From: an uncultured Nitrososphaerales archaeon
GTDB lineage: Archaea > Thermoproteota > Nitrososphaeria > Nitrososphaerales > Nitrososphaeraceae
NCBI GenBank assembly: GCA_963713605.1
Contig: CAVQMO010000001.1
Coordinates: forward strand, 512,001-576,000
Length of the DNA: 64,000 nt
Direction: 5' to 3'
Below, piece after piece: positions 1 to 64,000 of the stretch (the stretch's first letter is position 1; every line of letters starts with the position of its first letter). Position numbers and translations under genes: made by a program. Below the pieces are notes generated by a model. That model saw only the letters and a program-made list of their open reading frames with translations. It was not told the DNA's origin and ran no database searches.

Positions 1-1176
1 ATTTGTCATCGAATTATCTTAACTCAACTTACAGACAAGAATTCGTGGATCTATTGAACTCTTTTTTTCAGGAAGTGATTGTATCCCTTAAACAAGCTGC
101 AGAAAATAAGCGCTTTGTGGATGTGATTAGATCAAGGACATTGGCATACAGCGGCGAAATTCCTATGTCTTACCTAATGGATTATGTCTTAAAGAGCAGG
201 GGCTTTAGATCTGCACATGTCAGCATTACACAATGGCCAATTGTCACGGATGACAATTTTGAAGGGGCAAACTTCAGCTTAGTAGATTCTAGAAGACGGG
301 TTTCTTATTTAATAGATCTGATCGAAAATAACGAAGTTGTGACGATGGGAGGGTTCATCGGAAAGACGCCTGATGGGCTTGAAACTACATATGAACGCGG
401 CGGCTCTGATAGGACTGCTGCAGATATTGCCATACTTCTCAACGACAAATATGACGTCAGACTAGACTTCGAGAAGGATGGTGCCGTGCAAAGCGCCGAT
501 CCTAAAGTAGTCAAGAACAAATTACATTACGTTACTCATTTATCTTATAATGAAGCAAGGTTGGCAGGTATGTTTGGAATGAAGATTCTGGACCCAGTGG
601 CGATAAAGGAGATCGATGACAACGGTCTAGATATCCCTATAACAGTAACTGATATATCATATCCTTCACGCTTCACGATCATAAAGAGGAAATTGCCCAA
701 TGATGGAGACGAGAATCTGATCAAGATCGTTACTGGTAAAAAAAACTGTGCTATTGTAAGAATGGATTCAATCTCTGCCTCACATTTATTAGCAATGCTT
801 GAGAAGGTAAGAGATTATCACGAATTTGTGAAACTATCTCCATACAAAGTCGATGACCTTGAAATCTCAAGAATACTTTTTTTGGATGCGGAATTCATAA
901 GAAGAAATGAGCGGTACTTTAGAGCTTACAGCTCCAAGGTAGACATAATATATCAAAGAGGTGTGGTTACAATGATAGGAGACAATATGTGGAAGAGCCC
1001 TCGAATTGCGTCTGTGGCAAGTAGTACCTGTAGGAGAGCATGGCATTAATATTCTCAATTTAGATGCTCAAGAAGAGACCTCTAGAATACTAATAGTTGT
1101 AGAAGATTCAGGGAACAGCGTTAATAGTGCAATCAGCGCTATACATTCGCAACGACCTAAGTTTCACGCAGAGTGA
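1..1176 (+). CDS. lysC: Aspartate kinase (probably 5'-truncated by the window edge; +1 indel near 1028)
   Basis: GGFIG..TTYERGGSDRTAA, ADPKVV and LSYNEA..AGMFGMKILDP motifs. The ACT-like tail VGEHGINILNLDAQEETSRILIVVED..HAE* continues in another frame to TGA at 1174-1176. Confidence 0.85.
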
Positions 1177-1486
1177 TCAAATTAAACTAAATCCACAAAA
1201 CATTGCAACTATGCCTTGCAGGAACAAGAAAGTACTCATGGTCCAATATTGTCCATGCACTGATTTCAATGGTTTGTCCATTAAATCTTTGCTTTTGGCA
1301 GCAAGGTCGATCGTCAGGTACGGTACATGGGTCTTTTCTAAAATGAACTATGCTAAATGTAACGACTGAGGATGTACTCTGTCATGAATATAATCCAGCG
1401 TAACTCGGGGCCATGTCGAGCAGAACTCCAATCAGCAGGCGTGCAGCTTTATAACGGCTGATATAAGAATCGGAAGCTAATACAGA

Positions 1487-2099
1487 ATGCTAGGCCAATT
1501 CATAAACGACTTGAATCCGTTGCGATGGCTATCCAAATTTCAGCGAACATCGATCCCATATTTGTTGTTGATGTTCGGTTTCTATCACTCCTTAGGTATT
1601 ATTGTTGCCCTTGCTGGTACACTTTTGATACAAACAACTATTCCCGGTTATATCGAGCCCAATATTCCTCGGTATTTTGATTCAGTAATATTAGCTGGCC
1701 CTATAGAAGAGTCATTATTTTTTGGAATACCCTTGTACGGATTGGCAAATGGAAATGCGAGCACTAATCGGAGGATTGGTTTGGATTTTTCTGCATCTTA
1801 TTAATACTGAAGATTTATCTGTTTTGAGCCTTGCATATATCAATTGGTTATTCGTAATTCCCTCATTTTTTTTCAGTTTTCGGGTGTGGATTTCTGGTAA
1901 GGGCTGGTTCGCAGTGGTAACTCATTCCGTTTGGAATTGCTTGTTCTTTCTCGCCGGCTGCTATGCTGGGGAATATAAATGCATGTCGTATGAAAATCTA
2001 AGTGCACTACTGAGCGGCACTTTTCTCGCCGCGTTGCTAGTCCTAATTACCTATTGGCTATATCAGAGGAGAAATTACCTACTTGAAAAGAAGATATAG
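1487..2099 (+). CDS. CPBP/CAAX-family intramembrane metalloprotease (frameshift near 1760)
   Basis: GPIEESLFFG (EE motif) in ORF 1487-1804; FLHL and HSVWN motifs in overlapping ORF 1722-2099; hydrophobic throughout. Confidence 0.7.
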
Positions 2100-2254
2100 A
2101 ACACCATTTTCAGAGCTATTTATGCTATATCAGTCACATCATAACAAGTCTCGATATGGTGAATACTGAACTTGCAAGTATGGCCACGGATTCAATTATA
2201 TTCGAGCGTTACAGTCAAATATTAGTCCTGGTTTACTAATCCACACAGCTCGGA

Positions 2255-2384
2255 AGCCCGGTCGAGCACGTCGTAAACGTGCGCCGAATCTAGTGGCCAA
2301 ACTTACTTGAGGGCTAGGGATTTCAGGCTCTGGATCTACAAGAAAAGAAACCTGAGGACAGCAGTTCGAATCTGCTCCGGGCTA
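2255..2384 (+). tRNA. tRNA-Gln(CUG) with three introns (2265-2288, 2301-2317, 2334-2349)
   Basis: Acceptor stem AGCCCGG/CCGGGCT plus A; T-arm AGCAG-TTCGAAT-CTGCT; anticodon stem TCAGG/CCTGA with CTG. Removing three BHB-like inserts gives a canonical 73-nt cloverleaf. Confidence 0.88.
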
Positions 2385-2393
2385 CTCTTCAAT

Positions 2394-3995
2394 TTACTGT
2401 GTTCTAGGACCCGCCTTAATGATTTCTATCGGCATATTGCCAAATCTCCCGAAGTTTTTGACGAATAGAGAAGCGAGTCTTTTAGCAGATTCCAAATACT
2501 TTTGTTTGTCAGACCATGTGTTGATAGGATCAAGAATATAATCTGGGACCCCAGGGCATGAGATCGGAATCTCCACATTGAATATTTCGTGTCGTCTATA
2601 AGAAACCTTTTCCAAATCACCATTGATTGCAGCTTTCACCATGGACCTAGTGTGTTGAAGGTTCATCCTACGTCCAACCCCATATGGTCCCCCTACCCAA
2701 CCTGTGTTTATCAAATAAACCTTTGAATTATGTTGGGCAATTCTTTTGCCAAGCATGTCCGCGTATACTCTTGGCTTCAACATCATGAACGGTGCGCCAA
2801 AACAATGAGAAAAGGTCTCTTGTGGTTCAGTGATGCCCCTTTCGGTGCCAGCCAACTTACTAGTGTACCCGGACATAAAGTGATACATAGCATGTTCCTT
2901 TGACAATCTTCCGATTGGAGGGAGTACCCCGAACGCATCTGCTGCTAGGAATATAATGACATCTGGATGGTTCCCTAAACTTGGCACAACGGCGTTTGGA
3001 ATGAATTCAATCGGATACGCAACCCGGGTGTTTTCTGTTAGAGACTCGTCATCAAAATTGGGTTCACGACTTTGGTCTAGGATAACATTCTCCATAACCG
3101 ATCCAAACCTTATTGCATTCCATATTTGTGGTTCCTTAGATCTTTGTAAGTTTATACATTTTGCGTAACAACCGCCTTCAAAGTTGAAGATACCATTCTT
3201 TGACCATCCATGTTCATCGTCTCCAATGAGACGTCTCTCTGGATCAGCTGAAAGTGTCGTTTTTCCAGTCCCTGACAAGCCAAAAAATAGGGCCGTCCTT
3301 CCATCACTACCTATGTTCGCGGAGCAATGCATAGGAAAAATATCTTTGAGAGGAAGCAGATAATTCATTGCAGAAAACATTGATTTTTTTATTTCTCCTG
3401 CATAGGACGTAGAGCCAATCAATACAAGGCGCTTCGTGAGATTGAGAATGATGAAGGTTTCACTTTTTGTTCTTTCTACTTCTGGGCGAGCTTGAAAATC
3501 AATTATAGAAAGAATAGTAAATGATGGATGATGAATTAGAAGTTCTGGTGGACTTGGGCGGATGAAAATCTGCATCGCAAACAGATTGTGCCATGCACTA
3601 TCTGTTATTGTCCTGATCGAAAGCCTACTCTCTTTCTCTGCTCCAATGAATCCATCGAACACAAAAGCTTCCTTTCCTTCTAGGGATCTTTTCATCCTAT
3701 CGAATATTCGATCAAATATCTCAGGAGACAATGGGTGATTTATCTTTCCCCAATCAACTGAATCATGTGTCAAGTCATCATCCACAATATATCTGTCATC
3801 AGGAGATCGGCCCGTAAACTTGCCGGTTCTGACCGAAAGAGCCCCGGTTGTAGAGAGTTTCCCTTCACGCCTATGAATAGCAGCTTCAATCAATGATGGA
3901 GGGGGTAGGTTTCTGTGCAGCTTAGAAAAATTGAAACCCGCCTCTTGTAGTTGAACAGAACATCTAAGGTCCGATGCTAATAAGCTGTCATTCAT
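2394..3995 (-). CDS. pckA: Phosphoenolpyruvate carboxykinase (ATP)
   Basis: TGRSPDDR, YAGEIKKS, FFGLSGTGKTTLSAD, IGDDEHGW and NFEGGCYAK motifs. Confidence 0.97.
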   Translation of the reverse strand: MNDSLLASDLRCSVQLQEAGFNFSKLHRNLPPPSLIEAAIHRREGKLSTTGALSVRTGKFTGRSPDDRYIVDDDLTHDSVDWGKINHPLSPEIFDRIFDRMKRSLEGKEAFVFDGFIGAEKESRLSIRTITDSAWHNLFAMQIFIRPSPPELLIHHPSFTILSIIDFQARPEVERTKSETFIILNLTKRLVLIGSTSYAGEIKKSMFSAMNYLLPLKDIFPMHCSANIGSDGRTALFFGLSGTGKTTLSADPERRLIGDDEHGWSKNGIFNFEGGCYAKCINLQRSKEPQIWNAIRFGSVMENVILDQSREPNFDDESLTENTRVAYPIEFIPNAVVPSLGNHPDVIIFLAADAFGVLPPIGRLSKEHAMYHFMSGYTSKLAGTERGITEPQETFSHCFGAPFMMLKPRVYADMLGKRIAQHNSKVYLINTGWVGGPYGVGRRMNLQHTRSMVKAAINGDLEKVSYRRHEIFNVEIPISCPGVPDYILDPINTWSDKQKYLESAKRLASLFVKNFGRFGNMPIEIIKAGPRTQ

Positions 3996-4158
3996 CGATT
4001 CGTTTTATGCGAGTTTTTGCATATTTATTTGATTTCCTCAATTTGCGGGGTTAGAATCTACCAAATAAGAAAAAAGACCGGAAAGAGCAGAGTTATGGTG
4101 GAGGTTCTTGGCAGGACCGTGAAGACCTGGTCCACACAAGAATGATTATTTATAGGAT

Positions 4159-4599
4159 TTGTCAGATCATTTAATCGTGTCCGATTACTATGACGTACTG
4201 AACCTGCATCAATCGGCATCTCGCGAAGATATTAAACGATCCTTTAGGCAGCTGGCGCTAAAGCATCATCCAGATAAAAATAGAAACTCTGAAGACTCCA
4301 AAAAGAAGTTCATGGAAATTGTGGAAGCATACGAAATTCTATCAGATGACCAATCAAGGAAAGAATACGATCGGACTTACAAGTATGAGGGGTTCAGCGT
4401 AAATCGAGAATGGACTCCTCCTGCTGATTGGCAGCAGGTCTATAGCTATGAGCATCTGAAGAAGGAATACGATCGGTCCCACGTGGCGGGAGGTATGTGG
4501 GATATTAGCGACAGAGCTAGTGGAAGTTTATGGAAGGCTACATTATTCTTGTTTGTGGGCCTACTTGGGTTGGTTGCATTCATATTATGGATTAGATAA
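4159..4599 (+). CDS. J-domain protein with C-terminal transmembrane helix
   Basis: DYYDVL..LALKHHPDKN..EAYEILSD (HPD motif); hydrophobic C-terminus. Confidence 0.88.
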   Translation: MSDHLIVSDYYDVLNLHQSASREDIKRSFRQLALKHHPDKNRNSEDSKKKFMEIVEAYEILSDDQSRKEYDRTYKYEGFSVNREWTPPADWQQVYSYEHLKKEYDRSHVAGGMWDISDRASGSLWKATLFLFVGLLGLVAFILWIR

Positions 4600-4774
4600 G
4601 ATATGTTGCTAGAATCTGCAGGAGGTACTTTGTAAGTGCAGACATTTGCTACAAATTGGTTTTGGAGATTATATTTCCTCACACTTGGTATTTTATCCTC
4701 TTTTCGTGATTCCTTAACAAGCTCAGCCACAGAAGGAATAAAAGGGGACTTTAACAGAGTCATTTTGATCAAGA

Positions 4775-5071
4775 TTGAGAGTTGTTGCTGTAGGTAGTAG
4801 GGTCTTTGTTACCAGCTTTCAGTTGGCAGGCGTAGAAGGCATTAAGGCAAACTCTGCGGAAGATGTATTGAACGAGATCGCCAGGATTGGTAATGGCGAT
4901 GATGTAGGACTGATTCTTGTTAGTGATGACTTCGGGAAGCAGATTCGATACCAATTGACCGAATTGCGATCTAAAAAGCCTATTCCACTAGTCTTTGAGC
5001 TTCCATCACCAGGAAGCACTAAAGAAACAGTCGATTACCGAGCTCTACTCAAACAGATTCTTGGCGTATGA
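4775..5071 (+). CDS. atpF: A/V-type ATP synthase subunit F
   Basis: RVVAVGS..VTSFQLAGVEG..DVGLILV..P.VFELPS..LKQILGV; 98 aa. Confidence 0.85.
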   Translation: MRVVAVGSRVFVTSFQLAGVEGIKANSAEDVLNEIARIGNGDDVGLILVSDDFGKQIRYQLTELRSKKPIPLVFELPSPGSTKETVDYRALLKQILGV

Positions 5072-5093
5072 TAGGATTTTTAGACCTGCACGC

Positions 5094-5891
5094 TTACGTA
5101 CCTGTTTCAAAGCCTGGTTCTTTATTCTGGAGTGCTTTTCTTCCAAAAATGAGATAGGTTGTATGACCTATCATTCTCATCGCTGGCCGTGTTTTTCCTG
5201 CCCTGGCCTCGATGCTCCTTATCATCAACTCAGTGGAATCAACGGACACAAACCCGAACTCGGTTAGAGCCGAGGACATTTTTTCGAGTTGATTCATCGT
5301 AGGGCATATTGCAACGAGGGTTCCACTCGGTCTCAGGGATTCATATGTCTTCTCAATCATTGTCCAGGGGTCGCCAATATCAACGACAACTATATCTACC
5401 TCACCACAGTTTGCCTCTTGGAACTGGGTATGATCATGAAACGTTACAAAATCAGACAGGTTTGCCTTCTTGATGTTTTTCTTGGCGATAGCACTAAATT
5501 TTGGATTCACGTCAAACGTATAGACATGCCCAAACGGTCTAACTATACTTGCTAAGTAGGTCGTTAGTCCTCCGCTGCCTGTGCCAACTTCTATGACTTG
5601 TGAACCACTTGTGAGTCCACTCCGAATCCCGATATATGCTAGATCCTTGGGATATACAATTTGAGTTAGCCTTTCTGATTTCATCACGAAATCATACACC
5701 AATGGTTCTAGTAGAATGACTTTCTTTCCTTTAGAAGATAAGATAGGTGAACCAAAGTCAGAGCCTACTGCTTTTCCTATATCGAGCACTCCTAAGTGGG
5801 TGTGGAACTTCTTTCCAGCATTTGCCTCTACCAACCAAGTTTTTTGAGGAGAGTGGTAAAGAAGTACTTACAATCCTTCTTGAATAATCAT
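5094..5891 (-). CDS. trmI: tRNA (adenine-N1)-methyltransferase TrmI/GCD14 family (in-frame TAA at codon 8 from ATG 5891)
   Basis: FHTHLG, TQIVYPKD, VIEVGTGSGGLT, DIGDPW and TRP..RMIGHTTYL motifs. Confidence 0.9.
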
Positions 5892-6318
5892 GGATTAACC
5901 ATCATGTACCGATGATAAAAATTAATCCCATACTCTGAACTAAGCTACCAGCCTGCTAACCAGTGGGGACAAGTACTAATATGCATTGAAATTATTTGAA
6001 TTGCATCTTGGCGTTGTTATATGTATAAGGAAAAGTCCGATTCACGAATTACCTATTTCGGTTCGCGCATTAACGTACTAATGCAACCATACATTCAATT
6101 ACATTGACTGCTTAGTCAACTCGGAAAAATATTTCATAATTAAGCGCCATTTATTGATACCACTTTCTTTAGATCCTCAAGGGGGCTCGAAATGAGTTTA
6201 GTCCATAGTCGTCCGTTCGCTCGGTCCCCGCTTTTTGAATTGGTTGAAACTAGGTTAATTTAAATTTGAGAGGCATTGAAGAGGAAAAGTCCATAATATT
6301 TGGCTTGATATTTAGAAC

Positions 6319-7029
6319 ATGATCTCAGCGAAGGCAGTTTGCATACTTAGTGGTGGACTAGATTCCGTTGTCTCGGCATTCTATGTTAAGCAAGTTTGGA
6401 ATCTAGTGCCATATACGATTACTTTCCACTATGGTCAAAGGTCGACAGAGGAAGAGATGAAGAGAGCACGGTTTTTTGCTACAATGTTGGGGTCTGGAGC
6501 TCATAAGGAAATTGATATAGGCTTCATGAAAGATCTCTACGGCAACGATAACACGCTGACTGGGGAGAATACCATTATTCCGGAAAAATTTCACCAGTCC
6601 ATAGTTGTTCCACACAGAAACTCAATTTTTTTGACGATAGGCTCAGCGTGGGCTGCTAGCCTAAAGATTGGTGTTTTAGTGTATGGAGCACATGCTGACG
6701 ACCAGAATTATCCTGATTGCCGACCAAAGTTCGTAAGCTCTCTTGAAAACATGTTAAATGAATCTGATCTTGACGCTATCAACCTCGGTTTACGAAAGCG
6801 GATCGAAATCTGGTGTCCAGCAAAAGAGAATATCCACAAGAATGAGCTGGTCAAGATAGGGTACGATCTTCTGGGTGATAAGATATTCTATACGTGGAGC
6901 TGTTATTCAGATGCATCACGTAATAGTCTAAGTAAGCCAGTGCACTGTGGGGCGTGCGAATCATGTATCAACAGAAAAACTAGTTTTAGCGAAGCAAATA
7001 TTGCAGATAAAACAGAATATGCTACTTGA
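6319..7029 (+). CDS. queC: 7-cyano-7-deazaguanine synthase (preQ0/archaeosine pathway)
   Basis: LSGGLDS, YGQR, VPHRN, YPDCRP and TWSCY..HCGACESC motifs. Confidence 0.95.
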   Translation: MISAKAVCILSGGLDSVVSAFYVKQVWNLVPYTITFHYGQRSTEEEMKRARFFATMLGSGAHKEIDIGFMKDLYGNDNTLTGENTIIPEKFHQSIVVPHRNSIFLTIGSAWAASLKIGVLVYGAHADDQNYPDCRPKFVSSLENMLNESDLDAINLGLRKRIEIWCPAKENIHKNELVKIGYDLLGDKIFYTWSCYSDASRNSLSKPVHCGACESCINRKTSFSEANIADKTEYAT

Positions 7030-7098
7030 CTAGTCCTCTTAACTAGTATATCCCAATTGTATCGACAGTAAGAATAATATCTGAACAAATGTGTACTT

Positions 7099-7713
7099 GT
7101 GATGGAGTCCCATAGTAAGATATTGTTACAGGAAAAGGAGAAGGGTAGAACCCTAAACAAGAAGAAGATTGAAAAGATTCTGAGAAAACTGTTGATAGAA
7201 TTGGGTGAAAATCCTGACAGAGAAGGCCTAATCGGAACGCCAAGAAGGATGGCAGAGGCATTTGAGGAGATATTTGCCGGTTACACAATGAGTTCCGGAC
7301 TCGATGTGAGTTTCTCGGAGGAAACCGATGCTATAATTGCCAAAGATATTCAATTTTATAGTATGTGTGAGCATCATATGCTCCCCTTTTATGGCAAGGT
7401 TCACATTGCATATTTACCTGAAGGCAAGGTATTTGGCATATCCAAATTAACCCGTCTCGTAGAAAAGTATTCGCGTAGGATGCAAATACAGGAGAGGTTA
7501 ACAAAGCAGATAGCTGATGAAATAACCAAAATGGGGGTTAGAGGGGTCGTCGTCATAGCTGAAGGCGAGCACTTGTGCATGAAAATGAGAGGAGTCAGAA
7601 ATCACAGCCTTGTCGTCACAATGGCACACCGAGGTTTAATGGAACAAAAAGAGCTAAGAGAAAATATTCTTACTCTCATTTCTAATTCAAAGCCAGGTTT
7701 AAGATCTTTCTAA
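7099..7713 (+). CDS. folE: GTP cyclohydrolase I
   Basis: GENPDREGL.GTPRR, SMCEHHMLPFYG, QIQERLT and HLCMKMRG motifs. Confidence 0.96.
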   Translation: MMESHSKILLQEKEKGRTLNKKKIEKILRKLLIELGENPDREGLIGTPRRMAEAFEEIFAGYTMSSGLDVSFSEETDAIIAKDIQFYSMCEHHMLPFYGKVHIAYLPEGKVFGISKLTRLVEKYSRRMQIQERLTKQIADEITKMGVRGVVVIAEGEHLCMKMRGVRNHSLVVTMAHRGLMEQKELRENILTLISNSKPGLRSF

Positions 7714-7788
7714 ACATGAAAGGACATCGGCTTTTTCCCAATATTCACAAAGGCTTATAAAAAAGAGTATTTTCTATAGGTAAGAAGA

Positions 7789-8058
7789 ATGGCAGGCACT
7801 ATTTTTCGAGTCCAATCTCACAAGTTCAGCCAGGATAATATTCAAACTACTTTGGTTTGTTCTAAATGCGACCAAGTTTTCTCGAAGGATTTCCTACTAG
7901 ACTTGGAAGGTCAGACAATTGAATTCAAATGTCCTGTCTGTGGTACAGCTGGTGAAACTGATCTGCCATATAAGAGTGCGGAAGAGAGAGAAGAGCTTGA
8001 TGAAGACATTGAGGACGTTGAAGAAGAAGGCGAGGAAGAATTTGAAGAAGAATATTAG
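7789..8058 (+). CDS. Small Zn-ribbon protein with acidic tail
   Basis: CSKC and CPVC pairs, Glu-rich C-terminus; TTATAAAAA TATA-like box upstream. Confidence 0.75.
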   Translation: MAGTIFRVQSHKFSQDNIQTTLVCSKCDQVFSKDFLLDLEGQTIEFKCPVCGTAGETDLPYKSAEEREELDEDIEDVEEEGEEEFEEEY

Positions 8059-8142
8059 AACGCGAAAATGCGATCATATCCTTTTAGTTCGTTGATACCA
8101 TGGAGTTTAAGAATTTCTCGGCCCTAGAGATTACATCCTACC

Positions 8143-9090
8143 ATGGCCGGGTGGATTAGCCAGTTTAGGGAAGATGTATATTCTCAAGTAAGATATCTTC
8201 AAGGACTCCGGCTTCCAAAATCCACGAGTACTAGGTGCGGGCTATTTGTTGGTTCAGGCGACTCGTATGCCTGTGCTCTTCTAATGGAATATCTATCTAA
8301 GCATAAAATGCTTGCCTATCATCCTTCAGATATACTCCATTGTCCACAAATCCTATCGGATCATGAAATATTCTTCATATCCGCGTCTGGCAGAACTCGT
8401 TCAAACATTGAGGCTGCTAGAATAGCTCGTAAATTTGAGATTAAAACTACTGCTGTTACTGTCCGTTCTAAAAGTGCTCTACAAGAGGTATGTAGTAAAA
8501 CACTCAATCTGGATTACTTGCATATTCCGCAATCGTCGAGCACTGGTATCTTGGAATTCACAGCTACGGTAATAATCTGTATGGCGTTGATAGGAATTAA
8601 CATGAACTTGAACATCTTGGGCAAAATAATGAGTGATGCTCGTGAAAAGGTCAATCTGCATGGTGTCAACCTGCCAACAAAATTCAAATCAATCCTATTT
8701 CTGGGAGACGACATTTCATATCCACTAGCGAGATATGGGGCACTCAAAATGCACGAGCTTTTTGGATTAAGGTCGTTCGGATATCTACTTGATGATTACT
8801 ATCATTCACCTATTTTCAGCTTGAAGAAGCCAGACTGTGTTTTCGTTCTTGACCACGAAACGAAGAAAAACTCATTGACTGCGGAATTTCATAAAAAATT
8901 AAAAAAGGTCCACGCTCGCTCCTATTATTTTCAGCCACATGTAGGTCGATCTCTTTTTGAACGGATACTATTTTCTATATTCGCCATTCAAATCCTTGGC
9001 CTTACTATGGCAGAAAAAATGGAAGTAGGCAAACCCTATTATCTGTCAAAAGAAAATATACTCAAATTTAGTTCGAATCTAATTTACTGA
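8143..9090 (+). CDS. SIS-domain sugar isomerase-like protein
   Basis: FVGSGDSY, ISASGRT and YGALKMHE..YYHSP, a GlmS/SIS-like pattern. Confidence 0.75.
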   Translation: MAGWISQFREDVYSQVRYLQGLRLPKSTSTRCGLFVGSGDSYACALLMEYLSKHKMLAYHPSDILHCPQILSDHEIFFISASGRTRSNIEAARIARKFEIKTTAVTVRSKSALQEVCSKTLNLDYLHIPQSSSTGILEFTATVIICMALIGINMNLNILGKIMSDAREKVNLHGVNLPTKFKSILFLGDDISYPLARYGALKMHELFGLRSFGYLLDDYYHSPIFSLKKPDCVFVLDHETKKNSLTAEFHKKLKKVHARSYYFQPHVGRSLFERILFSIFAIQILGLTMAEKMEVGKPYYLSKENILKFSSNLIY

Positions 9091-9380
9091 TCCTGAGAAT
9101 CCTGTGGATCATTGTTATTACGGCTAATTCTACTCGGGCCATGAAGTGGAGAGGAAGAATATATAGTTCAACTGAATGATCAATCGCCTCTGACTAGTTA
9201 TTCTCAAAGTGATCTACTCTAATAAGTAATTTGACTAATTCACCTTCAGTTCCGAAAACAATGTTTATGTTCATGCCAGCATTATGCATCTAATAACCTG
9301 GTAAATGATTCAGCCAAAATTTCATGAAAGGTTAATGTAAACAGTATATATAGTTCTCCTTTATAAAGGCTGAATAGGGT

Positions 9381-9944
9381 ATGCCTCAGACTAAACCAAT
9401 AGTTAGCATAGAAAATGTAGTAGCGTCAGCCACGGTTAGCCAAACAGTAAATCTCAATTTGATTACCCAGATTTTTCCAGACGTGGAATATCATCCTGAT
9501 CAGTTCCCAGGGTTAGTTTTTAGACTGAAATCACCAAAGACTGCCACTCTGATCTTTAGTTCAGGAAAGATGGTATGTACCGGAGCTAAATCTGAAGACC
9601 AAGCCATTAAAGCAGTAAAAAATGTAGTCCAAAAATTGAAAAAAGGAGGCATTTCTATCGAGCATGAACCGATTATTGAAATACAGAATATCGTTGCTTC
9701 GGCAAGCTTGGGTGGAAAAATTCATCTCGAGCTCGCGGCCAGAGTACTCCCCCGGAGCATGTATGAGCCTGAACAATTTCCAGGGCTCATTCATCGAATG
9801 CTAGATCCTAAGACCGTGATTTTATTATTCGCTTCCGGAAAACTAGTTTGCACTGGAGCAAAGAAAGAAACTGAAGTATATAGAGCTGTGCATAATCTCC
9901 ACAATCTCTTGGAAGAAAAGAATCTGATGATTTATGAAGGTTGA
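9381..9944 (+). CDS. tbp: TATA-box binding protein
   Basis: Two internal repeats IENVVAS/IQNIVAS, YxPxQFPGL and SGKxVCTGAK. Confidence 0.98.
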   Translation: MPQTKPIVSIENVVASATVSQTVNLNLITQIFPDVEYHPDQFPGLVFRLKSPKTATLIFSSGKMVCTGAKSEDQAIKAVKNVVQKLKKGGISIEHEPIIEIQNIVASASLGGKIHLELAARVLPRSMYEPEQFPGLIHRMLDPKTVILLFASGKLVCTGAKKETEVYRAVHNLHNLLEEKNLMIYEG

Positions 9945-10325
9945 AGCTCTCGGGTACTAATCATGCATATGGCAACCAAAAGAATTATAGCTAATCCGTC
10001 TCTTGAAGGTATAGAAGCTATATCCTTGGGCGTTATTTGATACCCGTTCTGCTAGTCGATCTCCCTCGTCTGATCTTGATTCATCAATTGTTGGTATCCT
10101 CTGGAATTCATAGCGTTGGCGGTGAAAATTTAGAATCGAGAATGATCATAGAAAATGTGCAGTCATTGCCTAGATCGATATTTGTGATTAATTGCCAAGT
10201 GTTGTGTGTGAAACCTCTGCCACTTCAAAAAATTGTTTCGTCAGATAGAAATGCCTTTCCTTTGACTAATCATCTTTTTACCAATTTAGGTTCGGACTCA
10301 AACTATTATGGGGCGATGATACTGT

Positions 10326-11441
10326 TTGCCTGAGCTGTGGCTAAAATACGGTCAAACTTCTGTAGTAGTGGACATTAAGTACGAAAATCTACAAGCTCAC
10401 ATTTTTCCAACTCCATCTACAGGTTACTTGGCAGAACAACAAATAGAGGATGAACTGTCCAATATGGACATAACTGATAACACCATCATAGTTGTTTTGT
10501 CGGTGTCACAGGCGGTCTTGAATTTGGTAGATCGAATCTCTCAAAGAGCCATCCTAAAAAACCATGCTTGCGTTGCTTTTGCTTCTCGAACAAATCTTCT
10601 AAAAACACTAAAGAATTCATTACGAAAACAGCCCTACCCTATATATGAGGCAACATATTCTTCACTGTTTCCTCTACTAAGCAAGTACAAGAATGTGCTA
10701 TGTATCTCCCAAGTTAGATATGATCCATTGTTTGGTTACGGTGGAACTCCCACCTTGTTTCTTCGACAATTCTTTCCAGCAGAAATGAGCGAAGCATTTT
10801 ACTCACGATCAAACAACCTACCTAATCCTAGCAAAAAACTTTCACCACTAGAAATTGCATTGCGAACGGTCGACAATATGAACGCGACTTCGATCGATGT
10901 AGTTGGCAGTCCAAAGATCTTTAGTTTGCACCATGGAACTATTTCTCAGTCATTTGAGAGTGCCATTCGCTCATTAGATCGTGGTCGGAAAACTGGCACC
11001 GAAAAGTGCCAAACAGCTTTGATAAGTCCGAGTGACGATCTTGAACCACATCTTACTTTATGTTCGTCGCTGAACTCTCTCTGGAACGTAGTAGAAGTGA
11101 TTAAGGAGGGTGGATTAGCATCTCTGCTTTCAGAAAATAATATAGGCTTAGGTTGCGAGGCTTTAGAAATGTACGTCCAAGAAAGGTTGGATATACAAAA
11201 ACACTTAGAAGAGAAACTTCAATACTTGGAGGGCCTAGAACATATCTTGTTCCTACAGGAGTTAACTAGAAATTATGATTTAGGAATAATATCAACTTTG
11301 CCTGAATATTATCTACTAAAGTTGGGACTTGTTCCTTTAAGGTCCACTAAGGAATGTTATGTTAGAGCCTTGTCGAAATTCGGAAGATCTCAAAAAATGC
11401 TCGTAATCTCAGGTGCAGATATCCTCTCTTTATTCGATTAG
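10326..11441 (+). CDS. LarA/DUF2088-like protein, apparently lacking the canonical catalytic residues
   Basis: N-terminal ELWLKYGQTSV, YDPLFGYGG and EGG..LLSE..GLG align by eye to LarA-family motifs. Confidence 0.55.
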   Translation: MPELWLKYGQTSVVVDIKYENLQAHIFPTPSTGYLAEQQIEDELSNMDITDNTIIVVLSVSQAVLNLVDRISQRAILKNHACVAFASRTNLLKTLKNSLRKQPYPIYEATYSSLFPLLSKYKNVLCISQVRYDPLFGYGGTPTLFLRQFFPAEMSEAFYSRSNNLPNPSKKLSPLEIALRTVDNMNATSIDVVGSPKIFSLHHGTISQSFESAIRSLDRGRKTGTEKCQTALISPSDDLEPHLTLCSSLNSLWNVVEVIKEGGLASLLSENNIGLGCEALEMYVQERLDIQKHLEEKLQYLEGLEHILFLQELTRNYDLGIISTLPEYYLLKLGLVPLRSTKECYVRALSKFGRSQKMLVISGADILSLFD

Positions 11442-11679
11442 CCCCAGCGTTCGGATTCTATGGATGCTGTCATTTGATTCAAGGTGCTGAGAAATATGGA
11501 GTGCTCTGAAACTGGATCCGCTTAAATATTCGGGGAACCTATTCAAATTCTGATGTAGAACTTTTCGGGCCAGATAAAGATATACCTATATATTGAGAAA
11601 GGGGGGTAGGTGTATCAGAATTTGTATTTCATGTTGCATTCCTCTACCCAATTACTGGGTACTGGAGGTAGTTGAGTAT

Positions 11680-11931
11680 TTGTCAGCTGAGAAGAAGATT
11701 ATCAAGATAACTGATCATATTTATCAGCCCAAGCATGAGATTCTGCCTAAAACCGAGGCTAGCGCTGTGCTAAAACAATACAACGCTAAACCTAGCCAAC
11801 TCCCGTACATAATGTTGAGCGATAGAGGCTTGCAGGACCTTGACGTTAGGCCAGGAGATATCATAAAGATTACTCGCAAAAGTGCTACTGCGGGTGAAAG
11901 TGTATATTACCGGTATGTGGTAGAGGGATAG
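11680..11931 (+). CDS. rpoH: RNA polymerase subunit H (Rpo5)
   Basis: DHIYQPKHEIL..QLPYI..PGDIIKITRKS..YYRYVV; GGAGGT Shine-Dalgarno before TTG 11680. Confidence 0.95.
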   Translation: MSAEKKIIKITDHIYQPKHEILPKTEASAVLKQYNAKPSQLPYIMLSDRGLQDLDVRPGDIIKITRKSATAGESVYYRYVVEG

Positions 11932-11949
11932 GAATAATTTAGGTGGTGG

Positions 11950-14900
11950 TTGTTCGTTTTGTGGCCCATTATAAATGACATTTTGAGAAAGGAAGGAGTA
12001 GCAAGGCAACATTTGAATTCCTACAATGAATTTATGGAGAAAGGGATTCAAAGTATTATCGATGAAGTTGCAGAAATAGAGATAGAGACTTCCGAATATC
12101 CTTACAAGATCAAGCTGAGGAAAGATAAAGCTGCAGCAGCCTAGGATTATGGAGCTTGACGGCTCGATTACCCATGTAGCTCCTATGGAGGCGCGTTTAA
12201 GAAACTTGACATATGCCTCGCCGATCATGTTAGAATGTAGCATAGTAGAAGATGGCAAAATATTGGAATCCAGATTTATTCACATAGGTGACATGCCTGT
12301 GATGGTAAAATCTAACGCTTGCATTTTGCATAATATGCCAGAACACAAGCTGAATAGAGTTGGCTGAAGATCCACGAGATCCAGGTGGATACTTTGTCAT
12401 CAATGGTTCCGAAAGAGTCATTGTAGGATTAGAAGATCTTTCATACAACAAGATTATAGTCGATATGGAAGAAGCCACCGGTACCCTCCTGTACAAGGCT
12501 AAAGTATACTCCTCTATTGTTGGCTATAGAGCAAAACTGGAACTAATAATGAGACCTGATGGATCCATAGTAGCAAAGATACCTGGATCTCCTGTGGATG
12601 TGCCCTTAATCACATTGGTTCGCGCTCTGGGACTGGAAACCGACAAGGATATTGCAAATGGCGTATCATTGAATCCCCTCATACAAGACGAGCTTGAACC
12701 CTCATTTGAAAAATCCAGTGATGTGGTTACAAGTAGGGATGCAATAATCTATGTTAGCAAACGTATTGCCCCGGGCATGCTTGAAGAATTTCAGATCAAG
12801 AGAGCGGAAACCCTTCTTGATTGGGGACTTTTACCACACTTAGGAAAGAACCCCGATAACCGGCATGAAAAAGCACTCTTCCTTGGTGAGGCAGCTAGTA
12901 AGTTGATCGAACTTAAACTTGGTTGGATTGATGCAGACGACAAAGATCATTATGGTAATAAAGTAATAAAGTTCGCTGGTCAAATGCTAGCAGATCTATT
13001 CCGGTACTGCCTTCCGGAATTTGATACGCGATATGAAATACCAACTCGAACGCTCAGGTCAGAAGCGAGGAATTAACGCTGTTGCTGTCTGCGGTCCGCC
13101 CTGGAATAATATCGGATAAGCTGAATAACGCAATTGCAACTGGAAATTGGGGACGAGGCCGGGTCGGAGTAACTCAGCTACTAGATAGGACAAATTATAT
13201 GTCTACAGTAAGCCATTTGCGGCGTATTCAATCTCCTCTTAGCAGAAGTCAGCCTAATTTTGAAGCAAGGGATCTACACGCAACTCACTTTGGTCGCATC
13301 TGTCCTGCTGAGACGCCAGAAGGATCTAACTGCGGACTGGTCAAAAACCTGGCTCTATCAGCCATTATATCAGTGAGTGTTTCTTCGGCTGAAATTGTCG
13401 AAAAGCTCTTTGATTTGGGAGTTGAGCATGTAGATGAGGCGAATGAGAACTTGAAGAGAATTGGAGCTAGGGTATTTGTTGATGGGCAGCTTGTTGGTTA
13501 TGTGGAGGACGGCGGCCATCTAGCTAACACTTTAAGGACAATGAGGAGATCTGGCAAGATTCATCCTCATGTGGGTGTCTATCTCTACAGTTCATTAAAC
13601 GATAGCGCAACCAAGCGTCTTTACATTAGTTGCAATTCTGGCCGCGTGCTTAGACCCTTGATTATTGTCAGAGATGGTCGGTCACTGATCACTGACGAAA
13701 TAATTGAAAAAATTCAAAAGAAATTTCTTTCCTGGACTGATCTTCTGCACACAGGCATCTTAGAATTAGTTGACGCGAATGAAGAGGAGAATTGTTATGT
13801 TAGTATAGGTACCGATGTTGTAGAGCTTTCACACACTCATTTGGAGGTTTTTCCCTCCTCCATATTGGGAGTTGGGGCATCCATCATTCCTTACCCTGAA
13901 CACAATCAATCTCCACGTAATACCTATGAAAGTGCGATGGCAAAACAGAGTCTCGGGTTTTCAACCCCCTTGATGAATGCGAGTACATATGTGAGACAAC
14001 ATTTGATGCTTTATCCTCAAACTCCAATGGTTAGCACCAAGGCGATAAATCTGCTAGGCCTGGACGATAGACCAACTGGGCAGAATGCAATTGTGGCAGT
14101 CCTTCCTTATGAAGGTTATAATATAGAAGACGCTGTGGTATTTAACAAGTCTGCAGTAGATAGAGGGTTTGGGAGAACCTTCTTTTATAGAGTGTACGAA
14201 GCAGAGGCCAAGCAGTATCCAGGGGGTATGAAAGATAATTTCGAATTACCTTCATCGGACGAGAATATACGCGGCTATAGAGGGGAAAAGGCATATCGCC
14301 TCTTAGAACAGGATGGTGCTATAATGCATGAAGCTGTGGTCGTAGGTGGCGATATTCTAATTGGTCGAACCTCGCCTCCAAGATTTATGGAGGAATATAG
14401 AGAGTTCGAGGTCAAGGGACCATACAGGCGGGATACTTCTATTGGGGTTAGACCTTCAGAAAACGGGGTTGTCGACACGGTTATAATGACTCAGTCTGTA
14501 GAGGGTGGCAAAATGTTTAAGATACGCGTTCGTGATATGCGAATTCCTGAAATTGGTGATAAATTCGCATCAAGACACGGTCAAAAGGGTGTCGTTGGTA
14601 TGCTGGTTAGTCAGGAGGATTTACCCTACTCCGAGAACGGGATAGTCCCCGATGTTATGATCAATCCCCATGCATTCCCCTCCCGTATGACAGTAGGTCA
14701 GTTTCTGGAGTCACTTGGGGGTAAAGCAGCTGCACTAAGAGGTAGAATCGTAGACGGATCAGCATTCCTAGGAGAAAAATTAGACCAACTTAAGGATGTA
14801 TTGCAAGATTATGGTTTCAAGTTTACGGGAAAAGAAGTAATGTATGATGGCAGAACGGGAAGAAGATTCCCAGCCGATGTTTACGTAGGTGTAGTTTATT

Positions 14901-15292
14901 ATCAGAAACTCCATCATATGGTAGCAGACAAGATCCACAGCAGGGCTAGAGGTCAGGTACAAATGCTGACCAAACAGCCGACAGAAGGTCGAGCAAGGGG
15001 AGGGGGTCTACGGTTTGGTGAAATGGAACGAGATTGCCTCATTGCATATGGTGCTTCAATGATGCTCAAGGATCGTCTCCTAGAGGAGTCAGACAAAGCC
15101 GAAATAAACGTGTGCGAGCGATGCGGTCTCTTGGCTTATTATGACATTAAACAGCGCAGATACATTTGTAGGGTGTGCGGGGATAAAGCCAAGATCTCAT
15201 CTGTCATAATCGCATACGCCTTCAAGTTATTGTTGCAGGAAATGATGAGTTTGAATGTTGCTCCTCGCCTGTTGGCGAAGGACAAAGTTTAG
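11950..15292 (+). CDS. rpoB: RNA polymerase subunit B (Rpo2); four apparent +1 indels near 12115, 12355, 13005 and 13088
   Basis: RQHLNSYN, DPGGYFVINGSE, GDKFASRHGQKG and GGLRFGEMERD spread across consecutive ORFs. Confidence 0.97.
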
Positions 15293-15306
15293 GAGGAGAT
15301 TCTGAT

Positions 15307-18300
15307 TTGACAGAAGAATCAATGAAAATATTAGGAGGAATAAAATTTAGCATCTGGTCGCCGGTGGAAGTGCGTAAATTTAGTGTCGCTGAGATTACTG
15401 CTCCAGAAACCTACGATGAAGACGGTATGCCTGTTCAAGGAGGTCTGATGGACAATAGGCTTGGCACGCTGGAACCAGGTCAAAAATGTGGAACATGTGG
15501 GAACACATCGGCAAGATGCCCCGGACACTTCGGGCATATTGAGCTTGCTGAGCCAGTACTTCATATTGCATTCGTGGATGATATTCATAAACTGCTTATC
15601 ACCTGCTGCAGATCATGTAGCAGAGTGAAACTAGGCCATAGTGATATCGAGAAGTATCGTGCCTTGCGTAGCGCAAAAGCAGCATATTCCGTGATAACAC
15701 TAGAGAACATTAAGGATGAAATAATAGAGAAGGCAAAGAAAGTTAAGGTCTGTCCGCACTGCGAGAAAGAACAGTATGAGTTAGTCTTTACAAAACCAAC
15801 TATTTTTGTAGAAAAGACTGAAGCTGGAGAGAACCGGCTGCTCCCAATTACTATTAGGGAGAGGATGATGAATATCCCTGATGACGACCTTCTCCTGCTA
15901 GGATATGATTCTAAAACAGCAAGACCGGAATGGTTTGTGTTGCAGGTTCTGCCTGTACCACCGGTCACCGTAAGACCTTCAATAATACTGGAGACAGGCA
16001 TTAGATCGGAAGACGATCTGACACACAAGTTAGTAGATATCATACGTGTTAATCAGAGATTGAAGGAGAGCAAAGAGGCTGGCACGCCTCCATTAATAGT
16101 TCAGGACTTGGTAGATCTATTACAGTACCATGTGACTACATACTTCGACAATGAGGTTTCTGGTATTCCACAAGCACATCATCGTTCTGGAAGGCCTTTG
16201 AAAACTCTTACCCAAAGATTGAAGGGGAAGGAAGGTAGATTTAGAGGATCCTTATCTGGGAAGAGGGTTGATTTCTCTAGTCGAACAGTAATATCACCAG
16301 ATCCTAATCTGACAATCTCCAGCGTGGGTGTTCCTGTTGACGTAGCAAAGAAGCTTACTATTCCGGAAACAGTCTCCCAATGGAATCTTGAACGTCTGAA
16401 AGCCCTCGTTGTTAATGGACCAAACATATATCCGGGAGCGAATTACATTATTAGGCCTGACGGTGTCAAAATTAGGCTCGATTATGTAAGTGATAGGGAG
16501 ATGGTTGCCGAATCGCTTGCTCCAAACTATGTTGTAGAGAGACATCTTTCAGATGGCGATATCGTGATCTTTAATCGTCAACCATCGCTCCACAGAATGT
16601 CCATAATGGCTCATTACGTTAAGGTTCTTCCCTATCGCACATTTAGACTCCACCCAGCTGTGTGTCCTCCTTATAATGCAGATTTTGATGGAGACGAAAT
16701 GAACTTACATGTACCTCAAAGCGAAGAAGCTCGAGCCGAGGCCGCATTGTTAATGAGGGTTCAAGATCAGTTGATATCTCCCAGGTATGGCGGACCTATT
16801 ATTGGTGGTATCAGAGATTTTATCACTGGAGCGTATATTCTCACCTCAAAGGACACTTTTCTGAACAGAGAGGAATTCGCTAACTTGGCCTTGAGTGGGG
16901 GCTATGGGGGTGTGCTTCCACATGCAGATTCAAAGGATGGAGAATATCAACTTTACAGTGGTAAGCAGCTCTTCTCACTTTTCTTCCCTAGTGATTTCAA
17001 TTTTGTTGTCACTTCTAAGTGGAACAAAGCATCCAAAGGCGAGGGCAAGGATGTTGTAATTAGAAACGGTCAACTCCTAAGTGGGGTTGTAGACAAGGCA
17101 TCGATTGGTGCTGAAGAGCCGGATAGTGTGCTGCATCGCATTGCAAAGGATTACGGAAATGATACAGCGAGAAAATTTTTGGATTCGATCCTGATCATAT
17201 TGAAGACCTATTTGACTCAACGCGGATTCTCTTATGGATATTCAGATCTATGGCTAAGCGATGAAACAAGGAAAGAAATTAGTGCGATTATTGAGCGAGC
17301 TTATGAAAAGGTTGATGAGTTGATAAAGCAGTACAAAGACGGTACTCTCCCACTGACGAGAGGTTTGTCTCCCGAAGAAGCTCTGGAGCTGTATGTGGTT
17401 AATGAATTGTCTAGGGCCAGGGATAGGGCAGGAAAAACAGCAGATCGAGCATTTCCCGACGATAATTCTGGTGTAATTATGGCATCGACGGGCGCTAGAG
17501 GTTCAACACTGAATATAGGTCAGATGACTGCGGCTTTAGGGCAACAATCCATTAGAGGGAAGCGCATTAACAAAGGTTACCATAACAGATCACTCCCTCA
17601 TTTCAGGATAAATGATACCAATCCTGACGCGAAGGGCTTTGTCAAATCCAATTATCGGGACGGATTAAGTCCTTTGGAGTTCTTCTTCCATGCGATGGGA
17701 GGTAGAGAAGGCTTAGTAGATACCGCCGTAAGGACTCAACAGTCCGGATACATGCAGAGGAGATTGATAAATGCGTTAGAGCATCTGAAGATTGAATATG
17801 ACCTCACCGTGAGAGATCCGCATGGAAATATCATTCAGTATTTGTATGGCGAAGACGGGATCGATCCCGCGAAGAGTGACCATGGAGAGGCTGTAAATAT
17901 ACTCAGATTAATTGAAGGTGAATTTATTGTGGATGAAGGTAAGAAAGCCACCGACGTTGAAATTACAAAGGTACTCAACTCAATTGGCGCTAATCTTAAC
18001 GTAAAAGTAAAGTCTAATCTAGAAATGACTCTATTAAATAACCGACTGAGCAAGGCAGGAGTAGAAAAAGTAGTTCGAAAAATTGTTGAATTCACACAAA
18101 AAGCCATGGCGGAACCAGGTGAGGCTGTCGGTGTGGTCACAGCACAATCCATAGGGGAACCAGGTACACAAATGACTCTTAGAACTTTCCACTTTGCAGG
18201 CGTCAAGGAAAGAAATGTAACTTTAGGGTTACCTCGTTTAATTGAGTTAGTAGACGCACGTAAGAAACCAGTTACGCCAACCATGGATATTTACTTGGAT

Positions 18301-19134
18301 GAAGAACATAAGATTAGTAGGGAAAAAGCGTTACAAGTAGCCAAAGAAATTATTTACACTCGGGTATCTGACCTAATAGATAAGACTGATATTGATTATA
18401 GTGGAATTTTAAACTTTTACTTCTCTGAAGCACAGCTTGCAGAACGCGGATGCGAGCTTGAACAGGTATTTGATGTATTGAAGGGCTCAAAGAAGAAATA
18501 CGACATTAGTATGAAAGATAAACCTTATCACATACGAGTCTCAATTCCAGATGACCCAGACGCCCAAACGATCTTAACATTGAAGAATAAGCTTTTGAAC
18601 ACTAGGGTTAAGGGTGTGCCTGATATTGAAAGAGTTACCATCGTAAAACAAGATGAAGAATGGGTTATACAAACGGCAGGCTCGAACCTATCCAAAGTGG
18701 TTCAAATCCCTGGTATAGACACTCGGAGGATTTCGACAAATAATGTTTACGAGATTTGGCAGACACTAGGAATAGAGGCTGCGAGAACTGCATTGGTGAA
18801 GGAAATCACAAACACTTTAGAGGAGCAGGGGTTGGAGGTCGATCTCCGTCATATTATGTTGGTGGCTGATTTAATGTCATCTAAAGGGTATCTCCAACAG
18901 ATAGGAAGGCATGGTATTGCGGGGACAAAAACCTCCGTACTGGCACGCGCAGCATTTGAAATTACTGTTCCCACCATAGCGAGGGCTTCTCTCGAGGGAC
19001 AGGTGGAGACCTTAAGGGGAGTAACAGAAAACGTTATAGTAGGAGTTACTGTACCCGTTGGCACCGGCATGGTTGAGCTTTATATGAAAGTAAAGGAGGA
19101 GAATGCTGATGAAAGCACTAGACAAACTAATTAA
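15307..19134 (+). CDS. rpoA: RNA polymerase subunit A, unsplit A'+A''
   Basis: NADFDGDEMN and AQSIGEPGTQMTLRTFH lie in one 1275-aa ORF, as is typical of Thaumarchaeota. Confidence 0.98.
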   Translation: MTEESMKILGGIKFSIWSPVEVRKFSVAEITAPETYDEDGMPVQGGLMDNRLGTLEPGQKCGTCGNTSARCPGHFGHIELAEPVLHIAFVDDIHKLLITCCRSCSRVKLGHSDIEKYRALRSAKAAYSVITLENIKDEIIEKAKKVKVCPHCEKEQYELVFTKPTIFVEKTEAGENRLLPITIRERMMNIPDDDLLLLGYDSKTARPEWFVLQVLPVPPVTVRPSIILETGIRSEDDLTHKLVDIIRVNQRLKESKEAGTPPLIVQDLVDLLQYHVTTYFDNEVSGIPQAHHRSGRPLKTLTQRLKGKEGRFRGSLSGKRVDFSSRTVISPDPNLTISSVGVPVDVAKKLTIPETVSQWNLERLKALVVNGPNIYPGANYIIRPDGVKIRLDYVSDREMVAESLAPNYVVERHLSDGDIVIFNRQPSLHRMSIMAHYVKVLPYRTFRLHPAVCPPYNADFDGDEMNLHVPQSEEARAEAALLMRVQDQLISPRYGGPIIGGIRDFITGAYILTSKDTFLNREEFANLALSGGYGGVLPHADSKDGEYQLYSGKQLFSLFFPSDFNFVVTSKWNKASKGEGKDVVIRNGQLLSGVVDKASIGAEEPDSVLHRIAKDYGNDTARKFLDSILIILKTYLTQRGFSYGYSDLWLSDETRKEISAIIERAYEKVDELIKQYKDGTLPLTRGLSPEEALELYVVNELSRARDRAGKTADRAFPDDNSGVIMASTGARGSTLNIGQMTAALGQQSIRGKRINKGYHNRSLPHFRINDTNPDAKGFVKSNYRDGLSPLEFFFHAMGGREGLVDTAVRTQQSGYMQRRLINALEHLKIEYDLTVRDPHGNIIQYLYGEDGIDPAKSDHGEAVNILRLIEGEFIVDEGKKATDVEITKVLNSIGANLNVKVKSNLEMTLLNNRLSKAGVEKVVRKIVEFTQKAMAEPGEAVGVVTAQSIGEPGTQMTLRTFHFAGVKERNVTLGLPRLIELVDARKKPVTPTMDIYLDEEHKISREKALQVAKEIIYTRVSDLIDKTDIDYSGILNFYFSEAQLAERGCELEQVFDVLKGSKKKYDISMKDKPYHIRVSIPDDPDAQTILTLKNKLLNTRVKGVPDIERVTIVKQDEEWVIQTAGSNLSKVVQIPGIDTRRISTNNVYEIWQTLGIEAARTALVKEITNTLEEQGLEVDLRHIMLVADLMSSKGYLQQIGRHGIAGTKTSVLARAAFEITVPTIARASLEGQVETLRGVTENVIVGVTVPVGTGMVELYMKVKEENADESTRQTN

Positions 19135-19408
19135 AGAAGCAGTAGCAACTGGCAAGTACAAGAAAGGGGCAAAGGAGGTAATGAGATTTGTTAAAGGATC
19201 AAAACTCATCCTTGTATCTGATTCGGTTGAAGATAGGAATAGAGGCAGTATTGAAAATCAGGCGAAATCTATTGGTATTCCGGTGCTTAGATTTCATGGA
19301 ACATCGGTCATGTTAGGGAGGGCTTGCAATCGGCCGCATAGGATATCCGTGCTCTCCATTCGGACCGGGACTGAAGAAGAAATTCGAAACATTCTCTCTG
19401 AAAGGTGA
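19103..19408 (+). CDS. rpl30e: 50S ribosomal protein L30e
   Basis: TGKYKKGAKEV..GTSVMLGRAC.RPHRISVLSI; conserved position between rpoA and nusA. Confidence 0.9.
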   Translation: MLMKALDKLIKEAVATGKYKKGAKEVMRFVKGSKLILVSDSVEDRNRGSIENQAKSIGIPVLRFHGTSVMLGRACNRPHRISVLSIRTGTEEEIRNILSER

Positions 19409-19644
19409 ACTATTTTTGCGCATTCAATTGCGTGAAACATGGTACAGTGGCTTATTACAATGTATGCTTTGGTGATTTTATACTACGGATTATATTCAAG
19501 CGGAATATCTATTTGATCTAGACAGCTGCCCGTGCAGCCATGCATGACATGGAAGACTTAAATTGGCGATAATGAATCAGATGCATGATTCGCGAATTGC
19601 GTGTATTGTCTTTCTGCGCTTATGGTAATAAGAGGATTTAAGAT

Positions 19645-20121
19645 TTGACGGAAAAAATCAAGTTGACTTCGGATGAATTGCGACTTATGTCTTTATTTCA
19701 GAGTATCACGAGTGTAACTGCTAGGGATTGTGTAGTTGATGATAAGATGGACCGTGTTATCTTCATTGTCAATAAGGGCCAGATGGGCCTGGCCATAGGG
19801 AAAGGAGGTGCGACTATTCGACAACTACAAAACGTTGTGGCTAAGAAAGTAGAACTTGTTGAATATTCTGATGATGCAAGCGATTTCGTCCGCAATATAC
19901 TGAACCCTCAAATGGTAAATGATGTAAAAATCACCCAGAGAACAGATGGCTCCAAGCAAGCGGTAGTTCTTGTAGATGCAAAGCGAAAAGGCGTAGTAGT
20001 AGGGAAGGAAGGAAGGAATGCAGAGAAGGCTAGATTGTTGGCAAAGAGGTACTTTCAAATATCCAATGTTCTGATAACAAGTGCACCTGAAAGAATGATG
20101 GGAAACGAGGTTATAGATTAG
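19645..20121 (+). CDS. nusA: Archaeal NusA (KH domains)
   Basis: MGLAIGKGG..VELVEYS and VVGKEGRN..ARLLAKRYF. Confidence 0.95.
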   Translation: MTEKIKLTSDELRLMSLFQSITSVTARDCVVDDKMDRVIFIVNKGQMGLAIGKGGATIRQLQNVVAKKVELVEYSDDASDFVRNILNPQMVNDVKITQRTDGSKQAVVLVDAKRKGVVVGKEGRNAEKARLLAKRYFQISNVLITSAPERMMGNEVID

Positions 20122-20559
20122 TTGGCCAAATCACCGTTAGGTTTGTTTGCGGGGCGTGTGCTCAGGTCAAAGAGAAAACGCGCACGCTGGTCGAACAAAT
20201 ATTACAAGAGGCGCATGTTGATGCTGGACAAGAAAGCTAACCCTCTTGAAGGGTCTCCTCAGGCAAAAGGAATTGTTCTTGAAAAAGTCGGAATAGAATC
20301 GAAACAGCCGAACTCCGCAGTGAGGAAATGCGTTCGAGTACAATTGATAAAGAATGGAAAAACCATCACAGCATTCTTACCAAAGGATGGGGCCTTGAAT
20401 TTCGTAGATGAACATGACGAGGTAATGCTAGAAGGAATTGGAGGTTCAATGGGAGGGGCAATGGGTGATATCCCTGGAGTAAGATGGCGAGTCTTCAAAG
20501 TAAACGGCGTCTCCCTTAATGAGTTAGTTTTAGGACGGAAGGAGAAACCACGGAGGTAA
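20122..20559 (+). CDS. rps12: 30S ribosomal protein S12
   Basis: [15 protein letters not shown] and GDIPGVRW. Confidence 0.98.
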
Positions 20560-20564
20560 TTGAT

Positions 20565-21170
20565 ATGAGTGGAAAGGAACGAGCAAATCTGCTTTTATTC
20601 AACAAGTGGGACACAAGAAAGATAGAAATAGGCGACATCGGCCTTCAGAAAGTGATATCGTTAAAGCACTCCGTTATTCCCATCACCTTTGGACGACATG
20701 AACATCAACGATTGAAAAAATCGGAGGTTAACATTGTGGAAAGGCTCGCCAACAAGTTAATGCATTTTGGAAAAAGATATGCGAAAAATACTGGTCGAAT
20801 GGGTGGCAAAAAGGCAAAAACTCTGAACATGTTGAAGACTGCTTTTGAGATAATACACCTCGAAACAGGCAAGAATCCGCTAGAGGTATTTGTGAAGGCT
20901 GTTGAGAATGCATCCCCTAATGAAGATACTACCCGAATCGTTTACGGAGGAGTAGTTTACCACGTCTCCGTTGACGTAGCTCCCCTAAGACGGGTTGATT
21001 TTGCTCTCCGTTTTATAGCGGAAGGGGTTAGAGAATCAACGTATTCTAACCCGCAAGCCATAGAGGAAGCTCTTGCGAGAGAACTTGTTTTAGCTTCAGA
21101 AAATGAAATGGCCAGTCACGCTATAAAAAAGAAAAATGAACAAGAAAGAGTAGCAATGGCATCGCGATAG
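20565..21170 (+). CDS. rps7: 30S ribosomal protein S7
   Basis: VNIVERLAN, AVENASP.EDTTRI and ERVAMASR. Confidence 0.97.
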   Translation: MSGKERANLLLFNKWDTRKIEIGDIGLQKVISLKHSVIPITFGRHEHQRLKKSEVNIVERLANKLMHFGKRYAKNTGRMGGKKAKTLNMLKTAFEIIHLETGKNPLEVFVKAVENASPNEDTTRIVYGGVVYHVSVDVAPLRRVDFALRFIAEGVRESTYSNPQAIEEALARELVLASENEMASHAIKKKNEQERVAMASR

Positions 21171-21277
21171 CCCAATGTATCGTTAGAGCAGAAAAGTAGT
21201 AACCTTCCAAGATTGCATGCGCGACTGAGCATTAGGCTGAAACTTAAATAACAAGGTTCCAGTGAAAATCAATATAA

Positions 21278-22415
21278 ATGAATGGTAAAGATGAATTCCT
21301 ATTCAAGAAAAGCACCTTAATTAGTACAAGAGCAGGACGGGACATAATCAAACAAGCTCTATTGAGAGAAAAGGGATACAAGCAGTTTAGTAAATACAGC
21401 CGTGAAACTGAAGAACAATTTCAGGACTTTACCAAACGCTACTTGTTATCGCTACACAAGCTGATCATCTCTGACCAAAATCCCTCTGGTTCTCTTAGAA
21501 AATTCTCCGAAGAAATAGGGTCTTCAGAGATGGTTCTTGACGATTCTAAAATACAAGATGTCATGGCGAGAATATCTCGACCTGAAATTCTTGCAGACAG
21601 AGTGGAGCGCATATTAAATTCCAATTTTGTCTTAATGACTTTCCCTGTTCTAAATGCATTGTTTGATGGGGCAGCTGCATTCTTTCAAGAAAGTATTAGT
21701 CCTGAGGTGAGAACTACCATCATAGACGGACACATTATCGCAATAGATCTTAGCGAACCTATGGACAGGATTATTGACAAAGATGAGGACTTGGATTATC
21801 TGGATGATTACAAGCTAATGAATCCATATATACTTCAGGTTGCAAGACAAATGATTTCCGTCGGAGGAGAACGCAGTACTTAAATCATTTGAAGAAGGCT
21901 TTAAGGATGCTAGAGTAGGACAGTATATTGATCAGAGACTCAAAGCGAAGCCTGAGTCTGTCACAGATGAGAATATGATGGGTTGCTACAAGAAGTATCG
22001 AGCAATTATGGGCACGGCAGCTAGAAATATGGCAGTTGATAGGAAACCACTTGGTGAAATCTATCATTTGGGTATGGCAAAGGCCAGTGAAGCTGTAGGT
22101 TGTGGAAACGAGATCCAGGATGCAATTAAGAACGGATCAATAAAAATTCCATCTTGGCCGTTGTACTATAGCATTATCACTGGGGACGTGCAAAAGGCAT
22201 TCGAACTTACGATGAGAAAAAGCTCAAACTACTTGGACGAGGCAAGAATCGCTCTAGATATGCTTCCGCACGAATATGGCTTTAGACCGTTCTTAGAATT
22301 CCTTTTCCTGTACGTCAATCATTACAATCAATATTGGTTCAATGAATTGAATAAGCGAGACCTCTATGCATTGTTACAGAAAAACCTAACACTGAGTGAC
22401 CTGCATAGAAAATGA
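21278..22415 (+). CDS. Hypothetical protein (probably one gene, frameshift near 21875)
   Basis: ORF 21278-21883 continues in another frame (..LKSFEEGFKDARVGQYID..) into ORF 21975-22415. Confidence 0.65.
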
Positions 22416-22482
22416 AGGTGCCACCCTTCGTATTTATTAAGAAGGTTTATTATTCTAACCACAGTTCTATCTTCAAGCGCAA

Positions 22483-22695
22483 ATGTCTAGCGAGTACGAG
22501 AAGAACGTAGTAAAGCTCATCCAAGAAAAACTTGACGAGTTAGAATATTTGAAAAAGGCTGAAGACTGGAATAAATCTCGGGCACAGAGATTGGCAGACG
22601 AAATTGAAACACTTGAGACCTTATTTGAAAATTACAACTTAGGAATGAATTATTTTCGGCGGGCGAAAGGGGGAAGATCAGGACTCAGAGAATGA
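22483..22695 (+). CDS. Small hypothetical protein (coiled-coil-like)
   Basis: ATG start after a TTTATTA box; charged 70-aa ORF. Confidence 0.65.
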   Translation: MSSEYEKNVVKLIQEKLDELEYLKKAEDWNKSRAQRLADEIETLETLFENYNLGMNYFRRAKGGRSGLRE

Positions 22696-22860
22696 GGGTT
22701 TCGCCTGCATAAGGCTAGCAGGTGTATGTTCAATTTTTAGTATCGGAAATTATCATTATACCTTCTTCTCGGAGCGTAACTGCGGGTCTGGCAGCTCAAA
22801 ATCTCATTATAAACTAACAAGAGAGACTTCGTAATTATTTATATACCTAATTCTTGGCAT

Positions 22861-24415
22861 ATGACTCAGGCCATGCACGAGGATAAGATAAAGAAGTTAT
22901 ATCATATCAAGAAGCTGTCTGAGGAAGGAGGCGGGCCGGAGAGGATTTCCGCCCAACATTCCAAGGGTAAGCTAACAGCGAGGGAAAGAATTAGCCTTCT
23001 GTTAGATGAGGATTCTTTCGTCGAAATTGATAAGTATGTAATCCATCGCAATGATGATCCTTCGACTAGAGCGTATTTTGGAGATGGGGTATTGACAGGA
23101 TTCGGCACCATTGATGGGCGAAAGGTGTTTGTTTACGTTTACGATTTTACGGTGTTAGGAGGCTCGCTAGGTGAAATGGCAGGAAAAAAGATCGTGAAGG
23201 TTATGGATCATGCTCTTAGGGTCGGTGTCCCTATCATAGGAATTCTGGATTCGGGAGGAGCAAGAATTCAAGAAGGAGTAATGAGTTTAGACGGTTACGG
23301 GGATATCTTCTATCGGAACACTCTCGCATCGGGCGTTATTCCACAAATAACTGCCAGCATGGGTCCTTGTGCAGGGGGTGCTGTTTATTCTCCTGCCATG
23401 ACTGACTTCGTAATTATGGTGGAACGCATAGGGCAAATGTTTGTTACAGGACCTGAGGTAGTCCATGAGGTGTTAGGGCAGGAGGTTTCATTTGAAGAGC
23501 TAGGAGGTGCAATAACACATGCCAGTAAATCTGGCGTGGCTCATTTTGTAGCAAAAGACGAATATGCATGCATTGATAAGATAAAAAAACTCCTTTCCTA
23601 TCTACCACAAAACAATAGCGAATTTCCTCCAATTGTTCAACCAGGAGATGATCCAAATCGGATCGATGCTACCCTTGCGTCTATACTCCCTGAAAATCCG
23701 TATGAACAATATGATATGAAGCAAATAGTCAAATCAATTGTCGATCACGGAGATTTCTTTGAGATACACGAACTCTTCGCAGAGAATGTTGTTGTAGGGT
23801 TTGCAAGAATGGGAGGAAGATCTGTAGGAATAGTTGCTAACCAGCCTTTGTATCTTGCTGGAGCCTTGGATATTAATTCTTCCAACAAAGTCTGCGAGGT
23901 TCATTAGATTTTGTGATTGCTACAACATTCCCATTGTTACCTTGGTAGATACTCCTGGTTACCTACCTGGAACGGATCAAGAACACAACGGGATAATTCG
24001 GCATGGGAGCAAATTGTTGTACTCTTATTGCGAGGCATCTGTGCCTAAGATCACTTGTATAATAGGAAAAGCGTATGGCGGCGCTTATATCGCCATGGGA
24101 AGCAAAAACCTTAGAGCTGACATAAACTTTGCATGGCCAACAGCTGAAATTGCAGTTCTTGGACCCGAGGCCGCAATAACGATAATAAATCGCCGAGACC
24201 TCAAGAAATCTGAGGACTTGGCAAAAACCAAAAAGACTCTTGCGAAAGAATACAGAGAAAAGTTCGCCAATCCCTATATCGCAGCAGAGAAAGGAATTAT
24301 CGATTTGGTTATAGATCCAATGGAAACTAGACCTATGATTATAAGGGCACTTGATACCTTATCCACTAAAAGGGAGACATATCCGTGGAAGAAACATGGG
24401 AACATAAATTTATAG
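22861..24415 (+). CDS. pccB: Acetyl/propionyl-CoA carboxylase carboxyltransferase subunit (frameshift near 23888)
   Basis: GKLTARERI, DSGGARIQEG, GPCAGGAVYSPA, VDTPGYLPG and KKHGNI. Confidence 0.95.
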
Positions 24416-24425
24416 AGGTGAGCAA

Positions 24426-25947
24426 ATTACGACCAAAACAATAAGCAAAATTCTGATTGCAAATAGGGGCGAGATCGCTCTAAGGGTAGTCCGTGCATGT
24501 AAAGAACTGGGAATAAAATCTGTTGCAGTATTTTCTGATGAAGATACACGCTCAGTGCATGTAAAAAGAGCTGACGAAGCATACAACATTGGACCAGCAG
24601 CAGCCACAGAAAGTTATCTGAATCTGAAGAGAATTATTGAGATTGCAAAGCAATCAGGGTCAGATGCTATTCATCCAGGGTATGGGTTTTTGTCCGAAAA
24701 CGAAGGATTTGCAAAGGCTTGCAAGAAGAGTGGGATAATATTCATAGGGCCTGGAAGTGAAGCTATGGAAGTCACTGGTGACAAGATGAAGTGTAAAGAA
24801 GTGATGAAAGAAGCAGGAGTTCCATTGGTGCCCGGTAGTGACGGTGTAGTTGATGATCTTGATGAAGCCGTTGCGATAGCAAAAGATTCTGGATTTCCTG
24901 TCCTCCTCAAATCTGCATTTGGTGGGGGAGGAAGAGGGATTCGCTTGGCCAAGGATGAAAAAGAACTACGGCAAGAATACGAGATGGCCTCTGCCGAATC
25001 AAAGGCAGCGTTTGGGAAAGGCTGCACTTTATGTTGAAAAATGCCTTGAGGGCATCCGCCATATTGAATATCAACTTATTCGCGATACACACGGCAACAG
25101 TAGGCACCTATTCGAACGTGAATGTTCTGTGCAAAGAAGACATCAGAAGCTCATCGAAATGTCTCCGTCTCCCGTCCTAGATGCTAAAACTCGTAATAAG
25201 ATAGGAGAAATCGCAGTTAGAGCTGTTGATGCCGTGGATTACGTCAATGCGGGAACGGCCGAATTTTTAAGAGACAACAAAGGAAATTTCTACTTTATAG
25301 AAATAAACTCCAGATTACAAGTGGAACATCCAGTCACTGAATTTGTTACAGGGTTAGATCTTGTGAAATTGCAAATTTCAATAGCACAAGAAGAAAAAAT
25401 CCCGTTCAAGCAGGAAGAGTTAAATTTAAGAGGATCAGCAATTGAATGTCGTATAAACGCAGAAGACCCATTTAACGAATTCTCGCCATCGGTCGGATTA
25501 GTTCCTTCATGCAATCTACCTTACGGGCCCGGTGTACGGGTGGATTCATATCTATACCCTGGCTGTATGGTATCCGGATATTATGACTCCCTCGTGGCAA
25601 AGCTCATTACTTGGGGCAACCATTTCGAAGAAGCTAGAAGCCGGATGATTAACGCATTAAATGAATTTGAAGTCGAGGGTGTAAATACAACCATACCTCT
25701 TCACAAGACGATAATGAAGGAGGAGCATTTCATAAGAGGGGAGCTGTCAACTGACTATCTAGATCGATATGCGTTAATGGATAAGCTTCTCAAGGATACG
25801 AAGGGCTTGTCATCTCAGACTCAGGTTCCTGCTCTCGCCGCACTTTTGCTTTATTCAGAGTTTAAGAGAACCCATTCACTCAGCAGAGGTGATGTTCGGC
25901 CTTCCGAACGCATGCCGGCATGGATCAGACAGAGAGGAAGCTTTTGA
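24426..25947 (+). CDS. accC: Biotin carboxylase subunit (start uncertain; frameshift near 25020)
   Basis: KILIANRGEIA.R, AIHPGYGFLSEN, GGGGRGI, ERECSVQRRHQK and RLQVEHPVTE. Confidence 0.95.
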
Positions 25948-26459
25948 TGGAATTTAAAATAGCGCATCTGGATCAGCCCGTTAACGCAGAGTTTGTCAGC
26001 ACCCTGGGCGAGTCTGAAGCCATGGTCAAGATAAACCAAAGAGATTACCGTCTGAAAGTCCTGAGGTTTTCTTCAAATATTGTCGAATTTATGATAGATA
26101 ACTCCTACCATTACGCAAAAATACTCAATTCTAGTACTTCTGAGGTGAAGTTGTTAATAGATGGGACTGAAATGAAAATAAACAAGCATTCCAAACTGTC
26201 AGAAGTTTTGGAAAAGTCATTATCTATGATCTCGCAGACGACGGGAGTAAATAATTTGACAAGTCAGATACCCGGAAGAGTTGTTAGCGTATTAGGGAAG
26301 CAGGGTGACCCGGTAAACAAAGGGGACTCCATAGTGGTACTGGAATCCATGAAAATGCAGGTTGCGGTAAAATCCCATAAAGATGGCAAGATAAAAGAAA
26401 TAAAAGTTAAGCAGGGAAACACTGTATCCAGAAATGACGTCATTGCTGTTATAGAGTAG
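25947..26459 (+). CDS. accB: Biotin carboxyl carrier protein
   Basis: SQIPGRVV..VLESMKMQ (biotinyl-Lys motif); TGATG overlap with accC. Confidence 0.93.
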   Translation: MEFKIAHLDQPVNAEFVSTLGESEAMVKINQRDYRLKVLRFSSNIVEFMIDNSYHYAKILNSSTSEVKLLIDGTEMKINKHSKLSEVLEKSLSMISQTTGVNNLTSQIPGRVVSVLGKQGDPVNKGDSIVVLESMKMQVAVKSHKDGKIKEIKVKQGNTVSRNDVIAVIE

Positions 26460-26558
26460 TAAGAATAAAAAAGTAACATTCAGTCACATGCATCTTGCCA
26501 CAGAGGGCTGGCACCTTTACATTTAACAAACCTTAATTAGTAAAGTAAAATTGCCTAA

Positions 26559-27050
26559 CTATTTTTCCAAAGAAGATCTTATCTCGTCGTAATTTGGCTC
26601 CACCAGTGGATTGTCAGATATCCATCTGTACCTAATTATTCCGCTTTCGTCCAGCACGAACACTGAACGCTTAGCTGCGTTATAACTTTCTAAAGGACCC
26701 AAGTTGGCCATTACAATGCCATATTTGTTTATGACCTCACGCTTGTAATCGCTAAGAATCGGAAAATTAAGGTGTCTGTTCTCTGTAAAAATCTTGTTAG
26801 CAAACGGGCCGTCTACGGAGATACCAACAACCTGAGCCCCAAGGGATTTTAGCATTGCTAGCGAGTCCCTCAGCGCACACATTTCGGCAGTACATACAGG
26901 CGATTCTGCAGCTGGAAAAAAAGCGAGAACAAGTTTCCTGCCCCTAAATTCTTCAAGGCTTCGACTTCTCATCTCAACATCAGGCAGATTAAAGCCAGGA
27001 GCTTCTTGTCCTATCTTGGGAACTGAAACGGTTGTTGGGGTTGAAGACAT
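26559..27050 (-). CDS. Peroxiredoxin (AhpC/TSA family)
   Basis: FFPAAESPVCTAEMC, GISVD, FPILSD and AKRSVFVLD. Confidence 0.92.
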   Translation of the reverse strand: MSSTPTTVSVPKIGQEAPGFNLPDVEMRSRSLEEFRGRKLVLAFFPAAESPVCTAEMCALRDSLAMLKSLGAQVVGISVDGPFANKIFTENRHLNFPILSDYKREVINKYGIVMANLGPLESYNAAKRSVFVLDESGIIRYRWISDNPLVEPNYDEIRSSLEK

Positions 27051-27092
27051 GGACCAGACTACACCTTAGGACAATAAATTAATTTCGGAATC

Positions 27093-28299
27093 TCAGCTAT
27101 TTGGAAAGCCGGAGTGTCTGCGTAGCTCCCTAATTGTTTCTTCCAACGCCAAAACTACCCTTTCTACTTCAAACGTTGTGTTTTGATGACCAAGAGTAAG
27201 CCGAAGGGAACCTTCAATTTCCAACAGCGATAGGCCCATTGCTTTGAGTACATGGGAGGGCCTAGCTTTATTAGAAGAGCATGCTGCCACCGGTAGACGC
27301 CGCAATCCCGTACTCATTCAGTTTTACAATGATGTCCTCTCCCTTGACTCCAGGAAAGCTAAAATGAGCGTTATTGGGTAGTCTTTGATTCATTGAACCG
27401 TTGACATGGCTTCTAGGTACCGTCGATAATACTCTATCAATGAGATAGTCCCTGAGTTTCTTTACGTTGCTCCAATTTTCAAACAGGTTTTCTGAAGCGA
27501 TCCTGCAGGCCTCACCAAAACCTACTATGCCATATACATTTTCAGTGCCCGATCTCAAGGACTTTTCTTGACCCCCGCCGTCGATCAAAGGGATCAATTG
27601 GTCCCGGTCGCGAGCATATAAAGCCCCAATTCCTTTCGGTCCGTATATCTTGTGTGACGATAGCGATAGCAGATCCACACCAAGTTGCTTCACATCGATT
27701 GGAATTTTCCCCAGAGCCTGGACAACATCACAATGGAAGAGGGCGGTGGAATATTCATGGGTAATTTTAGCTAATTCTCTAATTGGCTGAATGGTCCCCA
27801 CCTCATTGTTCGCTAACATCATGCTTACGAGCCTTACTTTATCTTTCTTTAGGATTTCAAGTAAGGATTCCAGCTTAATGATTCCTTCCCTATTCACTTC
27901 GACAAATTTAACATTGAATCCCTGAGCTTTTAAGGTATTGAAAGGTTGAAGTACTGAGTCATGTTCTATGCTACTTGAAATAAGAACAGTACTCTGGTTA
28001 TCATTGTCGATACCTAGTCTGGATACACTGCCCTTAATGGCTAGATTGTTTGCCTCTGTTCCACCAGATGTGAACGTTATTTCGTTAGGACTGCTTCCCA
28101 CGAGGTAAGCTACGTGTCTCCGGGCTTTCTCAATTGCTCTTGAAGTGTTGAAGCCAAACGAATGCTGTGAAGACGGATTTCCATAGTGATTTCCAAGATA
28201 AGGAACCATTTCTTGGATCACTTCGGCAAGAACGGGAGTAGTTGCCGCGTTGTCAAAGTAGATCAAGGCACGGTGATCCATTGTCAAATTCATCTTCAC
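27093..28299 (-). CDS. iscS: Cysteine desulfurase IscS/NifS (frameshift near 27285)
   Basis: YFDNAATTP, FTSGGTEANN, SSHKIYGPKG and RSGTEN; the ASTG..ACSS motif is split across frames. Confidence 0.93.
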
Positions 28300-28306
28300 T
28301 ATTGTC

Positions 28307-29143
28307 CTATTTCACTATAACTAGGCTTCCTTGTCTGTATCCTTTCATGTCGACTGACACGTATCTAAAACCAAGTTCTTTGATCATTTGGTCGGCTTCT
28401 CCCAGCTTTTTGACATCAAACAACCTATGAAGTTCATTACTTCCCACCTCAATTCGTGCAAGCTCGCCATGATCTCTTACTCTGACCTGTTCTACATCAA
28501 AGATTGTCTTTATTATGGATTCAGCCTTTTCAATCCTAGCAATTAAAGAATGTGTTATTCCCTTCCCGTACGGGATTCGAGAGGCTAAACAAGAATTTGC
28601 AGGTTTATTAGAGACAGAAAGTTTGAAGTATTCTGCGATTTTTCGAATATCTGACTTATTTAGGCCAACTTCAAGTAAGGGATGTCTTACACCTGCCTCC
28701 TGCAATGCTCTAATTCCGGGTCTATGATCTCCTAGATCATCAACATGTGTCCCATCAACAATACTTTTGGCTCCAATTTCTTTTCCTCTTGAAACAAGAT
28801 GGAGTGCTAGGTCCTTTCGACAGTGATAGCATCTAGCATTGTCGTTTCTTGTGAAATCTTGATTCATGAGCATATTGTACTCTACTATTTCATGTTTAAT
28901 CCCCAGTTCCTTTGCTACAATAATGGCACTCTTTAGTTCCTCTTCCGAGGTAGTAGCACAATTTGCCGTCATCGCCATAGCTTTCTGGCCCAATCGCATT
29001 TGAGCGGCTAATGCTACAACAGCACTATCTACTCCGCCAGAAAGGGCAACAATTACCTTGTCATTGATCGCGCCGAACCATCTGAGCAACAGATCGTATT
29101 TTTGACCTGACCCGTCAAGCTCGCGAATGGAATTTATCTCCAA
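28307..29143 (-). CDS. larE: Nickel-pincer cofactor sulfur transferase LarE
   Basis: ALSGGVDS PP-loop, RCYHCRK, DGT..DD.GDHRPG, CLASRIPYG and VRVRDH. Confidence 0.92.
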   Translation of the reverse strand: MEINSIRELDGSGQKYDLLLRWFGAINDKVIVALSGGVDSAVVALAAQMRLGQKAMAMTANCATTSEEELKSAIIVAKELGIKHEIVEYNMLMNQDFTRNDNARCYHCRKDLALHLVSRGKEIGAKSIVDGTHVDDLGDHRPGIRALQEAGVRHPLLEVGLNKSDIRKIAEYFKLSVSNKPANSCLASRIPYGKGITHSLIARIEKAESIIKTIFDVEQVRVRDHGELARIEVGSNELHRLFDVKKLGEADQMIKELGFRYVSVDMKGYRQGSLVIVK

Positions 29144-30377
29144 ACCTAGTTTGAATCTCAGATAAAGCTATCTGGTTTGCCACTCTTAAAGGTATTCTTA
29201 ATGACCTCGAAATTTTACTGATATCATTAAATTCTGGTTTGGCATTCACAATCTTTCCGTTAGAATCTTTGGAAACCTTCACGTGTATGATAAATTCATC
29301 GTTCAATATCTTGCATTTCATGGTTATTGCATCTCTATCTAATACTATCCTTTTCATATCTTGAATTCGCACGCCTAAAGTTCCCGTCTCTGTAAAGAGA
29401 AAATCCAAAGTAGCGTCTACTCTACTGAAATCAGTTATGATTTTTATCGTATAGTTTGGTCTGTTCTTCTTCGATATACCAGGTATAACGGTTACATCCT
29501 TTATCCCGCTTTTACTTAAATGTTCGATCAAGGCTCCCAAGTTCTCTCCTGTGATATCGTCTACATTTGTTTCCAACACAATCACAGTATCGTTTCCGTA
29601 CTTGAATGATGAACGGGAATTTCCCTTTACAAATCTTGTCACATTTGCAATTTGTCCGAGATCTTTGGAACCTGCACCGAATCCTATTCTTTCCGGTTGG
29701 AAGTCTGGGTATCTATTTACACTTCCTATACAAAGATTTGCAAGTAGAGCGGCACCAGTTGGAGTAGTAGTTTCAGTTTCAGAATACCCAGCTGTAAGGA
29801 TAAATGGTCTGCCCAAAAAGATCTGTAATACTGCGTTGGTCGGATTCTGGACAATCCCATGCGAGAAATGTGTGAGCCCGCTTCCAGTTGCAATCGGTGT
29901 AGAGTAGACATTCGACGAGAAGAGATCAAGACTATTGGCAGCAATCCCCGATCCTACTAAATCGACCAGTGTGTCGATATTTGATGCTTCGTGGAGGTCA
30001 ACAGCCCTAGTACTCTGACCGTGAATTTTAGATTCAGCGGCAACCAATGTTTGCATGGTATTCTGAATATATGATTTAGTCCGGTGATCTAAATCTAATT
30101 TTTTGCAGCAGCGAGAGGTGGCTGTAATAAGTTCCCTCCCTTTTCTACTGGTCTTATTATCCGTAGATTTAAGAAAGAATCGCGTCGCTTTGATTCCCTT
30201 AGACGTCACCTTTTCAAAACTTGCCTCTAAGATCCTGACACCTTCCAAGAAATCTTCGCACGCATAGATTGAATCAAGAACCCGCTTCACGTCCGCCCCT
30301 GCATCTATAAGTGATGAGAGAAACATATCGCCTGATATACCTGAAATTTGCGAATCAATCACTGCAATTCCTGGCAA
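29115..30377 (-). CDS. larC: Nickel-pincer cofactor nickel insertase LarC
   Basis: GISGDMFL, AESKIHG..HE, TPTGAA, LETNVDD.TGE, KKNRP, ETGTLGVR and KPEF. Confidence 0.93.
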   Translation of the reverse strand: MPGIAVIDSQISGISGDMFLSSLIDAGADVKRVLDSIYACEDFLEGVRILEASFEKVTSKGIKATRFFLKSTDNKTSRKGRELITATSRCCKKLDLDHRTKSYIQNTMQTLVAAESKIHGQSTRAVDLHEASNIDTLVDLVGSGIAANSLDLFSSNVYSTPIATGSGLTHFSHGIVQNPTNAVLQIFLGRPFILTAGYSETETTTPTGAALLANLCIGSVNRYPDFQPERIGFGAGSKDLGQIANVTRFVKGNSRSSFKYGNDTVIVLETNVDDITGENLGALIEHLSKSGIKDVTVIPGISKKNRPNYTIKIITDFSRVDATLDFLFTETGTLGVRIQDMKRIVLDRDAITMKCKILNDEFIIHVKVSKDSNGKIVNAKPEFNDISKISRSLRIPLRVANQIALSEIQTRFGDKFHSRA

Positions 30378-30492
30378 GAACTAACTCAGATAATTAGGGC
30401 AAATACATATTTAATTTGTAGCCATGTCGATGATTTTAGGGCACAATTAGAAGACTTTTATTAGCGACTCGGGGCGTATTTTTGGAATAAAT

Positions 30493-31407
30493 ATGAATAT
30501 CACTGTTGTCGGTTCGGGCAAAGTTGGTGCTTCTGCGGCATTGAATGCTTGTCTTCGAAAGTTAGGAGATGTTCTTTTATTGGATATCGTGAAGGGACTC
30601 CCTCAAGGGGAGGCCTTGGACATAAACCATCAATTGTCTGAACTTGGCATCGATTGTAGAGTAAGAGGTTCAAATGAGTATGAGGATTTGATAGGCTCCG
30701 ACATCATCGTATTGGTGGCCGGGGTGGGAAGGAAGCCCGGAATGACCAGGATGGACCTCTTAACCACAAATGCAAATATCATCAAAGATATTGCTACCAA
30801 GATACGATCGTTGGCTAGTCGTGCAATTGTGATCGTAGTCACGAATCCTGTTGATCCGATGACCTATTTGACTTTAAAAATTCTTGGAACAGACAAAAAA
30901 AGGGTCATGGGAATGGGTAACATGCTTGATCTTTCGAGATTCAAAAGTCTTATTCACGAGACCACTGGATTTTCAAGAGCCTCCATCAGCGCAATGGTGA
31001 TTGGAGAACATGGCGAGAATATGCTGCCTCTTCCTAGGTTTTCTTCGGTATCAGGAATTCCGTTAACCACATTCTTGTCATCGGAACAAATCAAGACCAC
31101 TCTCGAATCTACGAGGAAGATAGCTGCTGAAGTTATATCTCTAAAAGGTGCGACAATTCACGCCCCCGGTAATGCGATAGCCGCAATGATTGAATCTATT
31201 GTAAGAGACAGAAAGAGCCTGATCCCGGTGTCTGCTCTTTTGGACGGAGAATATGGTGGTTCAAATGTTTGTCTTGGGGTACCAGCAGTACTCGGTGCAA
31301 ATGGCATTGAGAAAATAGTTGAACTAAAACTCGATAGTTCGGAAAGAGAGATATTTGATAGAGGAATAGCAAGCGTTAAAACTGCAATTACCGAGCTTCA
31401 TATGTAA
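30493..31407 (+). CDS. mdh: Malate dehydrogenase (LDH-like)
   Basis: GSGKVG, RKPGMTRMDL, VTNPVD, LDLSRF and IGEHG. Confidence 0.93.
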   Translation: MNITVVGSGKVGASAALNACLRKLGDVLLLDIVKGLPQGEALDINHQLSELGIDCRVRGSNEYEDLIGSDIIVLVAGVGRKPGMTRMDLLTTNANIIKDIATKIRSLASRAIVIVVTNPVDPMTYLTLKILGTDKKRVMGMGNMLDLSRFKSLIHETTGFSRASISAMVIGEHGENMLPLPRFSSVSGIPLTTFLSSEQIKTTLESTRKIAAEVISLKGATIHAPGNAIAAMIESIVRDRKSLIPVSALLDGEYGGSNVCLGVPAVLGANGIEKIVELKLDSSEREIFDRGIASVKTAITELHM

Positions 31408-31440
31408 GGCTTTTATCATCGAGAGTTTCATTGGTTACGA

Positions 31441-32281
31441 ATGGATCTGGGCCAATTGCTGAAAAAATACTCTGATGGCGAGATTGGGATTAACGAAATT
31501 CAAAGAGAAATTTCAATTGAGAACATCGGATACATAGGAGATAACATAGCACGTCTTGACGTACAAAGGGAGAAGCGAAAGGGTTGTCCAGAGGTTATCC
31601 TTGCTTTAGAAAAGCAATACAAAGATTTGTATGAAATTACCCTAAAAACGTTGGAGAAAACAGGCCTGGCCCTCATAAGCAAGGTATCAGAGGAAGTCTT
31701 TGCAAAACTCTCAACTCAGTTGAAACTGGAAGGATATATGGTTGAGTTAGCGGCACGTGGGACAACCATTATGGTATCGACCCAAGAACTCACAATCAAC
31801 GGGAGTAATCCTCAGATTGGGATCATTTGTGCTGGGACATCGGATATACCTATCGCTGAGGAGGCGAGAATGATGGCCAAAGCTATGGGCTGCGCCGCAA
31901 ATATTCACTATGACGTAGGGATAGCAGGAATACATAGGTTGCTTCCAGCTCTAAAGGGCATCATGGAAAAAAACGTAGAAGCTATCGTAGTAGTAGCTGG
32001 AATGGAAGGGGCTCTTGCATCAGTTATATCAGCATTGGTAGATGTCCCCGTCATAGGAGTACCCACGTCTGTCGGTTACGGCATGGGATCTGGTGGCATC
32101 GGAGCATTGACATCAATGCTGCAGACCTGCACATTTGGCTTGGCCGTCATGAATATCGATAACGGCATAGGTGCTGGTGCCTTTGCTCGCTCTGATCTGC
32201 AAGAGGATGTCATTAAGGCATCACACTAAAAATGATTTGCTTCGCACTCACTCACTTACGAGGAGATCCAGACCAAGCTAA
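31441..32281 (+). CDS. larB: Nickel-pincer cofactor carboxylase/hydrolase LarB (probable indel near 32190)
   Basis: RKGCPEVI, AGTSDIPIAEEA, DVGIAGIHRL, AGMEGAL, VPTSVGYG and NIDNG. Confidence 0.93.
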
Positions 32282-32353
32282 TCTTCTCAAACGTTTATAA
32301 AGGCATTTCATTCGTTGGTTATAATTACGTGAAAAGGTGTAGATGAAAATATA

Positions 32354-32953
32354 ATGGGTTACATTGCTACGCTCAAGAGGATTAGAAACGGTCGAACAAA
32401 TTACAGGAAAAGGGCCGCTCTCCTTCTCTCAAGAAGAAGATTTGTTACTATAACCGTTAGTGACGAGAATGTTCAAGCTCAGATTGCATACCCGATGGCA
32501 AAGGGGGATGTTACTATAACCTCATCACACAGCAGAGAACTCACAAGATTCGGTTGGAACGGTTCTCTGAATTCTCTCCCTGCGTGTTACTTAACAGGTT
32601 TGTTGTTGGGCAAGAAGTCTCTGCGAAAGGATGTAGACGAGGCTGTCCTATATACAGGTAAGAACCCGTTTACGTCTAGAGTCGCCGCCTGCCTAAAGGG
32701 TATAATTGATTCTGGGATGAAAGTCCCTGCATCAGATTCTTCATTTCCGCCCGAAGAACGCTTGGTGGGAAATCATATCGCAGAATATGCCCGAATTCTG
32801 CAAGACGAGAATAAAGATGCTTATAACAATCGCTTTTCAAGGTTAATCGCTAATAATTTCGATCCGACTCAATACAGCAGATACGTACGCAAAGTTAAGG
32901 ATGCTATTACTACTTCAGATGGACTAGGTAAAAATGCAGACGAAGAGAAGTGA
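32354..32953 (+). CDS. rpl18: 50S ribosomal protein L18
   Basis: GRTNYRKR..LL and ACYLTGLLLG; operon context. Confidence 0.95.
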   Translation: MGYIATLKRIRNGRTNYRKRAALLLSRRRFVTITVSDENVQAQIAYPMAKGDVTITSSHSRELTRFGWNGSLNSLPACYLTGLLLGKKSLRKDVDEAVLYTGKNPFTSRVAACLKGIIDSGMKVPASDSSFPPEERLVGNHIAEYARILQDENKDAYNNRFSRLIANNFDPTQYSRYVRKVKDAITTSDGLGKNADEEK

Positions 32954-32969
32954 GTTGGAGTAGATTGAA

Positions 32970-33581
32970 TTGAGCCGACAAAATCAGCAGCATGCTGAGT
33001 GGGTACCAAGGACATCCTTGGGCTTGCTGGTGGCCAGTGGAAAGATAAACTCGATGGACGAAGTCTACGAAAATGGACTCAGGATACAAGAATCAGAGAT
33101 TATAAAGCGTCTGCTTCCAGACATTCGAAGTCAAGTTGTGCACGTAGGCATTGTTCAGAAGCAGACAGACGCTGGAGAGATGACTAGATTCAATGCCATC
33201 GTAGCAGTAGGCAATGAGGCAGGATGGTTTGGAATAGGAAAGGGTAAGGCATCTCAGATGAGAATTGCAATCGATAAAGCGACCAATACCGCCTTTTTGA
33301 ACGTCATCCCAGTGAAGCGTGGATGTGGAAGTTGGGAGTGTCGTTGTAATCAAACACATTCAGTTCCGTTCAAAGTGACAGGTAGAGGCGGTAGCGTAAC
33401 TATTGAAATTATCCCCGGGCCTCGAGGCCTTGGGCTGGTTGCGGGCGAGAATATACGAAGTCTGTTAAAGCTAGCTGGTTTAACTGACGCATGGACGAAA
33501 TCATTTGGATCAACCAGTACAATGTCTTCGACGACCAAGGCTATATTTGACGCATTGCGGAGCACTTATAGTAAAGGGTAA
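32970..33581 (+). CDS. rps5: 30S ribosomal protein S5
   Basis: WVPRT.LG, VQKQTDAG, RGCGSWEC and PGPRGLGLVAG. Confidence 0.96.
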   Translation: MSRQNQQHAEWVPRTSLGLLVASGKINSMDEVYENGLRIQESEIIKRLLPDIRSQVVHVGIVQKQTDAGEMTRFNAIVAVGNEAGWFGIGKGKASQMRIAIDKATNTAFLNVIPVKRGCGSWECRCNQTHSVPFKVTGRGGSVTIEIIPGPRGLGLVAGENIRSLLKLAGLTDAWTKSFGSTSTMSSTTKAIFDALRSTYSKG

Positions 33582-33596
33582 AGGGGAACTAGAGTA

Positions 33597-34055
33597 ATGG
33601 CTTATTTGGTTGTTAGGATGCGCGGTACTGTTAATGTTCCATATTGGGCCGATACCACCTTAGAGAGTCTTAATCTTGCAAAGAAATTCAGGGCAACAAT
33701 TGTACCAGAAAGTACCGAGTATTCGGGTATGCTAAATAGAATAAGGCAGCTTGTTACGTGGTGTCACGTCGACAATGAGACAGTTAAAGATCTTTTGAAT
33801 AAGAAAGGTAGAAAGACAGCATCCCAACCTTTGAAAGAATCTGACTTACCAAAGGAGTATAGCAACATGGACAAACTTGCGTCTGATATCGCCAACGATG
33901 CAGTAGTATTCTCCAAACTGAATGGTATAAAACCATGGTTTGCATTGAATCCACCTCGCGGCGGGTTTAAGAAGTCTATCAAGAAGCAAACAACTCAAAA
34001 TGGAATCCTAGGAGAGAACAAATTATTGATCGATCTCGTTAAGAAAATGATGTGA
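33597..34055 (+). CDS. rpl30: 50S ribosomal protein L30
   Basis: YLVVRMRG and FALNPPRGGFK. Confidence 0.94.
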   Translation: MAYLVVRMRGTVNVPYWADTTLESLNLAKKFRATIVPESTEYSGMLNRIRQLVTWCHVDNETVKDLLNKKGRKTASQPLKESDLPKEYSNMDKLASDIANDAVVFSKLNGIKPWFALNPPRGGFKKSIKKQTTQNGILGENKLLIDLVKKMM

Positions 34056-34143
34056 GAGAGCCACGGAGCAAGACTTATTTAAGGTTAGACCCATCTCCAA
34101 CACCAAGACGTTGGGTTTGAACGTGGGAGAGAAGTAACTGATT

Positions 34144-34585
34144 ATGGCTACTAGATTCAGAAAGAGTCGAAGACAAAGGGGAAGTAGGTTTTGCGGCTGG
34201 GGGCAGATAGGGCAACATAGACAATCTGGTAGCCGAGGTGGCATTGGCGGGGCAGGAAAACACAAACACTTGTGGATCAAAACCGTCATTGAAGAACCTG
34301 ATCATTTTGGACATGATTCTACAAAACCTATGCGACAAAATAGATTAAATCGCTGGGTTAATTTGAGAGACGTAAACGATTTGGCAACCCGGTTCGGCAG
34401 TACTAACGAACATGGCAAGCTGAATACTAGATCTGAGATCGATTGGTTATAACAAGCTCTTGGGAGGAGGAACGCTCCAGAAACCTATCGTAGTACAAGT
34501 GGCCAAGGTTTCTGCAACTGCAAAACAAAAGATCGAATTAGCAGGAGGCGAAATAGTTCTGAATGAAGAAATCAGTTCAAAGTAG
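34144..34585 (+). CDS. rpl15: 50S ribosomal protein L15 (frameshift near 34424)
   Basis: RGSRFCGWG..GSRGGIGGAG; the C-terminus IGYNKLLGGG..KIELAGG lies in the next frame and ends at TAG 34585. Confidence 0.93.
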
Positions 34586-36003
34586 TGAAAGTCCATTTCG
34601 GCGCATCATAAAGCGCGTATCTACTTACATACCTCAGGTCGAAAAACCCAAGAAAAAATTAACGCTTAGTGAGAAATTTGTATGGTGCGGTATTGCTCTC
34701 CTTATCTATCTTATCATGGGCCAAGTCCCACTTTACGGTGTCACAGATGATCCTGCATTTGATTTCCTCGCTTTCGCCAGAGTAATCTTCGCTGCTCAGC
34801 AAGGAACATTATTGGAATTAGGCATCGGACCAATAGTCACTGCAGGTCTGCTAATGCAACTTCTTAAGGGATCCGAGCTGATAAAACTCAACTTCAAAAA
34901 CCCTGATGATAGGGCATTGTTTACTTCTGCGACCAAACTTGTCACGATTATAGTTATAGTTGCGGAAGGTACGCTTTATGGTTCAAGCGTTTATGGAGGA
35001 CTAGTAGCCCAACCCGAGTTTGTAGCAATCGTCATACTACAGTTGGTTGGTGCCAGCTTGATAGTTATGCTCGCTCGATGAGTAGTCCAAAAGGGATGGG
35101 GATTAGGCTCAGGTATTAGTCTTTTCATAATGGCTGGAGTTGCGCAGGGTATATGGTGGGCGGTATTCAGTCCAATTCCAGCCCCAGATGGTGGAAGCGT
35201 CGGTATCGTTCCATTCATGGTAGAGTCAGCTATGAATGGTGATTTCCAAGAAGCAATATTTAGGTCGGGACAGCTGCCGAGTCTCTTTGGCCTCATAGTC
35301 ACTGGTCTGGTATTGGCTGTGCTTGTGTACGTCCAGGGAATTCACATTGATATCCCTATCGTGTCAACAAAATATAGAGGATTTAAGGCAGTTTATCCTA
35401 TCAAGTCTGCTGTATACTTCAAACATCCCGGTTATATTGGCGTCAGCACTACTTGCCAATGCTGTTTTCATTGGCCAAATGATGTGGGCAAACTATAATC
35501 CTCAGAATTCAAACCCTGCATTCAACTATATCGCGCAATATGATCCCGGGAATCCCCAGAGTCCCACAGGAGGATTGTTGTATTACACTACCCCTCCAAG
35601 GAGCTTCGAAGCGGCGGCTCAAGACCCTGTACGGGCTGTAGCGTATGTCTTATTCCTCACCACTATAGTAACAATTTTTGCGAAATTATGGGTTGAACTT
35701 GGTGGTTTGTCACCTAAAGCTGCAGCTAAGAACTTACTTGATGCCGACGTACAAGTACCCGGGTTCAGACGTTCTGAGGGATCGGTTGAAGCTCTGCTAA
35801 ATCGTTATATCCCGTCTGTAACTATTATTGGAGGTGTAACTATAGGCCTGCTAGCATCGATTTCTGATGTGTTAAACGTTTTTGGTACAGGTATAGGGAT
35901 CCTGCTAATGGTCGATATCCTGGTGAATTACTACAATTTGCTTGTGCGTGAACAGGTTGACGTTCATATGCCAAAATTGGCGGCCTTACTTGGCAGGAAA
36001 TAA
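34563..36003 (+). CDS. secY: Preprotein translocase SecY (indels near 35075 and 35405)
   Basis: ELGIGPIVTA, KGWGLGSGISLFI, LLYTSNIPVIL, QVPGFRRS and GTGIGILLMV. Confidence 0.96.
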
Positions 36004-36004
36004 C

Positions 36005-36598
36005 ATTCATAGCAATGCTAGGGTGGTTGTAGTTGGTGTGCCTGGGGTAGGAAAAACGACGGTCATTACTCAGGCTGCTGAACAATTGAACCAATTGGGA
36101 TCAAAAACTCAAGTGGTGGTGTTTGGTTCGTTAATGTTAGACGAGGCGAAAAAAATGGGTATTAAAGACAGGGATGAAATGCGGAAACTGTCAATTACTA
36201 CCCAGCGTCAACTTCAAGAAATGGCAGCCAGGAGCATTAGCGCTATGCGAAGTGCTAATCTTGTAATCGATACTCATCTTTTTATCAATACTAGCGAAGG
36301 AAGATATCCAGGCATGCCACGAAATCTTCTGGACATATTGTCGCCTACGCATTTGGTCATGATTTCTGCAGACCCCGAAGAAATTTTTGCACGAAGGATG
36401 CAAGACGATACTAGAAAGAGAGATTTAATTTCCATAGACAGTATCAAGAACGATTTAGATGTGGCGACCATCATGATAGCAGCATCTTCCGTGTTGACTG
36501 GCGCCCCTTTTAAGATAATTTTTAACCATGAGGATAAGCTAAATGATGCTGTCCGTGAATTAGTCGAAGTAATGTCAATTAAAAGAGAGAGAAAATGA
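36005..36598 (+). CDS. adk: Adenylate kinase, archaeal type (start uncertain)
   Basis: VVGVPGVGKTT, RDEMRKL, IDTH and G.YPGMP; follows secY. Confidence 0.92.
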   Translation: MHSNARVVVVGVPGVGKTTVITQAAEQLNQLGSKTQVVVFGSLMLDEAKKMGIKDRDEMRKLSITTQRQLQEMAARSISAMRSANLVIDTHLFINTSEGRYPGMPRNLLDILSPTHLVMISADPEEIFARRMQDDTRKRDLISIDSIKNDLDVATIMIAASSVLTGAPFKIIFNHEDKLNDAVRELVEVMSIKRERK

Positions 36599-37213
36599 TA
36601 CACCCAAGCATTATCGACTCCCTCGTTATGCAGTTGCCTGGTCTAACTCCTCACTACACAAAAAATCCTCTCTTTCCTGATATGGTTTCTGCACTAATTG
36701 TGGCTGCACTAATTGCTATCTCAATGAACTTTGCAATGGCTATGCTTAGGAAGCGGACTACAGATATTGACAAGATGAATAGAGTTATGAAAGAAACCAA
36801 CGAGTGGCGAAAACAGTATACGGATGCTATCAGGAAACGCGATAAGGTTCGTGTAGAGGAGCTAAAAAAGAAGCAAGCTTCAGTAAATAAGATGACTATG
36901 GAGATGCAGCAGGCAGCAGATGAGACCGATGCTGATCTATATGATGCCTTCACTGTTGGTTTGGATACTTGTGTTTCCAGCCATATTTGGTTCTACAGCT
37001 GGTCTCTCTCCAATTCAAATTCCCTGGATTACATGTAGTCAAGAAAATGTTCAGTTGGATCAGCAAGTAGACACCGACGGGCAACCAAAAGGTGCCTGTT
37101 CTGTCCCCGGGGAGATTTTCCTATGGGGTTGGTTTCTGATTACATCATTTGCATTTAGCGGCATGATTTCCAAAATAACCAAAACGTCTATGCCTGGCCT
37201 TACCGGAAATTGA
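36595..37213 (+). CDS. DUF106/EMC3-TMCO1 (Oxa1 superfamily) membrane protein (frameshift near 36915)
   Basis: TM, coiled coil, MRPMLI, TM, then WFLITSFAF; conserved position between adk and cmk. Confidence 0.8.
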
Positions 37214-37878
37214 ACTTAAGAAACCAGGAGGTGAATGACTCCATCCATGATGGAAGTGTCGGTGCTAGAAGAGCAGTGGACGAAAGGAGACATAACAAGT
37301 TACGAACATTCTCGATAATTGTTTCAGGCTGGCCTGCGGTTGGTAAAACTACTGTTGCCGCAGAGCTAGCCAATGAATTTGGACTAAAGATTTACAACGG
37401 TGGCGATATCCTTAAACAGATCGCTACTAACATGGGATACCAAACATCTGGTACCGATTGGTGGGATAGTAAGGAGGGCAGAGAGTTCATGGAGAAAAGG
37501 AGGAGTGATCCTATTTCCGATAGGGAAGTCGATAACAAGTTGAAGGAGATCATAAAAGGCGGTAACGCAGTAATAACAAGCTATACTCTTCCATGGTTGG
37601 TAAAGGATAACTGTATCAAGCTATGGCTTCAAGGTTCCCCCCAGAATAGGGCTACAAGAATGGCAACAAGGGATAAGATTAACTATGTTAAGGCTGCGGA
37701 AATCGTAAAGGAGAGGGATTACCAGAATAGACAGATTTATGAGGATTTATACGGATTTGAATTTGGGAAGGATCTCTCCGTTTTTGATTTTTCATTAAAT
37801 ACCGATATGATGGATCTTAGTTCCCTTATCCAGATATCAAAGGAGATAGTAAGGAAGGTCAAGTACCGGGCAAATTGA
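37210..37878 (+). CDS. cmk: Cytidylate kinase, archaeal type
   Basis: VSGWPAVGKTT, GGDILK, DREVD, RA.R.A.RD and RD..R..Y. Confidence 0.85.
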   Translation: MNLRNQEVNDSIHDGSVGARRAVDERRHNKLRTFSIIVSGWPAVGKTTVAAELANEFGLKIYNGGDILKQIATNMGYQTSGTDWWDSKEGREFMEKRRSDPISDREVDNKLKEIIKGGNAVITSYTLPWLVKDNCIKLWLQGSPQNRATRMATRDKINYVKAAEIVKERDYQNRQIYEDLYGFEFGKDLSVFDFSLNTDMMDLSSLIQISKEIVRKVKYRAN

Positions 37879-38298
37879 CCGCTAATTTAGTTCAACAATG
37901 CCAATCATTAGTTCATTCATTCTTTTTCTAATTGTCATTTTATGGAGACTTTTAATTTCTTGTCCCCTTGCAGATATTTTAATTCATGTAGGACACATGA
38001 AAGACCCAAAGAAAACATTCTGACTGACATTGCAGGTTAAACCTATCATACAAAGGCCAATTCAATTTCGATTGAGTTAGTGAATTCCATCATATTCACG
38101 AATAAACACTCATCAGGAACTGTTGAATTCACGTTGACAATCAATGCTTAACTCCGCAATTCAAGCTCCATGACCATAACGACGATGGAGGGCTCTTTCT
38201 CCCTCTACCATGGTGGATCTTGTCATATCGTGGACTACAAGATAACATAGGTCAGGAAACCTTTAAATTCTGTGATCGAGGTTTTTCAGCATAAGGAA

Positions 38299-38901
38299 AT
38301 GACTACGATTAGCAAATCGATGGAAATCAAGGCTCCACTGAGCGAGGTTTTTACCTATTTCGCGCGACCTGAACACATGGCTGATCAATTCCCTGAAAAT
38401 ATGGGATTGAACATTATCCCTTTAGAAGTAAAAAATGGATTTGGGGTCGGTACCATATTTAGAATAAGCGGAGATTTTGATGGTAAGAAGCTGGAGTGGG
38501 ATTGTGAAACAATAGATTATGTGCCTCACCGCCGAATCGTGGCTAAGATGATTGACGGGCCTTTCAAGAGATGGGAAATAGTAGTTGAATTTGAGGAAGT
38601 CAATAGCAGTGCTACTAAAATCAGCATGCGCGTTGACTATGATATGCCTTTAGGACCTCTTGGTGGCTTAATGGATAAAGTCAAATTAAAGAAGACTGCC
38701 GAACGAGGAATGGAAAATGGTCTGTATAGAGTAAAGGCGTTGTTAGAGGGAACAGGTTCTATACCAGTCTATATAACCCTTGATGCCTATAGACGTGTAT
38801 TAAAAGAGAAGGAGAGACTCCACTGTTCAGTTTCAGACGCTATAGTCACGTTATTGAAGGAGCGTGATGAGAGCCGAGTAGCGGCCAATGTACCAGCTTA
38901 A
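38299..38901 (+). CDS. SRPBCC/START-fold (cyclase-like) protein
   Basis: SMEIKAPLSEVF and GPFKRW..T....VDY.MPLG.LG pattern. Confidence 0.8.
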   Translation: MTTISKSMEIKAPLSEVFTYFARPEHMADQFPENMGLNIIPLEVKNGFGVGTIFRISGDFDGKKLEWDCETIDYVPHRRIVAKMIDGPFKRWEIVVEFEEVNSSATKISMRVDYDMPLGPLGGLMDKVKLKKTAERGMENGLYRVKALLEGTGSIPVYITLDAYRRVLKEKERLHCSVSDAIVTLLKERDESRVAANVPA

Positions 38902-39041
38902 TCAGTGATTCGGGCTATTTCATTTTCTTGCAGAAAGTCAAATGGGGAGCAAAAGCCTAACTTTCTATTTTATTGATTGCGAAGAATTAGATGCTTCTAT
39001 ATTAGATTTAAATATCTGCATATCTTGAATTTCCACCTGAT

Positions 39042-39134
39042 GGGTTCGTAGCTCAGCCAGGTAGAGCGTCTGGCTCTTAACCAGTCAGTGTGAATTGGGT
39101 TATAATGTCGTGGGTCCGAATCCCACCGAACCCG
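39042..39134 (+). tRNA. tRNA-Lys(CUU) with a 19-nt intron at 42/43 (39085-39103)
   Basis: Acceptor GGGTTCG/CGAACCC; D-arm GCTC/GAGC; after splicing the anticodon arm reads TCTGG-CTCTTAA-CCAGA; T-arm GTGGG-TCCGAAT-CCCAC; TTTAAATA box at 39007. Confidence 0.92.
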
Positions 39135-39168
39135 CTACGATATCGGTTCTTAAATAGGATTCTAACGT

Positions 39169-40267
39169 ATGAAAGGGTGCACAAGATTGAAAGGAACCCC
39201 GAAAAATGATCCATATTCCTTATTCGTATTCTCATTGAAGTCCAGAGAGAGCAGGACGAAGTATACTCAGAGAATAAGCAAATTCTTTGATTTTATCGAT
39301 ATTCCTGATTCTTGCATAGAGAGTCGGTGCATTCTCTTCTTAGACAAGGGAATGCAGGACTCTAAATACGTCTTGAACAGCATCATTACGTTCTTGCGAG
39401 CCCAAAAGGAACGCATAGAAAACAAGGAAATCTCCGGGGGAACAGTTAGGAATTACGTCAATACAATCAAACTGTTATGCGAGGTGTGCGAATTTGTCAT
39501 CCCGTGGAAAAAAGTCTTGCGCGGGATGTCGAGGGGCCGAAGATGTGCTATTGATCGCGCTCCTACGCTTGAAGAAATAAAGAAGATAATCGAGTATCCT
39601 GACAGACGGATGAAATGTATAGTGTATACAATGGCCTCGTCTGGTATGAGACTTGGGGCCTGGGACTATCTCAAGTGGGGACACGTTAAACCGGTTTATG
39701 AAAACGGCGAAGTTTTGGTCGCTATGATTCGAGTGTATGCGGAAGAAGACGATGAATATCTAACAATGCAGAGAAGCATATTCTGCATTGTTAGATTGGA
39801 TGGATTTCCGAACGAGATCTGGAGAAACGGTAAACTCCGAGAGTTGGGTCCTAAGAAACCTGTGGGATTTAGAGTCCAGAGGGCAAGGGATCGCCAGTGT
39901 TCCTAAACGATTGAAGTCATCGGGTGTAAAGAGGTTAATGGAACGTGCCCAATACGCTCAGGGTGTAAGAAAGAAATAAGAGAACGGGAAGAAACGACAC
40001 GAATTTCAGTTGGACCATGGATCTAGGAAATGGTTTAAGACGCAGTGCGAGATCGCAGAAATGAAAACGATAAATATAGAGACACTTATGGGACACTCCT
40101 TAGGCACATCCGACTCGTATTATAGAATTACTGAGCAAGATCTTTTAAAGGACTATCTTAAGGCCGGACCTGGCGTTTTGACAATAAATAGTACCGAAAA
40201 GAAATTGCGAATAGTTCTTCCTTTAGTTTCGAAATTGCGAATAGTTCTTCCTTTAGTTTCGATTTAG
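39169..40267 (+). pseudogene. Tyrosine recombinase/integrase, disrupted
   Basis: SSGMRLGA (catalytic R), HGSRKWF (HxxR) and LMGH..SYY; frameshift near 39770 and TAA at 39977. Confidence 0.85.
40201..40260 (+). repeat. Perfect 30-bp tandem duplication
   Basis: GAAATTGCGAATAGTTCTTCCTTTAGTTTC x2. Confidence 0.95.
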
Positions 40268-40615
40268 ATCCAGATTTGGTAATCGGCCCGCTACGAGGAT
40301 TTGGATTCGAAAAAGCAAGACTAACGTTTTTACATGAAGAATCGTTACAGCATTGAGTCGTCTCCTTGGTTGCGTGGATGGCTAAACAGCAGCAGGAATC
40401 AGCCTTACAGTTTATGCAGATTAGAGAGTTCTCATGATATTCGCTTCGGCTGCATTCTAGAGGAGCACATTCTCATACCGTGCACTTTACTACATTATTC
40501 ATATTCTAAGTATATTCAGGGTAAGGATGGCATATAGTTAATCCATACTGGTGCGGGTGTAGATGTGTTACAAGGTAAAGCATGATCCTAGGTAATAATA
40601 AATAGAAAAAATGCC

Positions 40616-42040
40616 ATGATACGCCTGGGGTTCAACTTGGCTGATGAAAGTGAAAATAGGAGTAAAGATAAAGCAGAATATGTCAAGCCGCAGATACGGC
40701 TAGGTCTTAAACCTAATATCAATCAGTTTTTGCTCTTAATACTAGTAAACGCCTTCGTGGGTGCAATGATCGGTCTAGAACAAACAGTCGTTCCACTCTT
40801 AGGAAAAGAGGAATTTGGTCTAGAGTCCAATGTTCTAATTTTATCTTTTATTGCTAGTTTTGGGATGGTTAAGGCTATTCTCAACCTCTTTGCAGGTAAA
40901 CTATCTGATAGGTGGAACAGGAAAAAGGTCTTAATTTTAGGCTGGCTATTTGGTATACCTGTTCCTCTCATACTACTCTTTGCGCCAAGTTGGGACTGGA
41001 TCTTGATTGCAAACATAATGTTAGGAGTAAATCAAGGTCTAGCGTGGTCAATGACAGTAAACATGAAAATCGATTTGGTCGGAAAAGAGAAAAGAGGTCT
41101 GGCCTTGGGACTAAATGAATTTGCTGGCTACATCTCTGTTGCCATTGTAGGCTTCCTGACAGGTTATCTCGCAGCCGCTTATGGTTTGAAGCCATACCCA
41201 TTTTATTTGGGAATAGCATTTTCACTATTGGGTTTCATTATCTCCGTTACCTTGGTTAAAGATACTTCAAGATTTACCGAACTAGAACTACGGCAAGACA
41301 AGGAGGAGCAACTAAAAAGAGAACACCAGAAGAACCAAGAAGAAGGTGATGAGAGTTCAATAATAAGGAAAAAACCTGCAATAGAGAAAAGTGAAACATC
41401 CGTAAATTATAATCAGGAAATCGAAAATGATAATCTAAAATTCAAACAGGTATTCATTGAAACATCTTGGAAGAATCGTTCCCTATTAGCAGCGAGTCAA
41501 GCGGGGCTTGTCAATAATTTGATTTTTGGTGTGACATGGGGCTTATTTACACTCTACTTTGTTTCATTTGGAATAAGTGTAAGCGATACCGCATTTCTAA
41601 AGGCGCTACATCCTGGGGTGTGGGGGTTCTTACAACTTGCAACGGGCCCGCTAAGTGACAGAGTAGGTAGGAAGAGACTCATTTATCCTGGTATGATTAT
41701 TCAAGCAGTTGGTATCTGGATAATATTATTCTCTGCAAGTTCTTATTTTGGATTAATCATGGGGATGTCACTTTTGGGCGTGGGAACAGCCCTTGTATAT
41801 CCTACACTTCTTGCCTCAATAAGTGACATTGCGAATCCACACTGGAGGGCTACATCATTGGGTGTTTACAGATTCTGGAGAGATTTGGGTTTTGTATTTG
41901 GTGCTGTTGGTATAGGTTTTCTAGCGGACGCAGTTGGCTTAAACATCGCCATTCAGGCAGTCGCATGGATTTCTTTGGGGTCAGGAATATTTGTTCTGTT
42001 GGTTATGCATGAAACCAGGATGCCTGGCAGGTCAAATTAG
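40616..42040 (+). CDS. MFS transporter
   Basis: GKLSDRWNRK and GPLSDRVGRK (motif A); about 12 hydrophobic segments with a long central loop. Confidence 0.93.
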   Translation: MIRLGFNLADESENRSKDKAEYVKPQIRLGLKPNINQFLLLILVNAFVGAMIGLEQTVVPLLGKEEFGLESNVLILSFIASFGMVKAILNLFAGKLSDRWNRKKVLILGWLFGIPVPLILLFAPSWDWILIANIMLGVNQGLAWSMTVNMKIDLVGKEKRGLALGLNEFAGYISVAIVGFLTGYLAAAYGLKPYPFYLGIAFSLLGFIISVTLVKDTSRFTELELRQDKEEQLKREHQKNQEEGDESSIIRKKPAIEKSETSVNYNQEIENDNLKFKQVFIETSWKNRSLLAASQAGLVNNLIFGVTWGLFTLYFVSFGISVSDTAFLKALHPGVWGFLQLATGPLSDRVGRKRLIYPGMIIQAVGIWIILFSASSYFGLIMGMSLLGVGTALVYPTLLASISDIANPHWRATSLGVYRFWRDLGFVFGAVGIGFLADAVGLNIAIQAVAWISLGSGIFVLLVMHETRMPGRSN

Positions 42041-42104
42041 ATATGATGATATTGTTGTGAAATTCATCGCCTTTTAACAACTCAATCGAACCCGCATACA
42101 AAGT

Positions 42105-42118
42105 TCCGAATCCCACCG
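42105..42118 (+). repeat. att-like copy of the tRNA-Lys 3' end
   Basis: 14/14 identity to 39115-39128; CGAACCCGC at 42087-42095 also matches 39127-39135. Confidence 0.7.
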
Positions 42119-42336
42119 GAATTACAAATGTTTTGTTATTCCCATTGGTTAGCGCCTCCCGTAGACACTACGACCAGGCGGCCGAAGGTACTTTCGAGGG
42201 CTAACCCTGACTGGCTGGCTCGGCTCATCACACGACGGTTGCCACCCGAAGAGTGGCCCGCTGGTCTCAAAAAGCGTATGGAAGATATCAAGGTTATCGT
42301 TGACATGACAATTGCAACATGATGGAGCAGTTATAT

Positions 42337-42364
42337 TGATGAGGTCTGACTGATGAGGTCTGAC
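42337..42364 (+). repeat. 14-bp tandem duplication
   Basis: TGATGAGGTCTGAC x2. Confidence 0.9.
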
Positions 42365-42532
42365 GAACAAACATTCCAACTTTTGGATAGGCAAACCATA
42401 TTTGTACTAATAGGGAATCAATTTTCAAACCGCTTCCGATGTGGATACCACAAAACTAGAACCGATGTCTGTCCGGCTTAATTACTACTGAAGAACATTG
42501 GGTCATAAAATTATGTCAAATATGGTTTATGG

Positions 42533-42868
42533 GTGTTCGTTAGGACCGCAATAGAAAATGGGGAAGGTTCACTGGATAAGGAATCAACTAGTCATGAGGG
42601 CCTGCTTGATAGTTTCAGAAATGTCCTAGATATTCTTGCGGAACGAGTGTACAATGACACTAAAACAGACGTATTCGAAAATAATATAGTATCACAAAGC
42701 GGGGTTCCAAAATCAATGGTTCAAATCTACTTAAATGAATTAGAGTCTCGGTGCCTCGCCGAGGAAGTACGACCTAGACCTAGCGGTGTGGACTTCAGAC
42801 TATGGAGGATAAAGAAACAAGGGGTTAGAAGCGTTAGAGGATCAAGACCTGAAATAGTATACATCTAA
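42533..42868 (+). CDS. Hypothetical protein, winged-helix-like
   Basis: IVSQSGVPKSMVQIYLNELESRCLA..WRIKKQG resembles a wHTH pattern. Confidence 0.5.
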   Translation: MFVRTAIENGEGSLDKESTSHEGLLDSFRNVLDILAERVYNDTKTDVFENNIVSQSGVPKSMVQIYLNELESRCLAEEVRPRPSGVDFRLWRIKKQGVRSVRGSRPEIVYI

Positions 42869-42904
42869 TATATTCCAGCGATACTCTACATATAATGGCA
42901 AGAA

Positions 42905-43234
42905 ATGATTAAGGGAGACGAACTATTCATTATTGGACTTATCAGCGTGATTCTATTCCTAGGACTAAAAATACAACCGACGTTTAGTCAGTCGCTTATA
43001 GAAAATGTATCAAGCAGAAATAGCAGTACTATTAGTAATAGTACAGCGGAATCAATAGCAGAGAAGGTTGTAGATCCAGAGTCACTAATACTAGGCATAC
43101 CTGATCAGGCCGGAGAGAATGACACACTAGATCGAATGATTGGTGAATGCGGAATAATCGAGCCCAGTAGTGAGATGGAAGAAGGTGAAGAAATCGGTGA
43201 GTGTCAAGAAAGGATTCTTAATACGACAGACTGA
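42905..43234 (+). CDS. Secreted acidic hypothetical protein
   Basis: N-terminal hydrophobic signal; acidic Ser/Asn-rich body with two Cys. Confidence 0.6.
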   Translation: MIKGDELFIIGLISVILFLGLKIQPTFSQSLIENVSSRNSSTISNSTAESIAEKVVDPESLILGIPDQAGENDTLDRMIGECGIIEPSSEMEEGEEIGECQERILNTTD

Positions 43235-43785
43235 CATTGCCACAAACAAAGAATGAAATGAAGGCTAACTATAGATATTTTGCACTTGCAACCCTCTATA
43301 GTAATGGACATCTAAGGCCACGTCGAGAAGAGGATAGATAGCCCAAGCATTACTTGGGTTTAGAGGGGTATTACGACGAAAAGATACCAGTCATGATGCC
43401 TTATTTGATAGTCTTAGGATGTATTCGATGTTTTGGCAGTCCCACTGACTGGCAGGAATGTCTGACTCCGATAGAGCACGCCTCTATTTGCGTTTGAGTG
43501 TTTCCGAACCAGCCTTCATGTCTCAATCTATGGGGTTTGTCGTGGAGAAGCAAACCTCTCTTACCAATAATGCGACTATGGATGTACCAACGAAGATGGC
43601 ACTTAAGGAGTGACCTGCGAAGTAGCATTATCACTAGGACATACTATCCTTTTTAGTTAGTTCCTCGCTCGGAAATATATCAAAATGGCTATCTGTAAAC
43701 GATGCGGCAGAAACCGACCGTGTTATCTTTCTTTTTGTTACTGCGAGTTGAAAGGTCAAATTGTTCCCGAAGGAGTCTTGGAGTC

Positions 43786-43971
43786 ATGACTGCCGCTATC
43801 GAGAATGAAAACAGAGGGGATAACAAGAATCCTTGTCCAACTTGTAAGCACCCAATGGATATTCATTATTTCACAAAGGACGGAGAAGAGAGGATAAGAT
43901 GTCGAAGCATGGATTGTAAATGTGTCAGTTTGGTGGGTCATGATCCAGAAGGTCTATTAGACGAACTCTAA
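43786..43971 (+). CDS. Small Cys/His-rich (putative Zn-binding) protein
   Basis: CPTCKH....H and C....CKC. Confidence 0.55.
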   Translation: MTAAIENENRGDNKNPCPTCKHPMDIHYFTKDGEERIRCRSMDCKCVSLVGHDPEGLLDEL

Positions 43972-44424
43972 AAACTTCACATGATAAACTGAGGGATACA
44001 TTCAGATTGTCTTTGCAGTATGGTGCGTCACTGAGGACTTCAGGCTTTCACTGCAGTTCTGGCATAATTGGATAATAACTATTAATATGATAGTGTGTGT
44101 GCCAGAAGTCCCACACAAAGCCAAGATTGGTTCTGAAGTAGCACCTTTATGGTAAGTCTGACCTCCAGATTCTCCTGGAAGATGCTGTCTTCTGTGATTA
44201 CTTGAGCATTTAAGGTTTAAATCAATAGTGACGATTTTCCCATGATAGAATGGGATATGCGTTTGTTGCTGCTGCATGACCTGACGGATGCATTTAGAAT
44301 GTCTTTGCAGTATTGGAAAAGCGACTAGGCGAAAGGAATTTGTGAAGGGATTTTTATCGCTTAATCCCTTGAAACCAACTCGACAAAACCTTAAATCTTG
44401 TTACCATTAGTGCTTCTGGCAGAG

Positions 44425-44751
44425 ATGGCAGAAGATACGAGAATAGATGAGGGCACACTAGAAAGAATCTGGTCGAACTTGATGAACCACTTATGTGAAA
44501 GGCATGGGAGGCAGGCTAGAAATGTAAACCCTACATCGGACAATCCTAGACCTACTGATTGGGAGATAGAGAACCTTCGAAATGGACGTTATGGCGGATA
44601 TGATAATGCGGCATACTTCAGAAGACATTTGGCAGAACTAGCGAATCGGTATCCTGAAATACAAATTGAAGGAGATGTTATCAGGCTTACACCCCAAGGT
44701 GTAGATTATTGCAATTCCAATTTTCCAGGCTGGCAAAGAGAATTTAAATGA
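44425..44751 (+). CDS. Hypothetical protein
   Basis: CTTAAA box upstream, clean ORF, T-run after the stop; C-terminal IRLTPQG resembles a wHTH wing. Confidence 0.6.
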   Translation: MAEDTRIDEGTLERIWSNLMNHLCERHGRQARNVNPTSDNPRPTDWEIENLRNGRYGGYDNAAYFRRHLAELANRYPEIQIEGDVIRLTPQGVDYCNSNFPGWQREFK

Positions 44752-45452
44752 TTTTTTTCCTTCGGGCGTGGTGTTTCATATGCATCTTGAACTCTTGGAA
44801 ACGACCCTTTAGACCGTCCTATATTCTATCCCACCTATCGAAAGTTTGGCACCGACAACGACCGTGGAGAGCAGTCCCTGAGTTAAGTGGGCTGTTCCCC
44901 TTATTAGGATCGCATGCCTAGTCACGAAGTATGTAGTATGGTAAAGAGTAGAGTTGGTGTAGTCAAGTCACTAGCATGAGAGATAAGGTTTAGGGAATAT
45001 TCTATCAAAGGCAATACCCAGATGCCACTGAGTTGAAGGTTCCACTGACAGACATTATGTTTGTTACAAGTGAAATTTTGATTCATGAATTTTCGCCTAT
45101 CTTAAAACCGATATCTCGGTAAATCGACGACCTCTTTTTCTATTAAATGGCCCTCAGCGATATAATGGTCCAACGCATATCATTTTATTATGACAATAAC
45201 CTACGAATAAAGTGGTTTGTCTCACTCCTGGCGTTTAATAAATAATAGACTAACTGCACACACGCAGGAAAATCGGAAGTTCGAAGGGGATAATCAACGT
45301 GATGTGAAATACATATACGTTGCATTCATTTACCAGACTTAGAATCCTGTTATCGCACCGATATCCGAAGTTCATATGACTTTTGGCCAAAAATGATGCT
45401 CAAAAAAGCGGCTCTATTAGTGTACTTGTTCTTCCACCTGCCGCGATCTGTT

Positions 45453-45992
45453 CTAGTCCTGGCCGATGATCAGGCGAGCGTGCCGACTATCCCTCGACGA
45501 CCGCAGGAGACCAGGGAACAGGTGGCCGATGGCTTCGTGCACAAGGTCAATCGCCTCGCCCCCCTTGAGTTTCGCGGGGTCCTCGACCTCGGGCACGGTT
45601 TGGCCGAGTTGCTTGACCCGTTCCAGGAATCCCATAGTCATGGCTTGCGCGAGAGGTGAGATCGGCGCGTCGAGCGGTACCACGGGTTGATTGAAAACGG
45701 GCACTGGCCGCGCGACGATGTCAGGCCAGGTCTCTGGCTCTCGCGGAACGTCGAGGGTGAACACCCGACTGAAGTCGGGAGCGTCGGCGTCGCGGGCGGT
45801 GAAGGGCAGGCCAAGGTTCCATCGCTCACGCAGCGTGCGGATTACCGACGTGTGACGGTAGGTGTCGGTGACGACGGTCTTCTCCGGGATCCATGGCGAT
45901 ATCGCAATTGCCGGGAGGCGGATGCCTAGGCGGTTGAAGGTGAAGCCCATCTGCCCGGGCGGCCTGGAAGCGACGAACAATTTGCTTGCCAT
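45453..45992 (-). pseudogene. C-terminal fragment of a phosphoesterase (acid phosphatase/phospholipase C family), high GC
   Basis: GFTFNRLGIRLPAIAISPWI..Y.HTSVIRTL..RW..LPFTARDA.A; the N-terminal domain is absent. Confidence 0.8.
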
Positions 45993-46332
45993 GTTTACAA
46001 ACAAGATATCTGGCAGACATGACGGCGATACTGTTTCGGCTTTGTCAGTACCTCTATTATGAGCGACAACGCGAAGCAAATCTGAAACATTTGCTCTCGA
46101 ACCAATCTATTAATCTTCGTCAAGTTAAGATTAGAATGAATACACGAAATGATTCAGAAACTAAACACCGATACAGATACTACAATTATTACTAGTAGTA
46201 TACAGCTCAACATACGGACTGGACTATCGCTGTTCATACGGTGAAATGAAAAGTGGAGTCGGTTAGTTAATGTTTATGAACTGACAGAAATAGTTTGGTT
46301 ATCGATCGTCTGGTTAGCGGTAAAATGCACGT

Positions 46333-46358
46333 TTATGAATATGTATTATGAATATGTA
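46333..46358 (+). repeat. 13-bp tandem duplication
   Basis: TTATGAATATGTA x2. Confidence 0.8.
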
Positions 46359-46766
46359 TTCATCTAGATGATGGGGCAGATAGTATTATTACCGATCTAT
46401 GAGAATTTTGAAGCAATTAGGGCCAATGGTTTTTTCCTGTTATCATTAACTATTCATCTGTAGATCGCTCGCTACCATTTGTTATTAGTTGTTATTTTGA
46501 ACCATATTGATGGGGGTATCGAGCACCAACTTTGGCCCGTAGTAATATAAAGAATATTAAGTATTATACAGTCTTGGCTTGACAGTATACGTGCCATCAC
46601 TGCGTTCTAGCATCTGCTTATAATGTGCAAAAGTACTTGCTCGTGAACAGAATCGCAAAAAGATTATCCTCGAATATATGAAAGCGGTCGATACACTAAC
46701 CATTAGTGATGAATACAAACTTCACAAACAGCGCAGCGTGCCGCTTACGAAGATAAATTAAAGAAC

Positions 46767-47096
46767 GTGCCAAAAGTCGAACAACTTCAAGAGCAGCTCA
46801 CCTATAGAATAATTGAGCAAGATTCACTCAAAAGAAAATATGAAAAAGATATGATTCAAATTTGCAGTATCATTCAGCGAAGCGCTAGCTACGATGATGA
46901 CGGATTGGCTACCTTCCTTAGGATGAAGAATTGCGATAACCACCGTCTTGATACAGACGGTGAAGATTGGCCGGCAATTGATTGGAATGAAGTGGGTTTG
47001 AGTAAGCGATTTGCAAGCCTAGGCGATTCCGATATGGCGTGGATTCATAGAAGATTGGCGGAGTCAATAGCCGCTTATTTAGACTTATGGAAGTAG
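46767..47096 (+). CDS. Hypothetical protein
   Basis: 109-aa ORF with protein-like composition; no family recognised. Confidence 0.45.
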   Translation: MPKVEQLQEQLTYRIIEQDSLKRKYEKDMIQICSIIQRSASYDDDGLATFLRMKNCDNHRLDTDGEDWPAIDWNEVGLSKRFASLGDSDMAWIHRRLAESIAAYLDLWK

Positions 47097-47238
47097 ATTA
47101 AGGGTGTTACTAGTAAGGAAGCTTCAAGGTCTTGAGCGTAAAAGTGTGTAGATATCGCTATCGACTTATAAGAAGAACAAGGCTAGTAAAGCGTTGTATC
47201 GAAAGCTCCCTTATATACGAGCGACATGATACATATAG

Positions 47239-48344
47239 ATGTTGGGGATAAACACGGATTTCTCCCTATGGATGGCAGTCGTAACCATATTCTTAGTACT
47301 GGGCTTTGGACTTGCGCCAGCAATGTTTTTTCCTACATACGGGTCAAGCGACAATAGTAGTCTTCCAAAAGTATCAGACAAAAATGTAAGCGGAATAGAA
47401 AACGGTAATGTTACTACAAAAGGCAATGTATTTTTAAATCAAACAAAGGATACAGCAGGCAATCAAACTGTTTTGGCTATTAATAGCACTAATACTACGA
47501 GCGCAAATGGGACTAATGCAAAAATACTTACCAACGCATTGCAGCAACCGCTAGCGCCTTTGCAGCCATTACGTGGTTTATTGCCTGCACCATCTCAATC
47601 GCAACAACAACAACAACAACCCTCCACCTTACAACAACAACTACCACCTTTACAATCACCACTTAACCTTATCCCACCCCAATCATCACCACAACAACAA
47701 AATCCCCTTCCTCTCATGCAACCTTCACAGCAACTGCCCCCGCCTATAGGTGGTCCATTAGAGCAGCTAGGCCAAACGCAAGGCTTTCAACAACCATTCA
47801 CTATGATGCCTCCTCCTTCCACTCCACTATATCCAGTCCCATCATTTCCTTATGCAGAATATAACTATCAGCCTCCGGTGATCTTGAGCCAATCTTCATA
47901 CGTCAACAATATCGGCAGCATGCATATTGTAGGTGAGATCTTGAATCAAGCCCCAGTGACTGCCAAGTTTGTTAAGATTATAGCAACTTTCTACAATGCA
48001 AATGGTCAAGTTATAGGAACTAGCTTTACATATGCAGATCCTTCAGATCTAGCACCCGGCCAAAGACTCCATTTAACATTATTGCATCAGAAGGAAGCGT
48101 GCCCATGTACCAAATGAGTAGTTATGGATTAACGGTTGACCCAAGTAATATGCCAACGAGTTATCCTTATGTCTATCAGCCATCGCCAAGCGGAAACTGC
48201 AGCCCTTTGTATCCCGATATATGCATACCACCGCCGCCCCCCGTGTTGAACTGTAATGACATTTCAGCAAGAAACTTCAGAATAATTGGACTTGATCTGC
48301 ATAACTTCGATGGAGATAACGATGGCATTGGCTGTGAGGAATAA
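47239..48344 (+). CDS. Secreted Gln/Pro-rich protein with FxLYD-like and Excalibur-like Ca-binding domains (frameshift near 48066)
   Basis: Signal/TM segment, Q/P linker, HIVGEILN..VKIIATFYNANGQVIG..LAPGQ, then C..YPDICIPPPPP.LNC..FDGDNDGIGCE. Confidence 0.7.
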
Positions 48345-49422
48345 GGAATAAATGAACCTGATCTCGCAGTAGAGCACCATCTATGATTACACTGGCCTGT
48401 TAAACGAATGTGGAAGATCGATCAAGAGCAAGAGCAAGCAAAGCAAGAGCAGTCTGAGATTAGTACAAAAATACAATCTACTTAGTCTTCGAATAGATCT
48501 GAAAGTGATTCTAATTCATTCCATGCTTATTGCCATCAACTATTTTCATAGCATCAACTAACTATTTCTTAATTGATTCGTCTTCATCTTGAAAGAGCCG
48601 CAAGACAATATCGAATAGAATCTTCTACATAGATGAAAATAGTTTCATAGAGAATGTATAACTAAACAAAATAAATCATTGTTCCTCGCAAGACGCATGG
48701 TAACTCCAAAGAGACTAACTAGAAAATGCACAGAATGTGATGGAATGATGGATGGCGAACTTCAACCCATTCAAAATGAAGTTCCGCTGTCAACATATCA
48801 AAAAATAATTCCGGTTAATTATATGCCCGAAATCATGAAAAACATCATTTCTACAAAGTTTTAATATATAATAACTATGGATATCTAAAGATATTTTAAT
48901 TTTGGATCATTGGAGAACAAGATACGGAAACTTAGAAGCGAAATCATAGATTTAGAGTTCAAAAAGAAAGAACTGAAAGATACTCTTATTCTACAGAATG
49001 CTCAATTATTAGATCTTGGCCGAGCTATTACGAAATTTCAAAATCTATCAATAGCGAGAAACAGTAGCTAAGTACCAACGCAGCCAACGCCTGTCAGGTG
49101 TTGGCTTTGGTAAAGCTACAATGCAGATCGGTGATTCCGAAGTATACTATCGGTCCTGTTTCCGTCCGCAACATATCTCCCGCCCCCCCAGACTTGCGAT
49201 CACTTATCCCTTCATATGTCCCACACCTTCAACTTCCTTTTTCTCTTTGTCTGAAGCGACATCCTTTCGTTATCTCCCTATCAGTCTGAGCAGTCTCCAT
49301 AATGAGAACGCGGAATTGTATAACTAATTCTTGTCCTTTAAGAGCAGCGCAGTAGAATAATAGTATCGTTCTTCGGCCGCTTCCGGTCTATGCTGGTTTT
49401 AGGCGTAAATCAGTATTATCTA

Positions 49423-50547
49423 TCAAGAAAGTTTGCTGTATGTTGAAACTTGGCAATCACTAAATATTGATCTTATATCAAAGTCATTAGCTCTGTTTTG
49501 GTCTATATTCTTCTGTCCTTGAAACAGCTGGCCAAATATAGCATTTTGTTGATCGGTGATTATTTGACTATTATCTGAGTTTATCTGCACTGCAAGTCTT
49601 CTGTTGCTTTTGCCACTGTACTGCTTGTTGTCGTCATCGCCGTCGCTATTACCATTGTTGTCTCCCCCTTCGGACGGAGTAATCTTATCGTCACCGTTGC
49701 CATTGTTGCTTTCAGGGATTCCTTCCACTGTCATTATAAAGGTACCGCCGCAGTTAGTTGCAGGAAGTGATGGAAACCATGGAGCTATTATTTGCGAAGG
49801 GGTCGAGACGCCACCCACACCACCAGCCGCTGCCATGGGATATCCGGCACCTGGATAGGTTCCTGTAGGAGGATAAACGGTCGATGGGTATGTTGTACCT
49901 GAAGGTGGATAAACATTAGGGGGAAATATTGTACCTGAGGGTGGATAGTATGATGCTTGTGGTTGCACTGTGGGAATTGTAGACGTTAAGGGAGAAGATG
50001 GAAAAAATTGTTGCTGTTGAGCAGTAGATTGTGGAATAAGCTGCTGAGTAGTAGATGGCTGTTGAGAAATTAGTGGTTGTTGTTGTATAACCTGTCCAGG
50101 GGCAGGAATCTGTTGTTGTCTTGACAGAGTAGCATTAGGTGTAGGCGTGATTGTTTCCTGTTGCTGAACTTGTGGTTGTTGCGCCTGTCGTTGAAATGTG
50201 GATGGCTGTTGCTGTATTAGAGGAATCGTAGGTTGTGGCTGCTGCACTTGGACAGTCTGATTTGATGGAACAGCTGACCCTGAGGTAGTATTTCCTGTTA
50301 TTTGTTTAGCACCAGTCGTATTCTGCGTGCCTATAGGACTGAGGGTAGCGTTAGTAGCGGTAGTTGTTGTCATAGAAGAGTTGCTATTAGGCGGTGCTCC
50401 ATCAAGGAGCGACGGCAAGTCAGATACCTGTCCATTAGCCTGCTGTAATACGCCGCTAGAACCCATAGCGATGTAATTAATCACTGCGAACCCAACCGCA
50501 AGTGCCAGAGATCTTAAAGTGATCATCTGTAAAACGGGCAATGCCAA
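49423..50547 (-). CDS. Secreted low-complexity Gln/Pro/Thr-rich protein
   Basis: Signal peptide, QQQ tracts, YPP(S/T)GT repeats and a C-terminal domain with two Cys. Confidence 0.7.
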   Translation of the reverse strand: MALPVLQMITLRSLALAVGFAVINYIAMGSSGVLQQANGQVSDLPSLLDGAPPNSNSSMTTTTATNATLSPIGTQNTTGAKQITGNTTSGSAVPSNQTVQVQQPQPTIPLIQQQPSTFQRQAQQPQVQQQETITPTPNATLSRQQQIPAPGQVIQQQPLISQQPSTTQQLIPQSTAQQQQFFPSSPLTSTIPTVQPQASYYPPSGTIFPPNVYPPSGTTYPSTVYPPTGTYPGAGYPMAAAGGVGGVSTPSQIIAPWFPSLPATNCGGTFIMTVEGIPESNNGNGDDKITPSEGGDNNGNSDGDDDNKQYSGKSNRRLAVQINSDNSQIITDQQNAIFGQLFQGQKNIDQNRANDFDIRSIFSDCQVSTYSKLS

Positions 50548-50798
50548 CTATAATAATAATATTAAATGTTATGTAAACTTTCAGATAAATATCTAGAGAT
50601 AAAAAGCAGTCCTCCTTAGATACCGAGTACTAGCAAGGTCTTCTATAGTAGAGAAAAAATAAATTTCTAAATGTATAGATAACCTCTCTCTAAACCGAGA
50701 AAGAGAAGTAAATCCGAGACGTTCTCCTATGGCTAAAGCATAGGATAGGAGAACCAGAGAATATTCTTGATTACTATAGTGAGGAGCAGATCTGGCAA

Positions 50799-51047
50799 AT
50801 GAGATGCGGAGATAATATGCAGATCATCCCAATCAACTTTCAGAAGAGGCATAAAGAGATGCTGCAGTCGCAGCTGATGTCCAAGAGATTTATCAAGATA
50901 CACCCATCATTTCATAAGTTGATTGTATCTCTAAGGACGGCAGTAGTTATCGATGACTGGAAGCTGGACAAACAGCAAACATCTCATGATGATATACTGG
51001 ATTCATTTAGACTCTCCCTATGCAGTTATGAGCCTCCAAGTAACTGA
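50799..51047 (+). pseudogene. Terminase large subunit-like C-terminal (nuclease) fragment, copy 1
   Basis: KLIVSLRTA..KLDKQQTSHDDILDSFRL resembles the terminase HDDxxD motif; no ATPase domain upstream. Confidence 0.6.
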
Positions 51048-51295
51048 TGTATTGTACGCTCAATGATCTCACGCCATTAGCACAATTTCAATGAAACGGT
51101 AAGGTGTGCGGCCGTCAATGTCAGGTACTGGTGCTCCTGTGAATATAATGGCATTAGGGGCTCCATCGAATGTAATAGCATTATTGTTGATATAGCCGCA
51201 AAAGTTCTGGCACCGACAATACAAAGATACAGTATAAGATTGTGTAGCTATACTCTCTAAGACTATTAAATAGTGCTTTTCAAAAAGGAGATCGA

Positions 51296-53525
51296 TTGAT
51301 GGTGAGGGTAAAACAACCACTTCTCATTCTTTTGCTATTGTCCTCATTTGCTGTTGTTGTTATTTTTGTTGGTGTAGGTGAGCAGGCATCTGCGGCGAAA
51401 GATCAGGATTTCCGTTGTGGCGACTATGGTGGCGAGTTTGGGTTTCACTGTGACCCCTCACTCTACTTATTAACTTCGTTTGCTGAAAGGGCAAATAGGT
51501 CTGAGATTCTACCAGTAACAAACACCGATCCGGTTTATGTGCAAGGTGTAACAGGTAAAGCAGTAGAGCTAAAAGCACCGCATAAAGAATACATAGAGAT
51601 CGAAGATAATCATCACTACTACGACTACGACAACTTCTCGGTATCTTTCTGGATGAAACAAGTGTTTGATCCGAGTGGTGTAGCACAGGTAGGACAGATA
51701 ATCTCTCATACGAATAACGATCAGAAAGGTGGTTGGTTTTTCAATAGTGTGTTTGATGCTGCTGATAATGACTATCTCCAGTTCATCGTATCAGACCAGG
51801 ACAAAAACACAAGCAAATCATCCCCAATACCAGTATCGAATACAACATTTACGCACATAGTAGGTACATTTAATGGTTCTACATTGAGCGTCTACAGAAA
51901 TGGAAGTCTGTATGATGTTCAGCGATTTGAAGGCGACCGCGACAATGTTAGCCCTGACCCGATACTCCCCATTCACATTGGCAGTGCGTCGTTCTGCGAT
52001 TCTTGTGAAAGATGGCCTGGCATTATCGATGAGGTGATGCTGTTTAATGGTACAATCTCAAGCGACGAGGCAAAGCGGTTGTATTCTGGTGAGGGCGTTC
52101 CAGAGGATGCTAACCTAGTGGGACAATGGGGATTTGATGGTAGTCTAGACGATGCGTCTGGCAACAAGAATAACGCAAGCCTATTCACTCCAATGGGAAG
52201 CATTGCCTTTTCGCCGGATGGTCGTTTGTTTCTGTCTCAAATGAATACAGGCAAGATCATGATCATGGACCAGCAGAAATGGCTACCCAATCCATTCGCG
52301 ACCATTGACGGAATCTATGTTAACTGGGAACAGGGCTTACTAGGCATTGCTATCGATCCAAAGTTCCAAGAGAATCATTATGTCTATGCCTACTATACTA
52401 CCACAAGCAACAAAACGGGAGACCCCATCAATAGAGTGGTAAGGTTCACAGACAAAGACAACACAGGCACGGAGATGAAGATACTTTTAGACGATATCCC
52501 CGCATCCATAGGGTATCATGCAGGCGGCGCACTAGCATTCGGTCCAGATGATAAGTTGTATATCACAGTCGGAGATGCAACCCAGCACAGTCTTGCACAA
52601 TCGCTTTCAGTTCCAATAGGCAAGGTGTTACGCATTAATAGAGATGGATCAATCCCTTCAGATAATCCCTTTGAGAACTCACCTATCTACACTCTGGGAC
52701 ACAGAAACATGTATGGCATCGCCTTTGATAGTAATACAGGCTTAGAGTTTGAAAGCGGAGATACTGTATATGATGAGATAAACGTCCTCAAGAAGGGGGG
52801 AAACTACGGGTTTCCAACTTACCAACCAGCGAACGAACCTCCAGAGCTATCGAACTCCACTATCGACATTAAACCTATCAGAAGTTATTGGAACACCATA
52901 ACGCCTACTCAGGCCATATACTACAACGGTACACAGTTCCCAGATTTGCAGAACACTTTCATATTTGGCACATTCACGGGGAACTTGTATTCTGTAGCCC
53001 TGGCAAACAACAACAACAGCGAGGTAGGCAATGAATCACACATCCTTCTCAAGAGTTATCCATTTGAACCAGTCATCTCTGTCGCTGCGTCCCGTCAGGG
53101 AGGACTTTATTTTGGAGCGTTCCATGTCTACAACTTAACATCGCTAGACCTAAGTAAGCGCGTCCAAGACCTCTTCCCTGTGCATATCGAAAAGCCAGAG
53201 TATTTGACTGTTAAAGGACTTACCGTGAACCCAGATCAGAACTTTGTGCTCTTGGACGTTAACAGGTACAGCAGCAGCAACAGGCGAGGAGGGAGAGAAG
53301 GGCGAGCTGAACATAACTGTGCCTGAGTCTCTGCTGGCCGACGTAAATGCAGTCAATATAACACAATCGGGCGTTGAGCAGTCTACGGAGTTTTCGGTTG
53401 ACGAAGACAACGACAACGATACCATTAGTATCCAAGTGTCTCCAGAACTTGAGGGGCGAATAGTCATTTATGGTGACGGGGACTCTGAGATGGATCGAGA
53501 ACTGGCAGAGGAGGTACTGGATTGA
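51296..53525 (+). CDS. Secreted LamG-domain + glucose/sorbosone (PQQ-type) dehydrogenase (frameshift near 53260)
   Basis: FSVSFW..HIVGTFNG..GIIDEVMLFN (LamG); EQGLLGIAIDPKF, HAGGALAFGPDDKLYITVGD, GHRN and DEIN..GGNYG (GSDH family). Confidence 0.85.
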
Positions 53526-53880
53526 GTAACATAGTAGCAGCAGTTTTTTCTGTGTCGCTGCTCTTACTAATTGTGGCATTGATGTTACTGTTGCTAAGAT
53601 GAGTATCAATATGATTACTGATGCGGAAGGTGTCTGAATTCGCTTTGCATTTACATCAGCCATAACCGTCTGATACAAACTCGAATAAATGATTTATCTG
53701 AATTCTGGAGAATATGCTTGACACTTAAATCTGATTTATCATCTAGGGTTTATGTCTGCTAGTGTCTGAACGATGAAAAAATAAAAAAGATGTAAATAGG
53801 TTCTCGTGTTCTAGGGTTTCGGAACGGACTATGGTGATGATGATGGTGACGGTGATCCGGTGAATCCTTGGTTTGAGTCG

Positions 53881-54012
53881 AAACTCATTATATCATTGAG
53901 AACTGCCTTAGTATTAGATGACTGGAAGTTGGACAAACAACAGACCTCACATGATGATATTCTTGATTCTTTCAGACTGGCACTGTGCAATTATGAGTCT
54001 CCAAAGAATTGA
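53881..54012 (+). pseudogene. Terminase large subunit-like C-terminal fragment, copy 2
   Basis: KLIISLRTALVLDDWKLDKQQTSHDDILDSFRLALCNYESPKN*; 36/43 aa identical to 50916-51047. Confidence 0.6.
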
Positions 54013-54288
54013 TGTGTCATCAGAGAGAGACCTGGAAAAAATAGAAATGTATTCAATTAATTCAGTTAATTCAGGTGCCTGATTACTTCTATTTAGTAAA
54101 GACTCGAACAAAGTAATCATAAATATCTATTACAAGTTTTACGTACAATGTTAATGACGATAAGGGCGAAATTTCATAGAACATTGTAAAGAGATATCAC
54201 TTAGGCACATACTTGTCCTTATCCTATCGTGTGAGATCTTGTAGTCACGCTTTTTATACAATAGTTTGATTGGACTTCAACAATTATA

Positions 54289-54393
54289 ATGGTGATGCAA
54301 TGCATCAAATGTGGTGCAACATGGGAAAGTCCAGACGGAGCGGATGAAAAACAGTTTGCAGTATGCAAAGAATGCTCCAAGAAATACAAGTAG
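54289..54393 (+). CDS. 34-aa Zn-ribbon microprotein
   Basis: MVMQCIKCGATWESPDGADEKQFAVCKECSKKYK*; TTTTTATA box at 54251. Confidence 0.6.
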   Translation: MVMQCIKCGATWESPDGADEKQFAVCKECSKKYK

Positions 54394-54508
54394 ATATGGG
54401 CTTTGAGTTTCTAACTCAACGTGTGCTGTCACTTGTTCTTGTCAATGGAAAGTAAAGTACTGAGCATAGAAAAACGTTATCAATTACAGAGTAAACTCCC
54501 AGTAGAAC

Positions 54509-54715
54509 TTATTTGTGCAGTAGAATTAAGCCTTCTACGTCATGCGGATAACAAATAAATTTACCTTCCTTCGGAGTTTTGATTCCTACGACAGCATCTT
54601 TGCAACTAGGACAAACCTGATAGTAAACATACACTTGTTTGTTGTCCTTATTAAGACCTATTGGAAAGTTCCACATTTGGGGATGGAAGTTGCTTTTACA
54701 ATTAGGACATTCCAT
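54509..54715 (-). CDS. Small Zn-finger protein
   Basis: CPNC and CPSC pairs; AT-rich promoter-like sequence upstream. Confidence 0.65.
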   Translation of the reverse strand: MECPNCKSNFHPQMWNFPIGLNKDNKQVYVYYQVCPSCKDAVVGIKTPKEGKFICYPHDVEGLILLHK

Positions 54716-54907
54716 ATCTTATCATTGACAATTTTAATTCAAAATATTATCGGTTAGGTTATAGTAGAACTTGCTGACCGCTGTTCTTGTCAACGGAAGA
54801 TAAGGTTTTAACTAATAAATGAATGAGAGACTCTGTTACTTCGTAACTAGGAGCAGGAATTCAGTAAACGAAAAAAGTATACGTTATCCCTAGGATGTTA
54901 TTTTGTC

Positions 54908-55261
54908 CTACGGACACTGGTTTTCAGTACCTCCACCTTGTTCACATAACCCTCTGAGTACGTCTGCATTTTCACTAGGATGGGCTCTATCGCCATCATC
55001 ATCATCAAGATCGCCTTCTGCCACGTCTGGTTCCGTGAGGTCTAAGTTACCTACTCCGATACGTGGAGTATTATCTGTGTCAGGGTTATCGTCTGGGTCT
55101 GATGAATGTTTTCCCATTTTTCCAGACTGCCCAAGATCGGATGCAAGATCTCCCCATTCATTCTTCCCAGCGGATACGTCAGTAACGCTTACTGTTGCTG
55201 CCATTATCATTACAGCAGTAATCACTCCTGTAATTAATCCCGCGTACATGGTCTTTTTCAT
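54908..55261 (-). CDS. Small secreted acidic protein
   Basis: MKK plus hydrophobic signal ending VSA; Asp/Gly-rich; two C-terminal Cys. Confidence 0.7.
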   Translation of the reverse strand: MKKTMYAGLITGVITAVMIMAATVSVTDVSAGKNEWGDLASDLGQSGKMGKHSSDPDDNPDTDNTPRIGVGNLDLTEPDVAEGDLDDDDGDRAHPSENADVLRGLCEQGGGTENQCP

Positions 55262-55273
55262 AGAAGTATCTTA

Positions 55274-55331
55274 TTATAGTGAATATATATAAAGTTATCT
55301 TATAGTGAATATATATACAGTTATGTTATAG
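55274..55331 (+). repeat. 26-bp tandem repeat (2 copies + partial) over the promoter of 54908-55261
   Basis: TTATAGTGAATATATATA(A/C)AGTTAT(C/G) x2, then TTATAG. Confidence 0.85.
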
Positions 55332-55766
55332 CAGATAATTCCATACTCAGAAAAATAAGGCTGTTCGACTGAGGAAGTGTCGACTTGTCTCCACTATCTC
55401 GCCGTTTATCCTTAACTTGACGAATAGACCTAGGTTATTCTCGTCAATATCCTTGATCTCAAAAAAACCCTGATGGGATATTTTGGACCTATCCATTCGG
55501 AACATGCTACTTATTCATACCTCCGAACTCTAGCATTATGTTAAGGATTTTCTTGCTGTCTAGCACGAATGTGAATTGTTCGTCACTCACTCCCCCCTTG
55601 AACTAGGTTTGTTTTTTGATCGTCGCCCACACGACCGCTTAAAAACAATACGGACTTGAAAAATGACGCTATTGGTTTCTTAGACCTTGCTTTAGTTTCC
55701 ATCTTTACACTTACTTTACCTGGCTTCTCTTGACAACTTAAATAGTTTCTCTAGTAAACATTTATT

Positions 55767-56588
55767 ATGACTGACACGTTAAAAATAAAGGAAAAGGTAA
55801 AGCAAAGATACGCAAAGGTCGCGCTGACTGGCGACTCGTGTTGTGGTCCTTCGACTAATCTTCAAAGTGGAGGAGCATGTTGCTCCGGAAATAGTAATGG
55901 GAGTCTCCACGCTTCACAATCGGCCGCACAGATATCCGAACTGGTAGGGTATGACCCAAAAGAACTTAAGTCAATACCAGAAGCGTCTATTCTCGGAGCA
56001 GGTTGCGGAACGCCAACAAAGTTTGCCTTTATCAAGGAAGGTGATACCGTCGTTGATTTGGGTTCGGGTGCAGGTATTGATGTATTTCTAGCCGCTAACA
56101 TAGTCAAAGGCTCAGGAAGTGTGATAGGCATAGACATGACTGATGAAATGCTAGAAAAAGCAAGAAAGAACACTGCAGGTAATGGTTACACGAATGTTAA
56201 ATTCAGAAAAGGAGATATCGAAGACAGCATTCCTATTGATAGTAACAGTGTAGATGTGGTAATAAGTAATTGTGTGATCAACCTCACAACAGATAAAGTA
56301 AAAACATTTAGAGAAATACATAGAATTCTCAAGCCTAACGGGATTGGAAGGATGGTTATCTCAGACCTTGTCACGGATAAGCAGATAGCCGAAGACATTT
56401 CATCGGTTGATGCAGATAAGTGGTGCAGTTGCATTGACGGTGCGTTGACTAAGGAAAATTACATTGCTAGCATCAAAAAAGGTGGATTTGAGAAGGTGGA
56501 GGTGTTAGATGAAAAAATCTATACTGAGGGAGACGAGGTTGATAATCGAAGGATTAGCAGTCTAGTTATCAAAGCAGTAAAACATTGA
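55767..56588 (+). CDS. arsM: Arsenite S-adenosylmethionine methyltransferase
   Basis: IKEKVKQRY..SCCG, LGAGCGTP, VVDLGSGAGIDVF, ISNCVINL and WCSCIDGA. Confidence 0.9.
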   Translation: MTDTLKIKEKVKQRYAKVALTGDSCCGPSTNLQSGGACCSGNSNGSLHASQSAAQISELVGYDPKELKSIPEASILGAGCGTPTKFAFIKEGDTVVDLGSGAGIDVFLAANIVKGSGSVIGIDMTDEMLEKARKNTAGNGYTNVKFRKGDIEDSIPIDSNSVDVVISNCVINLTTDKVKTFREIHRILKPNGIGRMVISDLVTDKQIAEDISSVDADKWCSCIDGALTKENYIASIKKGGFEKVEVLDEKIYTEGDEVDNRRISSLVIKAVKH

Positions 56589-56613
56589 GAGAAGCCAAGA
56601 ACCGTGATTACGA

Positions 56614-57071
56614 ATGAAATTTTCGTTCAGTACTAAACCAGGAATAAAAAAAAGAAGACGATACTCTTTGTCTGCGTGCAGAATGCAGGGAGGAGTCAAA
56701 TGGCGGAGGGATTTTTTAGAAAATATGCTCCAGAAGGCTTTGAGCCAATGAGTGCGGGAACAAAGCCGATCTCCCAGATTAACCCGCTTGCAATACAAGT
56801 AATGAATGAGATTGGAATAGACTTATCCAAACAAAAGCCTAAAGACCTTTCCGAAGACATGATGAGAAATTCAGACAAGATCATCAATACGGGTTGCATG
56901 GACAAGAACTTCTGTCCGACGTTGTTTATTCCTAATGTAATTGACTGGGGGATTGAAGATCCTAAAGACAAACCAATAGAAAAAGTCAGAGAGATCAGAG
57001 ATGAGATAGAAAGGAGAATCAAGGAACTTGCAACAGACATTTCTGTCGCTGAAGAAGAAAACAATAGATAA
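56614..57071 (+). CDS. arsC: Arsenate reductase, LMW-PTP type (frameshift in the A8 run near 56650)
   Basis: ILFVCVQNAGRSQMAE (CX5R), SAGTKP, GC....CP and DWGIEDP. Confidence 0.9.
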
Positions 57072-57738
57072 ACTTACATCAAATCAAAAAAAGTTCGTTG
57101 CAGAAGTAGTAGGTACATTCATTGTAGTCGTCTTGGCCACGGGCGCAGTAGTAATTGATGCTAAGTTCCATGGAATATTTGGCATCCCATTTATCGCATT
57201 CCTTCCATTCATAGGAGTGGCGGCAGGAGTGTATTTATTCAGTAAAACATCTATGGCGCACTTTAACCCGGCTGTGACGCTAGGGTTTCTGATTACCAAA
57301 CATATTACAAGGCTACAACTATTATACTATTTTACCGCCGAAATCTTGGGTGCGTTACTAGGAAGTCTTTTTGTAATGTATATAATTGGAAGAGAAGCCA
57401 ATTTGGGCGCAAACTCACCCAATTATGCATATCCATTGTCTATGATATTTGGGATTGAATTATTGGCTTCTGCATTACTCATGGCTGTAATAATAACAGT
57501 GGTTTATACGAATGGTTTGAGGGGATATGGGGGACTTGTCATAGGTGGAATAGTCGGACTTGACATATTTTTTCTCGCTTTTATATCTGGAGCATCAATG
57601 AATCCTGCACGTTCGCTTGCTCCTGCATTAACTTCTGGGGTTCTGGATAATTTATGGTTGTACTGGAGTGCCACATTTATTGGAACTTCAATTGTTGCAT
57701 TGCTTGTTAGAAAAAAGTTTGCAGACAAGTTTCGATGA
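57028..57738 (+). CDS. MIP-family channel (aquaporin/aquaglyceroporin) in the ars operon
   Basis: AEVVGTF, HFNPAVT and GASMNPARS; overlaps the arsC stop. Confidence 0.9.
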   Translation: MQQTFLSLKKKTIDKLTSNQKKFVAEVVGTFIVVVLATGAVVIDAKFHGIFGIPFIAFLPFIGVAAGVYLFSKTSMAHFNPAVTLGFLITKHITRLQLLYYFTAEILGALLGSLFVMYIIGREANLGANSPNYAYPLSMIFGIELLASALLMAVIITVVYTNGLRGYGGLVIGGIVGLDIFFLAFISGASMNPARSLAPALTSGVLDNLWLYWSATFIGTSIVALLVRKKFADKFR

Positions 57739-57770
57739 CGCTAGGCTCTTGTGTTCTTATAATTTGGGTT

Positions 57771-57915
57771 TTGCTTTAGTTTCTATTTTTACACTTACTT
57801 TACCCCGGTTCTCTGACAACTTAAATAGTTTCCTCGGTAAACATATGGTGATGACTAATTTGTAAAAAGCAAAACAAAAGAAAAAGACAGGTCGGATAGA
57901 CGACCCATGTTGTGA
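57771..57915 (+). repeat. Degenerate copy of the arsM promoter and 5' coding end (55687-55845)
   Basis: TTGCTTTAGTTTC..TTTACACTTACTTTACC..TGACAACTTAAATAGTTTC..GTAAACAT..ATGACT is shared by both copies. Confidence 0.85.
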
Positions 57916-58317
57916 CGACTTCTGTCGGTACCGATTACTGACGAATTCCAGATTTATTGAATTCTTTTCTTATTTTAACTGGCCAATTCTAATACACATA
58001 TTGCTGCATGGTTACCGAAAGTGCATGGTTCAGTATATCATATGTAAGAACAGAATGGAATGGCGGGGAATTAGGATGAATAGTAGCATTGCATTAGAGT
58101 AACTAGATATCTGTAAAAAGAAGTCCATTTGGATCCGTCAGTACACAGACATTTGCTATTGGTCAATAGTTTTAAGTCGTGTGAGCCCCCAATCGAACAG
58201 AATGCTTCTGTATCGAGAAAATCGTTCAGATTTTCGGCATGTGTCATCTATTTTCAGTGAATGGGTAATGATAAATTATGATCCGCCTGCTTTATATAAA
58301 TCCAAGTTTCTTGGATC

Positions 58318-58947
58318 CTACTTTTTCTTTAATCTGATAGAAATTGTTGTTTCATCATATTCCGTTCTAAAGTCTACAGAATCCTGGAGGTTTTCAAGAA
58401 ACTGAGTAAACATTCTGTTCCAAAAGTAGGAGCAATTTACTCCCAAGTTGTGTCTAATTATCACCCAGAAGTTATCTGGCGTCTTATTGTAATTAGTACG
58501 ATTAGAACTACTACTAGAATTAACGATTGAACTTAGCTCTTCCATTTCATCATAGTCAGCATCTCTTGTCAACTTACTAGTTGTAATAACCCTTGCATCT
58601 GTGCCCATCAGGTATTTAGCTATTTTGGAGATAAGGTCCAATGAAGTTTGTAAATTTAATTCTCCCCATAAAAGCCGGGTAACATGGTCTAGTTCTATTC
58701 CCCAATTATCCACTAGATCGTTTAAACTATCCTTGCTAGCATATGAGAATAATGAATACAGAGCCTTTTTCGGTATAGAAACTTTTTCGCTAGATGCTAA
58801 TGGTATAAAAAACTCTGTTTGGGAGTTGATAATAGAGCTAATGTATGCACTAACGCTCAATCCTCTGGCCTTTGCAAAATTGTCGACTATCCTAAAATCA
58901 TTCTCGTTAACCCTTAAGGTTATAACTCTATCTTTTTTCTTAGGCAA
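58318..58947 (-). CDS. Hypothetical protein with N-terminal ribbon-helix-helix-like segment
   Basis: VITLRVNE..FAKARGLSVSAYISSII. Confidence 0.65.
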   Translation of the reverse strand: MPKKKDRVITLRVNENDFRIVDNFAKARGLSVSAYISSIINSQTEFFIPLASSEKVSIPKKALYSLFSYASKDSLNDLVDNWGIELDHVTRLLWGELNLQTSLDLISKIAKYLMGTDARVITTSKLTRDADYDEMEELSSIVNSSSSSNRTNYNKTPDNFWVIIRHNLGVNCSYFWNRMFTQFLENLQDSVDFRTEYDETTISIRLKKK

Positions 58948-58965
58948 GAGCAGCGGTCACAACAA

Positions 58966-59577
58966 ATGTATTCATTGTATTCATTTTTAAGTTTTAGTTT
59001 CATTCTATCTTATAAATATGAACACGTAAAGAGTATCAATAACAAAAAATTGAAAACAGAAAATGTATCTATAGAAGATGTATACGAAGCGTTATCTGAC
59101 AACAAGGCCCTAGTTTTATTTAATACTATAGCCCTTGCAGATGATGATGATGATGTCAATAGAGCGCCACTTCAAATTCGAAAGTTGGGACTCACAACAA
59201 GACAATACTACTCTAGAATAACAAGGCTAACAGAAACTGGTCTGATAAGAAGACAAAATGGCCGATATTCTCTAACTCTATTGGGTAAGATGATATACGA
59301 TATTCATATCACGACATCCAAAGTACTTAGTTACCACTGGAAGCTCAAGGCAATAGAATCTATCCAGATGTCAAATCCTGTAGGCATACCAGAGGAAGAA
59401 TTCTCTAAATTAGTTGATGCACTGATGGATGATTTTAAAATAAAGAATATGGTTGCAAAAGCAATTTACCCCCAATTGACAAACAGTGAAAAGTATCCAA
59501 GACAACAACAAGAAGAAGAACCGCAATCAATCAAAGTACAATCAAGCACAATGCGGCACCTCCACGGGGAGGTCTAA
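58966..59577 (+). CDS. Winged-helix hypothetical regulator
   Basis: LGLTTRQYYSRITRLTETGLIRRQNGRYSLTLLG. Confidence 0.7.
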   Translation: MYSLYSFLSFSFILSYKYEHVKSINNKKLKTENVSIEDVYEALSDNKALVLFNTIALADDDDDVNRAPLQIRKLGLTTRQYYSRITRLTETGLIRRQNGRYSLTLLGKMIYDIHITTSKVLSYHWKLKAIESIQMSNPVGIPEEEFSKLVDALMDDFKIKNMVAKAIYPQLTNSEKYPRQQQEEEPQSIKVQSSTMRHLHGEV

Positions 59578-59738
59578 TTTACAGAATCTGGCAACATATT
59601 AACGACACCATCATGGTGGCTTGCGAATATAAACTCCCTCGAACTTATGCCTAAGTTGTTTTGCTTACTTGAAAGAAGCAAAATTATAATGTCTTATTAT
59701 GAAGACTTCGATAATGATAAAAAAATCATTCCTAATTT

Positions 59739-60104
59739 ATGTGGTTGAGGCTAATAGGAGTAATAGTGATGTTCTCAGGAATCGGTATCGCAGTAACATT
59801 AGTAACCATAATCTCGCAGAATCGAGTTCAGCATATGCAGCAAAGATTAAAGTCAAAGACCGAAGGTAAGGGTAGAGTATTAACAGATGAGACGAAGACA
59901 ACCATAAAAGACAAAATCGAGGGAATCGAGAAACTTTCTGAATAAGATTTTAACGTACTTGTTATCATGATGAAGAGTTTACGCCATACTCTACTTGAAG
60001 AATCTAAGAATGTATACAAATGCTTCAGATGCGGTAAAGATTACTATAGTAGGCCCAAATATTGCAGCAACTGTGGTCTTGCTTTGCTTAGCCCATCTGG
60101 ATGA
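59739..60104 (+). pseudogene. C-terminal remnant of a K+-channel-like protein with Zn-ribbon tail
   Basis: RLIGVIVMFSGIG resembles an inner helix; in-frame TAA at 59943, then CFRCG..YCSNCG; no pore motif upstream. Confidence 0.5.
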
Positions 60105-60164
60105 CACTTAGTAGGTTCGAGTAACTACTATTACTACTAACGCTAACTAAACTCTGCTAGTAAC

Positions 60165-61448
60165 CTAGGGTGTTTGTGAAGATAAGATGGTTAACGTCTT
60201 AAAGTCTCTGACTGGATCTGAAAGCCAGCCAAAAAGATCTTCCAGAACCTTTTGATCTATTGGACCTCCAAGAGCAGTCTTCCATTGAGATGAAGGGTAG
60301 AACAAATGGCCGAGGTCCGGATATGTTATCAACGTATGATCAGGATGCCTTACTTCTGTCAGTTCCTGCTCTAAAAGAAATGCTTGCTGTATGGGGGTGT
60401 CTGAATCATTCTTTCCTTGTTGTATTAAAATAGATGTATCGGAAGGAACTTTACTTATGATATCCAAAGTAGGTGTCAGAGCGAATTGTGATGTAAGCCA
60501 AATAGGACACGGACCTTCTAGACCATTACACTTCTCACCCGGTGTCACAACTGATACTGATTTTAGATTGTCTATTAACCTGGGTTTGAGTTCGTCATTA
60601 ATACTTATGAATGTGTCATTATTTGTGTTATATTGGGGATTCAGTTGGTCTGCTGTTGTTCCATTGACCGTAGTAATGTTTTGAGCAAGGATTAGAGTGA
60701 TATTTCCGACCAAAGTACTAAAAACAGGATTCTCAGACGCTTCTTGTACTGATATCAATCCATTGTGATTATGGTCCAGAACCTGTTGAGCGTAGTGTAT
60801 TGGGTTCGTAACACCTTGGAAGTATCCTATTTCACGCAAGTTTTGGGCCACGGCCCCCATCAGTACAATATTATCTACTTTATCTGGATTGTCGATTGCA
60901 ACTCTTGGGACAATCGTTGTACCCTCGCTATGTCCAACTAGAGTTACATGGTTAGCATCAACTTCTGGTTGCTGTATAAGAACATTTAGGGCCTTCTCTG
61001 CATCTTGCCTTAGTTCATCAACAGTTACATTCCCCCATACATTGCTATCCAGAACTGTCAGATTCGCGCCAAAACCTCTCTTGTCATACTGCAATACTGC
61101 AATACCTCTTTCTGAAAGATATTCGGCTATATCAAAGAACGGTCTACCAGGCGGATAAATAATTGAGCCTGTTTCGTTATCTATGTGAACGTAGCCTGCA
61201 GTTTCATTCATATCCGTGGTTCCAGAGCCAGGTACAAGGAGAACACCTGGGAAGGGACCGTCCCCATTGGATGGAAGATTTAGCCTAGCGTTAGTCTTTA
61301 AACCATTACCCAAATCTATAACCATATTTCTATATTTTGTTGTCTGCAAGTCCGATTGAGCATGAACTGTGAGGGCTACACCACAAAATAAGAATGATAT
61401 TGAATAAACTGAAAGAACTACTGCTATTATCTTTAATGACAAATGCAT
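60165..61448 (-). CDS. Secreted alpha/beta hydrolase
   Basis: Signal peptide, VPGSG..D, YDKRG, GHSEG nucleophile, QG.ND and YPDLGH. Confidence 0.9.
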   Translation of the reverse strand: MHLSLKIIAVVLSVYSISFLFCGVALTVHAQSDLQTTKYRNMVIDLGNGLKTNARLNLPSNGDGPFPGVLLVPGSGTTDMNETAGYVHIDNETGSIIYPPGRPFFDIAEYLSERGIAVLQYDKRGFGANLTVLDSNVWGNVTVDELRQDAEKALNVLIQQPEVDANHVTLVGHSEGTTIVPRVAIDNPDKVDNIVLMGAVAQNLREIGYFQGVTNPIHYAQQVLDHNHNGLISVQEASENPVFSTLVGNITLILAQNITTVNGTTADQLNPQYNTNNDTFISINDELKPRLIDNLKSVSVVTPGEKCNGLEGPCPIWLTSQFALTPTLDIISKVPSDTSILIQQGKNDSDTPIQQAFLLEQELTEVRHPDHTLITYPDLGHLFYPSSQWKTALGGPIDQKVLEDLFGWLSDPVRDFKTLTILSSQTP

Positions 61449-61579
61449 ATGATAATGGGCCTTTTTACTTAAGGATTACTTGCGGGAGGGAGCGATTCTT
61501 CGGTAGTCTTTTACGTATTTATGTTCTATCTACGGGGATACCCCGTGAAATGAATAAATCTAAATATTTTTAATGAATA

Positions 61580-61894
61580 ATGACTAGTATGTCCAACCAA
61601 CCGGAAGATAAGAGAGAAAAGAGACTTGGAAATTTATCCAACCTCCTGAGAGGCATCGACCGTTCGGATATGGAGTTGACGATGGGCCACTTATCACTTG
61701 AGTTCTATAGACAAGCAACATTGGCTGAGGGCTATGTCCATAACGGAGAAATAGGCGAAGCGGAAAGTCACAGGCTTATCGCAGAGGCAATACACGATAT
61801 CTTAAGAACGCTAGAGGTAAAAAGACGTGAGGCGGTAGAGGCAGAGATAGCACCCAGTGTTACTGATATTCAACGAATAAAGGAGGAGGAGTAG
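61580..61894 (+). CDS. Hypothetical helical protein
   Basis: ATG after a TAAATA box; ACGGGG-ATA-CCCCGT palindrome at 61532-61546. Confidence 0.6.
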   Translation: MTSMSNQPEDKREKRLGNLSNLLRGIDRSDMELTMGHLSLEFYRQATLAEGYVHNGEIGEAESHRLIAEAIHDILRTLEVKRREAVEAEIAPSVTDIQRIKEEE

Positions 61895-62010
61895 GTGACT
61901 TACGAGGAATCATAAATCGGCTTTCTGGCAGTTCTGGCACTAATAAAGTCAGTTAGTCTGGCAACAGACGCCAAGCGTGATAAATTATCTTTGCCTCCTG
62001 ATTACTGTTT

Positions 62011-62241
62011 TTGTCATTGTCGCTTTGCTTTAACCCTGGACCCGAAGGTCGAGGAAGGAAGGGAGGTATATGCAGTATAGTCAGTTGCTTTAACAAACCT
62101 ATTACTCAATGCCCAAAGTGCACAAACTATTATTGCAGAGACGAGCATTACAAAACACATTTTCATTTATTAAAGATAGGACCCAGAATATTACAGCCCG
62201 ACAGACGAGTGTTTAATTTAGTGTTACTAATAAGAGAGTAA
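62011..62241 (+). CDS. Small Cys/His Zn-finger-like protein (start uncertain)
   Basis: C....C......CPKC...YC...H...H. Confidence 0.45.
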   Translation: MSLSLCFNPGPEGRGRKGGICSIVSCFNKPITQCPKCTNYYCRDEHYKTHFHLLKIGPRILQPDRRVFNLVLLIRE

Positions 62242-62446
62242 CTAAGTAATGAATTTAGGCCGTAAACTATGTATCAAAATTTAGATTGTCTGCTAAAAAA
62301 GTAGGAAAGCATGGTAAGATTTGCAATAGGTCATTTATTTCGACCAGCAAGAGTTCATTCTTTTTCCTTTCCTTTTCTTTCGATATTATTTGCAACTCTG
62401 GCATTGCCTAAACTATTTTTTAGGATCTCAGATCTAGGGTAAGGTA

Positions 62447-62674
62447 ATGATGAGGATGAAGTTGTTGTCGCTTGGTTGGCTATCAGATAGACATGAGTAT
62501 TGCTGTCATAGGTTTGCTGGCGCTACTGGTTGCCAAGTCGCTCACGTGCCTAATGAATGTCTTTCTGAATTAGTAGCGAAGCAATCCTTGAAATTTGAAG
62601 ACGAATTTACAGGCCGATATAGATATCGAATAACTCAGAGGGGAAGCCGGTATTTAGCCCTATTTCAAGATTAA
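62447..62674 (+). pseudogene. Winged-helix fragment
   Basis: ECLSELVAK..RYRITQRGSRYL resembles a wHTH C-terminus; the N-terminus looks degraded. Confidence 0.4.
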
Positions 62675-63685
62675 TCCGTAACAGTCGTAATGCACTAGTT
62701 TTTAGGATCTTCTACGTCAAAGCACCGAGATTATGTGTTGGTCAGACCTCCTTCGGATTGATGTTAAACATGCAATGTTCCTAAGGCTAAAGAACACGAA
62801 TCCCTATAGTAAGAAGGGTTTTACTAGCCAATACCCGACCAGCAAAGAGATAAGATACCAAGCCAATGCAATCCAAGTCAAGGCATGTCTAACTAACTAA
62901 CCTAACTTTCGATTGTTTATTCTTTATTCTTTGCTGCAGTTCTAGGGTTTTCTGTACGTTTATGCTTTGGATTTGCTAAAACCCTGTTTGTAACATTGGC
63001 GGAGTGTTTCCTAAATTCATTCATCTTTGCAGATACAAATGAATCTAGGTGCTTTTGTTTTTACTGCCAACTCATTTAGGCGTCTATGTCTGTCAGCATC
63101 TATGTCATTATTGAAGACATTCGACGGGGGAAGTTGACGCGATATCTTGTATCCTTGAGTTGTCCATTTGCTTTCTCAAAGGTTTGCCCAAGCAGACTTT
63201 TTTATCGACTCTCATGACGACCTATTGAAGTATTTACAATATATGGTGTCCATTTTGTCCTGGGAATAATGATCTTCACCACCACCAACAAACCTCTAAA
63301 TATTTTATTTAACACGTTAAGAGGAGTTTCCACTTGTCAAGTTCATCTGAGAGAGAAAATACACTAAGCAGTCTTGGCAGAAAACTAGGTCGCGAACTAG
63401 GCGACGATTTCAGAAATGCTGGGAACAAACTGAAGGATATTTAGATTCGTGACTTTGAGATTCAATCTAGCAGAGGTATTTGCTGACCGGAATGATCTCA
63501 TCGAAGCGGCATACCATAGGACGTTGGCCTACAACACCCAGGGATATTGAAATGATGATCGAATGAATAATGAGATGAGATGAATCCTAGTGAACTAGGC
63601 AGCAGGATGTAAGCAGTTCTGGCATTGAATGATTCATAAATAACTATTACGCATAAGAAACATCTTTGAAAAACGGAAGTCAGAA

Positions 63686-63859
63686 ATGAGAAAATCGAAG
63701 CAATCTAGCATAAAACAGGACAAAAAGGGTTTACTGGGCACTGCAGAGAGTAATGCAGTTGTCAAAGAAGGCCAAAGACGACGACAGATGCAAGATGAGC
63801 AACAAAGAAAGGTTAAGGATTTTATGGATAGCATAGAATATCGAGCCAACCCGTTCTAA
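63686..63859 (+). CDS. Small basic hypothetical protein (57 aa)
   Basis: MRKSKQSS..EYRANPF* is open on the + strand, opposite the track ORF 63634-63849. Confidence 0.4.
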   Translation: MRKSKQSSIKQDKKGLLGTAESNAVVKEGQRRRQMQDEQQRKVKDFMDSIEYRANPF

Positions 63860-64000
63860 TTTCATTACTTCACTTCCCTTCCGAGCTTGAATTAAATTCT
63901 TAGAAAAAATTCTATATTCAGGTACTCACTGAATCGTCAAGAATACTACGGACTATCAGAGAGTACTCCAGTCATATTGCTGTTGCTGCTGCCAGTTTCA

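Follow-up and report, generated by a model that had tools for sequence, protein, structure and literature searches.

How can an intron be removed from a tRNA when the helix that marks its splice sites is built from bases of the acceptor stem? This question is raised by positions 2255–2384 of the window, a 64,000-nt stretch of DNA from an uncultured archaeon of the Nitrososphaeraceae, in which a tRNA-Gln(CUG) gene is interrupted by three BHB-type introns, the first of them between nt 10 and nt 11. The gene and its inserts are real, and taken by itself such a triple-intron gene would simply add one more case to a known class; multi-intron archaeal tRNAs, cited as established background in the original prediction for this locus, and HBh' motifs are on record in the available text of PMC4090602 and PMC8450103. 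The 5' leader of a tRNA is commonly regarded as dispensable; in this gene it seems to be under selection as a structural component of splicing.

Gene structure and intron motifs

The gene consists of four exons of 10, 12, 16 and 35 nt and three inserts of 24, 17 and 16 nt, all on the plus strand. Exon 1 (2255–2264) supplies nt 1–10, and its nt 5–8 (2259–2262) form one strand of the central helix of intron 1 (2265–2288, at 10/11). Exon 2 (2289–2300), placed by ARAGORN on the spliced form, holds nt 11–21 of the D arm and precedes intron 2 (2301–2317), which lies at 21/22 by the Sprinzl count. Exon 3 (2318–2333) holds nt 22–37 with the anticodon CTG at 2330–2332 and is followed by intron 3 (2334–2349) at the canonical position 37/38, and exon 4 (2350–2384) contributes nt 38–73, with the 3' acceptor strand at 2377–2383, the discriminator A at 2384 and no encoded CCA. 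Three inserts at these coordinates and a canonical 73-nt tRNA after their excision had been predicted, and both hold: the exons sum to 73 nt, and the spliced form was accepted by ARAGORN as tRNA-Gln(CTG) with complete acceptor, D, anticodon and T arms. When the seven intron-retaining forms were submitted to the same program, four gave no gene, two the wrong isotype and one a truncated call. The unspliced gene was matched neither by ARAGORN nor by Rfam at the gathering threshold, as foreseen in the expectation that standard scans would probably miss it, which is true of these two scans. tRNAscan-SE 2.0 may detect the gene, given that it includes a Thaumarchaeota intron model (PMC8450103); the accessible part of its supplement has no Gln gene among 12 Nitrososphaera rows.

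Intron 1 combines a CGGT/GCCG helix of four pairs, one of them G-U, with the bulges CG^A and AA^T and a 6-bp hairpin (2266–2271/2277–2282), the intronic helix strand lying at 2283–2286. No exonic outer helix is formed (C-C, C-T, G-A), and intron 1 is therefore of the HBh' type. Intron 2 pairs GGCC with GGCT (2295–2298/2312–2315) at all four positions, again with one G-U. For intron 3 the helix CTCT/AAAG (2328–2331 with 2344–2347) reaches three of four pairs, with a mismatch of C34 with A, so that the 4-bp helix predicted for each insert stands for introns 1 and 2 and fails for intron 3. Both outer helices of intron 3 are present, and it fits the class called relaxed in the available text of an Asgard preprint (bioRxiv 10.64898/2026.10.13.758758). 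Each predicted cut lies two bases 3' of its helix strand (CG^A/AA^T, AA^A/AG^G and GG^A/AA^A), and hairpins are present in all three introns.

Mispairing at C34 by the canonical intron of tRNA-Gln(CUG) is found in nearly all relatives: in 96 genes parsed, the intron 3 strand was AAAG in 81, GAAG in 13 and ATAG and GGAG in one each, and a U34 would pair. The second intron also varies, lying at 24/25 instead of 21/22 in the tRNA-Gln(CUG) of L034 and L035 (family f4) and of L143; the 7-base motif with which intron 2 terminates in the family of the window is nonetheless present in the 24/25 intron of f4 and L143.

Across that family the exons are near-invariant, and the inserts vary in length with their hairpins retained. 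Each of 67 distinct intron 1 sequences carries a hairpin of 3–11 contiguous pairs. Among the matches listed, intron 1 is missing from 10 distinct orthologs, in which nt 10 is followed directly by nt 11, and these natural intronless forms fix the register at 10/11, so that the junction cannot slide. Other tRNA architectures were considered and rejected. A split, trans-spliced tRNA is out, the four exons being colinear within 130 nt and the leader being complementary to an exon; a permuted tRNA is out as well, since the exon order is normal and exons 2–4 each occur once in the genome.

The gene in its host genome and in RNA data

The assembly measures 4.09 Mb and is 87% complete. Within it tRNA-Gln(CUG) is a single-copy gene, and neither a spliced junction nor an intronless tRNA-Gln(CUG) copy elsewhere, the check named in the original prediction, was found. 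In the long ORFs of the genome CAG accounts for 8,551 of 20,177 Gln codons. The other isoacceptor, tRNA-Gln(UUG), lies outside the window (G000:C1:458299-458393, minus strand) and has a single 22-nt intron, likewise at 10/11, preceded by an exact leader copy of its nt 1–7 at −8. A relaxed search for further tRNAs in this genome returned nothing new. Two endA-family genes (PF01974 / TIGR00324) score above the cut-off; the protein from one has a K-P-K loop that by eye resembles the crenarchaeal loop of PMC12397907, and the other also matches beta-subunit models, below their cut-off.

Of 24 runs, 8 were examined as contigs, seven of them labelled RNA and one of unknown kind. All eight contained unspliced contigs only, with no spliced joint. 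In contig X11 (depth 3.7) an adapter directly precedes 2256 and all three introns are retained; contigs cannot show RNA starts, and X11 points only weakly to 5' trimming that could come before intron 1 is removed. Adapters after 2381–2382 in four runs and contig starts at 2256–2262 fit a tRNA-sized precursor, with the same caution that contigs cannot show RNA ends, and are given no weight as evidence. Contigs starting at 2350 or 2318 were weighed as splice products and rejected: strains differ there, with other letters at 2349 and 2317, and these starts are accordingly read as assembly branch points.

The unspliced contigs are what would be expected if the inserts were never removed and the locus were a pseudogene, with CAG read by tRNA-Gln(UUG). 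Such a reading is extremely improbable. A decayed locus is at odds with near-invariant exons and with insert motifs kept across the family, and CAG codons at the frequency given above would have to be served in an assembly that has no intronless copy. The UUG gene offers no escape, because it too bears a 10/11 intron, and the cell must remove one.

Spread of the 10/11 intron and of the leader copy

An exon 4 pattern gave one match each in 37 of 61 genomes, among them 34 of 36 of the same family, a tally that counts the unpublished genome G013 (33 of 35 without it), which enters no other result. One ortholog per genome at this frequency shows that the feature is not a chance match. Of 36 genes read, 35 bear the 10/11 insert; in the remaining one (L014) nt 10 is joined to nt 11. 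A wider genome scan yielded at least 120 loci. Among the matches listed, insert-bearing loci are mostly labelled Nitrososphaeraceae, Nitrososphaera or Nitrosocosmicus, by which the window falls among the ammonia-oxidising archaea of soil, and intronless 73-nt genes that share the acceptor stem are mostly labelled Methanomicrobiales. Across the order, the 10/11 intron is present in 109 of 142 distinct Gln genes examined, the gene counts leaving out duplicates, two loci with a cut leader (L042, L174) and two with a cut 5' end (L126, L179). The position is thus not rare.

The intron also extends beyond the order and beyond Gln. A search pattern that ignores the leader was run on 401 genomes of the phylum, and nine of the 26 loci examined were dropped on inspection as chance matches; outside the order, 15 intron-bearing Gln genes were found in six families. 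Two further leader-blind patterns were each run on 301 genomes; of the 42 loci examined, 18 are tRNAs of other isotypes that carry a 10/11 insert, namely 15 of Glu type from eight families (11 named Glu by ARAGORN, the other four assigned from their exons), two Trp and one likely Ala. The other 24 were not read as 10/11-intron tRNAs, two of them being ordinary Arg-like tRNAs matched out of register. These results weaken the novelty suggested for the position, as allowed for in the original prediction: the intron is common in relatives, in Gln, Glu, Trp and likely Ala genes across the phylum. The positions named in the available text of PMC4090602 (3/4, 20/21, 22/23, 25/26, 29/30, 30/31, 45/46, 53/54, 56/57, 59/60 'etc.') do not include 10/11, which may already be catalogued.

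The two Trp genes (L248:1501-1705 in G096 and L249:1501-1701 in G128) are tRNA-Trp(CCA) with five introns, located at 10/11, in the anticodon stem, at 37/38, in the variable loop and in the T loop; their 74-nt spliced form was accepted by ARAGORN. The 10/11 and variable-loop introns of L248 are identical except for the last base, and an identical stretch of six exon bases stands before each, a pattern suggestive of copying inside one gene.

Upstream of the gene in the window, 2247–2253 reads AGCTCGG, a copy of nt 1–7 with one C-to-T change that pairs at all seven positions with the 3' acceptor strand (2377–2383). This copy co-occurs with the 10/11 intron. At least six contiguous pairs between the leader and nt 66–72 are present in 101 of 109 Gln genes with the intron and in one of 33 without it, both isoacceptors being tested for six contiguous pairs within 15 nt; these counts, like those outside the order, overstate independence, because the genomes are related and no tree stands behind them. 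With the threshold set at a leader helix of at least 7 bp and among the matches listed, the figures are 68 of 73 for intron-bearing CUG genes, one of 10 for intronless genes of ammonia oxidisers and one of 55 for intronless controls with the same acceptor stem, mostly labelled Methanomicrobiales. Seven genomes (G026, G041, G044, G046, G049, G057 and G059) pair an intron-bearing Gln paralog that has the copy with an intronless paralog that does not. In the genome of the window itself, seven leader pairs occur only in the two Gln genes and at most five in the other 33 of 35 tRNA candidates, an incomplete control set with no Trp or Tyr gene.

Outside the order, the copy makes seven of seven pairs in all 15 Gln genes of the six families; two further Gln genes of family f13 reach six and four pairs; L231 has four contiguous leader pairs only. 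Each of the 18 non-Gln genes has a 6- or 7-base copy of its own acceptor strand within about 26 nt. Eight intron-bearing genes of the order fail the leader test. In five of them the copy is displaced, broken up or limited to 5 bp, and three (L021, L022 and L084) retain a 10/11 intron of 36–37 nt with a long hairpin, the copy having decayed to three or four pairs. Conversely, a copy persists in two intronless tRNA-Gln(CUG) genes. That of L167 lies at −8 and has C-to-T changes; that of L169 lies at about −28, with a complementary stretch after it. Both are possibly remnants left after intron loss.

A near-direct repeat of the 5' end, often one base from +1 and tied to the intron, could also be a neutral scar, that is, a short duplication that arose with the insertion of the intron and has merely been inherited, and L167 and L169 would then be its traces in intronless genes. 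This origin is improbable, given the pattern of conservation. Leader bases on either side diverge and the spacer ranges from −8 to −25, yet the copy itself persists in many families, and in the ten intronless orthologs it has decayed. Its changes also respect pairing: among 19 distinct 7-mer copies, those at positions 3–5 keep pairing in 13 and break it in four, the ends fraying, and the internal changes are mostly C-to-T with G-U pairing kept. Acceptor pair 6–67 is inverted in G050 (L191, L192), with matching changes in the leader copy and in the intron helix strand. Where the helix continues into the trailer, compensatory pairs are seen as well: the leader base that faces nt 74 is paired in 48 of 50 cases (G-C in 43, A-T in four and G-T in one). 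In the likely Ala gene L289 a G-U pair of the native stem becomes A-U with the copy.

The location of the copy bears on another alternative. A TATA-like box, the inferred promoter, lies at 2217–2224 in the window, 30 nt upstream of the start of the copy, and across 133 genes an A/T-rich box occupies −30 to −25 from that start. Its information content is 6.67 when genes are aligned on the copy versus 5.18 when they are aligned on +1, from which the copy is likely to sit at the transcript start. The roughly fixed distance would also suit a DNA element, either an initiator or a factor site, that marks where transcription begins and has no role in RNA pairing. It is highly improbable that the copy is such an element and nothing else: its sequence changes with the acceptor of its host gene (Gln, Glu, Trp and likely Ala), and it is missing from the other 33 tRNA candidates of the genome. 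Like the scar and pseudogene readings, a DNA start-site element fits the observations poorly. The leader copy was also considered as a true first exon and rejected, since the removed piece would be 8 nt without a motif, the spacer is variable and many copies are mismatched at nt 7.

Predicted role of the leader copy in splicing

The gene, its junctions, the leader copy, the co-occurrence with the intron and the covariation can all be read directly in the DNA. The copy is a well-supported cis element with a predicted decoy role, and the reason to expect such a role is a folding conflict: the splice helix of intron 1 needs nt 5–8, and the acceptor stem ties up three of these. A competition between this helix and the cloverleaf had been part of the original prediction, and computation bears it out; the leader copy that likely resolves the conflict was absent from that account. 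Forcing the splice helix in the gene of the window costs 0.8 kcal/mol with the leader, compared with 4.8 kcal/mol without it, and the probability of the helix is 0.18 with 15 nt of native leader and 0.01 with none or with shuffled leaders. Over 109 genes the median probability is 0.22 with the native leader, 0.00 with none and 0.05 with shuffled leaders; the native value is higher than that without a leader in 107 genes and higher than that with shuffled leaders in 87. A probability above 0.5 is reached by 34 of 109 genes with the leader and by one of 109 without it. By these calculations the leader almost brings the splice-ready fold level with the cloverleaf in stability. The native acceptor still dominates the computed ensemble of the gene in the window (0.74), and the model is therefore one of a switch between near-equal states.

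Based on these observations, we favour, at a probability of about three in four, the reading that in this single-copy triple-intron tRNA-Gln(CUG) gene the leader copy pairs with nt 66–72 and thereby frees nt 5–8 for the splice helix at 10/11. Transcription would begin at or just before the decoy, which would then pair with nt 66–72 as a stand-in acceptor helix and let nt 5–8 pair with the intron. The two-subunit splicing endonuclease would cut at CG^A and AA^T, followed by ligation of the exons. The decoy would next be displaced by nt 1–7, the D stem would close, and the leader would finally be removed by RNase P. Introns 2 and 3 would require no decoy. In genes of this class, intron 1 would thus leave ahead of 5' trimming. 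If true, the scheme explains the removal of an intron whose splice helix needs acceptor-stem bases, by means of a decoy specific to the acceptor sequence of each tRNA, and predicts an inverted processing order.

The main alternative, a role in timing or quality control, would make use of the same pairing. The copy would hold nt 66–72 so that RNase P, 3' processing or charging is diverted or delayed, and splicing would proceed through breathing of the acceptor stem. Co-occurrence and covariation are accounted for equally well in this way, and the three genes that retain the intron despite a decayed copy speak in its favour. The usual archaeal order, moreover, is ends first, as described for Methanopyrus kandleri, in which end trimming precedes intron removal (available text of PMC3695527), and a 10/11 intron might need a block on that order. 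As a replacement for the decoy role it is nevertheless unlikely, because without the leader the splice helix is almost absent from the computed folds, by the median, the single gene above 0.5 and the 4.8 kcal/mol given above. The two roles can also coexist.

Several known systems share parts of the proposed decoy arrangement. The BHB introns of Thermoproteales and Thaumarchaeota are similar in that a gene may hold as many as three, in their HBh' as well as relaxed motifs and in the two-subunit endonuclease, and differ in that the available text of PMC4090602 and PMC8450103 describes no leader helper strand. In the split tRNAs of Nanoarchaeum, Caldivirga and others, as far as the available parts of PMC4033280 and PMC3218864 go, pairing outside the exons likewise lets the BHB form; there, however, leader and trailer pair between two transcripts and inside the motif, whereas in tRNA-Gln(CUG) the leader of one transcript pairs with an exon strand outside the motif and would act by displacement. 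Five D-stem introns with a removal order set by motif stability are described for Cyanidioschyzon merolae, which differs in being eukaryotic and in having no leader element in the available text (PMC3728597). The Asgard tRNAs resemble the present case in D-arm introns missed by annotators and in up to five introns per gene; acceptor and junction introns are few there and deferred to a supplementary note, and the main text of the preprint never uses the word 'leader' (bioRxiv 10.64898/2026.10.13.758758). Introns in acceptor-stem regions are mentioned in PMC12397907, and the tRNA-Gln(CUG) of Caldiarchaeum is reported to be multi-intron, with positions not given in the available text (PMC3082918). 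A literature search of titles and abstract starts, with the main intron catalogues and most subscription papers outside its scope, found no 10/11 intron or leader decoy.

Considering the Gln, Glu, Trp and likely Ala genes together, a general form of the decoy reading is somewhat favoured, with less assurance than for the gene in the window. Archaeal introns near the acceptor stem would be governed by a strand-exchange switch in cis, in which a spare acceptor 5' strand at the start of the transcript keeps the 3' strand occupied, permits splicing and inverts the usual order of trimming and splicing, and the gain of a copy would open positions such as 10/11 across Thermoproteota. For annotation, the leader copy provides a simple signature for missed tRNA genes in soil ammonia oxidisers and related archaea.

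Elsewhere in the window, a tRNA-Lys(CTT) at 39042–39134 carries some 20 extra nt in its variable region, which are likely another non-canonical intron. Upstream of tRNA-Gln(CUG), the overlapping hydrophobic ORFs 1487–1804 and 1722–2099 (within 1487–2099) lie in different frames and look like one frameshifted membrane-protein gene. On the other side, a 533-aa ORF on the minus strand (2394–3995) is convergent with the tRNA and ends 10 nt past it; we take its product to resemble ATP-dependent PEP carboxykinase.
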